The notes below the pieces were generated by a model. That model was given only the letters and a program-made list of their open reading frames with translations. It ran no database searches and was not told the origin of the DNA. 32,383 bases of DNA from positions 1 through 32,383 of the IMG/VR virus record IMGVR_UViG_2861069343_000002; one strand, written 5' to 3'. The stretch comes from a virus. Its lineage: Duplodnaviria; Heunggongvirae; Uroviricota; Caudoviricetes. Positions within the stretch are counted from its first letter, which is position 1. Each line of letters begins with the position of its first letter. Shown here piece after piece: positions 1 through 32,383 of this stretch. The translations under genes and the position numbers were made by a program.

Positions 1-780
1 ATGGAAAACAAAAAAAGTTGCGTTTATTGTAAAAGCACAACAAACTTAACTAAAGAACATATTTTCCCTTCAGCAATAATTAAAAGTTTTAATGTTGAAC
101 TTTTATCGATGACTGATAAGAGTGACTACCATTTTAAAGGCGATCCAGTTATTGGGGATGTATGCGCTGAGTGTAATAATGGAATACTGTCGCAACTAGA
201 TGCTGATTTCGTAACTTGTTTTAAAAATCAGATGCTAACACCTTTAAAACCCGGAAATGAAATAACATTTGAATATGAATATGATTTATTATTACGTGAA
301 CTTCTAAAGATATCATATAATTCAGCGAGGGCATCAAATGGTGGTTATAATGCCAGAGCCATTTTAGAAAAATACATACCATTCATAATCACTGGCAATA
401 AAAACAAAAATGTAGATAGTATAATTCTTTCCCTTCTAATTGTAACTTCTGCAAATATGGTTAATCTGGAAACTGGTAAACATGAAGAGCCTTTAGAACC
501 ATATCTATTAAGAAGCGCATCGATTGATGGTTTAAACCTCAACCCTAACAATTATATTGTTAGGATGGTTGCATTTAATAGCTTTTGGTTTTTTTTGTTA
601 ATTCCAAAGAGGCCAGTTACATCCAAAGTGAAAAAAGAATTTTGGGATGAATTTAAAAGAAAAAATCATCTGCATGGAGTTTTGTTAAAAAGAAACAACA
701 CGTCAATAAAGATCACAAAAGATAAAACGACATATTTGCATCCTGACTTAATAGAAAAGATGTGGCGAAAAATAAAGTAG
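1..780 (+). CDS. HNH (His-Me finger) endonuclease-domain protein, 259 aa, AT-rich cargo gene
   Basis: ORF begins with ATG at window position 1. N-terminal CVYCK...TKEHIFP...CAECNNG spacing is typical of HNH nucleases. Visibly AT-rich compared with phage structural genes (by eye, not computed). C-terminal half has no recognisable motif. Confidence 0.5.
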   Translation: MENKKSCVYCKSTTNLTKEHIFPSAIIKSFNVELLSMTDKSDYHFKGDPVIGDVCAECNNGILSQLDADFVTCFKNQMLTPLKPGNEITFEYEYDLLLRELLKISYNSARASNGGYNARAILEKYIPFIITGNKNKNVDSIILSLLIVTSANMVNLETGKHEEPLEPYLLRSASIDGLNLNPNNYIVRMVAFNSFWFFLLIPKRPVTSKVKKEFWDEFKRKNHLHGVLLKRNNTSIKITKDKTTYLHPDLIEKMWRKIK

Positions 781-1040
781 AACAAATTTTCCAGTTGACA
801 ATACCAAAAATAATTAATGGGGACTAGGTTAAATGACGCAGTGGAACAAACTCACCAGAGAAGAAAATTAATGGTATTAATGTTCAATGTGTTCATTACT
901 GTAACCTAGCCCCTACTAATTTATTCACTATATTGCTGAGTATGTCCGCATCTGGCACATAGCAGCCCTAGAGATAGGAGCACACAGTCATAGATGGTCG
1001 GTGGGAGGTAGTGAAAATCCTCTCATACAATAAATACGTA

Positions 1041-1130
1041 AAATCGATAACGGCAAGAGACCTTTCAATACTCGCACTATCGGAAGTTAACCAACCTGCC
1101 ACAGCACGTTCTCGCATACACGTGTCTGCG
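1041..1130. repeat. Direct repeat copy A (~90 bp), diverged copy of 3298..3388
   Basis: Manual alignment: both copies begin AAATCGATAACGGC and share CGCACTATCG and GCATACA blocks; roughly 75% identity by eye. Confidence 0.6.
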
Positions 1131-1194
1131 CCCCCCCCCCTCCATCAATCATAATCAGATAGAGCCAAAAAACAAAAACAAAAACAAAAAAAAC
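1131..1194. repeat. Homopolymeric C10 tract (1131..1140) followed by a (CAAAA)n-like A-rich microsatellite (1166..1194)
   Basis: Read directly: gcg-cccccccccc-tcc, then caaaaaacaaaaacaaaaacaaaaaaaac. Confidence 0.85.
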
Positions 1195-1391
1195 ATCAAG
1201 TTACAACAATAAAAAAGACGCCAGTCAACCGATGATGAAACAAATGAGGATACGCAAAGGAGCCGCAGCTCCCTAGTAATATGAAAGCCCAGACCATCAA
1301 AGCAGAAGACTGTTAAAATATCAAAAACCCGTTATCCGCTGAAACACAGTACTACTTTGTTTAAGTTAACGATATTGCCTCAAGGGCAGTT

Positions 1392-1925
1392 TTAAAATAC
1401 GGTGAATACATCACACAGGTCCGATAAAACTTCTCGACAAACATGCCTATGATCGCTGAGCACAGAGTTTATATGCTGAAGTGTTATATACTCTTCATAC
1501 CATTCTTGTGTTACAACATTTTTCAAATTATAGAGCCTGTGAAATGACTCTTTTGCCTCCTGCGAATTAACAAATTGTTGATTATGCCCCATTAACCTCA
1601 TTAAAAACCCCTCCAAACAAAATGGTGAGGATTGAATGATTTGTATGTCTCTATTTCTAGCAGCAGATAGAGCATCAGTAGGTATTGCAAGGTCTGAGTC
1701 AATAAAAACAACTCTTTTATCAAAACTACCAGCATGGTTTATAGCAGCCATTATAGCTGATTTCGGTCCTCCACCGCCGGCATCATCTAACCTAACACTA
1801 AACCCTGCAGTCCTAGTTGTTAAGAGTCGTTTTAAACAATCAGCAAATCTTTTATCAGTAATTCCTTCGCACATCAAAAGCTTAGTTCGTTCAACTCCAC
1901 GCTTTACACGTCTGGGCTTCATCAT
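1392..1925 (-). CDS. RloB-like / TOPRIM-like small protein, partner of the upstream AAA ATPase
   Basis: 177 aa. N-terminal basic stretch then LLMCEGITDKRF (CEGxT[ED] motif as in RloB/DUF4276), later VVFIDSDLA acidic motif. ATG overlaps the ATPase stop (ATGATGA junction at 1922..1925), indicating translational coupling. Confidence 0.5.
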   Translation of the reverse strand: MMKPRRVKRGVERTKLLMCEGITDKRFADCLKRLLTTRTAGFSVRLDDAGGGGPKSAIMAAINHAGSFDKRVVFIDSDLAIPTDALSAARNRDIQIIQSSPFCLEGFLMRLMGHNQQFVNSQEAKESFHRLYNLKNVVTQEWYEEYITLQHINSVLSDHRHVCREVLSDLCDVFTVF

Positions 1926-3196
1926 AAGTCTGGTACTCCTCCAAAAGCACCAGCTAAATATTTAGCCGCAATATTATCGTCGACTCGCGCCTCACTGGAT
2001 GGAAAATCATCAAGTCGATAACATTCACTTCTATTGAATTTTTTCTCAGTAATCAACACACGGTACTTACCCAAATAATTTATCAATTCGGGTTTATGAC
2101 AAGTAAAAATTAACTGTGTATGTAACGGGTTTGTTTCTTTACTGATAAACAACTCTAATATAGGTTTAACCATATGTGGGTGCAAATCATCACCAAGTTC
2201 ATCAATAAAGCATGCTGTTCCTTTTTTCAGACATTGCATAATATTATGCAATCTGATAAATGCACTTTGTGTTCCAGCAGATTCGAATGCAAAGGGTAAC
2301 TCAAACTTGGAACCATCTTCTTTTTCATGAATACCATTTATAATATAATAAACATCCTTCTCACCGTTTATATCAACTTTCTCTTCTTTTTCTATAGTTA
2401 TATCATCTAAACCTAAATCCCATTTGCGTAAAATATTTTTTACACTTTTAAAGGCTACTGGATCTTTATATAAATCCTCCGCTGTCGCACCTAAATCTCC
2501 ATAATCATAGCTATACCTTCCCATAGCATTTACATTAGTAGTACTGCTCATTTTTTCGGCTATATCTATAGCCAAAGGAACACCTACACGGCGAGCTGCA
2601 GAAATTATACTTGTATTAGCAGGAGTTCTCTTACCCTCTAAAAGACCTAAAGGAAAAAGTTCTGCTTTTTCAACATAATCATATTTAATTGTTTTTAACA
2701 GTTCTTCAACTTCTTGATGACTAAAATCATCACTACAATTATTTAACTGTTTCTCATAATTTTCTTTATCCAACTTCCTTTTAAAAACATAGATATTTTT
2801 ATTTTTCTCATTTCTTACATACAATTCTTCTTTAATGACAAAATGGTCGCAGGCCGTAACAACATATGTGTATACTTTTCCATCTAAAACAAAACATATT
2901 TTAATCATACCTGGTTTTGTAAAAGGCCGATTAATGTTTAAATACAGATAATCAGTTACTTTTGCTGGTATAGACCAAAAAAACCAACTCAAGAAAGACA
3001 TTGGTTTAAGGAGTGTTGTCTTACCGGAGGCGTTCGCCCCCATGATAGCAGTAATCAGATTGACCTTGTGTCCATCTACATCTACCCACAGTTCTTTTTT
3101 CTTATCTTTAGCTGTAGTAGTTAGGTCTACGAACCCACCTTCATCTTCAAAGCTACCGATATTCTTAATCTCATACCAAAGTATAGCGTTAGCCAT
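1922..3196 (-). CDS. AAA family ATPase (ABC/AAA_21-like), candidate abortive-infection/defense ATPase
   Basis: 424 aa. Walker A GANASGKTT near N-terminus; Walker B plus H-loop ACFIDELGDDLHPH near C-terminus. Strong SD (AAGAGGGG) before ATG at 3196. AT-rich. Confidence 0.7.
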   Translation of the reverse strand: MANAILWYEIKNIGSFEDEGGFVDLTTTAKDKKKELWVDVDGHKVNLITAIMGANASGKTTLLKPMSFLSWFFWSIPAKVTDYLYLNINRPFTKPGMIKICFVLDGKVYTYVVTACDHFVIKEELYVRNEKNKNIYVFKRKLDKENYEKQLNNCSDDFSHQEVEELLKTIKYDYVEKAELFPLGLLEGKRTPANTSIISAARRVGVPLAIDIAEKMSSTTNVNAMGRYSYDYGDLGATAEDLYKDPVAFKSVKNILRKWDLGLDDITIEKEEKVDINGEKDVYYIINGIHEKEDGSKFELPFAFESAGTQSAFIRLHNIMQCLKKGTACFIDELGDDLHPHMVKPILELFISKETNPLHTQLIFTCHKPELINYLGKYRVLITEKKFNRSECYRLDDFPSSEARVDDNIAAKYLAGAFGGVPDL

Positions 3197-3244
3197 AACC
3201 CCTCTTTTTATACAAAAAAATGTTCAAAATCGCCACATGCTGAG

Positions 3245-3274
3245 TTTATAGCAGGAAGCGTATATAGCAAGCAA
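3245..3274 (-). promoter_or_regulatory. Candidate sigma70 promoter for the ATPase/RloB-like operon
   Basis: On minus strand TTGCTT-N18-TATAAA (plus-strand aagcaa at 3269..3274 and tttata at 3245..3250), about 50 nt upstream of the ATPase ATG. Confidence 0.3.
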
Positions 3275-3297
3275 AAAAACATAGACATGATTTAGTT

Positions 3298-3388
3298 AAA
3301 TCGATAACGGCCGGAAATCATTCAATTCCCGCACTATCGAACGTTCACCAGCCAACCGCAAAACGTTATTGCATACAACGTTTCTGCG
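3298..3388. repeat. Direct repeat copy B (~90 bp), diverged copy of 1041..1130
   Basis: See copy A. Lies between the stf stop and the ATPase promoter. Confidence 0.6.
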
Positions 3389-3586
3389 GCATAATCCCAA
3401 TGATTACTCCCTGACAGGATTTGCAGGCCACTCAATATCAGGTGCAGTTGATGTATCAACACGGTTCAGCAACACCCGATACTTTTTCCAGGCTTCCAGC
3501 AACAAGGTTTCTTTCTCCGTTGCGATCTCCAGCTCAACAACAGTCTGAACGTACCGGGAACAGCCTCCTTCAGAGCTTGAAGGATA

Positions 3587-6500
3587 TCAATGTTCGCTTC
3601 CTGTTAACTGCCGGACAAGTGCAACCAGTTCGCTTACCTGATTTTCCAGAGTGCTGATCCGGGTGTCTGCTGTTGCCAGATTTTCACGTAGCGTTGTGTT
3701 TTCCTCTTCCAGCGCGGTAACGCGATCATCTGTTTCACGGGCGACCTGAACAAGTAAACCCGTCACGGCGGCGTAGTCAACATTAAGATAGCGCGTTTCT
3801 TCGCGTAGCTCGTTGCCGTCAACGGTCGGGCCTTGCAACTCTTCACCGTAATGAGTAAACGATCCCACAGCTTCTGGTATCGCCTCCATTACTTCCTGTG
3901 CAATAACGCCAGCATAAGGCATCCCGTTTTCCCTGAGCGTGTAGGTGTATCCGTTCATTTTACGGATTGCTTTCGTCGCGTCGCTGATAACGAGAATATC
4001 GTCTTTAAGGTCGCGGTCTGATGACTGATTCAGCGTTGTGCAATTAATAGCGCCATTTACATCAAACAACTGGCCTGCTGACGTTTTTTGCGCATAAAAC
4101 AGATACGCAGCAGACGTGCCAACCTCAAAAACGTTTTGTCGAGTACTGGAACCCCACACCCTGATACCAACTGGTAGTTCTGAATTACCTGAATTAAGTA
4201 AAGCAAAACGATTGCCAGTCCCTGTTTGTTTTCTAATTACTAAATCGGCAGTTGAGTTAACCTCATCTTTGTTGATGGTTAGCGCCTGTGCTGTAGCACC
4301 GTTGACAGTACCGCTTAGTAGTTGCACCGCGCCATCATCGCCATTTAACAGCACTTGAGCGCTGCTTCTGTGGTTTTTAAGGCACAACATTTTTCCCGTG
4401 TTTTTCGATGTACCTACTGACCACGCCGAATTGGTTCCAGTGCTATCAACACCGCGCACAGCACAATTCATACTACTGTAATCTGACGTACTCCCCAGCA
4501 CATCAACACGCCCGCCGCCTAATTTTGATGGAGTCGTCGAGGTTAACGACCTGACGGTTACATCCTGATTCCATCCTGAAACAACTACCTGACTCCACTC
4601 CGTCCAACTTCCATTGACAACAAAGCGAACGTATATGCGTTTTGTGTCGCTGCCAATCAGCGTTTGCATGATCGCATAATCTGAACCCGTAGTTTTACGA
4701 GTAGATTCTACACGTAGCAAAAAGTTACCGCTTACGCCGTCAGGCTTATTGGTAATATATGCACCACCTGCGACAGTTTTGCATTGATAGTATTTAACAG
4801 ATCCAGCCACTGTATTAGCAATGATCAAGTCGTTTAAATCAATAGTCTTGTTGTCAATGGTTTCCGGCTCGATAGATCCCGCCATACCTGCGTTAAATGT
4901 GGCAAGGTCAGAAAAGGTTGTTTTACCGCCTACCGTCACCCCGCTATCGAGTTTTGCTTGTGTGATTACTTTGCTGTTTTTTGTGTGGTCAGAATAACTA
5001 CCAAAATACAAATCACCGTCACCAGCTATACCCAGGTATTTTTGATCAACATCATCAACCTTAAACCCAATGGACAAGTTTTTAATTGTGTTGTTGCTCG
5101 TTAAAACCAAAGGCGTATGCTGAGATCCTTTGATGCTTACCGTAGTGTTATCGGAACTGGTGCTTGTGTTTGCAAATTCTGCGGTGGCTGCGCTGATTTT
5201 GTAAGTTATTTTTAGATTGCGGGCCTCAACCCTCCCGTCGTGGCGAACAATAAAATCACCACTTGATTCACCTTTTGTGTTTTTCGCCCTGATGTGGATT
5301 TCGCCAAGTGATTCGTTGTTTTCAGGCGACCAAACAACGCCGCGCTCGCTTCCGTCGTTGTTCATGAACCACAGATGAGCGGTTCCTTTTGCTGATTTTA
5401 GCCTGATAGATGGCGTTTCTTTCAATATATCAAGATCACCAGACATAACATCGCCGGATTTTTTCACCTGCGCATCGTTAGTTACGTTGCCAAGTCCAAC
5501 ATCCGATTTCGACGGCTTGTTTGCCGAGCCGTATAGCTCATTGATGCTAAAAGTCCCGTTGTTAAGCCGGGCATCGTTGCCGGCATAGATCTTAATCTTC
5601 GCGGTTGAGTAGTCGATATTGATCGCTGACCACGTATCGCCGCACCGCGAGAATATACCAGAACCGTGGCTATAAATGGTCGCCGTGCTTCCGGTCGGCT
5701 TATCACCGCGCCAGAAATGACCACCTTTGTCACGCAGAGCTTTTAAGATCTCTACATCGCTCATCTTGCCGTTTGTTGATATCCCGCTACCGCCAAGACC
5801 GAAAGCGCCTGTAAGCATAGCATTAGAAAGACCCAAATCTGCTTTAGTCGGCTTGTTTAACTGGTCGTAAATCCTTACAACGGGGCTTTCAACATATCCA
5901 GAAGGCGCGGCGGTTTGCTTAACAAATCCGTCTGGAATGTATAATTCCGTGCGTGCCGTCTGCGCCAGTACCGCAACCTTTGCGCCGTTGATAAATGCAC
6001 GCTGGAAGGCCCAAACCTCAATAAAGCCATCATCTTTAACCAGGCCGTAACGCATTTGCATGCTATTGATTAGCCCGGTTGGCCCTAAACGGCGTATACT
6101 CAGGTAACGAGATACATTATCAGCAGTAAGCGAAGAAGGCAGACCGCGCGCCGAGATCTCGATAAAGTCAATGTTTCCGTAAGGGGAGCCGTAGTCACCG
6201 CCGTTAGTAACCATTAGCGTTACATGGCAATTGTTGCTTCCGGGATCGGAAAGTTTCGCGATCTTTATGTAAAAAGACTCATTACCAGTAACAACGGGCC
6301 AATCGTATTGCGTCATCGGGCTGACGAGTCCCCCGACCTTGTCGAGATATTCTTTCGCCTTGTTCTCTGACGCTTTAGCGTTGGTTTCGCTGACCTTTGC
6401 TGCTGACTCACTATTTTTCGCGTTGGTTTCTGATTTTTTGGCTGCTGTCGCGGAATTTGCCGATGCAGTTTGTGAGTCTGCTGCCGCCTGTGCGCTGTTA

Positions 6501-7345
6501 TCCGCATTCATCTCAGACGTTTTTGCGGCCTTCGCGGAATTTCCTGCCGCCGTTGCCGAGGAAGCTGCACTGCCGGCGCTCGAGGCTGCGCTCGTTTCTG
6601 ATGATTTTGCCGCCACTTTTGAAGCCGACGCATCCCGGGCTGAGGTGGCAGCTTCTGACGCTTTCGTGGTCGCGGTGGATGCAGAAGTGGCCGCAGATTT
6701 TTGTGATGCTGCGGCATTCGTTTCTGACGTTTTCGCTGCACCGGCACTGGTGGCTGCCGCGCTTTTTGAAGACTCTGCAGCGGCAGCACTTTTTGATGCT
6801 TCAGTAGCCTTTGTTGATGCCGTTCCTGCGCTGGAAGACGCTGACTGAGCCGACGACGCGGCCTGTCCGGCTGACGTGCTGGCTGCGCGTGCGGAGTCCG
6901 CAGCATCAGTCGCATGGGTTGCCGCCTCACGGGCTGATGTGCGGGCATCACTGGCTGACTTCTTCGCGGCTGCCGTGTTCTGTGCCACTGCGGACGCGTT
7001 ACGCGCCACCTCTTCCACCATCAGTTCAAAGCGGCGCAGTGCCTCCGGACGGACATCATCCTCCGTCATGGCACCGAGAAAATCATTCAGCGTACCCGGT
7101 TGTGAGTCTTCATACACGGTGATGGTCCCGGCATGCGATGGCGGGAAGCCTTCCACCAACAGAATAACGCTGTACTGACCGTACTCAACGTCCATGCTGT
7201 AACGCCCGGCTTCATCCGGGTTTTCTGAGGCCACTGTGTTCACCACCACCGTGGTGCTGTTACGTTTTGCTTTCAGCTGGATTGTACAGTTCTGTACCGG
7301 TTTACCTGCACCGTCTTTCAGTACACCTGAAATCTTTACTGCCAT
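3587..7345 (-). CDS. stf: Side tail fiber protein (lambda Stf-like N-terminus, A/S/T-rich repeat region, C-terminal peptidase S74 intramolecular chaperone domain)
   Basis: N-terminus MAVKISGVLKDGAGKPVQNCTIQLKA matches lambda Stf N-terminus as recalled. Long Ala/Ser/Thr-rich repetitive segment. C-terminal SDRDLKDDI...NGYTYT...GVIAQEV motif of self-cleaving S74 chaperone. ATG at 7345 preferred over the in-frame GTG at 7351. Confidence 0.85.
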   Translation of the reverse strand: MAVKISGVLKDGAGKPVQNCTIQLKAKRNSTTVVVNTVASENPDEAGRYSMDVEYGQYSVILLVEGFPPSHAGTITVYEDSQPGTLNDFLGAMTEDDVRPEALRRFELMVEEVARNASAVAQNTAAAKKSASDARTSAREAATHATDAADSARAASTSAGQAASSAQSASSSAGTASTKATEASKSAAAAESSKSAAATSAGAAKTSETNAAASQKSAATSASTATTKASEAATSARDASASKVAAKSSETSAASSAGSAASSATAAGNSAKAAKTSEMNADNSAQAAADSQTASANSATAAKKSETNAKNSESAAKVSETNAKASENKAKEYLDKVGGLVSPMTQYDWPVVTGNESFYIKIAKLSDPGSNNCHVTLMVTNGGDYGSPYGNIDFIEISARGLPSSLTADNVSRYLSIRRLGPTGLINSMQMRYGLVKDDGFIEVWAFQRAFINGAKVAVLAQTARTELYIPDGFVKQTAAPSGYVESPVVRIYDQLNKPTKADLGLSNAMLTGAFGLGGSGISTNGKMSDVEILKALRDKGGHFWRGDKPTGSTATIYSHGSGIFSRCGDTWSAINIDYSTAKIKIYAGNDARLNNGTFSINELYGSANKPSKSDVGLGNVTNDAQVKKSGDVMSGDLDILKETPSIRLKSAKGTAHLWFMNNDGSERGVVWSPENNESLGEIHIRAKNTKGESSGDFIVRHDGRVEARNLKITYKISAATAEFANTSTSSDNTTVSIKGSQHTPLVLTSNNTIKNLSIGFKVDDVDQKYLGIAGDGDLYFGSYSDHTKNSKVITQAKLDSGVTVGGKTTFSDLATFNAGMAGSIEPETIDNKTIDLNDLIIANTVAGSVKYYQCKTVAGGAYITNKPDGVSGNFLLRVESTRKTTGSDYAIMQTLIGSDTKRIYVRFVVNGSWTEWSQVVVSGWNQDVTVRSLTSTTPSKLGGGRVDVLGSTSDYSSMNCAVRGVDSTGTNSAWSVGTSKNTGKMLCLKNHRSSAQVLLNGDDGAVQLLSGTVNGATAQALTINKDEVNSTADLVIRKQTGTGNRFALLNSGNSELPVGIRVWGSSTRQNVFEVGTSAAYLFYAQKTSAGQLFDVNGAINCTTLNQSSDRDLKDDILVISDATKAIRKMNGYTYTLRENGMPYAGVIAQEVMEAIPEAVGSFTHYGEELQGPTVDGNELREETRYLNVDYAAVTGLLVQVARETDDRVTALEEENTTLRENLATADTRISTLENQVSELVALVRQLTGSEH

Positions 7346-7354
7346 ATTCACCCC

Positions 7355-7383
7355 ACAAAAAAGCCCGCCTGAACCGGCGGGCT
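7355..7383 (-). terminator. Rho-independent terminator downstream of lom
   Basis: Minus-strand hairpin AGCCCGCC-GGTTCA-GGCGGGCT followed by TTTTTT. Confidence 0.5.
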
Positions 7384-7409
7384 GTCATAACACTGTGTTA
7401 CCTGGCTAA

Positions 7410-8009
7410 TCAGAACTTATAACCAACACCCACGATGAAACCGTCAGTGCGCCAGTTGCCACTGCCGGAGCCTTCATAAGCGACATCAACGGCCACGGAT
7501 TCGGTCGGGTTAAACTGCACGCCAGCTCCCCACGCCAGAGAGGTGTTACTGTGGCGAGCGTCATCACTTCCGGTCAGCACGTCGTGCGTTTTTCCCTTGT
7601 TGTCAGTTACGCGGAGATAATCCCCGGAAAAAGTCGACACACGGCTGTAAGCCATACCCGCCATCGCATACGCGCTGAACCATTCATTCACGCGCACAGA
7701 CGGCCCCGCCATTACGCTGAACCAGCGGTTACGAACGGAATCCTCATGCCAGCGGGTATCGCTGTAACGGGTAAGCTGGCGATTCTTGTCTCCTGCATAG
7801 CTGAATGACGTCACCAGCCCCAGTGTGTCCGTAAACTCATAACGGTATTTCACGTTAATCCCGTTCAGATCATCGCTGCCGGGAACGTTGGTCCGGGCAT
7901 GAAGATACCCCGCGCTCAGCGTGGACTGATGTTCAGATGCCCATGCAGGCGCACCGGATACGGCCAGACAAATGGCTGCGGACAAAATGGCGGCATAAAG
8001 TTTACGCAT
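7410..8009 (-). CDS. lom: Lom-family outer membrane protein (Ail/Lom beta-barrel)
   Basis: 199 aa; signal peptide [24 protein letters not shown]; beta-barrel-like alternating aromatic pattern ending ...[10 protein letters not shown]; located between J-like gene and stf as in lambda. SD GAGAGGT before ATG. Confidence 0.85.
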
Positions 8010-8033
8010 AATTACCTCTCGCTTTTCTGCAAT

Positions 8034-8057
8034 AAAAAAGGCGCCAGAAATGGCGCC
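8034..8057 (-). terminator. Rho-independent terminator between J-like ORF and lom
   Basis: Minus-strand hairpin GGCGCC-ATTTCT-GGCGCC followed by TTTTTTATT. Confidence 0.45.
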
Positions 8058-8077
8058 CGCATATGGGTTATGAAAAT

Positions 8078-9604
8078 TCAGCTAATCGTGATACCTGCTG
8101 TGGATTTTTTCATCACCACAACCAGCAAATCACTGATACTGGCTGTGGGATACCAGTCATTTACCAGCCACGCTGATACCGAAAACTCCAGCGTCATGTG
8201 ACCGCGACCAGCAGGCATATCAATAACACCTGTATAAACCAGCGTATTATCCAGCGCGGTACGGTTATAAATTTCAGCACCATTTTTCTTCACTATCAGG
8301 CGGCATGACGAATAAATATCGTTATTCTCCCGCTCATGTTTAGCGCCACGAAACGCCACCGCGGGAATAACAATCTGCCGGTCAAACGGCTGATCGTCAT
8401 AAACCCTGACGGTAATGGTCCCTGATGGCCACCGCTCCGGTGCACGGGAGTCCCGGGGGAAAGCTTTGCCCACTGTTTTAACGAGATCGCCTTCAATCTG
8501 GTTCGCAGACAGTTTTCCCAGAACCCGACAGTTTTCATTTATCGTGACATTGTTGAGCGTCCCGGCGTTCGCATTCACACTGCCACTGATATCCGCATTT
8601 TTCGCCGTCAGTCGCCCATCCGGTGTAAGGGAAAATGCAGGAGGATTACCGCCGCTAGTAATGGTGGGAGCCGTCAGATATTTCAGGAACACGTCGTTCA
8701 TGAATATCTGATCACCCTGACCAACAAACATCGGTTTTGTGTTGCCATTTGCAGGATTAATCATCGCAATCCTGTCTGCCGCCAGCAGCACCTGACTCTG
8801 CATGCCGTCGGGGGTGTTCTCAATACCGGCACCGATACCCGCAATATAAAGGCGTCCATCCTGCATCTGCTGCAGCTTCACAGCCCACATGCTGTTCAGA
8901 TTATTATTTGTATCAACCTGAACCTTCTGTATCTGCTGGATCGCTGCACTCTGGTCTTCCAGTTTCTTATTGACGGTCTGTGTGATTTCATTGCTGACAT
9001 CCGTAATGGATGCCTGCTCTTTAAGCTGACGGATAAACGCCACTTTCTGTCGGGTAGCCTCTTCCTCAGCCTGCGTAAGAACACGGGTTTTCGCCGTAAC
9101 CTCAGAAATCAGCGCCAGATAATCCTGCTGACCAATCCCGCCACTGTTTCTGGCCTGTCGGATCTGCTGCTGAATACGCTGTAATTCCTGCAGCCCCGCA
9201 CTGGCCTGTTTCACACTGTCAATCTGACGATAAAACGCAGCAGCTGCTTTATCCTGAGCCTCCGCCAGAGCCATGGCCTGCGCCTGTTCCTCGCGCATTT
9301 TCTGGCTCAGTGCCTCCATACGCTGGCGGGTTTTCTCCACCTCGCGGGCCATGCGTTCATGAGCCTGTGCGTTCTTCTCCACCGTCTGCGCATGGACGGA
9401 TGCGGCTGTTGCAGCCGAAGACGCCGCCTGCGTTGTCTGCCGGGCGGCCTGAGTCTGACGCTCCATAAAACGCTGCATACGGGCAGAAGACCGTTCTGCA
9501 TCGCTGGCTGCACCATTCAGAAGGTTTTTGATACGGGGAATTTCATTTTTAAACTCTGCCGCATCAATCCCCAAATCAATGACCAGGTTGGCTATCTGGT
9601 CCAT
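8078..9604 (-). CDS. Short tail ORF: tape-measure-like N-terminus (lambda H-like) continuing into a host-specificity J-like C-terminal region; probable in-frame deletion remnant
   Basis: N-terminus [19 protein letters not shown] resembles lambda H N-terminus (recalled); coiled-coil Q/A-rich middle. Position directly upstream of lom is where J ends in lambda. No M/L/K/I genes present. ATG at 9604 with SD GGAGGTG. Confidence 0.5.
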
Positions 9605-9905
9605 AACGCACACCTCCGGAAATACCTTCCCCAAGATGCATCAGTTCTTCGTCCGTTCGCTCCGGTATCCCGTTCTCTTCCGGTAAAAGGCTGAAATCAG
9701 CCACCGCAGCATCACTGCTGCCGGACACCATTCTCACGATCAATGCCTTCAGCGAGGCAAACTGCGCATCCATCCACACATCACTGAAGCTCTGCATCCG
9801 GAAATAATCGCCCCACTCACCAAGCTCAGTGGCCGACATTTCCGACAGCATCCGCCGCCAGTCTGCCCGCCGGAACTCCCGGGCAAGCCGCATGACAAAC
9901 TGCAT
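9576..9905 (-). CDS. Tail assembly chaperone T-frame segment (expressed as G-T fusion by -1 frameshift in lambda-like phages)
   Basis: ORF in -1 frame overlapping the 3' end of the G-like gene, immediately upstream of the tape-measure-like ORF; conserved G/GT arrangement. Confidence 0.5.
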
Positions 9906-9913
9906 TTCCCGCG

Positions 9914-10303
9914 TCAGGACTTTTCCGGCGTCAGCACCTCATGCTCCAAATCCCCGGCATTATCAATGGCCCCCATACCGCTCAGCGACAGAACCATCTC
10001 CGCCCCCGCACCCAGGGCATCATACGACCATGTTGTAATAACGGATGCGTAAAGCGTCTCAACATCCTGAGACTGTTCCGCATTCCACAGTGAGCGGGAA
10101 ACCAGCCAGGCATTGATATCCATCCCCATCCGCAGAAAAGCAATCTGTCGTTCAGCCTCCGGCAGTTCTCCCTCCCCGGCATCAAACTTTGCCGTTCGCT
10201 GCTGAACAAACATCAGATATTCAATTCTCTGCAGCCCGGACAGCTCACTGAGCACCACGGACTGTTTTTCATAATTAAACGTGTCCTGTTTCAGAAACAT
10301 CAT
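9914..10303 (-). CDS. G: Tail assembly chaperone G
   Basis: Position after major tail gene V; MMFLKQDTF...VVLSELSGLQRIEYL resembles lambda G (recalled); SD GGTGGAG before ATG at 10303. Confidence 0.6.
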   Translation of the reverse strand: MMFLKQDTFNYEKQSVVLSELSGLQRIEYLMFVQQRTAKFDAGEGELPEAERQIAFLRMGMDINAWLVSRSLWNAEQSQDVETLYASVITTWSYDALGAGAEMVLSLSGMGAIDNAGDLEHEVLTPEKS

Positions 10304-10360
10304 GTTCTCCACCTGCAAAAAAGCCCCGAATAACCGGGGCAAATGATGAGTATCGTCCTG

Positions 10361-11104
10361 TTAACCTGCTGCGCTGACAGTCACCGCAGCCACAGCCACA
10401 AAATTCCCGTCAGCGGTCATGCCCACAATGCTGACACTGCCCTGCTTCACGCCTTTTACCGTGGCCACAAGTCCGTTCAGGGTAACCGTGGCAGTCTGTG
10501 GATCTGACGAATGCACACTGATCGCTTTGTCACTGGCTCCGTCAGGTTTTACTGTAAAGGTCAGCGTGGTGGTTGCTCCCACTTTTACACTGGCAGATGC
10601 CGGTGATACTGTCAGCCCGGTAACGCTCACGGTTTCAGTGCCTTCCTCTGCCAGATACGGACGCCCCACACCGCTGATTTTCACGGTGCGGGTCATCACG
10701 TCTTTTGAGGCAATGGTTTTACCCAGTGAACTCAGCCAGCCACGGAAAACATCAACAGTACCGTTGGAATATTTGATACGAAACGCGCAGACTTCACCGG
10801 AGTCGAACAACTGAACCAGTTTTTTCTGCCCGCTGTCCCCCGGACGCCAGGCCAGCGTCGCCGAAGTATCACCGACTGATTTCTGCCCCTGGGTTGTCGT
10901 TTTCCAGTCTGCATCTTCATCATCGAGATAAGTGTCATCTTCTGCATCAGCGGTCATTTCGCCAGGTTGCAGATCCTTCACCATCGCAAGACGCAGCCAG
11001 TCAGTGTCCGATAAAGGGTTCGCAAACGCATCGCCCTTGCCGGTATACATCCAGAACGTCGTTCCCGCACCTTTCGTTTTTGCCAGTGGATTTGGTGTGG
11101 TCAT
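10361..11104 (-). CDS. V: Major tail protein V with C-terminal Ig-like domain
   Basis: MTTPNPLAKTKGAGTTFWMYTGKGDAFANPLSD...YLDDEDADW...NGTVDVFRGW closely resembles lambda gpV (recalled); strong SD AAGGAGG before ATG at 11104. Confidence 0.85.
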   Translation of the reverse strand: MTTPNPLAKTKGAGTTFWMYTGKGDAFANPLSDTDWLRLAMVKDLQPGEMTADAEDDTYLDDEDADWKTTTQGQKSVGDTSATLAWRPGDSGQKKLVQLFDSGEVCAFRIKYSNGTVDVFRGWLSSLGKTIASKDVMTRTVKISGVGRPYLAEEGTETVSVTGLTVSPASASVKVGATTTLTFTVKPDGASDKAISVHSSDPQTATVTLNGLVATVKGVKQGSVSIVGMTADGNFVAVAAVTVSAAG

Positions 11105-11114
11105 TACCACCTCC

Positions 11115-11516
11115 TTAATTCGTGTACGTGATCTGGTACGTGATTTCCGCCATCGCCCAGGTGGCCATCTCATTATCACGTTGATAGTTAAAACCGAGTG
11201 GGATCAGGGTGTCGATGAGTCCGGAAAGTGCCGGTACATCATTCAGTGCCGGGAAAATGGTGCTCTCCATCCACATATCCAGCTCTGAATCCGGTGCCTG
11301 TGCCCGGATGAAGACAGCAATATGCAGAACAGCCTGCCAGTCATCTTCATCCGTCATTTTTCCGGTGTACTGAGCATCACTCAGCCACACCGCCACGGCA
11401 GGCAGTTCCTGCGCATCAACAAATGCCGGAAGTCCGTCAAAAAACGTGGCGCTGTCTCCACACTGTTCCCGAAGGCGTGCCAGTACGACCTGGCGGATTT
11501 GTGTATGTCGGTTCAT
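11115..11516 (-). CDS. U: Tail terminator protein U
   Basis: ATFFDG...AVAVWL...DSELDMWMES motifs resemble lambda gpU (recalled); ATGA overlap with upstream Z-like gene. Confidence 0.8.
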   Translation of the reverse strand: MNRHTQIRQVVLARLREQCGDSATFFDGLPAFVDAQELPAVAVWLSDAQYTGKMTDEDDWQAVLHIAVFIRAQAPDSELDMWMESTIFPALNDVPALSGLIDTLIPLGFNYQRDNEMATWAMAEITYQITYTN

Positions 11517-12091
11517 CGGGTCAGCCATAATCTCAGTTGTTGTTTCAGTGCATACCCCAGCTGTTTCGGCATTTCCGCGGCAATGATGCGGTCGCGGGCA
11601 TCTTCAAATGCCTGTGTCAGCGGTCCGGACAGCGGGATTTTCACCACATCAATGGGGTAACGATTTTTGCCATCAATACGCCGCATCACATGCCAGCGAC
11701 CATTCGCCAGTTGCTGAATAAACGCATCCCGGAAAAGATATTTACCCACCTTCAGCACGCTGCCACGGTACTGCAGTTTTCCACCACGCCGGGTCAGTCT
11801 GACCCGGGCGGTCCCCAGCTTAATGGCAGGCAGATTGCCCCGGTTAACGCGGATCCTGGCCGTCATTTTTCCTGACGGACTGGCTTTAAACACCCGGACA
11901 CGCTGACGTACCAGTTTCAGGGGTATCCCTTTCACCTGGTTATCTCCCGCAACGGTATTCCCGGCAACCTGCCGGGTGGCAACCGAGACCGCTTTCTGTG
12001 CCACACGGTTTATCGCCCATGCGCTGGCCTGTGGCACCATACGGGTATCAAGGCTGTTCAGATTGCGGATGGCATTCTCAAGCCCCTTCAT
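11513..12091 (-). CDS. Z: Minor tail / tail completion protein Z-like
   Basis: 192 aa, position between head-tail genes and U; SD AAGAGGTG before ATG. Confidence 0.65.
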   Translation of the reverse strand: MKGLENAIRNLNSLDTRMVPQASAWAINRVAQKAVSVATRQVAGNTVAGDNQVKGIPLKLVRQRVRVFKASPSGKMTARIRVNRGNLPAIKLGTARVRLTRRGGKLQYRGSVLKVGKYLFRDAFIQQLANGRWHVMRRIDGKNRYPIDVVKIPLSGPLTQAFEDARDRIIAAEMPKQLGYALKQQLRLWLTR

Positions 12092-12102
12092 CCCACACCT
12101 CT

Positions 12103-12378
12103 TTACTCAATAAAGATCATTGGCTTACCGTTAAAACGTTCATGCCGTGTGACCGTCCATTGTTGTCCGTCATAAACAACGCGATCCCCGCGCCGTGGGC
12201 GGTATCCCGAAGAAAACACCACCAGAGAGACCGCAGGTCCGGACAGAGCATTCAGCTCTGCCAGTGTTTCGCCCGGGATCACAGCCATATCGACATCATT
12301 AATCGAGGCTGTCTTTCCCATCTTTCTGACCGTGATCGCATCCATACGCGCTGCCAGCCGGGAAAAGGGATCAGACAT
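12103..12378 (-). CDS. Head-tail joining / head completion protein (FII-like), hypothetical
   Basis: 91 aa ORF in head-to-tail junction position; assignment by position only. Confidence 0.4.
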   Translation of the reverse strand: MSDPFSRLAARMDAITVRKMGKTASINDVDMAVIPGETLAELNALSGPAVSLVVFSSGYRPRRGDRVVYDGQQWTVTRHERFNGKPMIFIE

Positions 12379-12694
12379 TGAGTTTTACCGGCACTTCTTC
12401 TGCACTGGTTCCGGCATCTGCCCAGACAACCCCGACCAGCGGATCAGAGCCGCTGTTAGTCAGCTGAACTTTTCCGGACTTCAGATAAACCTTCTTACCC
12501 GTTTTCATGTCATCCGTTTTCAGTTTAGGCAGGATAAACACACCTTCGGTCATGCCGTCGCCTGTTTCACCCTGTGGAATATCGGTCAGCGCCACCGCAA
12601 AAACATCACCCACCTGCACCAGATCTCCGCTGCTGATGGCTGCACTGGCAACAATCGCCACCGTTTTTCCTTCTTCTACAAAATTCTTTGCCAT
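12371..12694 (-). CDS. DUF2190-like small head protein (possible decoration/cement protein)
   Basis: 107 aa from ATG at 12694 with SD GGAGACAG; Gly/Val-rich beta-rich composition; immediately downstream of the capsid gene. Confidence 0.45.
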   Translation of the reverse strand: MAKNFVEEGKTVAIVASAAISSGDLVQVGDVFAVALTDIPQGETGDGMTEGVFILPKLKTDDMKTGKKVYLKSGKVQLTNSGSDPLVGVVWADAGTSAEEVPVKLNV

Positions 12695-12737
12695 AACTGT
12701 CTCCGCACAGCCCCGTTCAGGGGCTGATTTCAGGTAC

Positions 12738-12756
12738 AAAAAAAGCCCTTACGGGC
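12738..12756 (-). terminator. Weak intrinsic terminator/attenuator just downstream of the capsid gene
   Basis: Minus-strand GCCCGTAAGGGC hairpin followed by TTTTTTT, 25 nt after the capsid stop. Confidence 0.35.
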
Positions 12757-12780
12757 CATCAGAGTTGTTGTCTGCGACGT

Positions 12781-14739
12781 TTACGCCGTACATTTCACCA
12801 GACCGCGGTGATCAACTGGCGCGACACCGGCGTCAATACGCACTTTCGTTGTCACGCCATCCACACTGAAGCCCTCCATCTGATCAATATATGGCGTATC
12901 CACACCGTTGAGATAAGCCACTTCAATCGTATCGGAGCCTTTTGACGCAGCCAGGTAGAAGGTGGTCTGGCTGTTATCATCAAGACGAGGCTCTGCAATA
13001 ACGGTCGCAAAATCTTTCACCGGGTTAATAATACCGGCGTTAATGTCAGCCCCCTTGACACTTGAGGAGCGAATGACCTGGTTAGCAACAGACTCCATCG
13101 CCGTCGGTACCAGTACGAACGCAGGACGAATATTCAGATGACGCTCCCCCTCTTTCTGAACGCGCATCAACTGGCGGGCTTTATCCAGCGATGCCACGTC
13201 CATTGCAGCGCTCTCCAGTACGTTTGCATGTTTCGCTTTATCGAACAGACTTACATTATCTGTGGAGATTTTCGGGTTAGACGTCAGAATGGCATAAACC
13301 AGATCGGCAATAGTGGATTTCGCCGCACGGCCCAGTTTCATCGGGACATCGGTCAGCATATTCAGATCATCATTGATAATGGCCTGACGGGTGATACTGA
13401 ACAGCTCGCCATAGGTCGCCAGTGCAATAGTGGCCTGTTTATCTCCGGTGGTGACGTATTTATATTCCGCCCCTTCACGCACCTGACGCAGAGCACTGAA
13501 GCCCCCCATACCCACACGATGGGCAATTTTAAAATCAGACAACTGACCTTTCCGCGTCCACTGTTCATAGGTTTCAGGGGCATCTTCCCAGCCCTGCAGA
13601 ATGGCTTTGTTCGCAACATCCAGCAGAATATTACCGAAGTCAGACGTACTGTGTGTGAACGCCGCACCGACCATCTGCATCGGGTTATAACCGGAAACCC
13701 CAATACCCCGTTCAGTCAGTGACATACGGGCATATTCACGCAGGGTCATCCCGTTGTAGACATTATCACGTTCGGTTTTTTCAAATCCGGCACGCGCCAT
13801 CAGCGCCTGGCGAATCCCGTCCCCCACAAAATTACCGTTACCGGCATAAATATGAGCCGGGGTATTTTTATTGGATGGCGTGGACTCGCGCCCCATCTCG
13901 TTCAACAGCTTTTCACGGGCCTGCTCCAGCGAACATTCAGGATCGGCAAGACACTGAGCCTGCAGCGTCTGATAACGCCCGCCAAACATGGCAAACAGAT
14001 CATTAATACCGTTTACACGCGCTTTTTGCTCTGCCAGTACCTGTGCACGGATGCTGTTTTCATCCACCACGGGTGCTGCTGCCTGCACTGGCGTCCGGGA
14101 GGCTTCAGATTCATTATCCTGTACGCGTGGAGCACTGTTGCGTGGCGGAGTAATCATGTTTCGAATGGATTCCGGCATCTTTTTAAATTCCTCTGTACGT
14201 TTTGACTGAATACATGCCATTGCCTTAACGGCTGGCGTTACCTGATCAGCAAATCCATGTGCCAGACATTCGGCACCGGACATCCAGGTCTCATCCGCCA
14301 GCATGGCAGCAATTTCATCGGTGGTTTTCCCGGTTTTCTGTGCATAAGCGGGTAACAGAACCGCCTCAACTTTATCGAGCAGGTCGGCATAGGTGCGCAT
14401 GTCCTCCGCATCACCGCCCGTAAAGCCAAATGGTTTATGAATCATCATGAAGGTGTTTTCCGGCATAATGACCGGGTTTCCCACCATCGCAATGACCGAC
14501 GCCATTGACGCCGCCACACCGTCGACATAAACGGTAATGGACGCACCATGTGTTTTCAGCGCATTAAAAATGGCGATGCCTTCAAAGACATCGCCACCCG
14601 GTGAATTAATATGGAGATTAATGTGGGTGATATCGCCCAGTGCATTCAGATCACTGATAAACTGCTTCGCTGTAACACCCCAGAAACCAATCTCGTCATA
14701 AATATAAATATCCGCGTCACTCTGGTGACCAGCCTGCAT
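12781..14739 (-). CDS. Prohead protease (ClpP/S49-like) fused to HK97-fold major capsid protein
   Basis: N-terminal DADIYIYDEIGFWGV...INSPGGDVFEG...ASMASVIA serine protease motifs, long C-terminal capsid-like region; first ATG after portal stop chosen (14739); longest ORF extends to 15000. Confidence 0.75.
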   Translation of the reverse strand: MQAGHQSDADIYIYDEIGFWGVTAKQFISDLNALGDITHINLHINSPGGDVFEGIAIFNALKTHGASITVYVDGVAASMASVIAMVGNPVIMPENTFMMIHKPFGFTGGDAEDMRTYADLLDKVEAVLLPAYAQKTGKTTDEIAAMLADETWMSGAECLAHGFADQVTPAVKAMACIQSKRTEEFKKMPESIRNMITPPRNSAPRVQDNESEASRTPVQAAAPVVDENSIRAQVLAEQKARVNGINDLFAMFGGRYQTLQAQCLADPECSLEQAREKLLNEMGRESTPSNKNTPAHIYAGNGNFVGDGIRQALMARAGFEKTERDNVYNGMTLREYARMSLTERGIGVSGYNPMQMVGAAFTHSTSDFGNILLDVANKAILQGWEDAPETYEQWTRKGQLSDFKIAHRVGMGGFSALRQVREGAEYKYVTTGDKQATIALATYGELFSITRQAIINDDLNMLTDVPMKLGRAAKSTIADLVYAILTSNPKISTDNVSLFDKAKHANVLESAAMDVASLDKARQLMRVQKEGERHLNIRPAFVLVPTAMESVANQVIRSSSVKGADINAGIINPVKDFATVIAEPRLDDNSQTTFYLAASKGSDTIEVAYLNGVDTPYIDQMEGFSVDGVTTKVRIDAGVAPVDHRGLVKCTA

Positions 14740-14752
14740 CCTGAACCAGGAA

Positions 14753-16261
14753 TTATTCTTCGGACTGGTCGTCGGTGTGCTGCGGCTCCTGTCGTTTCGT
14801 TGCGGCACTACTGCCTCCTTTATCACTGGCCGGATCGGTATCAAATACCAGATCCAGCTTGCGGTTTTCATCAATTTCGGCCTTGCGCCGACGTTTGACA
14901 TCATCCGGATTACGACCACCAGCACGTACCCAGTCTGATTCTGTCGCCGCTCCACCACGAATCTGGATTTTCCAGGCCTCAGCCTCCTTAACAGGGTCAA
15001 TCCACGGCATCACCGGTCCGGAATACACCGCGGTATACAGTGAAGAACGGTCAAGATCGCGGGGTAGCCTGATAACACCGGATGCCACAGCCTGTTTCAG
15101 CCAGGCACGATACATCGGACGGGTGACGGCACCAATAAACCAGTCCTGCAGGATCAGGTAGCCATCAGTGGATTCAACCAGCTCCTGACGCTGGGCGCTG
15201 TAAGTGCCGTTATAGTTGCGCGCTGTACTGGAAAAACTCAGACGACTGCCCGCCGCCACGGCACGCAACTGACCATTACGAAAAGTTTCAAGGTTAGGAT
15301 TGGGGCGATCCGACTTCACCATTCCGATTTCTTCGCCGGGTTTCAGATCATCGTAAATAATGCCTGGCTGAATGGTAAGCTCGCGTTCCTTATCCTTGCT
15401 GCCATTACCATCCGCTTCATAGCTCTGCCCGTCGCCTTTCCGGATGTACATCCCCAGAGCAGCGGCGATCCTTGCTGCAGTCAGCTCAGAATCTTCATAC
15501 TCTTTCAGAGCACTGAGGCGGATCAGCACACCGGACAATAAAGACGTCCCGCGCATCTGGTGCAGACGGCGAACAAATTTAAGATGCAGCATTCGCTCTG
15601 CATCCACTTCTTTGGTTTCCATCTGCCGTCCGGATACGGGACGGCTTTTATACACCAGATATTTTTCGGGACGCCCCCAGTCATCAACAAACACGCCCTG
15701 ATTCAGCCTGTTGCTCTCATCACTGGTCATGGGAATAAAGTCCGGCTCGAGCGCCTCCAGCCAGAAATGAACACCGGCAGAAGGCGTCAGGCTGTTTATG
15801 CGCCCGGAAACCATCTGGGCAAACACCTCACCATCGCGCAGCCAGGTACGAAGCATCAGACGTTCCAGCATCGGACGGGTAAACTGCCCGGTGACTTCCG
15901 GGCTGACAGACCATTCACTCCATCGGGTGCGAATCTCCGCAGCCAGGTCACGGGCAATGGCCCCATTGCGTAATACCGGATGTGGCTCGACAATAATCCC
16001 GTTTTTCCCCACCACCCGTTCTTCCAGCTTGTCAAATACACCAATAACCAGATCGTGGTTGTTATCAAGGTAACGGGCCTGCTCACGTAACGACACGGCC
16101 CCGTACTGGCTTAACTGGTCGGCAGTTCGGTTCTCCCGTCGGGCTTTGTGTGTCCGCGTCGTTTTTACGGCCTCATAAGCCTGGATCACCGCACGGGAAC
16201 GCAGCCTTGCCGCTTTCCATCCTGGTGAAAAAACGCCAATCACATCATCAAGAATTGCCAT
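14753..16261 (-). CDS. Portal protein (lambda-family portal-like)
   Basis: About 500 aa ORF immediately upstream of the protease-capsid gene; no Walker A motif (argues against terminase); acidic C-terminus. Start uncertain: ATG 16261 (SD GAGG), ATG 16291 (ATGA overlap with endolysin stop) or GTG 16303. Confidence 0.65.
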   Translation of the reverse strand: MAILDDVIGVFSPGWKAARLRSRAVIQAYEAVKTTRTHKARRENRTADQLSQYGAVSLREQARYLDNNHDLVIGVFDKLEERVVGKNGIIVEPHPVLRNGAIARDLAAEIRTRWSEWSVSPEVTGQFTRPMLERLMLRTWLRDGEVFAQMVSGRINSLTPSAGVHFWLEALEPDFIPMTSDESNRLNQGVFVDDWGRPEKYLVYKSRPVSGRQMETKEVDAERMLHLKFVRRLHQMRGTSLLSGVLIRLSALKEYEDSELTAARIAAALGMYIRKGDGQSYEADGNGSKDKERELTIQPGIIYDDLKPGEEIGMVKSDRPNPNLETFRNGQLRAVAAGSRLSFSSTARNYNGTYSAQRQELVESTDGYLILQDWFIGAVTRPMYRAWLKQAVASGVIRLPRDLDRSSLYTAVYSGPVMPWIDPVKEAEAWKIQIRGGAATESDWVRAGGRNPDDVKRRRKAEIDENRKLDLVFDTDPASDKGGSSAATKRQEPQHTDDQSEE

Positions 16262-16287
16262 CAGAACCTCGCCAGCCGGTACTCTGC

Positions 16288-16785
16288 TCATTGTTGCCCC
16301 CACAAACAGACTTCACGCTCAATCTCACGACGAGTCATCAGGCCTTTCCATTGCTTACCGCCAGCGTATATCCAGCGACGTAGCTGGTCACATGCGCCTT
16401 TGATATCGCCCTGGTTTATTTTGCGAAGAAGCGTCGATGTTCTGAAATTACCAGCACCCACGTTGTAGACGAACGAGTAAAGAGCGCCGCGCGTTGTTTC
16501 CGGTATATCGACTTTGATGTACGGGTTAATTTGTCTGGCAACCGTGGCAAGGTCTTTATTCAGGAGGGCTTTGCATTCTGCTTCGGTATACGTTTTACCG
16601 AGCATGATGTCTTTTCCGGTGTGTCCGTGACATACAGTCCATACGCCAACGATATCTTTGTATGGTATGTAGCTGACACCTTCCAGGCCATCGTCACCAC
16701 TTGGGCCAGTGATTAACACTGATGCTATAGCAATTGCTCCGCCACCAATAGCAGCAGCAACTGCTTTTCGTAATGATGGAGGCAT
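16288..16785 (-). CDS. SAR endolysin (GH24 lysozyme with N-terminal signal-anchor-release domain)
   Basis: N-terminal Gly/Ala-rich weakly hydrophobic segment [20 protein letters not shown] followed by lysozyme-like domain; start overlaps pinholin stop by 1 nt. Confidence 0.8.
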
Positions 16786-17000
16786 TATTCACCTCTCGCA
16801 GCCTTGCGCTTATCTTCTTTAATCTTGAAATAAAGGTTTGTCAGGTACGTCAGCAGGCCAAATACCAGACTACCCAGCACACCTATTGCCGCCCACTGTG
16901 AGGGCGTGACTTTATCGAGCAACTGTAAAAACCAGTACCCGGCACTACCTGCTGAGGTGCCATAGGCGACACCCGTTGTTAACTTATCCATGGATTTCAT
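16785..17000 (-). CDS. Pinholin, phage 21 S-like with dual start motif (MKSMDK)
   Basis: [29 protein letters not shown]...[36 protein letters not shown] closely resembles phage 21 S21 (recalled); two in-frame ATGs separated by two codons; SD GAGGTG. Confidence 0.85.
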
Positions 17001-17036
17001 AACCCCACCTCGCAGATGCGGGTGCTGTGTAATGGA

Positions 17037-17061
17037 AATAAAAAGGCCACCTGACGTGGCC
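17037..17061 (-). terminator. Intrinsic terminator between the N6-MTase gene and the lysis cassette
   Basis: Minus-strand GGCCAC-GTCAG-GTGGCC hairpin followed by TTTTTATTT. Confidence 0.45.
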
Positions 17062-17067
17062 ACCAGA

Positions 17068-18120
17068 TTATTTCCCCACCAGCTCGTTTATCTCTTTCAC
17101 TGTCTGGTTAAACCGCTCTGACTCAAGCTCAACACCTAAGGCCCGACGCCCCAGCGCCATTGCTGCTTTTATTGTGGAACCGGATCCCATAAAAAAATCA
17201 GCAACCAGATCACCTGGTCGACTACTGGCATTGATTATTTGCCTGAGCATATCCGCCGGTTTCTCACACGGATGTTTCCCCGGGTAGAACTGAACGGGTT
17301 TATGCATCCAGACATCGGTATAAGGCACGGAGACTGATACGGAGAAATAGCGCCGGAGAGATTTAAACTCATCCAGCAATTCAGAATATTTGCGATTCAG
17401 TGAATCATAAGATGCCACCAGCTGGTGGTGTGGTTGTTCCAGTTGTTGTTCCTGAAACTTCTCTGCCGCTATACGGGAAAACAGTGCCTGTAACTTCCGA
17501 TAGTCAGCCTCATTCGGCAACTGCCACTGACTGGCACCAAACCAGTGGGAAACCATATTTTTCTTACCTGTGGCTTCGGCAATTTGTTTTGCCGTTACAC
17601 CCAGTTCGGCACGAGCATCCCTGAAATACGATATCAGCGGTGCCATTATGTGCTGTTTGAGTTCCCTTTCTTTTGCCGCATAGCCGTCACTTTTGCCGCG
17701 ATATGGTCCCTGGTAATGTTCAGCAAACAGAACGCGCTCTGTGGCAGGAAAATATGCGCGCAGACTTTCTTTATTACACCCATTCCAACGTCCGGACGGC
17801 TTCGCCCAGATGATATGGTTAAGCACGTTGAAACGTTCACGCATCATGATCTCAATATCAGATGCCAGGCGATGCCCACAGAACAGGTAAAGGCTTCCGG
17901 CAGGTTTCAACACCCGCCAGAACTGGGCCAGACAGTGGTCCAGCCACTTAAGGTAATCTTCGTCCCCTTTCCACTGATTGTCCCAACCGTTGGGTTTCAC
18001 CTTGAAGTAAGGCGGATCGGTAACAATCAGGTCAATGGAATCATCAGGCAGGGACTGAATAAAATGCAGGCAATCAGCGTTGATTAAATCAACACTGTTT
18101 ATTTTTACAGTATTTTTCAT
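17068..18120 (-). CDS. DNA N6-adenine (or N4-cytosine) methyltransferase, beta-class, orphan phage MTase
   Basis: Motif IV DPPY near N-terminus (LIVTDPPYF) and AdoMet motif I FMGSGST near C-terminus; 350 aa. Confidence 0.8.
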
Positions 18121-18269
18121 GGATCAGTAAGCGTAACTCTGGTAGGCTCACTCTGCTTTTGCGCTAAAGCAGTGGGCCGTGGTTCGCTTGTGACCAGTAA
18201 GCATGAGCGAATGGCTGGCAGGTGCTACCAACACCCACCAGCCGCCCATTTTCACAAATTAAAAGTCCT

Positions 18270-18464
18270 TCATTGCTGAAGGCGTCTGTAACAGCCGAAC
18301 TGGTAATCTGCCAGCCCCGCCATAACCAACTGGGTCAGTATTAACTGACAGCGTTCGCGTGAAAGATATGTGTTTTGTGCAATCTCCCCGACTGTTGCCG
18401 GTTCGATGCTTAATTCATTAAAAACAACTTTCGCCGTTTCTGTCATATCTTGCTGTTTTAGCAT
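18270..18464 (-). CDS. Hypothetical small protein, possible HTH
   Basis: 64 aa from ATG 18464 with SD AAGGA; segment TVGEIAQNTYLSRERCQL is HTH-like. Weak support. Confidence 0.3.
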   Translation of the reverse strand: MLKQQDMTETAKVVFNELSIEPATVGEIAQNTYLSRERCQLILTQLVMAGLADYQFGCYRRLQQ

Positions 18465-18586
18465 GTCTTTTTTCCTTCTGGTTAACATGACATACCAATA
18501 ACTCTTGTCTAAAAAGCCAGCAAGATAAAAAGTCAGTATTCACGACCACCAGCGTGTTTACCGTACTGCACCAGGTTTACAGGTAC

Positions 18587-18612
18587 AAAAAAACCCGCTC
18601 GACGGCGGGTTT
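18587..18612 (-). terminator. Strong minus-strand intrinsic terminator upstream of the plus-strand cassette
   Basis: Minus-strand AAACCCGC-CGTCGA-GCGGGTTT hairpin followed by TTTTTTT. Confidence 0.5.
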
Positions 18613-18657
18613 AAGTTGTGTGGCGAAGTAACCACTCTTAACACAATACAATACTTT

Positions 18658-18686
18658 TTGCGTACGCGTTATAGTTTTCTTACAAT
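18658..18686 (+). promoter_or_regulatory. Candidate sigma70 promoter of the DUF262-HEPN cassette
   Basis: TTGCGT (18658..18663), 17 nt spacer, TACAAT (18681..18686); SD AAGGAA then ATG at 18713. Confidence 0.3.
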
Positions 18687-18712
18687 CAACTTTCAATTAA
18701 AGGAACGAAAAC

Positions 18713-19873
18713 ATGACTACACTCAAAGAACTCAAAGAAGAGCTTGCTCAGATACAAGATGAACACGCTAAGAACAGAAAAAAGGCTGAAATTGCAGCTT
18801 TAACCGCTTCCGCTGACAATGAAATCAGACTCGCTCAGAGAAACATTGGATACAATGTACGTGAGTGGACCGTTGAAGTCATTATTCAAAAGTATGGTGA
18901 TAATATTGAAAATGACAAAAACGAGCTTTTTATTCCAGATTATCAACGTGATTACAAGTGGGATACAAAAACAGCCTCTCGCTTTATAGAAAGTATTCTA
19001 TTAGACTTTCCAATACCTTACCTTTACATTGCTGATGTATTTAATGAAGACCCTGAATTAGATGGTAGGGTAGAAATCATTGATGGTTCACAACGGATAC
19101 GCTCTATTTATTATTTTTGGAACGATCAATTTGAGTTAAAGGATTTGAAAGAGCTTAAAAGTTTAGAAGGTTTCAAATTTTCAGATCTTTTAGCTAGCCG
19201 CCAAAGAAGATTTTTAAGAGCTTCACTAAGATTTATTGAGTTGAAAGGTGATGTTGAGGAACAACATAGAAGAGATTTATTTGAAAGGATCAACTCAGGT
19301 GTTAAAAGATTAGAAGCGATGGAAGTGAGGCATGGCTCAGATGCTGCTACCTCAATGTTCTATAAAGATGTTGTGACCCCATGCTCAACAAACTCACTTT
19401 TTTCCCAACTAGCTCCATTATCAGACCGGAAACGGTCGAATGGCGATCATCGTGAGTTAGTTTTGAGATTTTTTGCATATTTAAATGATTTAGAAAACTA
19501 TAAGGGATTTGTCCGTCCCTTTATTGATAATTATTTAAATGAACAAGCAGCAGCTGTGACTACTCAACAAGATGTTGATAATTTTAAACATGATTTTGAA
19601 ATGATGCTTGCTTTTGTTGCTACCCATTTCCCTATTGGCTTTAAAAAGACCGCAACAAGTAAAACCACCCCACGAGCCAGATACGAAGCCATTGCCGTGG
19701 GAACTGCACTTGCATTAAAAACTAACCCACAACTCCAGAGTCCAGCCGTACCTGTAGGTGAATGGCTATTTGAAGAGGAATTTGAAACACTTGTTACTGC
19801 TGATAGTGCAAACAATACCAGCCAGCTAAAAAACAGAATCTTTTACGTTAAAAATAAGTTGTTAGGGATTTAA
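18713..19873 (+). CDS. DUF262 (ParB/Srx-like, GmrS-type N-terminal domain) protein
   Basis: 386 aa; hallmark motifs FIPDYQRDYKW and IIDGSQRIRSI (DGQQR variant); no DUF1524/HNH C-terminal domain evident; AT-rich. Confidence 0.75.
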   Translation: MTTLKELKEELAQIQDEHAKNRKKAEIAALTASADNEIRLAQRNIGYNVREWTVEVIIQKYGDNIENDKNELFIPDYQRDYKWDTKTASRFIESILLDFPIPYLYIADVFNEDPELDGRVEIIDGSQRIRSIYYFWNDQFELKDLKELKSLEGFKFSDLLASRQRRFLRASLRFIELKGDVEEQHRRDLFERINSGVKRLEAMEVRHGSDAATSMFYKDVVTPCSTNSLFSQLAPLSDRKRSNGDHRELVLRFFAYLNDLENYKGFVRPFIDNYLNEQAAAVTTQQDVDNFKHDFEMMLAFVATHFPIGFKKTATSKTTPRARYEAIAVGTALALKTNPQLQSPAVPVGEWLFEEEFETLVTADSANNTSQLKNRIFYVKNKLLGI

Positions 19874-19875
19874 AA

Positions 19876-20565
19876 ATGAGTCTAATTGATTTACGAGATG
19901 AATATGAAGAAAGAGCAAGAGACATTATGGAACTGCTTTCTCTTGCATCATCTATAGAGATTCATACTCAGCAGTTAGATCCGCAAGCGCATCAAGATGA
20001 AATAGAATCTAATATCCTAAGGGTAAATATTTTAAAATCATCCGTTCATATGATGCTATATAATCAAGTTGAAAATACTGCCAGAGGTTGCATCGAGTCA
20101 ATTTATGATCATTTACAAGATAATGAGGTGAATTACGCATCACTCAGGGAGAAGCTTCAAGTAAATATATTACATAGAATTGTTTCAGATAATGAAACAG
20201 GGCAATCCCTTTATAAAAAGATAGGCACTGACATTTCCAAAAGAATAATTTCAGCCTCATTGAATATTCGTAAAGAATTCAATGGTAATGTTTGCAAGCC
20301 TGTATTACACAAAATAACGCAGGCTTACGGAATAACTATCGCAAACTCACCTGAATGTAGAAATGGTATTGACTTAGACTTGCTTAAGGATATCAGAAAC
20401 GAACTCGCGCATGGAAGTACTAGCTTCTCTAAAAAGGGGCAAATTGACCCCTTAGAAGAAGTTAAGTCTAGAGCAGAGAGAGTTGATCTATATCTTCGTT
20501 TATTAATAAACTCAACTGAAGATTATATTATCTCTAACGGATATTTATCCCCTCAACATGCCTAA
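19876..20565 (+). CDS. HEPN-domain protein (Rx4H motif), putative RNase effector coupled to the DUF262 gene
   Basis: 229 aa; RNELAH matches HEPN R-x4-6-H; starts 2 nt after the DUF262 stop with SD AGGGA; 3' end overlaps convergent MTase gene by 32 nt. Confidence 0.65.
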   Translation: MSLIDLRDEYEERARDIMELLSLASSIEIHTQQLDPQAHQDEIESNILRVNILKSSVHMMLYNQVENTARGCIESIYDHLQDNEVNYASLREKLQVNILHRIVSDNETGQSLYKKIGTDISKRIISASLNIRKEFNGNVCKPVLHKITQAYGITIANSPECRNGIDLDLLKDIRNELAHGSTSFSKKGQIDPLEEVKSRAERVDLYLRLLINSTEDYIISNGYLSPQHA

Positions 20566-21574
20566 CAAACGTTCTCCCTATTACTTGGCCAATTATAGGG
20601 GGAACAGCATTACCAATCATCGTTCCTAACTTTTGGAATGAAAAAGGCGTATTTTTTCCAATAAATTTATAATCCATAGGAAAAGATTGTAAAATAGCAG
20701 CTTCACGCAAAGTTATTGCTCTATTTTGCTCAGGATGTCCGAATCGCCCATTACCATATCCATAACATTGGGTAGTTATTGTAGGACTAGTATCGTCCCA
20801 AACCATCCGTCCATAAACACTTTTATAGGTAGCACCTGAATGCTTTTTATGGCAATCCGCTCTAATTTCTTCAGGCCAATCATCCCACGTACCACCTGGT
20901 AAAGAGTGCAAGATTCGTTTAAGGTTAATATCCCTTAATTTAGGCGAACGATGCAATGGATCACTTTCGAGTTTCTCCCCTGCACCTATTTTTGGCAACT
21001 GACCAATAGCATCCTTTACTGTAACTTTACGGCTTACTTTTTTTTGATCAAGGCTGATTGGCCCCAATATGGACCCAATTAGAATTAATCTACGTCTATT
21101 TTGAGGCAAGCCATACTCGGAACATTTTACAACGTCGTACCACAGATGATACCCAAGAGTCTTTAATACACTAACAAACTCTTCAAAAACCTTATGATTT
21201 CTAAGTTGAGGAACATTTTCCATAGTCACAAGCTCTGGCATGACATCACTTACAATCCTCTGAAACTCAGATAAAAGACGCCACTTTGTATCATCTTTTC
21301 TGCTATTTGGATTACGATACTTGGAAAACGGTTGGCAAGGGGCACAGCCTGCAAGTAATCTAATATTTCCTTCCTTGAACATAGCAGACACATCGCTGGA
21401 TTGCAGTTCAGTAACTGACTGGTTAATGAACTTCGTTAAGGGATTATTGCTCTCAATAGCGAAACGGCAGGACTCATCAATATCAATGCCATGAGAAACT
21501 TCAATCCCGGCTTTTTTTAGCCCAAAAGTTAAGCCCCCTGCGCCACAAAAAATGTCTACTGCTTGAATGTTCAC
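20534..21574 (-). CDS. DNA cytosine-5 methyltransferase (Dcm-like), first gene of the late operon
   Basis: Motif I DIFCGAGG, motif IV GCAPCQPFS (catalytic PC), motif VI ENV, motif VIII QNRRR, motif X GNAV; GTG start at 21574 with SD GGAGAA. Confidence 0.85.
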   Translation of the reverse strand: MNIQAVDIFCGAGGLTFGLKKAGIEVSHGIDIDESCRFAIESNNPLTKFINQSVTELQSSDVSAMFKEGNIRLLAGCAPCQPFSKYRNPNSRKDDTKWRLLSEFQRIVSDVMPELVTMENVPQLRNHKVFEEFVSVLKTLGYHLWYDVVKCSEYGLPQNRRRLILIGSILGPISLDQKKVSRKVTVKDAIGQLPKIGAGEKLESDPLHRSPKLRDINLKRILHSLPGGTWDDWPEEIRADCHKKHSGATYKSVYGRMVWDDTSPTITTQCYGYGNGRFGHPEQNRAITLREAAILQSFPMDYKFIGKNTPFSFQKLGTMIGNAVPPIIGQVIGRTFVRHVEGINIR

Positions 21575-21600
21575 AAGATTCTCCGTTACTTTACCCTGGT

Positions 21601-21629
21601 ATTATATACACATAAAAGTTGGGAAAGTA
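21601..21629 (-). promoter_or_regulatory. Candidate late promoter (pR'-like) downstream of Q
   Basis: Minus-strand TATAAT (plus attata 21601..21606) in the 79-bp Q-to-MTase gap; -35 poor (TACTTT). Confidence 0.25.
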
Positions 21630-21653
21630 GAATGATTTTACATAGCACTTAAC

Positions 21654-22007
21654 TCATTGTATTAAATAAAAAAATGACAAGCATCCATCAATAAACCCCA
21701 TAGCTGTTTGCATATCTTTTCGAACTGTTCCGTCTGAACATTTCCGCTTCTTTGCAATTGTACGGAGCGAAATGCCAACAACAAAGTGAGCAATTATCAG
21801 CTCATACTCTGCCGGCTTGTATTTACGCAACCTAGCGACACAACCGTCTATTATGATGCCCTCATCATCATCGCACTGAATCCGGGACTTTCTGCCATGA
21901 GGTAAAAGCCGCTTGAAGCCAGCAGCTACCGGTTGCCAGTCCACACCACTGTTTTCTGCAGCAGCCCATGCCCCCCAGCGGTCCAAAACTTCATACATAT
22001 CACGCAT
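21654..22007 (-). CDS. Late gene antiterminator Q-family protein (Phage_antitermQ-like)
   Basis: LDRWGAWAA...W...AAGFKRL...SRIQCDDDEGIIIDGCVARL pattern matches small phage Q proteins as recalled; position before late operon; ATG 22007 with SD GGAGAAAG. Confidence 0.65.
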   Translation of the reverse strand: MRDMYEVLDRWGAWAAAENSGVDWQPVAAGFKRLLPHGRKSRIQCDDDEGIIIDGCVARLRKYKPAEYELIIAHFVVGISLRTIAKKRKCSDGTVRKDMQTAMGFIDGCLSFFYLIQ

Positions 22008-22024
22008 CAACTTTCTCCACAAAA

Positions 22025-23020
22025 TCAGGCCAGCACGCCAATTGCCAGCGCACGATCGATAAAACGAAATATCAGCTCCAGCTGGGAGCCATACATCTCT
22101 TCAAATGCCACGGTATCTGCATGCAGCTCGTCGTGATGCTTTCTGCACAAAGGCAACACAAAGAGGTCATGCGCTTTTGTACCCATTCCACCCTGACCGT
22201 GACCTATCAGGTGGTGGGGATCATCAGCAGGCTTTCCACAACATGCACACGGCTGTGTCTTAACCCAGCGCGTGTACTTTTCATTAACCCAGCGGCGACG
22301 TTTTGGGCGTAACATAAAAGACTCCGGCGACTCCGGATCCACTTTCAGCGCCAGCACCTTTTTCGCCTTATCCTGGATGATGCTGGTAGCAGGAACCGAA
22401 GGCACAAGGTCACTTTCCCGGGTGACAGACGGCACAACAGGCTTCGGTAATCTCAGTGCCTTACGGGCTGCACTTTCCGGTAAGGCATCCGCCAGGTCAT
22501 TACGAATCAGCCACCAGCACAGTTCCGGCATTGTCACAACGTGACTGTCATCAAAACCGAGATCCCGACGCACAACAGACAACACCCAGCGGGCACAGTT
22601 ATCCGTTGCCATTGATTCCAGCCGTTCCGTGAACTGATCACGCAGCTGGTTATCGCAGTGCCAGCACAGACGGATTGCACCCGGAGCGTGTCGCATTGTG
22701 GTCATGTTCTCGCTGTGCCAGTCGGAATGAGGCCACTGGCAGCCTTTTTCACGAAGTAACCAGCTTTCAAGACATTCCACGCCACCAGCACGACGGATCA
22801 CTGCCTCATTGCGGAACACGGCCCAAACGGCAGGATCATCCGCCAGCGGTTGTGACGCCGCGGGAACGGCACCACTGGCGAAAGATGAATAATGCTCCGG
22901 CTCAGGCTCCAGCAGGACACGCCCCTGCATAAACAGGGGCATCAGCTCTGAACCGGGCCTGAACAATACGATCCCCATACGCGGGGCAATTTCAGGGGTC
23001 AGTAGTGCTCTCACGGTCAC
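22025..23020 (-). CDS. DUF968 protein (YdfU-like) with C-terminal HNH-like zinc motif
   Basis: C-terminus QPCACCGKPADDPHHLIGHGQGGMGTKAHDLFVLPLCRKHHDELH; GTG start at 23020 (alternative ATG 22978). Confidence 0.65.
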   Translation of the reverse strand: MTVRALLTPEIAPRMGIVLFRPGSELMPLFMQGRVLLEPEPEHYSSFASGAVPAASQPLADDPAVWAVFRNEAVIRRAGGVECLESWLLREKGCQWPHSDWHSENMTTMRHAPGAIRLCWHCDNQLRDQFTERLESMATDNCARWVLSVVRRDLGFDDSHVVTMPELCWWLIRNDLADALPESAARKALRLPKPVVPSVTRESDLVPSVPATSIIQDKAKKVLALKVDPESPESFMLRPKRRRWVNEKYTRWVKTQPCACCGKPADDPHHLIGHGQGGMGTKAHDLFVLPLCRKHHDELHADTVAFEEMYGSQLELIFRFIDRALAIGVLA

Positions 23021-23021
23021 C

Positions 23022-23369
23022 TCAATGAACGGTATCGAGCAGCTTTAACAGCTCAGGGACCAGTTTTTCCGCCTGGCGAGTCAGGCACAAAATCACCCGG
23101 GAATCGTTAGTGCCGACATAGAAATTGCGCACAGGTCTGGTTTCACGAACTGGTTGTGGTTCCGGCTCCTGCGCTCTCTCAGTCAGGCGCGGGAAATGTC
23201 TGCGTGTATCCCCTTCACAACGGTGAGCCACACGCCCACTCTGACGTAACTTGCTTGCTGACTGCAGAACGCGCTGCCGTGAGTAACCTGCAAAAGCATC
23301 CGCAATGTCTCCGGAAGTACAGCCCGGATGGGCTTCAATGAATTTCTGAACTTCATTCAAAAGACTCAT
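23022..23369 (-). CDS. Hypothetical prophage protein
   Basis: 115 aa from ATG 23369 (SD GGGGGTGA); position between replication gene and DUF968. Confidence 0.4.
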   Translation of the reverse strand: MSLLNEVQKFIEAHPGCTSGDIADAFAGYSRQRVLQSASKLRQSGRVAHRCEGDTRRHFPRLTERAQEPEPQPVRETRPVRNFYVGTNDSRVILCLTRQAEKLVPELLKLLDTVH

Positions 23370-23371
23370 GC

Positions 23372-24313
23372 TCACCCCCTGAATCCTGCCGGGATCTGGC
23401 TGTAGTCCACGCTGTCGTAACTGGATTTGAAATACGGGTCTTCGCGTTTTTCTGTGTATGTGCTGATGGACGGCGATAAGCGCAGGGAAAGCTCATCCCA
23501 TTTTTCCCGCAGCTTCGACGGGCTGAGCACGTTACGGCACCAGAACGGATCGCGGCTGACGCGGCTGTACATCTCGCAGATTTGTTTGTGAGTACGACCA
23601 TCCTGCACACACATCAGGCGAATTTCGTTTGCCCAGGCTGTCCAGTTCGGTTCTTTGGGACGAACCACCTCGCCGTCACATTCGGCGGCCTGCTCGTACA
23701 GGGCAATGATTTTTTTCCAGAGCCACTGTGCGCAGGTCAAATCATCCTGCGTTCCCCACTGGCGCTTTTTAGGGCTGAATACAACCGCATCAGGATGGCG
23801 AGTTAAAAAATCCTGTTCAGCCGTCTGCGTGTCCGGTTGCGAAGCGTCCGGACGAGAAGGTTTTTTATCTGACGGATCATGTTTTGATTTTACTGACGGA
23901 TCCCCGCCAGATTCTGACGGGTGAAAACCCGCTTTTTTGCCAGATTTCGACGCATCAAATTTTGACGTGTCAGATTTTGATGCGTCAGATTTTGACGGGT
24001 CAGAATCTGACAGTTGAGAAAATGCCGCTGCCTGAAGCTTCGCAACGTTAAGCTGATAAACATTCGACGCATTGCGGTTACCCTGGCGACGCGCCTTACG
24101 CGTTAACCAGCCTTCTGCTTCCAGCCGTGCGATAGCCGTTCTGACGGTACTCATCCCCGCGCCAATCTGACGGGCAATAGTTTCAATTGATGGCCAGCAC
24201 ACACCTTCGTCATTACTGAAATCAGCCAGGCGGGCCATAATTGCCACGCTGGATAATTTCATGCCTGACGCAGCGCAACCATCCCATACATAGCCGGTTA
24301 ATTTAGTGCTCAT
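23372..24313 (-). CDS. Replication initiator (lambda O-like function) with winged-helix N-terminus and iterons inside the coding sequence
   Basis: N-terminal HTH/winged helix (SIETIARQIGAGMSTVRTAIARLEAEGWL); central SKSDASKSDTSKFDASKSG repeats encoded by tandem approximately 15-bp DNA repeats; SD AGAGGT before ATG 24313. Confidence 0.6.
   Translation of the reverse strand: MSTKLTGYVWDGCAASGMKLSSVAIMARLADFSNDEGVCWPSIETIARQIGAGMSTVRTAIARLEAEGWLTRKARRQGNRNASNVYQLNVAKLQAAAFSQLSDSDPSKSDASKSDTSKFDASKSGKKAGFHPSESGGDPSVKSKHDPSDKKPSRPDASQPDTQTAEQDFLTRHPDAVVFSPKKRQWGTQDDLTCAQWLWKKIIALYEQAAECDGEVVRPKEPNWTAWANEIRLMCVQDGRTHKQICEMYSRVSRDPFWCRNVLSPSKLREKWDELSLRLSPSISTYTEKREDPYFKSSYDSVDYSQIPAGFRG
23890..24013. 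repeat. Iteron array (putative phage replication origin) inside the initiator gene
   Basis: Tandem approximately 15-bp units (CAGATTTCGACGCAT, CAAATTTTGACGTGT, CAGATTTTGATGCGT, CAGATTTTGACGGGT, CAGAATCTGACAG) plus upstream CAGATTCTGACGGGT. Confidence 0.55.
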
Positions 24314-24661
24314 GACCGACCTCTATTTCCCTGAATTTACGACGAAACTGTTCGAGCGGGCTGAAGCACTCATGCTCATAGCCTTCACGGAGGTAGATAA
24401 CCCGTTGTGTTTCCGGCTCCCAACGAATGACTCTGACGGGCACTCCGTAGTGATCTTTGAACCAGCGGTTAACTTGTCGCAAAGGACTGTCTCCTTCTGC
24501 CGGTTGAAATCCCCCACAGCCCACTCAGCAAAGCTGTGGGTTACAATTTCCCTGTCACCTGGTACATTTACTGCATAGCAATACTCCACCTTCGCTTTTC
24601 CACCCGGTACAGGAAGCGCAATCAGTTGCGAGCGACGGTAGTGTGTTGTTAAACTGTTCAT
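24303..24661 (-). pseudogene. Small early gene split between two overlapping frames at a G5 tract (frameshift mutation or programmed frameshift)
   Basis: ORF 24661..~24500 (N-terminal part, ATGA-coupled to CII-like gene) and ORF 24524..24303 (C-terminal part, overlaps initiator start) overlap at GTGGGGGAT (plus-strand C5 at 24511..24515); one extra G would fuse them into a ~126 aa ORF. Confidence 0.3.
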
Positions 24662-25215
24662 GCGTTAGTTTCTCCACAACCAGAAGCAATCGACGCCACG
24701 ACGCCCGGAGCTGCACACTCGCGGGCGTCATTACTTTCTGAAACGCAAAAAATTTTGTAGACAAGTGCTGCATGCTCCTGCAGCTTCGAAATTGAGAGGT
24801 ACAGCTCGTCGTTAATTGCTGTCTTCTCATGCGGTTCCACTACACCGTCTTCGATTGCCGAACGAATCTGTTTTGAATAACTGCCGATCTGTTCAATGAC
24901 TTCCAGTAAACGCTGGTTAATATCGGCATTGTCCACATCCTCGACGTCAGGAAGAGACACAAAGACGCCATTTGCAGACTGCGCCACAGCGTCGGCAATG
25001 AAGTGAGTGCCACCAGCACGTTGTAAAATCATTGCCCATCCCAGCGGGAAAATCTGATCGCCATCGGCACGAAGGCGGTTAAATAATGCGTTCTCTGTTA
25101 CATCCAGCCACTCAGCAGCTTCAGCGTAACCCCCCGGCAACGCCGCGATAGTTTTTCTGACAGCTTTCACGTACCACTCAGGCTGTTTTTCCACTTTCCA
25201 GTGATGATTACCCAC
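24658..25215 (-). CDS. CII-like early regulatory protein (phage 186 CII-like), hypothetical
   Basis: 185 aa, GTG start with strong SD AGGAGGT; immediately downstream of cro-like gene; loose resemblance to 186-type CII. Confidence 0.4.
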
Positions 25216-25468
25216 GGCTTACCTCCTGTTCCTGTGGTTTAAACCCATTCTGGTTTTGGCTAGATTGAAAACGTGCCGGATAAAGAATCTGCATTTCGCT
25301 GATTTCACCCTTAAAAAAATTGGCCAGACGTTCTGCAAGATCGATAGATGGAATTTGTTCCAGTCTTTCAATACGACTCAGCGTCGCTGGATTGACCTGA
25401 ACGCCAGCAGCAACATGCTGCAAAGTAAATCCGTGCGCCTTACGCACATTCCGTAATGGTGATTGCAT
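25208..25468 (-). CDS. Cro-like HTH (XRE family) regulator
   Basis: 86 aa; HTH GFTLQHVAAGVQVNPATLSRIE; divergent from CI across operator region; SD GGAGG before ATG 25468. Confidence 0.7.
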   Translation of the reverse strand: MQSPLRNVRKAHGFTLQHVAAGVQVNPATLSRIERLEQIPSIDLAERLANFFKGEISEMQILYPARFQSSQNQNGFKPQEQEVSRG

Positions 25469-25565
25469 ATAACCTCCACATATTGCGTGATAAGCATATT
25501 ATTTCACGCAAATATTTTGCGCAAGTTGATTTGCTTAACGCGCAATAAAGAAATGTAATAAACGC
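25469..25565. promoter_or_regulatory. Immunity operator/promoter region (oR-like) with divergent promoters
   Basis: Repeated half-sites TTGCG/CGCAA (TTGCGTGA, TCACGCAA, TTGCGCAA, TTGCTTAACGCGCAA). Candidate pR on minus strand: TTGCGC-N17-TAATAT. Candidate pRM on plus strand: TTGCTT-N17-TGTAAT ending about 7 nt before the cI ATG (possibly leaderless). Confidence 0.55.
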
Positions 25566-26258
25566 ATGAACATAGGAAACCGAGTCAGACAACTTCGCCA
25601 GGCGAAGAACATGAAAATCGCCGATCTCGCTGAAGCAATAGGAGTGGATGCGGCGAATATCTCACGCCTGGAAACAGGTAAGCAGAAACAATTCACTGAA
25701 CAAGCCCTGAGTAATATTGCCAGGAGCTTAGGTGTTGATATTGCTGATCTCTTTACCTCAGACGTCAAAAGTAATACTGTATGTAAAAACAGTATTAGTG
25801 AGGATGTTGCGCAGGTGAAGGATGTATTCCGTATTGAAATGCTGGATGTCAGTGCCAGTGCGGGAAATGGCCTTATCCAGGGCGGTGATGTCATTGATGT
25901 GATTCATGCCATTGAATACAGAACTGATAATGCTGTATCGATGTTTGGCGGACGGCCAGCCAATCACATTAAAGTTATCAACGTTCGTGGGGACAGTATG
26001 TGTCCAACCATTGAGCCAGGAGATCTCATCTTCGTTGATGTCAGTATCAATCAGTTTGATGGAGATGGTATCTATGTATTTGGTTTTGATGATAAAATTT
26101 ATGTCAAACGACTGCAAATGATACCTGACAAACTACTGGTGATTTCTGATAACCAGATTTACCGTGAATGGGGAATTACCAGCGAAAATGAACACCGGTT
26201 TATGGTCTTTGGAAAGGTCTTAATCAGCCAGTCACAAACCCTTAAGCGACACAATTAA
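25566..26258 (+). CDS. CI-like repressor (N-terminal HTH plus C-terminal S24 LexA-like peptidase domain)
   Basis: HTH IADLAEAIGVDAANISRLETGK; C-terminal GDSMCPTI (Ser nucleophile) and VKRL (Lys); 230 aa. Confidence 0.85.
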   Translation: MNIGNRVRQLRQAKNMKIADLAEAIGVDAANISRLETGKQKQFTEQALSNIARSLGVDIADLFTSDVKSNTVCKNSISEDVAQVKDVFRIEMLDVSASAGNGLIQGGDVIDVIHAIEYRTDNAVSMFGGRPANHIKVINVRGDSMCPTIEPGDLIFVDVSINQFDGDGIYVFGFDDKIYVKRLQMIPDKLLVISDNQIYREWGITSENEHRFMVFGKVLISQSQTLKRHN

Positions 26259-26278
26259 CCCTTACCTCCTCATCAATT

Positions 26279-26303
26279 AGCCACCCAAAGGTGGCTTTTC
26301 ATT
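26279..26303 (+). terminator. Rho-independent terminator after cI
   Basis: AGCCACC-CAAA-GGTGGCT perfect hairpin followed by TTTTCATT. Confidence 0.6.
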
Positions 26304-26310
26304 ACCCTTT

Positions 26311-26366
26311 AAATTGCATATCTCGCAACAAAAACACTTGCATAATGCGCAACTTCATTTTATCTT
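26311..26366 (+). promoter_or_regulatory. Candidate oL/pL-like operator-promoter region
   Basis: Two 15-bp sites TTGCATATCTCGCAA (26314..26328) and TTGCATAATGCGCAA (26338..26352) with the same TTGC-N6-CGCAA pattern as 25531..25545; possible -35 TTGCAT / -10 TATCTT. Confidence 0.35.

Positions 26367-32383: not shown

Follow-up and report, generated by a model that had tools for sequence, protein, structure and literature searches.

A candidate restriction-modification-like defence cassette of three genes, encoding a DUF262 protein, a HEPN protein and a C5 cytosine methyltransferase, in a lambdoid Escherichia coli prophage

The AT-rich island and its control elements

Our analysis has shown that the window, by which we mean the whole stretch of 32,383 nucleotides, contains an AT-rich island between the Q antiterminator gene and the holin/lysozyme (lysis) genes of a lambdoid E. 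coli prophage. The GC content over 18500-21500 is 0.35-0.39, compared with about 0.5 in the flanks, and three genes, termed here A, B and C, all lie within the island. Gene A (18713..19873, plus strand) encodes a protein of 386 aa with a DUF262/ParB-like NTPase-like domain followed by a helical C-terminal domain resembling that of NsnA. After a gap of 2 nt comes gene B (19876..20565, plus strand), which encodes a stand-alone HEPN protein of 229 aa that belongs to the MAE_28990 family. Gene C (20534..21574, minus strand) starts with GTG, encodes a C5 cytosine DNA methyltransferase of 346 aa, and is convergent with B, whose 3′ end it overlaps by 32 nt. Beyond C lies Q (21654-22022, minus strand), whose stop codon is separated from the GTG of C by 79 nt. 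The initial annotation had described A and B as two tightly coupled genes in an AT-rich island, placed as a moron downstream of Q and before lysis, and the open reading frames, base composition and gene positions all bear this out. Gene C was absent from that account of the island. The prophage also carries a second methyltransferase, of the N6/N4 type, at 17068-18120. An Rfam scan of the island found no RNA family.

The left edge of the cassette is marked by a terminator-like hairpin on the minus strand (18591..18612; AAACCCGCCGTCGAGCGGGTTT followed by a T-run), with an 8-bp stem that includes five GC pairs and a T-tail. An equivalent hairpin occupies the same place in Klebsiella and Yersinia cassettes, and phage Ayreon has an annotated terminator at the homologous backbone position. 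The hairpin would halt minus-strand transcripts that would otherwise run antisense through A and B. A putative A-B promoter, TTGCGT-17 nt-TACAAT, lies on the plus strand at 18658..18686. This promoter, proposed in the initial annotation, was missed by a consensus scan because its -35 element matches at only three of six positions; nonetheless, cassettes from E. coli (both alleles), Klebsiella and S. bongori all retain it, while Y. mollaretii conserves the -35 part alone. The scan is itself uninformative in DNA this rich in AT, as it returned 13 promoter-like sites in the region where shuffled sequences gave 10.6 +/- 3.8. A palindrome, GCGTACGC, overlaps the putative -35 at 18660-18667. It was considered as a general operator or methyltransferase target and rejected, being restricted to E. 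coli, Klebsiella and Yersinia cassettes; it was not found in S. bongori or in distant cassettes. Upstream of C, a promoter-like -10 element on the minus strand (21601..21614, TATGTGTATATAAT) is followed by a GGAG ribosome-binding site. This element is conserved in E. coli, Klebsiella and S. bongori cassettes, and S. bongori keeps it although the sequence further upstream diverges.

The three proteins and their nearest relatives

Protein A carries the two DUF262 motifs first noted in it, ELFIPDYQRDYKW at aa 71-83 and DGSQR at aa 124-128, and matches Pfam GmrSD_N (PF03235) with an E-value of 5.8e-26. As the initial annotation had also stated, GmrSD_N occurs alone: a DUF1524/HNH domain was not found in A, B or the neighbouring genes with Pfam and PADLOC profiles. 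The best PADLOC match of A was NsnA (E 5.9e-45, aa 14-315) and the second best was PD-T4-2_A (PDLC04027, E 4.6e-27, aa 72-346). Distant orthologues of A match NsnA at about 1e-54 over nearly the whole profile and PD-T4-2_A at about 1e-37 over almost its full length. The DUF262 core matches the PADLOC Type II REase model PDLC03418 weakly (7e-4), with values of up to 2.7e-8 in distant orthologues. A has roughly 3,200 homologues, and 53 residues are invariant in 15 diverse orthologues, including PxYQRxxxW and DGxQR. Structure models were of moderate quality (pLDDT 73 and 80); that of A (pLDDT 80) had BrxU as its best structural match, with ParB-CDP/CTP structures and SspE lower among the best matches. 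The Pfam DndB model did not match A, PDB sequence searches with A and B found nothing, and NCBIfam has no model for either protein; PHROGs families exist for both and are annotated as unknown function. We predict that A is a DNA sensor with an NTPase switch.

The assignment of B to the HEPN superfamily was also upheld. B belongs to the MAE_28990 family, with its Rx4-6H motif, and carries the Rx4H sequence RNELAH at aa 174-179; the surrounding motif, RNxLAHG, is invariant across orthologues. B is the fastest-evolving of the three proteins, and a -1 frameshift in the A5 run of its gene occurs in E. coli. A scan of genome contigs by B alignment recovered only three loci, and B is too variable for peptide patterns. 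The PADLOC PD-T4-2_B model did not match B at E <= 0.1, and among eight distant B orthologues only that of V. owensii matched it, partially (2.4e-4). B is a predicted nuclease effector, most likely an RNase.

Protein C matches Pfam DNA_methylase (PF00145, E 2.7e-54) and PADLOC MTase_II (1.2e-88), scores above the cut-off of TIGR00675, and shows the catalytic motifs PCQ, ENV and QNRRR in alignment. Its closest solved structures, DNMT1, M.HaeIII and M.HhaI, match via the catalytic core only. The presumed target-recognition region of C (aa 171-283) is 57-81% conserved, above the catalytic core, which points to a single fixed target sequence. Such a target, suggested by conservation, would fit the high conservation of A. 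We predict that C is the self-marking component. PD-lambda-5, the only system of Vassallo et al. that contains a methylase, was also considered, and none of its models was among the PADLOC matches listed for A, B and C, those for C being the best 25 of 62.

Conservation and distribution of the trio

The three genes were adjacent in 14/14 other contexts inspected individually, which span four bacterial groups and comprise the second E. coli allele (in an ST131 prophage), Klebsiella, S. bongori, Yersinia, Affinibrenneria, Vibrio, Pseudomonas, Pseudoalteromonas, Actinobacillus, Salinarimonas, Phormidium, Halomonadaceae, Proteus and Undibacterium. When IMG/VR was scanned by A alignment, the trio was complete in all 63 of the contigs that could be evaluated, i.e., those with enough downstream sequence (63/63). 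The same was true of complete E. coli genomes, where all three genes were present in 107 of the 107 that carry any part and no partial cassette was seen. About 2% of complete E. coli genomes, ST131 among them, carry the cassette, as do many Klebsiella prophages. C is convergent in most lineages, while Salinarimonas, Phormidium and Undibacterium have a co-directional A-B-C arrangement and one locus (L080) has the order C-A-B; adjacency of C is therefore kept despite a changed side or orientation in some lineages. Identity to the window drops in parallel, from 90 to 40% for A, 91 to 26% for B and 94 to 53% for C, and the active-site motifs remain intact (DGxQR and PxYQR in A, RNxLAHG in B, and PCQ/ENV/QxRxR in C). 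Every C orthologue that was looked up, even at about 55% identity, lies within a trio, and look-ups begun from C alone always returned to A and B. Orthologues at 53-57% identity, from alpha-, beta- and gamma-proteobacteria and cyanobacteria, all adjoin A and B. Since all examined C orthologues lie in trios, this methyltransferase lineage appears to be dedicated to the system.

In addition to the lambdoid slot between Q and holin, the cassette was found in P2-like prophages at a described hotspot flanked by the replication and portal genes (PMC9519451), as cargo of Tn7-like transposons, and at a chromosomal position beside McrBC. Taken together, A, B and C are one conserved mobile unit, found at positions that mobile elements use for defence genes. 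The initial annotation spoke of a two-gene cassette, a description that must be replaced, as the conserved unit has three genes and C is linked in every context, contig and genome counted above. It had further likened the pair to type IV restriction-like or abortive-infection modules. Because C is always linked, and co-diverges with A and B, the reading shifts away from these and toward a restriction-modification-like module.

Related systems, proposed mechanism and alternatives

The initial annotation could match the locus to no named system. This holds in that, by PADLOC, the locus would count as neither PD-T4-2 nor Menshen; however, A is a full-length relative of NsnA and PD-T4-2_A, and the triad was listed in 2013. 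One line of Table 1 in Anantharaman et al. (2013; PMC3710099) gives an operon of a MAE_28990 HEPN gene (Rx4-6H), a ParB-like nuclease gene and a DNA methylase gene, which is exactly the architecture of the cassette: the HEPN protein is of the MAE_28990 family, the DUF262 gene ends 2 nt upstream of it, and a C5 methyltransferase is linked. Our searches of the literature on this triad returned neither a name nor any experiment, mechanism, target or host range. Likewise, searches by protein accession and for DUF262 with HEPN since 2023 found no experimental study of the trio, and its description as a candidate uncharacterised defence system is supported.

The closest validated system is PD-T4-2 from E. 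coli ECOR65, which defends its native strain against T4 and also confers protection as a clone (Vassallo et al. 2022). On the PADLOC models and published HHpred tables, PD-T4-2 and the cassette have in common an adjacent DUF262/ParB-like gene lacking DUF1524 followed by a small HEPN gene, and the PD-T4-2 HEPN protein is of the RiboL-PSP/MAE_28990 clan, the same clan as B. However, PD-T4-2 is the smaller of the two (1.54 kb, against 1.85 kb for A+B). A matches the PD-T4-2_A model whereas B fails that of PD-T4-2_B, and PD-T4-2 is active from a cloned 1.8-kb fragment that has no methyltransferase gene, while the clade of the cassette is always accompanied by a C5 methyltransferase. With Menshen the likeness is confined to A, which is most similar to NsnA and shares both its ParB-DUF262 domain and its C-terminal domain. 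The NsnB ABC ATPase and the NsnC effector are missing (no ATPase gene was found in the island with Pfam and PADLOC), and the partners are instead a HEPN protein and a methyltransferase. GmrSD, BrxU and SspE share with A the DUF262 NTPase domain with DGxQR. Unlike A, they have a DUF1524 HNH nuclease, in place of which the cassette has a separate HEPN effector, and they attack modified DNA, whereas the cassette carries its own modification enzyme. With type II restriction-modification systems the cassette has in common a methyltransferase with intact catalytic motifs. In PrrC-EcoprrI, a HEPN anticodon nuclease is embedded in a type I restriction-modification system, so that DNA-level marking is paired with an RNA-cleaving response, and here too a predicted RNase would be tied to self/non-self marking of DNA. 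PrrC is kept inactive by the complete type Ic enzyme until a phage anti-restriction peptide triggers it. In contrast, the cassette lacks a classical restriction enzyme, and the partner of the HEPN protein is a DUF262 protein.

As the three genes form a conserved unit, we consider it fairly probable that they make up a mobile defence cassette resembling restriction-modification, in which C sets the self mark, A is the sensor and B the effector. PD-T4-2, a DUF262+HEPN pair that protects E. coli against T4, may be counted as precedent for defence. No recognised DNase fold was found in the cassette proteins, the weak match of the DUF262 core to PDLC03418 being the only hint of one, so the cassette would not be a classical restriction enzyme. 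In the mechanism that we propose, C would methylate a fixed short sequence on the host and prophage chromosome, and translational coupling would provide A and B in a fixed ratio. A would scan DNA, and unmethylated copies of the site in incoming DNA would trigger an NTP-dependent switch of the type known for ParB, BrxU and SspE, which would release or activate B. The HEPN active site of B would then cut RNA (phage or host transcripts, or tRNA) and stop the infection, perhaps by sacrificing the cell. In a less likely variant, A itself would nick or cut DNA. Published analysis of Menshen predicts that the NsnA domain equivalent to the helical C-terminal domain of A binds DNA, and mutation of DGQQR in the GmrSD-like protein HEC-06 abolishes defence. 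A cassette borne by a prophage would exclude competing phages, and the host would become addicted to the element, since A and B would be set loose once methylation was lost. Two observations qualify this mechanism. The known DUF262 enzymes GmrSD, BrxU and SspE recognise modified rather than unmodified DNA, which would count against sensing of unmethylated sites by A. Further, PD-T4-2 is active and tolerated in K-12 although its cloned fragment has no methylase gene, indicating that DUF262-HEPN pairs have no intrinsic need of a self mark. A bolder version, offered tentatively, is a restriction-modification system that restricts via RNA in place of DNA: C would provide an m5C self mark, and a ParB-fold NTPase would respond to incoming DNA that lacks it by switching on a HEPN RNase, so that self/non-self discrimination on DNA leads directly to RNA cleavage and possibly to abortive infection.

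If the three genes act jointly in the way proposed, self-marking by methylation, as in restriction-modification, would be joined to an RNase effector logic otherwise found in abortive infection, type III CRISPR and PrrC; these two logics are usually separate. The cassette would also be the first case of a DUF262/ParB-fold sensor paired with its own DNA-modifying enzyme of the cytosine methylase type, and could resolve which signal the DUF262 domains of PD-T4-2 and Menshen detect. Compact at about 3 kb, with its own putative promoters, and common in prophages of clinically important E. coli and Klebsiella, it is easy to test, and it is relevant to the host range of therapeutic phages and to the m5C epigenetics of carrier strains.

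The same DUF262 precedents lead to an alternative that we regard as unlikely, though worth weighing, in which A reads the m5C deposited by C on host DNA, and this reading stimulates its NTPase and arms the system against invaders that lack the mark. C would in that case activate the defence and not only protect from it. SspE provides the model, as its DUF262 domain senses phosphorothioate on self DNA and requires it for activity; m5C DNA is a substrate of BrxU in vitro, binding of modified DNA is common to all characterised DUF262 domains, and the invariable presence of C beside A and B is equally compatible with this alternative. Activity of PD-T4-2 without a linked modification gene argues against it.

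Independence of C from its neighbours seems improbable. By this account, A and B are a self-contained two-gene module of the abortive-infection or type IV-like kind, and C is an unrelated anti-restriction or epigenetic phage gene. PD-T4-2 does work as a DUF262+HEPN pair cloned without a methylase, orphan methyltransferases are frequent in phages (the N6/N4 enzyme of this prophage being a second one), and C lies on the opposite strand with its own promoter-like element. Yet the trio is together in 14/14 contexts, in 63/63 contigs of viral origin and in 107/107 genomes of E. coli, and it is also found outside phages, in Tn7-like cargo and beside McrBC. C also co-diverges with A and B, rearrangements preserve its adjacency, and look-ups from C lead back to them.

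Even less probable is a purely selfish addiction module, in which decay of methylation after loss of the element would lead to attack by A and B and phage protection would be of no consequence. Killing that follows element loss is established for type II restriction-modification systems, the cassette is always carried by mobile elements, and E. coli has no partial cassettes; however, addiction is not exclusive of defence, known defence hotspots are occupied, and the nearest validated relative protects against T4.

We give least credence to an epigenetic module without a restriction arm, in which A and B are a split DndB-like regulator that tunes methyltransferase expression or activity: although DndB, the negative regulator of dnd, is a ParB-like domain fused to HEPN (Makarova et al. 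2013), HHpred of PD-T4-2A also matches DndB, and enterobacterial cassettes have the palindrome across the putative -35 upstream of A, that palindrome is not conserved outside one subgroup, Pfam DndB does not match A, the invariance of RNxLAHG and DGxQR over very long distances is unexpected if the proteins merely bind DNA as regulators, defence is proven for the related PD-T4-2 pair, and the rapid evolution of B is typical of arms-race effectors.

Three genes between Q and the lysis genes

The AT-rich island (GC 0.35-0.39, against ~0.5 in the flanks) lies in a lambdoid prophage, with the Q antiterminator (21654-22022, minus strand) on one side and the lysis genes on the other. This prophage also carries a CI-like repressor, a portal gene, a tail fibre gene and a tyrosine integrase (29762-30925) beside tRNA-Thr (30940-31015). 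The equivalent interval of the related phage Ayreon contains two small hypothetical genes flanked by conserved terminators, indicating that the island is a moron, as the initial annotation proposed. Gene A (DUF262/ParB-like; 18713-19873, plus strand, 386 aa) and gene B (HEPN; 19876-20565, plus strand, 229 aa) are separated by 2 nt, exactly as annotated, and the motifs reported for them (FIPDYQRDYKW, DGSQR and RNELAH) were found. The DUF262 and HEPN pairing therefore stands. Its two-gene extent does not, as a third gene of the unit, the C5 cytosine DNA methyltransferase gene C (20534-21574, minus strand, 346 aa), was overlooked. C lies inside the same island and is convergent with B, the two 3' ends sharing 32 nt.

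Pfam assigned A a GmrSD_N/DUF262 domain alone (E = 5.8e-26, aa 66-206), and the absence of a DUF1524/HNH domain from this search agrees with the earlier reading. The top PADLOC match was NsnA of the Menshen (NsnABC) system (5.9e-45), followed by PD-T4-2_A (4.6e-27), and distant A orthologues span both models almost end to end. A thus has the layout of NsnA, in which the Menshen analysis places a ParB-DUF262 domain ahead of a predicted DNA-binding one (PMC12065111). The predicted structure (pLDDT 80) is nearest to BrxU; ParB-CDP/CTP structures come next and SspE further down the list. Fifty-three residues are invariant across 15 diverse orthologues, among them PxYQRxxxW and DGxQR; the equivalent of the latter in HEC-06, DGQQR, is required for defence. 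The REBASE-derived "Type II restriction enzyme" model PDLC03418 (REase_II, 372 positions) matches the DUF262 core weakly, at 7e-4 in A itself and at up to 2.7e-8 in its orthologues, so some listed restriction enzyme may share this domain.

The HEPN identity proposed for B was supported by matches to HEPN_MAE_28990 (2.9e-17) and HEPN_RiboL-PSP (1.4e-7). B evolves fastest of the three components. Just 11 residues are invariant over 15 orthologues, seven of them within or beside R174-N-x-L-A-H-G-x3-F184. A profile search returned 669 clusters at E <= 1e-10, and nearly all of the clusters among the matches listed are stand-alone proteins of ~205-260 aa. In three 192-aa E. coli clusters (P0011, P0012 and P0016), all alleles of B, a -1 frameshift in an A5/G4 homopolymer (window 20431-20435) drops the final 37 aa, downstream of RNELAH. 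Such alleles could have arisen by natural inactivation, the effector being costly, or from assembly errors at the homopolymer.

C matched PF00145 (2.7e-54) and PADLOC MTase_II (1.2e-88), and its PCQ, ENV and QNRRR motifs are intact in the alignment. The region taken as variable, presumably for target recognition, is conserved more than the catalytic core, which suggests that C recognises one fixed target sequence. Its methyltransferase lineage seems to be dedicated to the trio. A second methyltransferase, of N6/N4 type (17068-18120, minus strand; PF01555, 2.3e-42), belongs to the prophage backbone; it is shared with Ayreon, and its gene is broken up by a DUF6645 gene in the ST131 prophage.

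Conservation of the trio

Linkage of C was tested from homologues of B, A and C. The neighbourhoods reached from B homologues, in several taxa, all show DUF262, then HEPN, then C5 methyltransferase; Affinibrenneria, an Actinobacillus metagenome-assembled genome and the alpha-proteobacterium Salinarimonas soli were found in this way. So were a Tn7-like transposon of Pseudoalteromonas, whose B is 42% identical, the Q-to-holin interval of Y. mollaretii and an S. bongori prophage. A homologues led to trios in a V. owensii integrase island, in Pseudomonas sp. M47T1, where the trio adjoins McrBC, and in three K. pneumoniae prophages. Relatives of C at ~55% identity added four taxa, each with the trio: the cyanobacterium Phormidium, a Halomonadaceae scaffold, the beta-proteobacterium Undibacterium (Tn7-like cargo) and a P2-like prophage of Proteus mirabilis. 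In the last, it lies between the replication and portal genes, a P2 defence hotspot (PMC9519451).

IMG/VR was scanned with the A alignment and ORFs were scored by HMMs from 15 trios. Of 70 viral loci, the 63 with 1.7 kb or more of downstream sequence all carried B and C; the other seven end at a contig edge. The cassette occurs in 107 of 5,426 complete E. coli genomes and is whole in every one. It has two alleles, one in 34 genomes (>=99% identity) and the other in 73, ST131 included (~87%). The ST131 allele occupies the same Q-to-holin slot in the one genome inspected. The orientation of C depends on lineage: it converges on B in most, runs in the direction of A and B in Salinarimonas, Phormidium and Undibacterium, and lies 5' of A in locus L080. 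Its adjacency to A and B is constant. Identity to the window's proteins falls in parallel: A ranges from 90 to 40%, B from 91 to 26% and C from 94 to 53%. Taken together, linkage from all three genes, constant adjacency and co-divergence indicate that the predicted functional unit is the trio.

In Pseudomonas sp. M47T1, the m5C-making trio (2003-4827 of locus L012) is ~1 kb from McrBC. McrBC restricts DNA with methylated cytosine, and this proximity implies compatible specificities or an interplay of both systems.

Relation to known systems and possible mechanism

The architecture of the trio is given a single line in Table 1 of Anantharaman et al. (PMC3710099), and specialists would not find the idea entirely new. 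Our literature search turned up neither an experimental study of it nor one devoted to it. By PADLOC, the PD-T4-2 call fails because the window's B does not match the PD-T4-2 B model, and the Menshen call fails because NsnB and NsnC are absent, although A resembles NsnA. GmrSD membership was ruled out by the lack of a DUF1524 domain. PD-T4-2 shares the DUF262 and HEPN pair but works without a methylase, whereas one is linked to the window's cassette. We have therefore filed the cassette as a methylase-linked sister of PD-T4-2.

The cassette is a conserved three-gene unit with intact active sites, found in mobile, defence-type locations. We infer that C marks self DNA and that A, co-produced with B, scans DNA. 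Unmarked target sites would trigger an NTP-dependent switch in A, as in ParB, BrxU and SspE, and the effector would be B, a predicted HEPN nuclease that most likely acts on RNA. This methylation-gated reading is favoured by the strict methyltransferase linkage, the lack of any other nuclease and the convergent layout, which is typical of R-M systems. It is also favoured by PD-T4-2, a DUF262 and HEPN pair validated as a defence against T4 (PMC9519451). However, PD-T4-2 functions without a methylase, and the DUF262 domains characterised so far recognise modified, not unmodified, DNA. The latter makes an SspE-like variant, in which modification licenses the trio, a serious rival. It is less likely that C is an independent orphan methylase, that A and B form a split DndB-like regulator or that the trio is a purely selfish addiction module. 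The trio is widespread, compact and clinically prevalent, and its proposed mechanism would put a HEPN nuclease under the control of DNA methylation.

Regulatory elements and a second island

Approximately 100 nt 5' of A are conserved among enterobacterial cassettes, including the putative promoter noted initially (TTGCGT-17-TACAAT) and, on the minus strand, a terminator-like hairpin (18612-18591). A perfect palindrome, GCGTACGC (18660-18667), overlaps the putative -35 element. It is kept in E. coli, Klebsiella and Yersinia cassettes and missing from S. bongori and distant ones. An operator role or sensitivity to methylation is possible for this site, though not as a general feature. Upstream of C are a conserved -10-like element, TATGTGTATATAAT, and a GGAG ribosome-binding site. 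The -10-like element lies in the sole gap from Q to the first downstream gene (79 nt; 21575-21653, minus strand). If it also serves as the late promoter pR', C transcription would be constitutive, and the transcript would cross B and A antisense, up to the hairpin.

Beyond the tail-fibre gene is a second AT-rich island (1392-3196, minus strand; GC 0.30-0.34). It encodes a 424-aa AAA_21/AAA_15 ATPase (PADLOC AbiLi, 1.1e-65; AriA, 5.7e-22) and a 177-aa protein (AbiLii, 1.5e-9) whose gene overlaps that of the ATPase by 4 nt. The pair resembles an AbiL-type abortive-infection system of two genes, carried by the same prophage region.

Follow-up and report, generated by a model that had tools for sequence, protein, structure and literature searches.

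A gene for an O-like replication initiator of 313 amino acids, located on the minus strand at positions 23372–24313 of the window (the whole stretch of 32,383 nucleotides analysed here), carries in its central part a series of short tandem repeats. This raises the question of what these repeats are for. They may be binding sites for the protein that the gene encodes, and mark the origin from which the phage replicates, or they may serve the peptide, the transcript or another reading frame. The answer proposed here is that the region ~23860–24019 is probably a phage replication origin, located, in the manner of phage lambda, within the part of its own initiator gene that encodes a linker. All of the evidence for this is computational, and from it I infer that the initiator would bind, and that replication would fire, at this site.

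The initiator and its genomic context

The protein matches PHROG 391 ('replication initiation O-like') over residues 1–313 (E = 2e-134), and its residues 23–70 match the Pfam family HTH_36 (PF13730), with 42.9 bits against a cutoff of 25. Relatives are labeled 'primosomal protein', 'replication protein O' or 'HTH domain protein'. The SfIV counterpart of the window protein, gp41, is 98.8% identical to it, and the gene with its array is found in the Shigella phages SfIV and SfII at 98–99% identity, so the repeat is retained in functional relatives. Of 5426 complete E. coli genomes, 1575 also contain the initiator gene, over at least 80% of its length.

An AlphaFold (AF2) model of the initiator was built from 56 homologues. 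Residues 1–100 (positions 24014–24313, minus strand) constitute a winged-helix N-terminal DNA-binding domain, the presumed reader of the iterons. Residues 103–161 form a linker with pLDDT below 50, and are predicted disordered. The C-terminal domain (residues ~160–313; positions 23372–23836, minus strand) is helical, with a pLDDT of 83–94, and is confidently modeled over residues 162–280. By BLASTP, this domain shows homology to the corresponding domains of lambda O (E = 5e-26 over residues 70–277, strongest in 185–277) and of phi80 gp15 (E = 4e-25). In lambda O, the C-domain is the one that binds P. The PHROG match and this homology bear out the identification of the ORF as a replication initiator, made in an earlier note on this DNA, and tie the protein to replication rather than to an unrelated function.

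The gene neighbours are those of a lambdoid early-right operon. A cI-type S24 repressor is encoded on the plus strand (25566–26258), and the initiator follows, on the minus strand, a cro-like gene (25208–25468) and a YmfL/CII-like gene (24658–25215). Its start is overlapped by a small DUF4222 ORF (24303–24524, minus strand; PF13973, E = 3e-19), a homologue of which, encoding a protein of 60–70 amino acids, is found at the same upstream position in 64 of 79 related loci. Its stop codon is overlapped by a truncated YfdN/PerC-like ORF (23022–23375, minus strand; PHROG 1324 'transcriptional activator', E = 1.5e-39), which occupies the slot held by P in lambda. PGAP annotates this ORF as a pseudogene, and its full-length counterpart, SfIV gp42, possesses a PerC domain. 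Next are a DUF968/HNH gene (22025–23020) and the gene for the antiterminator Q (21654–22022), both on the minus strand. In relatives, adenine methyltransferase genes are very often present downstream of the initiator. The exact sequence of the window is that of a decayed prophage, beside tRNA-Thr and proA in E. coli AR437, in which the structural genes are truncated, and the window's own copy of the origin, lying in this defective prophage, may never fire.

A tandem array of near-palindromes

Tandem Repeats Finder identified a period-15 array at 23941–24004 (4.3 copies, score 86, consensus CAGATTTTGACGCGT), which is the strongest tandem repeat of the 32-kb window. Repeat finding placed five contiguous 15-bp units, spanning 23938–24012, with starts on the plus strand at 23938, 23953, 23968, 23983 and 23998, and cores at 23939–23951, 23954–23966, 23969–23981, 23984–23996 and 23999–24011. 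A sixth unit (23905–23919), whose sense strand reads GTCAGAATCTGGC, is set apart, 33 bp from the array. The units occupy codons 101–136 of the 313-codon ORF, and the array translates as SDSDP-SKSDA-SKSDT-SKFDA-SKSGK. The earlier note had described five to six units of ~15 bp, encoding a pentapeptide repeat in the middle of the initiator ORF, and this description holds, with five units in tandem and one separate, and with SKSDA, SKSDT and SKFDA as the pentapeptides.

A search of the 32-kb window for CGTCAGATTTTGACG, allowing up to 3 mismatches, returned 11 matches, nine of which lie within 23905–24012 and correspond to the six sites, some being matched on both strands. Dinucleotide-preserving shuffles of the window gave a mean of 0.97 matches and a maximum of 3, and none out of 100 reached 11. 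The matches outside the array are at chance level, and the search revealed no additional copies by the operon promoter. A promoter and terminator scan found nothing above chance within the array.

Each unit is a 13-bp near-palindrome, a feature that the earlier note had missed. The core reads GTCA(A/G)A-A-TCTGAC on the sense strand, and consists of two 6-bp arms on either side of a single central base; the two bases after the core vary. From 381 units in 78 distinct homologues a position matrix was built, and its consensus, C[G/A]TCA[A/G]AATCTGAC[G], is also a 13-bp near-palindrome, in which positions T3, C4, A5, A7, T9, C10, T11 and G12 are near-invariant. In the window, the palindrome is perfect in the array's first unit (GTCAGATTCTGAC), and off by one base in the detached unit. 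The latter is almost unchanged across five phages and 78 genomic homologues. Homologues differ in copy number, with between 0 and 8 units and most often 5.

Selection acts on the DNA rather than on the peptide

I gathered sequences with the same N-domain from four phages and 80 genomic loci, spanning ~30 enterobacterial genera; the comparison covers 78 distinct homologues. In the repeats, the first serine is encoded by TCA in 149 of 153 cases and the second by TCT in 133 of 153, while elsewhere in the same genes these codons have shares of 17.5% and 9.5%, respectively. Similarly, the lysine is always encoded by AAA (119 of 119), against a share of 63% elsewhere.

For the alignment columns with a conserved amino acid, the share of the commonest codon (the major-codon fraction) is 0.52 in codons 1–97 (72 columns) and 0.91 in codons 99–151 (31 columns), with a Mann-Whitney p value of 2e-13 that overstates the independence of the data, since the 78 homologues are phylogenetically related. 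The contrast within the gene, between the N-domain and codons 99–151, does not hinge on the independence of the homologues. Synonymous sites are thus saturated in the structured DNA-binding domain, and frozen in the stretch that is predicted to be disordered. Because synonymous codons are scrambled in the N-domain and nearly frozen across codons 99–151, selection acts on the DNA.

This zone of synonymous constraint, at approximately 23861–24019, is taken here as the likely extent of the origin. It encompasses the array, the detached unit and a further ~45–50 bp of non-repeated sequence, reading GGGGATCCGTCAGTAAAATCAAAACATGATCCGTCAGATAAAAAACC, with two GATC sites, and it coincides with most of the linker (residues 103–161) that is disordered in the AF2 model. 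The conserved element runs ~30 bp beyond the left boundary given in the earlier note, to ~23860, and takes in an AT-rich stretch with the two GATC sites.

A scan of viral contigs with lambda O, meant as a control for the codon test, recovered 80 loci, all of which are 99–100% identical to lambda and therefore offer no divergence for such a test. For a lambda-type origin, it has been reported that silent mutations in the iterons abolish plasmid replication (PMC7466680).

An AT-rich segment adjoins the iterons

The least stable DNA of the gene, as calculated from nearest-neighbour free energies, adjoins the iterons on their downstream side. The minimum is the 40-mer at 23855–23894 (dG -47.0, z 3.0, 65–70% AT), which begins 11 nt downstream of the last unit. 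It belongs to an AT-rich segment, at 23855–23904, that is a candidate unwinding element, and that possesses two GATCCGTCAG boxes, with their GATC at 23875 and 23899. Known origins were used as controls: the least stable 40-mer of lambda and of phi80 begins at most a few nt from the final annotated iteron, and that of P22 is inside the annotated origin, with z values of 2.7–3.0 for the three phages. Among the homologues, the stability minimum is located 5–43 nt past the last unit in 64 of 77, and at least two GATC sites are present in the low-stability segment of 67 of 77. The AT content of the segment, 65–70% in the window and 68% in phi80, is weaker than that found in lambda and P22 (78–80%). 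There is no consensus DnaA box near the element; the single TTWTNCACA match of the window is at 14339, a long way from the initiator gene.

Co-inheritance of the array and the N-domain

Phages of Klebsiella, Escherichia and Yersinia have the same array behind the same N-domain, as do the 80 genomic loci from ~30 genera. The N-domain and array are joined to at least four unrelated types of C-domain, namely a lambda-O-like type (15 loci), Phg_2220_C (PF09524; 57 loci), a phiP27-type (2 loci) and an L075-type (3 loci). These types were assigned against reference sequences; single-linkage clustering had merged all of them. In phage mEp460_4F5, the C-terminal 160 amino acids are ~98% identical to those of the window initiator, and are combined with another N-domain and with other repeats, of periods 23 and 12. 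The two parts are joined at residue ~152, precisely where the constrained zone ends on its downstream side.

Two more distant HTH_36 initiators possess arrays of their own in the same place, with a period of 21–24 in SfV orf39 and of 24 in Min27 'O'. Divergent branches of the family keep the motif CCAGAATCTGG, in units 33 bp apart, so that it is the detached type of unit that has multiplied in these branches. Near-identical E. coli genes differ by in-frame changes in unit number (303, 318 and 323 aa), and some near-identical E. coli prophage copies are without part or all of the array, with the ORF intact (287, 282 and 274 aa). Such losses, and the decayed state of the host prophage, indicate that individual copies can be dead relics.

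Judging from these sequence comparisons, the N-domain and the putative origin behave as one exchangeable specificity module, with the C-domain as a second swappable module, and the iterons are candidate binding sites of the initiator N-domain.

Absence of a dedicated helicase loader

None of the next three ORFs (YfdN/PerC-like, DUF968/HNH and Q) matched a loader or helicase family. The earlier note had stated that no P- or DnaC-like loader follows the initiator, and that the module differs in this from the lambda O-P pair; both statements stand, as no P-type, DnaC-type or DnaB-type gene is located directly downstream.

I surveyed ~2.3 kb downstream of the initiator in 79 related loci. A lambda P homologue (PF06992, E = 1e-53) is present in two of these, and a DnaC/IstB-like gene in eight, five of which also possess a DnaB-type helicase; the other 69 have neither a P nor a DnaC/DnaB gene within this distance. 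Even where the C-domain is lambda-O-like (15 loci), a P homologue is present just once. In SfIV, no helicase, primase or loader was found in the annotation or in Pfam scans of the unassigned early genes, and SfIV is an isolated, plaque-forming phage (PMC3851460). By analogy to the iteron plasmids, the default expectation is that DnaB would be recruited by way of the host DnaC.

Alternative explanations for the conserved element

The repeats could be a low-complexity peptide linker, (SKSDx)n, made by slippage, in which the similarity of the DNA results from recent duplication. The linker is indeed predicted disordered, and the in-frame changes in unit number (303, 318 and 323 aa) fit slippage, but the codons are frozen across ~30 genera while the synonymous sites of the adjacent N-domain are scrambled, and each of the two serine positions has a fixed codon of its own, TCA in one and TCT in the other. 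The constraint moreover continues through 50 bp of non-repeated sequence, including the two GATC sites, and the dyad symmetry is without explanation at the protein level. A purely protein-level repeat is ruled out by the frozen synonymous codons, and the slippage explanation as a whole is highly improbable. Constraint on synonymous sites may also come from an overlapping reading frame. Two such ORFs do exist, one on the plus strand at 23884–24051 (55 aa) and one in a minus frame at 23890–24072 (60 aa), and of the 78 homologues, 73 keep the antisense frame open across the array, and 67 the +1 sense frame. However, these open frames are a by-product of a conserved unit that has no stop codon in them, and their stop-to-stop lengths vary between 54 and 192 and between 46 and 126 codons, so that there is no conserved gene boundary. 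Their products would be QILT or TRQNL repeats, linked to no family, and an overlapping gene would leave the palindromes, the AT-rich flank and the linkage to the N-domain unexplained, which gives this explanation a very small chance of being correct.

A cis-acting element other than an origin, that is an RNA structure of the early-right transcript, or operators for autoregulation or for another protein, is less far-fetched, yet still unlikely. The sense RNA of 23855–24025 folds at -53.2 kcal/mol, against -32.2 when shuffled (z -5.8). A strong fold is however the automatic outcome of tandem palindromes, and the variation in copy number, from 0 to 8, would destroy a fixed long-range pairing. In addition, position 5 is an A opposite a conserved C in 64% of the units, which is a mismatch in the hairpin, and conservation is no lower in the unpaired centre than in the arms. 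As for operators, plasmid iterons are known to double as control sites, a precedent for a locus at which initiation is itself deduced, but there are no extra copies near the operon promoter, and the other matches in the window are at chance level. Against both forms of this explanation, the conserved low-stability flank matches that of known origins, and the element co-varies with the DNA-binding domain, not with the transcript context. A replication origin is therefore the reading that I favor: the position of the repeats, their conservation at the DNA level, their co-inheritance with the N-domain and the AT-rich flank support the claim, already made in the earlier note, that the iterons mark the origin, and I consider this likely to be correct.

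A model for initiation

From its place in the early-right operon, after cro and the CII/YmfL-like gene, an order that is observed, the initiator would be expressed on induction. Winged-helix dimers of the N-domain would then bind the six 13-bp near-palindromes, as suggested by the dyad symmetry of these and by their co-inheritance with the N-domain, leading to a nucleoprotein complex like the lambda O-some. This complex would destabilise the adjoining AT-rich segment (23855–23904), whose position and low stability are observed. In the weakest step of the model, the lambda-O-like C-domain would bring in the host helicase. In the absence of a P, DnaC or DnaB gene, DnaB would presumably be loaded with the host DnaC, or via an unrecognised phage adaptor. 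In the searchable literature I found nothing on binding, unwinding or autonomous replication in this initiator family, and the matches in a plasmid collection are an excised e14 circle, in which the N-domain is fused to terminase and the array is absent, and a prophage fragment.

The model can be extended to a self-sufficient, loader-less lambdoid replicon, with a modular initiator, an origin in the linker, and a swappable C-domain engaging host DnaB/DnaC directly or via the DUF4222 protein; this extension is conceivable but doubtful. The C-domain in question would be lambda-O-like here, and Phg_2220_C in most relatives. Alternatively, the upstream DUF4222 protein would be a new kind of helicase-recruiting adaptor that replaces P. 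The two invariant GATC sites, together with the methyltransferase genes, could in such a replicon gate firing by methylation.

Implications

The kind of origin proposed here is familiar, and a specialist would expect an origin in such a gene. Less expected are the clean module structure, a lambda-O-type C-domain that would work without P, and the conserved GATC pair. No description of an HTH_36-type, loader-less version of this origin was found in the literature searched, and the paper on SfIV names a 'replication module' and mentions no origin (PMC3851460). The initiator is nevertheless widespread, both in E. coli genomes (1575 of 5426) and in the serotype-converting phages SfII and SfIV, with related HTH_36 initiators in SfV and among Shiga-toxin phages of several 'Eru' types (PMC8951638), and the searchable literature holds no description of the origins or of the host-helicase route of these initiators.

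A defined origin is a target for replication-blocking, and would be of use for new compatible vectors and for testing a lambda-O-type C-domain without P. The features of this locus also provide a candidate general signature of origins hidden in coding sequence, namely a jump in synonymous conservation in a disordered linker, beside the least stable DNA of the gene. Applied to lambda, phi80 and P22, the part of this signature that relies on the least stable DNA did find their annotated origins.

Comparison with known replication systems

In the well-known iteron plasmids, the iterons are not part of the rep gene, and DnaA boxes are found next to them. The window differs from these in that its iterons are inside the gene, with no consensus DnaA box beside them, and no sequence relationship of its initiator to plasmid Rep proteins was found. 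As for similarities, iteron plasmids (pSC101, R6K, P1, RK2; see the review PMC4980987) possess a winged-helix initiator that acts on direct repeats beside an AT-rich region, and no helicase loader of their own, using instead the host DnaB and DnaC, which makes them the closest working analogy for the loader-less state.

The 'Eru' HTH_36 modules of non-lambdoid Stx phages (PMC8951638), together with SfV orf39 and Min27 'O', share the N-domain family of the window initiator (~39–43% identity), and have tandem arrays directly after the N-domain, but differ from it in the sequence and period (21–24 bp) of the repeats. They are described as putative replication proteins, and the passages searched in the 'Eru' papers, including PMC8951638, contain no mention of iterons or of a replication origin.

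Among the lambdoid phages, P22 (genes 18/12) has an annotated rep_origin inside its initiator gene, with an AT-rich block that comes after the repeats, as in the window. It differs in the N-domain, of family PF04492, and in possessing its own DnaB-type helicase, gp12, and there is no detectable sequence similarity between gp18 and the window protein (E = 0.52). Phage phi80 (genes 15/14) has a homologous C-domain, and four annotated gp15 sites in the same part of the gene, with a flank of 68% AT and a dG of -46.4, compared to 70% and -47.0 in the window. In contrast, its N-domain is of family PF04492, its sites are of the TTCCCGAAAACGG type, and the P-like gene 14 is directly downstream.

The earlier note had likened the repeats to ori-lambda within gene O, and their position is indeed that of the annotated iterons of lambda, phi80 and P22. 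As in lambda, dyad-symmetric iterons with an A-tract centre are found in the initiator gene, right after the N-terminal DNA-binding domain, with an AT-rich segment downstream of them, in an early-right operon after cro and cII, and the C-domains are homologous (E = 5e-26). The iterons of lambda (TCCCTC-AAAAC-GAGGGA) and the phi80 sites (TTCCCG-AAAAC-GG...) show the same design of arms and A-tract centre as the window units, and lambda O is a dimer in solution (PMC7466680). Lambda-type iterons, including those of the Stx phages 933W and P27, have been described in detail (PMC7466680); the Stx 'P27' of Kozlowska et al., which has lambda-type iterons, is not the source of the phiP27 gene that is related to the window initiator. 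Differences from lambda are found at the level of sequence and of gene content. The N-domain is of the HTH_36 family (PF13730) in the window, and of the Phage_rep_O family (PF04492) in lambda O, phi80 gp15 and P22 gp18. The window units are contiguous, 15 bp in length, with the core GTCARAWTCTGAC, whereas those of lambda are TCCCTCAAAACGAGGGA units of 18–19 bp at a spacing of 20–24 bp, and the window is without a P gene. In its layout and presumed mechanism the locus is therefore of the ori-lambda type, and it departs from the lambda O/P system in two defining features, the family of the N-domain and the loader partner.

Variation of the iteron array

The iteron array within the initiator gene varies in copy number among near-identical Escherichia coli alleles, as revealed by comparing window positions 23905–24012 with the genes for proteins P0007, P0010, P0011, P0015, P0018 and P0019. 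Some alleles differ in length by whole 15-bp units, encoding proteins of 303, 318 and 323 amino acids. In others (287, 282 and 274 amino acids) the array is mostly or wholly gone, through deletions between repeats, and the ORF remains intact. These array-deleted alleles are presumably origin-dead relics.

The array is also absent from the e14 element (loci L061 and L084), where residues 1–79 of the initiator N-domain are joined to terminase-like sequence. The same fusion is found in a 15.2-kb circular "plasmid" record from PLSDB (OR902851.1, locus L094), which is merely excised e14.

Genes flanking the initiator

The presumed unwinding element contains two conserved GATC sites, at window positions 23875 and 23899. 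Among relatives (L003, L005, L088, L090 and others), the gene next after the initiator very often encodes a DNA adenine methyltransferase of Dam type or MT-A70 type, or one that forms a fusion with a C5 methylase or PAPS reductase. Together with the conserved GATC pair, this hints that origin firing may be under methylation control. The sole methylase of the window is a cytosine methylase (20534–21574).

Upstream of the initiator, two ORFs on the minus strand overlap in different frames, each backed by a family match. The first (24323–24661, 112 amino acids) matches PHROG 1170 with an E-value of 3e-70, and is annotated as gp40 in the Shigella phage SfIV. The second (24303–24524, 73 amino acids) overlaps the initiator start codon and has a Pfam match to DUF4222; of the two, PGAP calls this one alone. 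At least one of these two annotation traditions is probably wrong.

A DUF4222 homologue occupies the same position in 64 of the 79 related loci. A DnaC-like gene follows the initiator in eight of the 79, all of which lack the DUF4222 ORF, a pattern that is confounded by lineage. From this distribution, the DUF4222 protein could be a replication accessory.

Host prophage

E. coli AR437 carries the whole window as locus L091, a decayed prophage that occupies a site at tRNA-Thr, next to proA. It retains a portal gene together with fragments of tail fibre and a truncated protease. Two pairs are likely defence cargo: a DUF262 and HEPN-nuclease pair that adjoins the cytosine methyltransferase and, near the tail end, an AAA ATPase accompanied by a small partner.

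Comparison with lambda and phi80

The detached sixth unit and the first GATCC box (window 23890–23920) form CCGTCAGAATCTGGCGGGGATCCGTCAG, which resembles TCGTCAGAGAATTCTGGCGAATCCTCTGAC; in lambda and phi80 (L001 ~1163–1192; L087 ~8781–8810) the latter sequence flanks the AT-rich block on its right. In relatives whose C-domain is lambda-O-like (L055, L067, L079), their own origins are followed by a lambda-like TCGTC.C.GAATTCTGACGAATC. These likenesses may point to a shared remnant of an origin or linker.

Follow-up and report, generated by a model that had tools for sequence, protein, structure and literature searches.

A lambda-type immunity switch with 15-bp TTGCG-N5-CGCAA palindromes and an apparently leaderless cI message in an Escherichia coli prophage

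In phage lambda, the cI and cro genes diverge from a short operator region, the repressor is a self-cleaving protein with an S24 peptidase domain, a second set of operators is located at pL beyond cI, with pL pointing in the same direction as cI, and palindromic operators overlap all three promoters. The lambda operators are 17 bp long and occur in two sets of three, one in OR and one in OL; OR1 lies between the -35 and -10 hexamers of pR, and CI activates pRM from position -42. Repressors of the 434/P22 type have a five-helix HTH N-terminal domain and use short palindromic operators composed of conserved outer half-sites of 4-5 bp and a variable centre; the operator of 434 is ACAA-N6-TTGT. 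The lambda maintenance transcript has the initial A of the cI start codon as its first base and carries no Shine-Dalgarno (SD) sequence; PMC3293720 and bioRxiv 10.1101/2021.06.29.449897 both cite this leaderless message.

An orthologue of the switch described here, for which experimental data are available, is found in the Salmonella prophage ST64B (genes sb38/sb39; SL1344_1967; STMMW_20241), whose CI is 83.5% identical to the one studied here. Transcription start sites (TSS) of the ST64B lysogen S. Typhimurium SL1344 were mapped by dRNA-seq (Ramachandran et al., BMC Genomics 2012, PMC3293720, Additional file 2 Table S1), and two rows of that table concern this locus. Promoter P1159, which corresponds to pR, has its TSS at 2072168(-) and the promoter string ...CAACTTGCGCAAGTTTGCTGTATGAAATAACATGCGAT-A, which puts the start in the middle of the first operator. 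Promoter P1160 has its TSS at 2072244(+), which is the first base of SL1344_1967, with a 5' UTR of 0 and a promoter string that ends ...TTGCACAATGCGCAAAAAATTAATGTAATGAACGC-A; the source table classes this start as "secondary" and gives modest read counts of 59 and 218. As far as that paper goes, the leaderless start of ST64B appears in print only as this row of a supplementary table. Both promoter strings are identical to the ST64B locus in our collection of relatives (L003, which is 100% identical to sb38/sb39), and both align with the DNA analysed here without gaps.

A further system with a similar module layout is the ymfK (cohE)/ymfT (croE) pair of the e14 element of E. coli K-12, in which the repressor gene is likewise followed by a terminator, operators and pL, both elements have ymfL and ymfM downstream, and the ymfK ATG follows a -10-like TTTAAT at a distance of 6 nt, in the same leaderless geometry. 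We considered e14 as a member of the same immunity group and rejected it; the two repressors align over only 39 residues of the S24 domain, and the e14 repeats are GTAC-based.

The sequence analysed here (referred to as the window) is a stretch of 32,383 bp that comes from an E. coli lambdoid prophage of a very common type, adjoined by a tRNA-Thr(CGT) gene and an integrase gene. Apart from the tRNA, Rfam scans over the full length of the window and an E-value scan restricted to positions 26260-27000 gave no match. On the strand shown, the leftward gene run comprises an O-like replication gene, a ymfM-like gene, a gene of the CII/CP76 family (24658-25215, the phage-186 CP76 family, Pfam CP76 E = 8e-14) and a cro-like HTH gene for 86 amino acids (25208-25468, minus strand, Pfam HTH_3 E = 6e-10), which is annotated as Cro in PhiR63_1, SfII and Stx2a_1447. 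After a gap of 97 bp (25469-25565) follows the divergent cI gene, which runs rightward and encodes 230 amino acids (25566-26258, plus strand). The cro-like gene, which heads the rightward (lytic) operon, is preceded by the SD sequence GGAGG (25473-25477, minus strand, CCTCC on the plus strand), and a CCTCC or CCCCC block is kept at this place in relatives.

The 1.4-kb segment that holds cro, cI and OL (25100-26500) is found with 100% identity in many E. coli chromosomes, and 1039 of 5426 complete E. coli genomes carry it at a coverage of at least 80%. It is 97-99% identical to PhiR63_1, mEp460, phiSTEC1575-Stx2k and Stx2a_1447 and 91% identical to Shigella phage SfII. The same immunity type is present in Stx2a and Stx2k Shiga-toxin phages, in the serotype-converting phage SfII, in coliphage mEp460 and, in orthologous form, in Salmonella ST64B. 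Eighty near-identical viral contigs contain few SNPs, too few to reveal site-specific constraint. The comparisons below rest on relatives with CI 66-100% identical, drawn from phage records, bacterial genomes (Shigella, Citrobacter, Klebsiella, Pseudescherichia, Buttiauxella and Trabulsiella) and IMG/VR contigs; they provided 83 distinct variants of the region upstream of cI and 116 of the region downstream of it, and 11 representative relatives were chosen for close inspection.

A preliminary description of the region had pointed to a repeated TTGC-N6-CGCAA pattern as the operators of this switch. The motif search finds the pattern, which can equivalently be written TTGC-N7-GCAA, in three exact copies in the 32,383 bp, at 25531-25545, 26314-26328 and 26338-26352, together with one copy containing a single mismatch at 25483-25497. 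Since 1.3 occurrences are expected by chance, the pattern counts alone are unimpressive, and we therefore scanned the window with a symmetric weight matrix trained solely on the sites of relatives. The four highest scores belong to the same four sites, namely 26338-26352 (20.8 bits), 26314-26328 (19.2 bits), 25531-25545 (17.4 bits) and 25483-25497 (16.7 bits), and the fifth is 10.1 bits. In 500 Markov-shuffled 32-kb windows, the mean number of matches of at least 16.7 bits was 0.13 and the maximum was 2. The four sites with at least 16.7 bits lie within 870 bp and bracket the repressor gene, and they are not a product of chance.

Across relatives, the half-sites and the exact N7 spacing between them are kept while the central bases vary. 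Because the spacing within the operator is invariant and the distance from one OL site to the next ranges from 22 to 24 bp, we take the 15-mer as the unit of recognition. The consensus is the 15-bp palindrome TTGCG-N5-CGCAA, which is the predicted binding site of CI. Like the operators of 434/P22-type repressors it has conserved outer half-sites, and it differs from them in half-site sequence and length; it is also unrelated in sequence to the longer operators of lambda. Searches of the literature on the operator string and on the operators of mEp460, SfV and ST64B turned up neither an earlier description nor published binding data for this immunity group. As far as the searchable literature goes, the operator set is new, inside a known lambda-type switch.

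The region upstream of cI has a rigid architecture without indels in the 11 representative relatives (CI 66-100% identical). Reading from cro, relatives have the cro ATG, the SD, a first operator (site A, TTGCG-N5-yGCAT), 19 variable nucleotides, the invariant TTGCGCAAGT, a second operator (site C, TTGC-N6-CGCAA) and 8 A-rich nucleotides; measured from the 8-bp palindrome TTGCGCAA, the layout in the 11 relatives and the 83 variants is site A, 19 nt, TTGCGCAA, 6 nt, site C, 8 nt, TGTAAT, 6 nt and the cI ATG. Sites A and C score at least 12.8 bits in all 83 upstream variants, with medians of about 20 and 19 bits. In the window, site A is OR1 (TTGCGTGATAAGCAT, 25483-25497), and site C is an OR3-like operator (TTGCTTAACGCGCAA, 25531-25545). 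In ST64B the same elements (OR1, TTGCGCAA, the second operator, TGTAAT and ATG) follow one another at the same distances, and two OL sites and a pL-like promoter are likewise present; ST64B differs in the operator centres, in the spacer of pR and in its bacterial host. It also differs in the gene after cro, which encodes a 236-aa protein in place of the CP76-type CII, and in its pL leader, which carries the STnc1310 region where the window carries an "sRNA-17" region.

The promoters can be placed on this layout by homology. For pR, the gapless alignment with P1159 (-10 hexamer TAACAT, TSS 6 nt downstream) gives the -35 hexamer TTGCGC (25524-25519, minus strand), a spacer of 17 bp, the -10 hexamer TAATAT (25501-25496, minus strand, with invariant TTA columns) and a start at about 25490, which is the centre of OR1, just as the mapped start of ST64B falls on the central base of the homologous operator. 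The last two bases of OR1 (AT) are at the same time the 3' end of the pR -10 hexamer, which is why the operator ends in GCAT rather than GCAA. The -35 hexamer of pR is part of the palindrome TTGCGCAA (25517-25524), which is invariant in relatives and also contains one perfect operator half-site.

For pRM, the string of P1160 aligns with positions 25516-25566 and places the start at 25566, the -10 hexamer TGTAAT (25554-25559, plus strand, -12 to -7 relative to the P1160 start) and, 17 bp before it, the -35 hexamer TTGCTT (25531-25536), which consists of the first six bases of site C. The preliminary description had named TGTAAT as the candidate pRM -10, and this assignment holds, since the hexamer is invariant in the 83 distinct relatives while its flanks vary, and it follows TTGCnn at 17 bp in all 83 of them. 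Three copies of the operator motif coincide with -35 hexamers, one each at pR, pRM and pL, and the TTG of each promoter comes from an operator half-site. A generic promoter scan yielded 2 matches, compared to 3.2 in shuffled sequences; pR, pRM and pL escaped it, as their -35 hexamers agree with the consensus in TTG only.

Downstream of cI lies an intrinsic terminator of the cI transcript with a GC stem and a T run (26279-26296, plus strand); a putative rho-independent terminator is annotated at the same place in SfII, and a stem-loop followed by a T run was found after cI in all relatives inspected. It is followed by OL2 (TTGCATATCTCGCAA, 26314-26328) and OL1 (TTGCATAATGCGCAA, 26338-26352), both exact matches to the motif, spaced 24 bp apart, with OL1 being the best-scoring site of the window and kept in relatives. 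These are the two additional downstream sites that the preliminary description had proposed as an OL set, and the comparison bears the proposal out: 113 of the 116 distinct downstream variants have the terminator and then exactly two sites 22-24 bp apart from centre to centre, with position and half-sites kept. The first six bases of OL1 (TTGCAT) form the predicted -35 hexamer of pL; 17 bp further on is the predicted -10 hexamer TATCTT (26361-26366, plus strand), and nearly all of the 116 relatives have a TAnnnT hexamer at the same offset. The predicted start is at about 26372-26375 and transcription would proceed away from cI. In the part of the TSS tables of Ramachandran et al. (PMC3293720) that the analysis covered, no start is listed for pL of ST64B.

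The product of cI matches Peptidase_S24 (PF00717) with E = 6e-19 and 68 bits, compared to a cut-off of 23.3 bits, and also matches HTH_3; the HTH domain spans residues 3-64 and the S24 domain residues 104-218. The peptidase domain postulated for CI at the outset is thus confirmed, and the residues that matter for cleavage are all present: the linker site Ala99-Gly100 in the motif SASA-GNG, Ser144 in GDSM, and Lys181 in VKRL, the last placed by alignment with the VKRL of LexA. These residues suggest that CI undergoes RecA-stimulated self-cleavage. The HTH domain is of the 434/Xre type, with five helices as in the 434/P22-type repressors, and its best match among phage repressors in the PDB is the 434-derived dh434 (E = 2e-4). 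The recognition helices of Cro and CI are alike (VNPATLSRIE compared to VDAANISRLE), and Cro presumably uses the same operators as CI. A repressor listed as "P22 C2, 42% identical" turned out to be C2 of the P22-like phage ST160 and not the classical P22 C2; the identity resides mainly in the C-terminal domain, and because the N-terminal domain differs we did not use it as an operator comparator.

The preliminary description had also suggested that the cI message is leaderless, on the grounds that the -10 hexamer ends shortly before the ATG and no SD is present, and had named published TSS data as a check. In the window, the 6 nt AAACGC separate TGTAAT from the cI ATG, so that the A of the ATG is the seventh base after the hexamer; 80 of the 83 variants have a spacer of the same 6 nt length and the other 3 have one of 7 nt, and the 22 nt upstream of this ATG contain no SD-like tetramer in the window or in any of the 11 representative relatives. 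A tabulated 5' end of ST64B cI (PMC3293720) falls on the A of the ATG, with promoter elements identical to those of the window. We conclude that the cI mRNA is almost certainly leaderless, with +1 at the A of the AUG (25566), as mapped in an orthologue whose CI is 83.5% identical, and that the 5'-terminal AUG is almost certainly the true start of cI, the Met16 annotations in mEp460 and Stx2a_1447 being wrong.

Two other readings of the cI 5' end have to be weighed against this one. Translation could begin at Met16 (ATG at 25611), as annotated in the two GenBank records just mentioned, in which case 45 nt of mRNA would precede the start codon and the message would not function as a leaderless one; this ATG does follow a weak purine-rich stretch, AGGCGAAG. 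We regard this as very unlikely, given that two relatives have no ATG at codon 16 (ATT in Klebsiella phage Kp4873-4, CTC in a K. spallanzanii prophage), and that codons 2-15 evolve as coding sequence, with differences biased to the third codon position (146, 124 and 278 at the three positions) and 180 synonymous codon differences. Moreover, the HTH domain begins at residues 2-5 in the Pfam and PDB alignments and residues 2-15 encode helix 1, which would be lost from the shorter protein; the long form is annotated in SfII, D23580 and SL1344, and the ST64B start puts the AUG at the extreme 5' end of the mRNA (PMC3293720). Alternatively, cI could be transcribed mainly from a promoter further upstream, TCCACA-16-TATTAT (25475-25502), with a leader of about 57 nt. 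This is the sole plus-strand intergenic match of the generic promoter scan, but that scan found fewer matches in the window than in shuffled sequence, the TCCACA hexamer is not kept in relatives, and ST64B has its listed starts on the ATG and 292 nt before it, neither of which corresponds to such a promoter. A leader from this promoter would still be without an SD. It is extremely unlikely to be the main source of cI mRNA.

The number of operators in OR is the one point where the preliminary description has to be amended. It had counted at least three related palindromic sites in the 97 bp; two of them are full 15-bp operators, and the third is a palindrome made of a half-site and the pR -35 hexamer. 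TTGCGCAA forms the right half of a degenerate 15-mer at the OR2 position (25510-25524), the centre of which is 21 bp from that of site C and 27 bp from that of site A, and which scores -5.1 bits in the window. Our initial candidate for OR2 was a different element, the everted palindrome CGCAAATATTTTGCG (CGCAA-N5-TTGCG, 25507-25521), which is situated at the exact midpoint (24 bp) of the two OR operators and pairs the lone half-site CGCAA at 25507-25511, in the spacer of pR, with the half-site TTGCG at 25517-25521. It was rejected as a family-wide operator because the left CGCAA, kept solely in the window's own clade, is missing from ST64B, Klebsiella and Flotzy-type relatives; the everted repeat is found only in the window, SfII and two Citrobacter prophages (loci L009 and L010), and it has no matrix score.

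It is nevertheless possible, though doubtful, that OR works with three operators in the manner of lambda, CI being held at 25510-25524 by the perfect half-site and by cooperativity, where it would help to repress pR and might activate pRM. In 38 of the 83 distinct relatives the 15-mer at this position scores at least 8 bits, with the recurring weak left halves TTACG, TAGCG and TGGCG, which points to a real but weak third operator in about half of the related lineages, apparently reduced to a half-site in that of the window. The invariance of TTGCGCAAGT in all 83 upstream variants exceeds what a -35 hexamer needs, and the distance of 21 bp to the operator at 25531 corresponds to two helical turns and is close to the range seen in OL. 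However, the left half is unrecognisable in the window, SfII and ST64B clades (-5 to -8 bits), the centre of the 15-mer is at about -49 from the pRM start, as opposed to -42 for lambda CI, and cooperation with the site at 25531 would repress pRM rather than activate it. The opposite reading, in which the repeats are mere -35 elements (TTGCnn) with chance symmetry, draws on the overlap of three motif copies with the -35 hexamers of pR, pRM and pL. We find it scarcely credible: OR1 and OL2 overlap no -35 hexamer and yet are equally conserved, both half-sites and the N7 spacing are kept while the centres vary, and four matches of at least 16.7 bits in 870 bp contrast with the 0.13 expected per 32 kb.

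We consider it highly probable that the locus is a lambda-type CI/Cro switch of the ST64B/SfII/mEp460 immunity group, with the operators, promoters and leaderless cI proposed above. The switch logic itself is of the expected lambda type. The analysis shows where the sites lie, how they are conserved and how they score, together with the geometry of the promoters, the pRM and pR starts of the ST64B orthologue and the catalytic residues of CI. What we infer is the binding of CI and Cro to these sites, the direction of autoregulation, any cooperativity and a dependence on RecA, and we envisage the following scheme. CI, and presumably Cro, would bind the 15-bp palindromes TTGCG-N5-CGCAA as dimers. 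A CI dimer on OR1 would block pR, the promoter of cro, at its start site, and dimers on OL1 and OL2 would block pL, the -35 hexamer of which is covered by OL1. CI on the site at 25531 would compete with sigma-70 for the -35 hexamer of pRM and so cap repressor synthesis, and the leaderless cI message may keep the yield of repressor low. Upon DNA damage, a RecA-stimulated cut at Ala99-Gly100 would free pR and pL.

We expect CI to limit its own synthesis because the left half of the second OR operator (25531-25545) doubles as the pRM -35 hexamer. This operator scores as well as OR1 (17.4 compared to 16.7 bits), and tight repression of pR alongside pRM activity therefore probably requires cooperativity or looping between OL and OR, which are about 820 bp apart. 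In ST64B, cI is expressed at about 65-520 TPM over the tabulated conditions, mostly around 200 TPM, whereas peroxide and nitric oxide shock raises cro with the lytic genes and also the genes that follow cI. This pattern fits a pR and a pL that are under the control of the repressor.

Compared to lambda, the arrangement differs in several respects. The operators are 15 bp long (TTGC-N7-GCAA) and number two in OR and two in OL; the promoter-proximal operators provide the -35 hexamers and OR1 sits on the start site of pR. Activation of pRM is not evident, because no site is centred at -42 of that promoter. OL is located about 0.8 kb from OR, right after the cI terminator and without rex genes between them, the HTH domain is of the 434/Xre type and CII belongs to the CP76 family of phage 186, and no N or CIII has been reported for the SfII-type relatives.

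The operator consensus, the promoter map and the correct start of cI should help to predict superinfection immunity groups, and they entail two database corrections, since the cI starts of mEp460 and Stx2a_1447 are almost certainly placed 15 codons too late. The map also supports the design of induction and repression experiments for toxin-carrying prophages, including Stx2 phages, and the locus adds a natural leaderless mRNA outside lambda with experimental backing from its ST64B orthologue. More tentatively, and with less confidence than doubt, we suggest that in this lineage OR was cut from three operators to two, leaving a self-sufficient pRM with purely negative autoregulation, all three early promoters (pR, pRM and pL) fused with operators, and a leaderless, low-yield cI message, possibly assisted by OL-OR looping over 0.8 kb. 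If true, this would be a naturally simplified bistable switch without the positive autoregulation of lambda, carried by about one in five complete E. coli genomes.

The repressor is annotated from an internal methionine, Met16, in the GenBank records of mEp460 and Stx2a_1447 (positions 1246-1893 of both extracted loci), a start that deprives the protein of helix 1 of its HTH domain. The conserved start of cI is the first ATG, 45 nt upstream of Met16, and the same ATG is the mapped transcription start site (TSS) in the Salmonella prophage ST64B. The K-12 prophage e14 suggests a further leaderless repressor message, that of ymfK (positions 4100-5060 of the e14 locus, minus strand), where the layout is that of the window's switch and the specificity is unrelated. 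GTAC-based inverted repeats occupy the gap between ymfK and ymfT, and a second set, located past the terminator downstream of ymfK, overlaps a strong TTGACA-type promoter. Because a TTTAAT hexamer stands 6 nt upstream of the ymfK ATG, the ymfK message, as read from its sequence, would also be leaderless.

A weak plus-strand TSS of SL1344, P1161 (2071952, +), lies 292 nt upstream of ST64B cI, inside the junction of cro and the next gene, and is directed towards cI. This is where a CII-dependent establishment promoter (pRE-like) is expected. The corresponding position is ~25274 in the window, which differs from ST64B there in having a different, CP76-type CII, and no promoter-like match was found in the window at that position. 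Within the first codons of cro, an inverted repeat GTGCGCCTTACGCAC (25433-25447) reaches 7.9 bits against the operator matrix, and the minus strand was marked there as terminator-like too. Since relatives differ at that place, the repeat is probably a coincidence of coding sequence. A 15-bp tandem repeat of 4.3 copies (23941-24004, consensus CAGATTTTGACGCGT) is located within the O-like replication gene (23372-24313), much as lambda carries an origin of the iteron type inside its O gene, which the repeat resembles. At 30940-31015 a tRNA-Thr gene (anticodon CGT) directly adjoins the gene for a 387-aa integrase (29762-30925), and one prophage end likely has its attachment site at this junction.

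Downstream of pL, an element GAACAGGCAGGACGCCCACGAAGTAGCCGCC is found in e14, SfII, ST64B and Flotzy-type phages, where it is kept although the immunities differ (positions 2850-2885 of locus L001, from ~120 nt past the cI stop in ST64B, in locus L005, and at ~4150-4190 in e14). ST64B has an annotated noncoding RNA, STnc1310, on the downstream side of cI (PMC7067206). A scan of Rfam by E-value yielded nothing beyond an STnc100 match below threshold, which lies further downstream. The element is not present in the window, where its place is occupied by a region (26401-26775) containing both primer sites for sRNA-17, ATTTGGTTGTAACACGGCGTAT as a direct match at 26401-22 and GCTGAGAGCACTTAGCCAGTTAC as the reverse complement at 26630-52. 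This small RNA of 193 nt is reported to be ArcA-regulated and to come from E. coli K1 RS218, where it lies in an mEp460-like prophage (PMC7719688). The region, which precedes yfdP/yfdQ-like genes, is without a plus-strand ORF longer than 100 aa, and Rfam gave no match for it. sRNA-17 may simply be a piece of the pL leader, or may be antisense to that leader.

A fragment derived from EDL933 (phage record OR845852.1, E. coli O157:H7 ATCC 43895) matches window positions 25100-25712 at 98%, covering cII, cro, OR and cI only to codon ~49 (query 1-613). The break within cI could be the mere end of the record, which is 1,554 bp long. Alternatively, to judge from the alignment, the HTH domain and the operators may be swapped as one unit, apart from the S24 domain.
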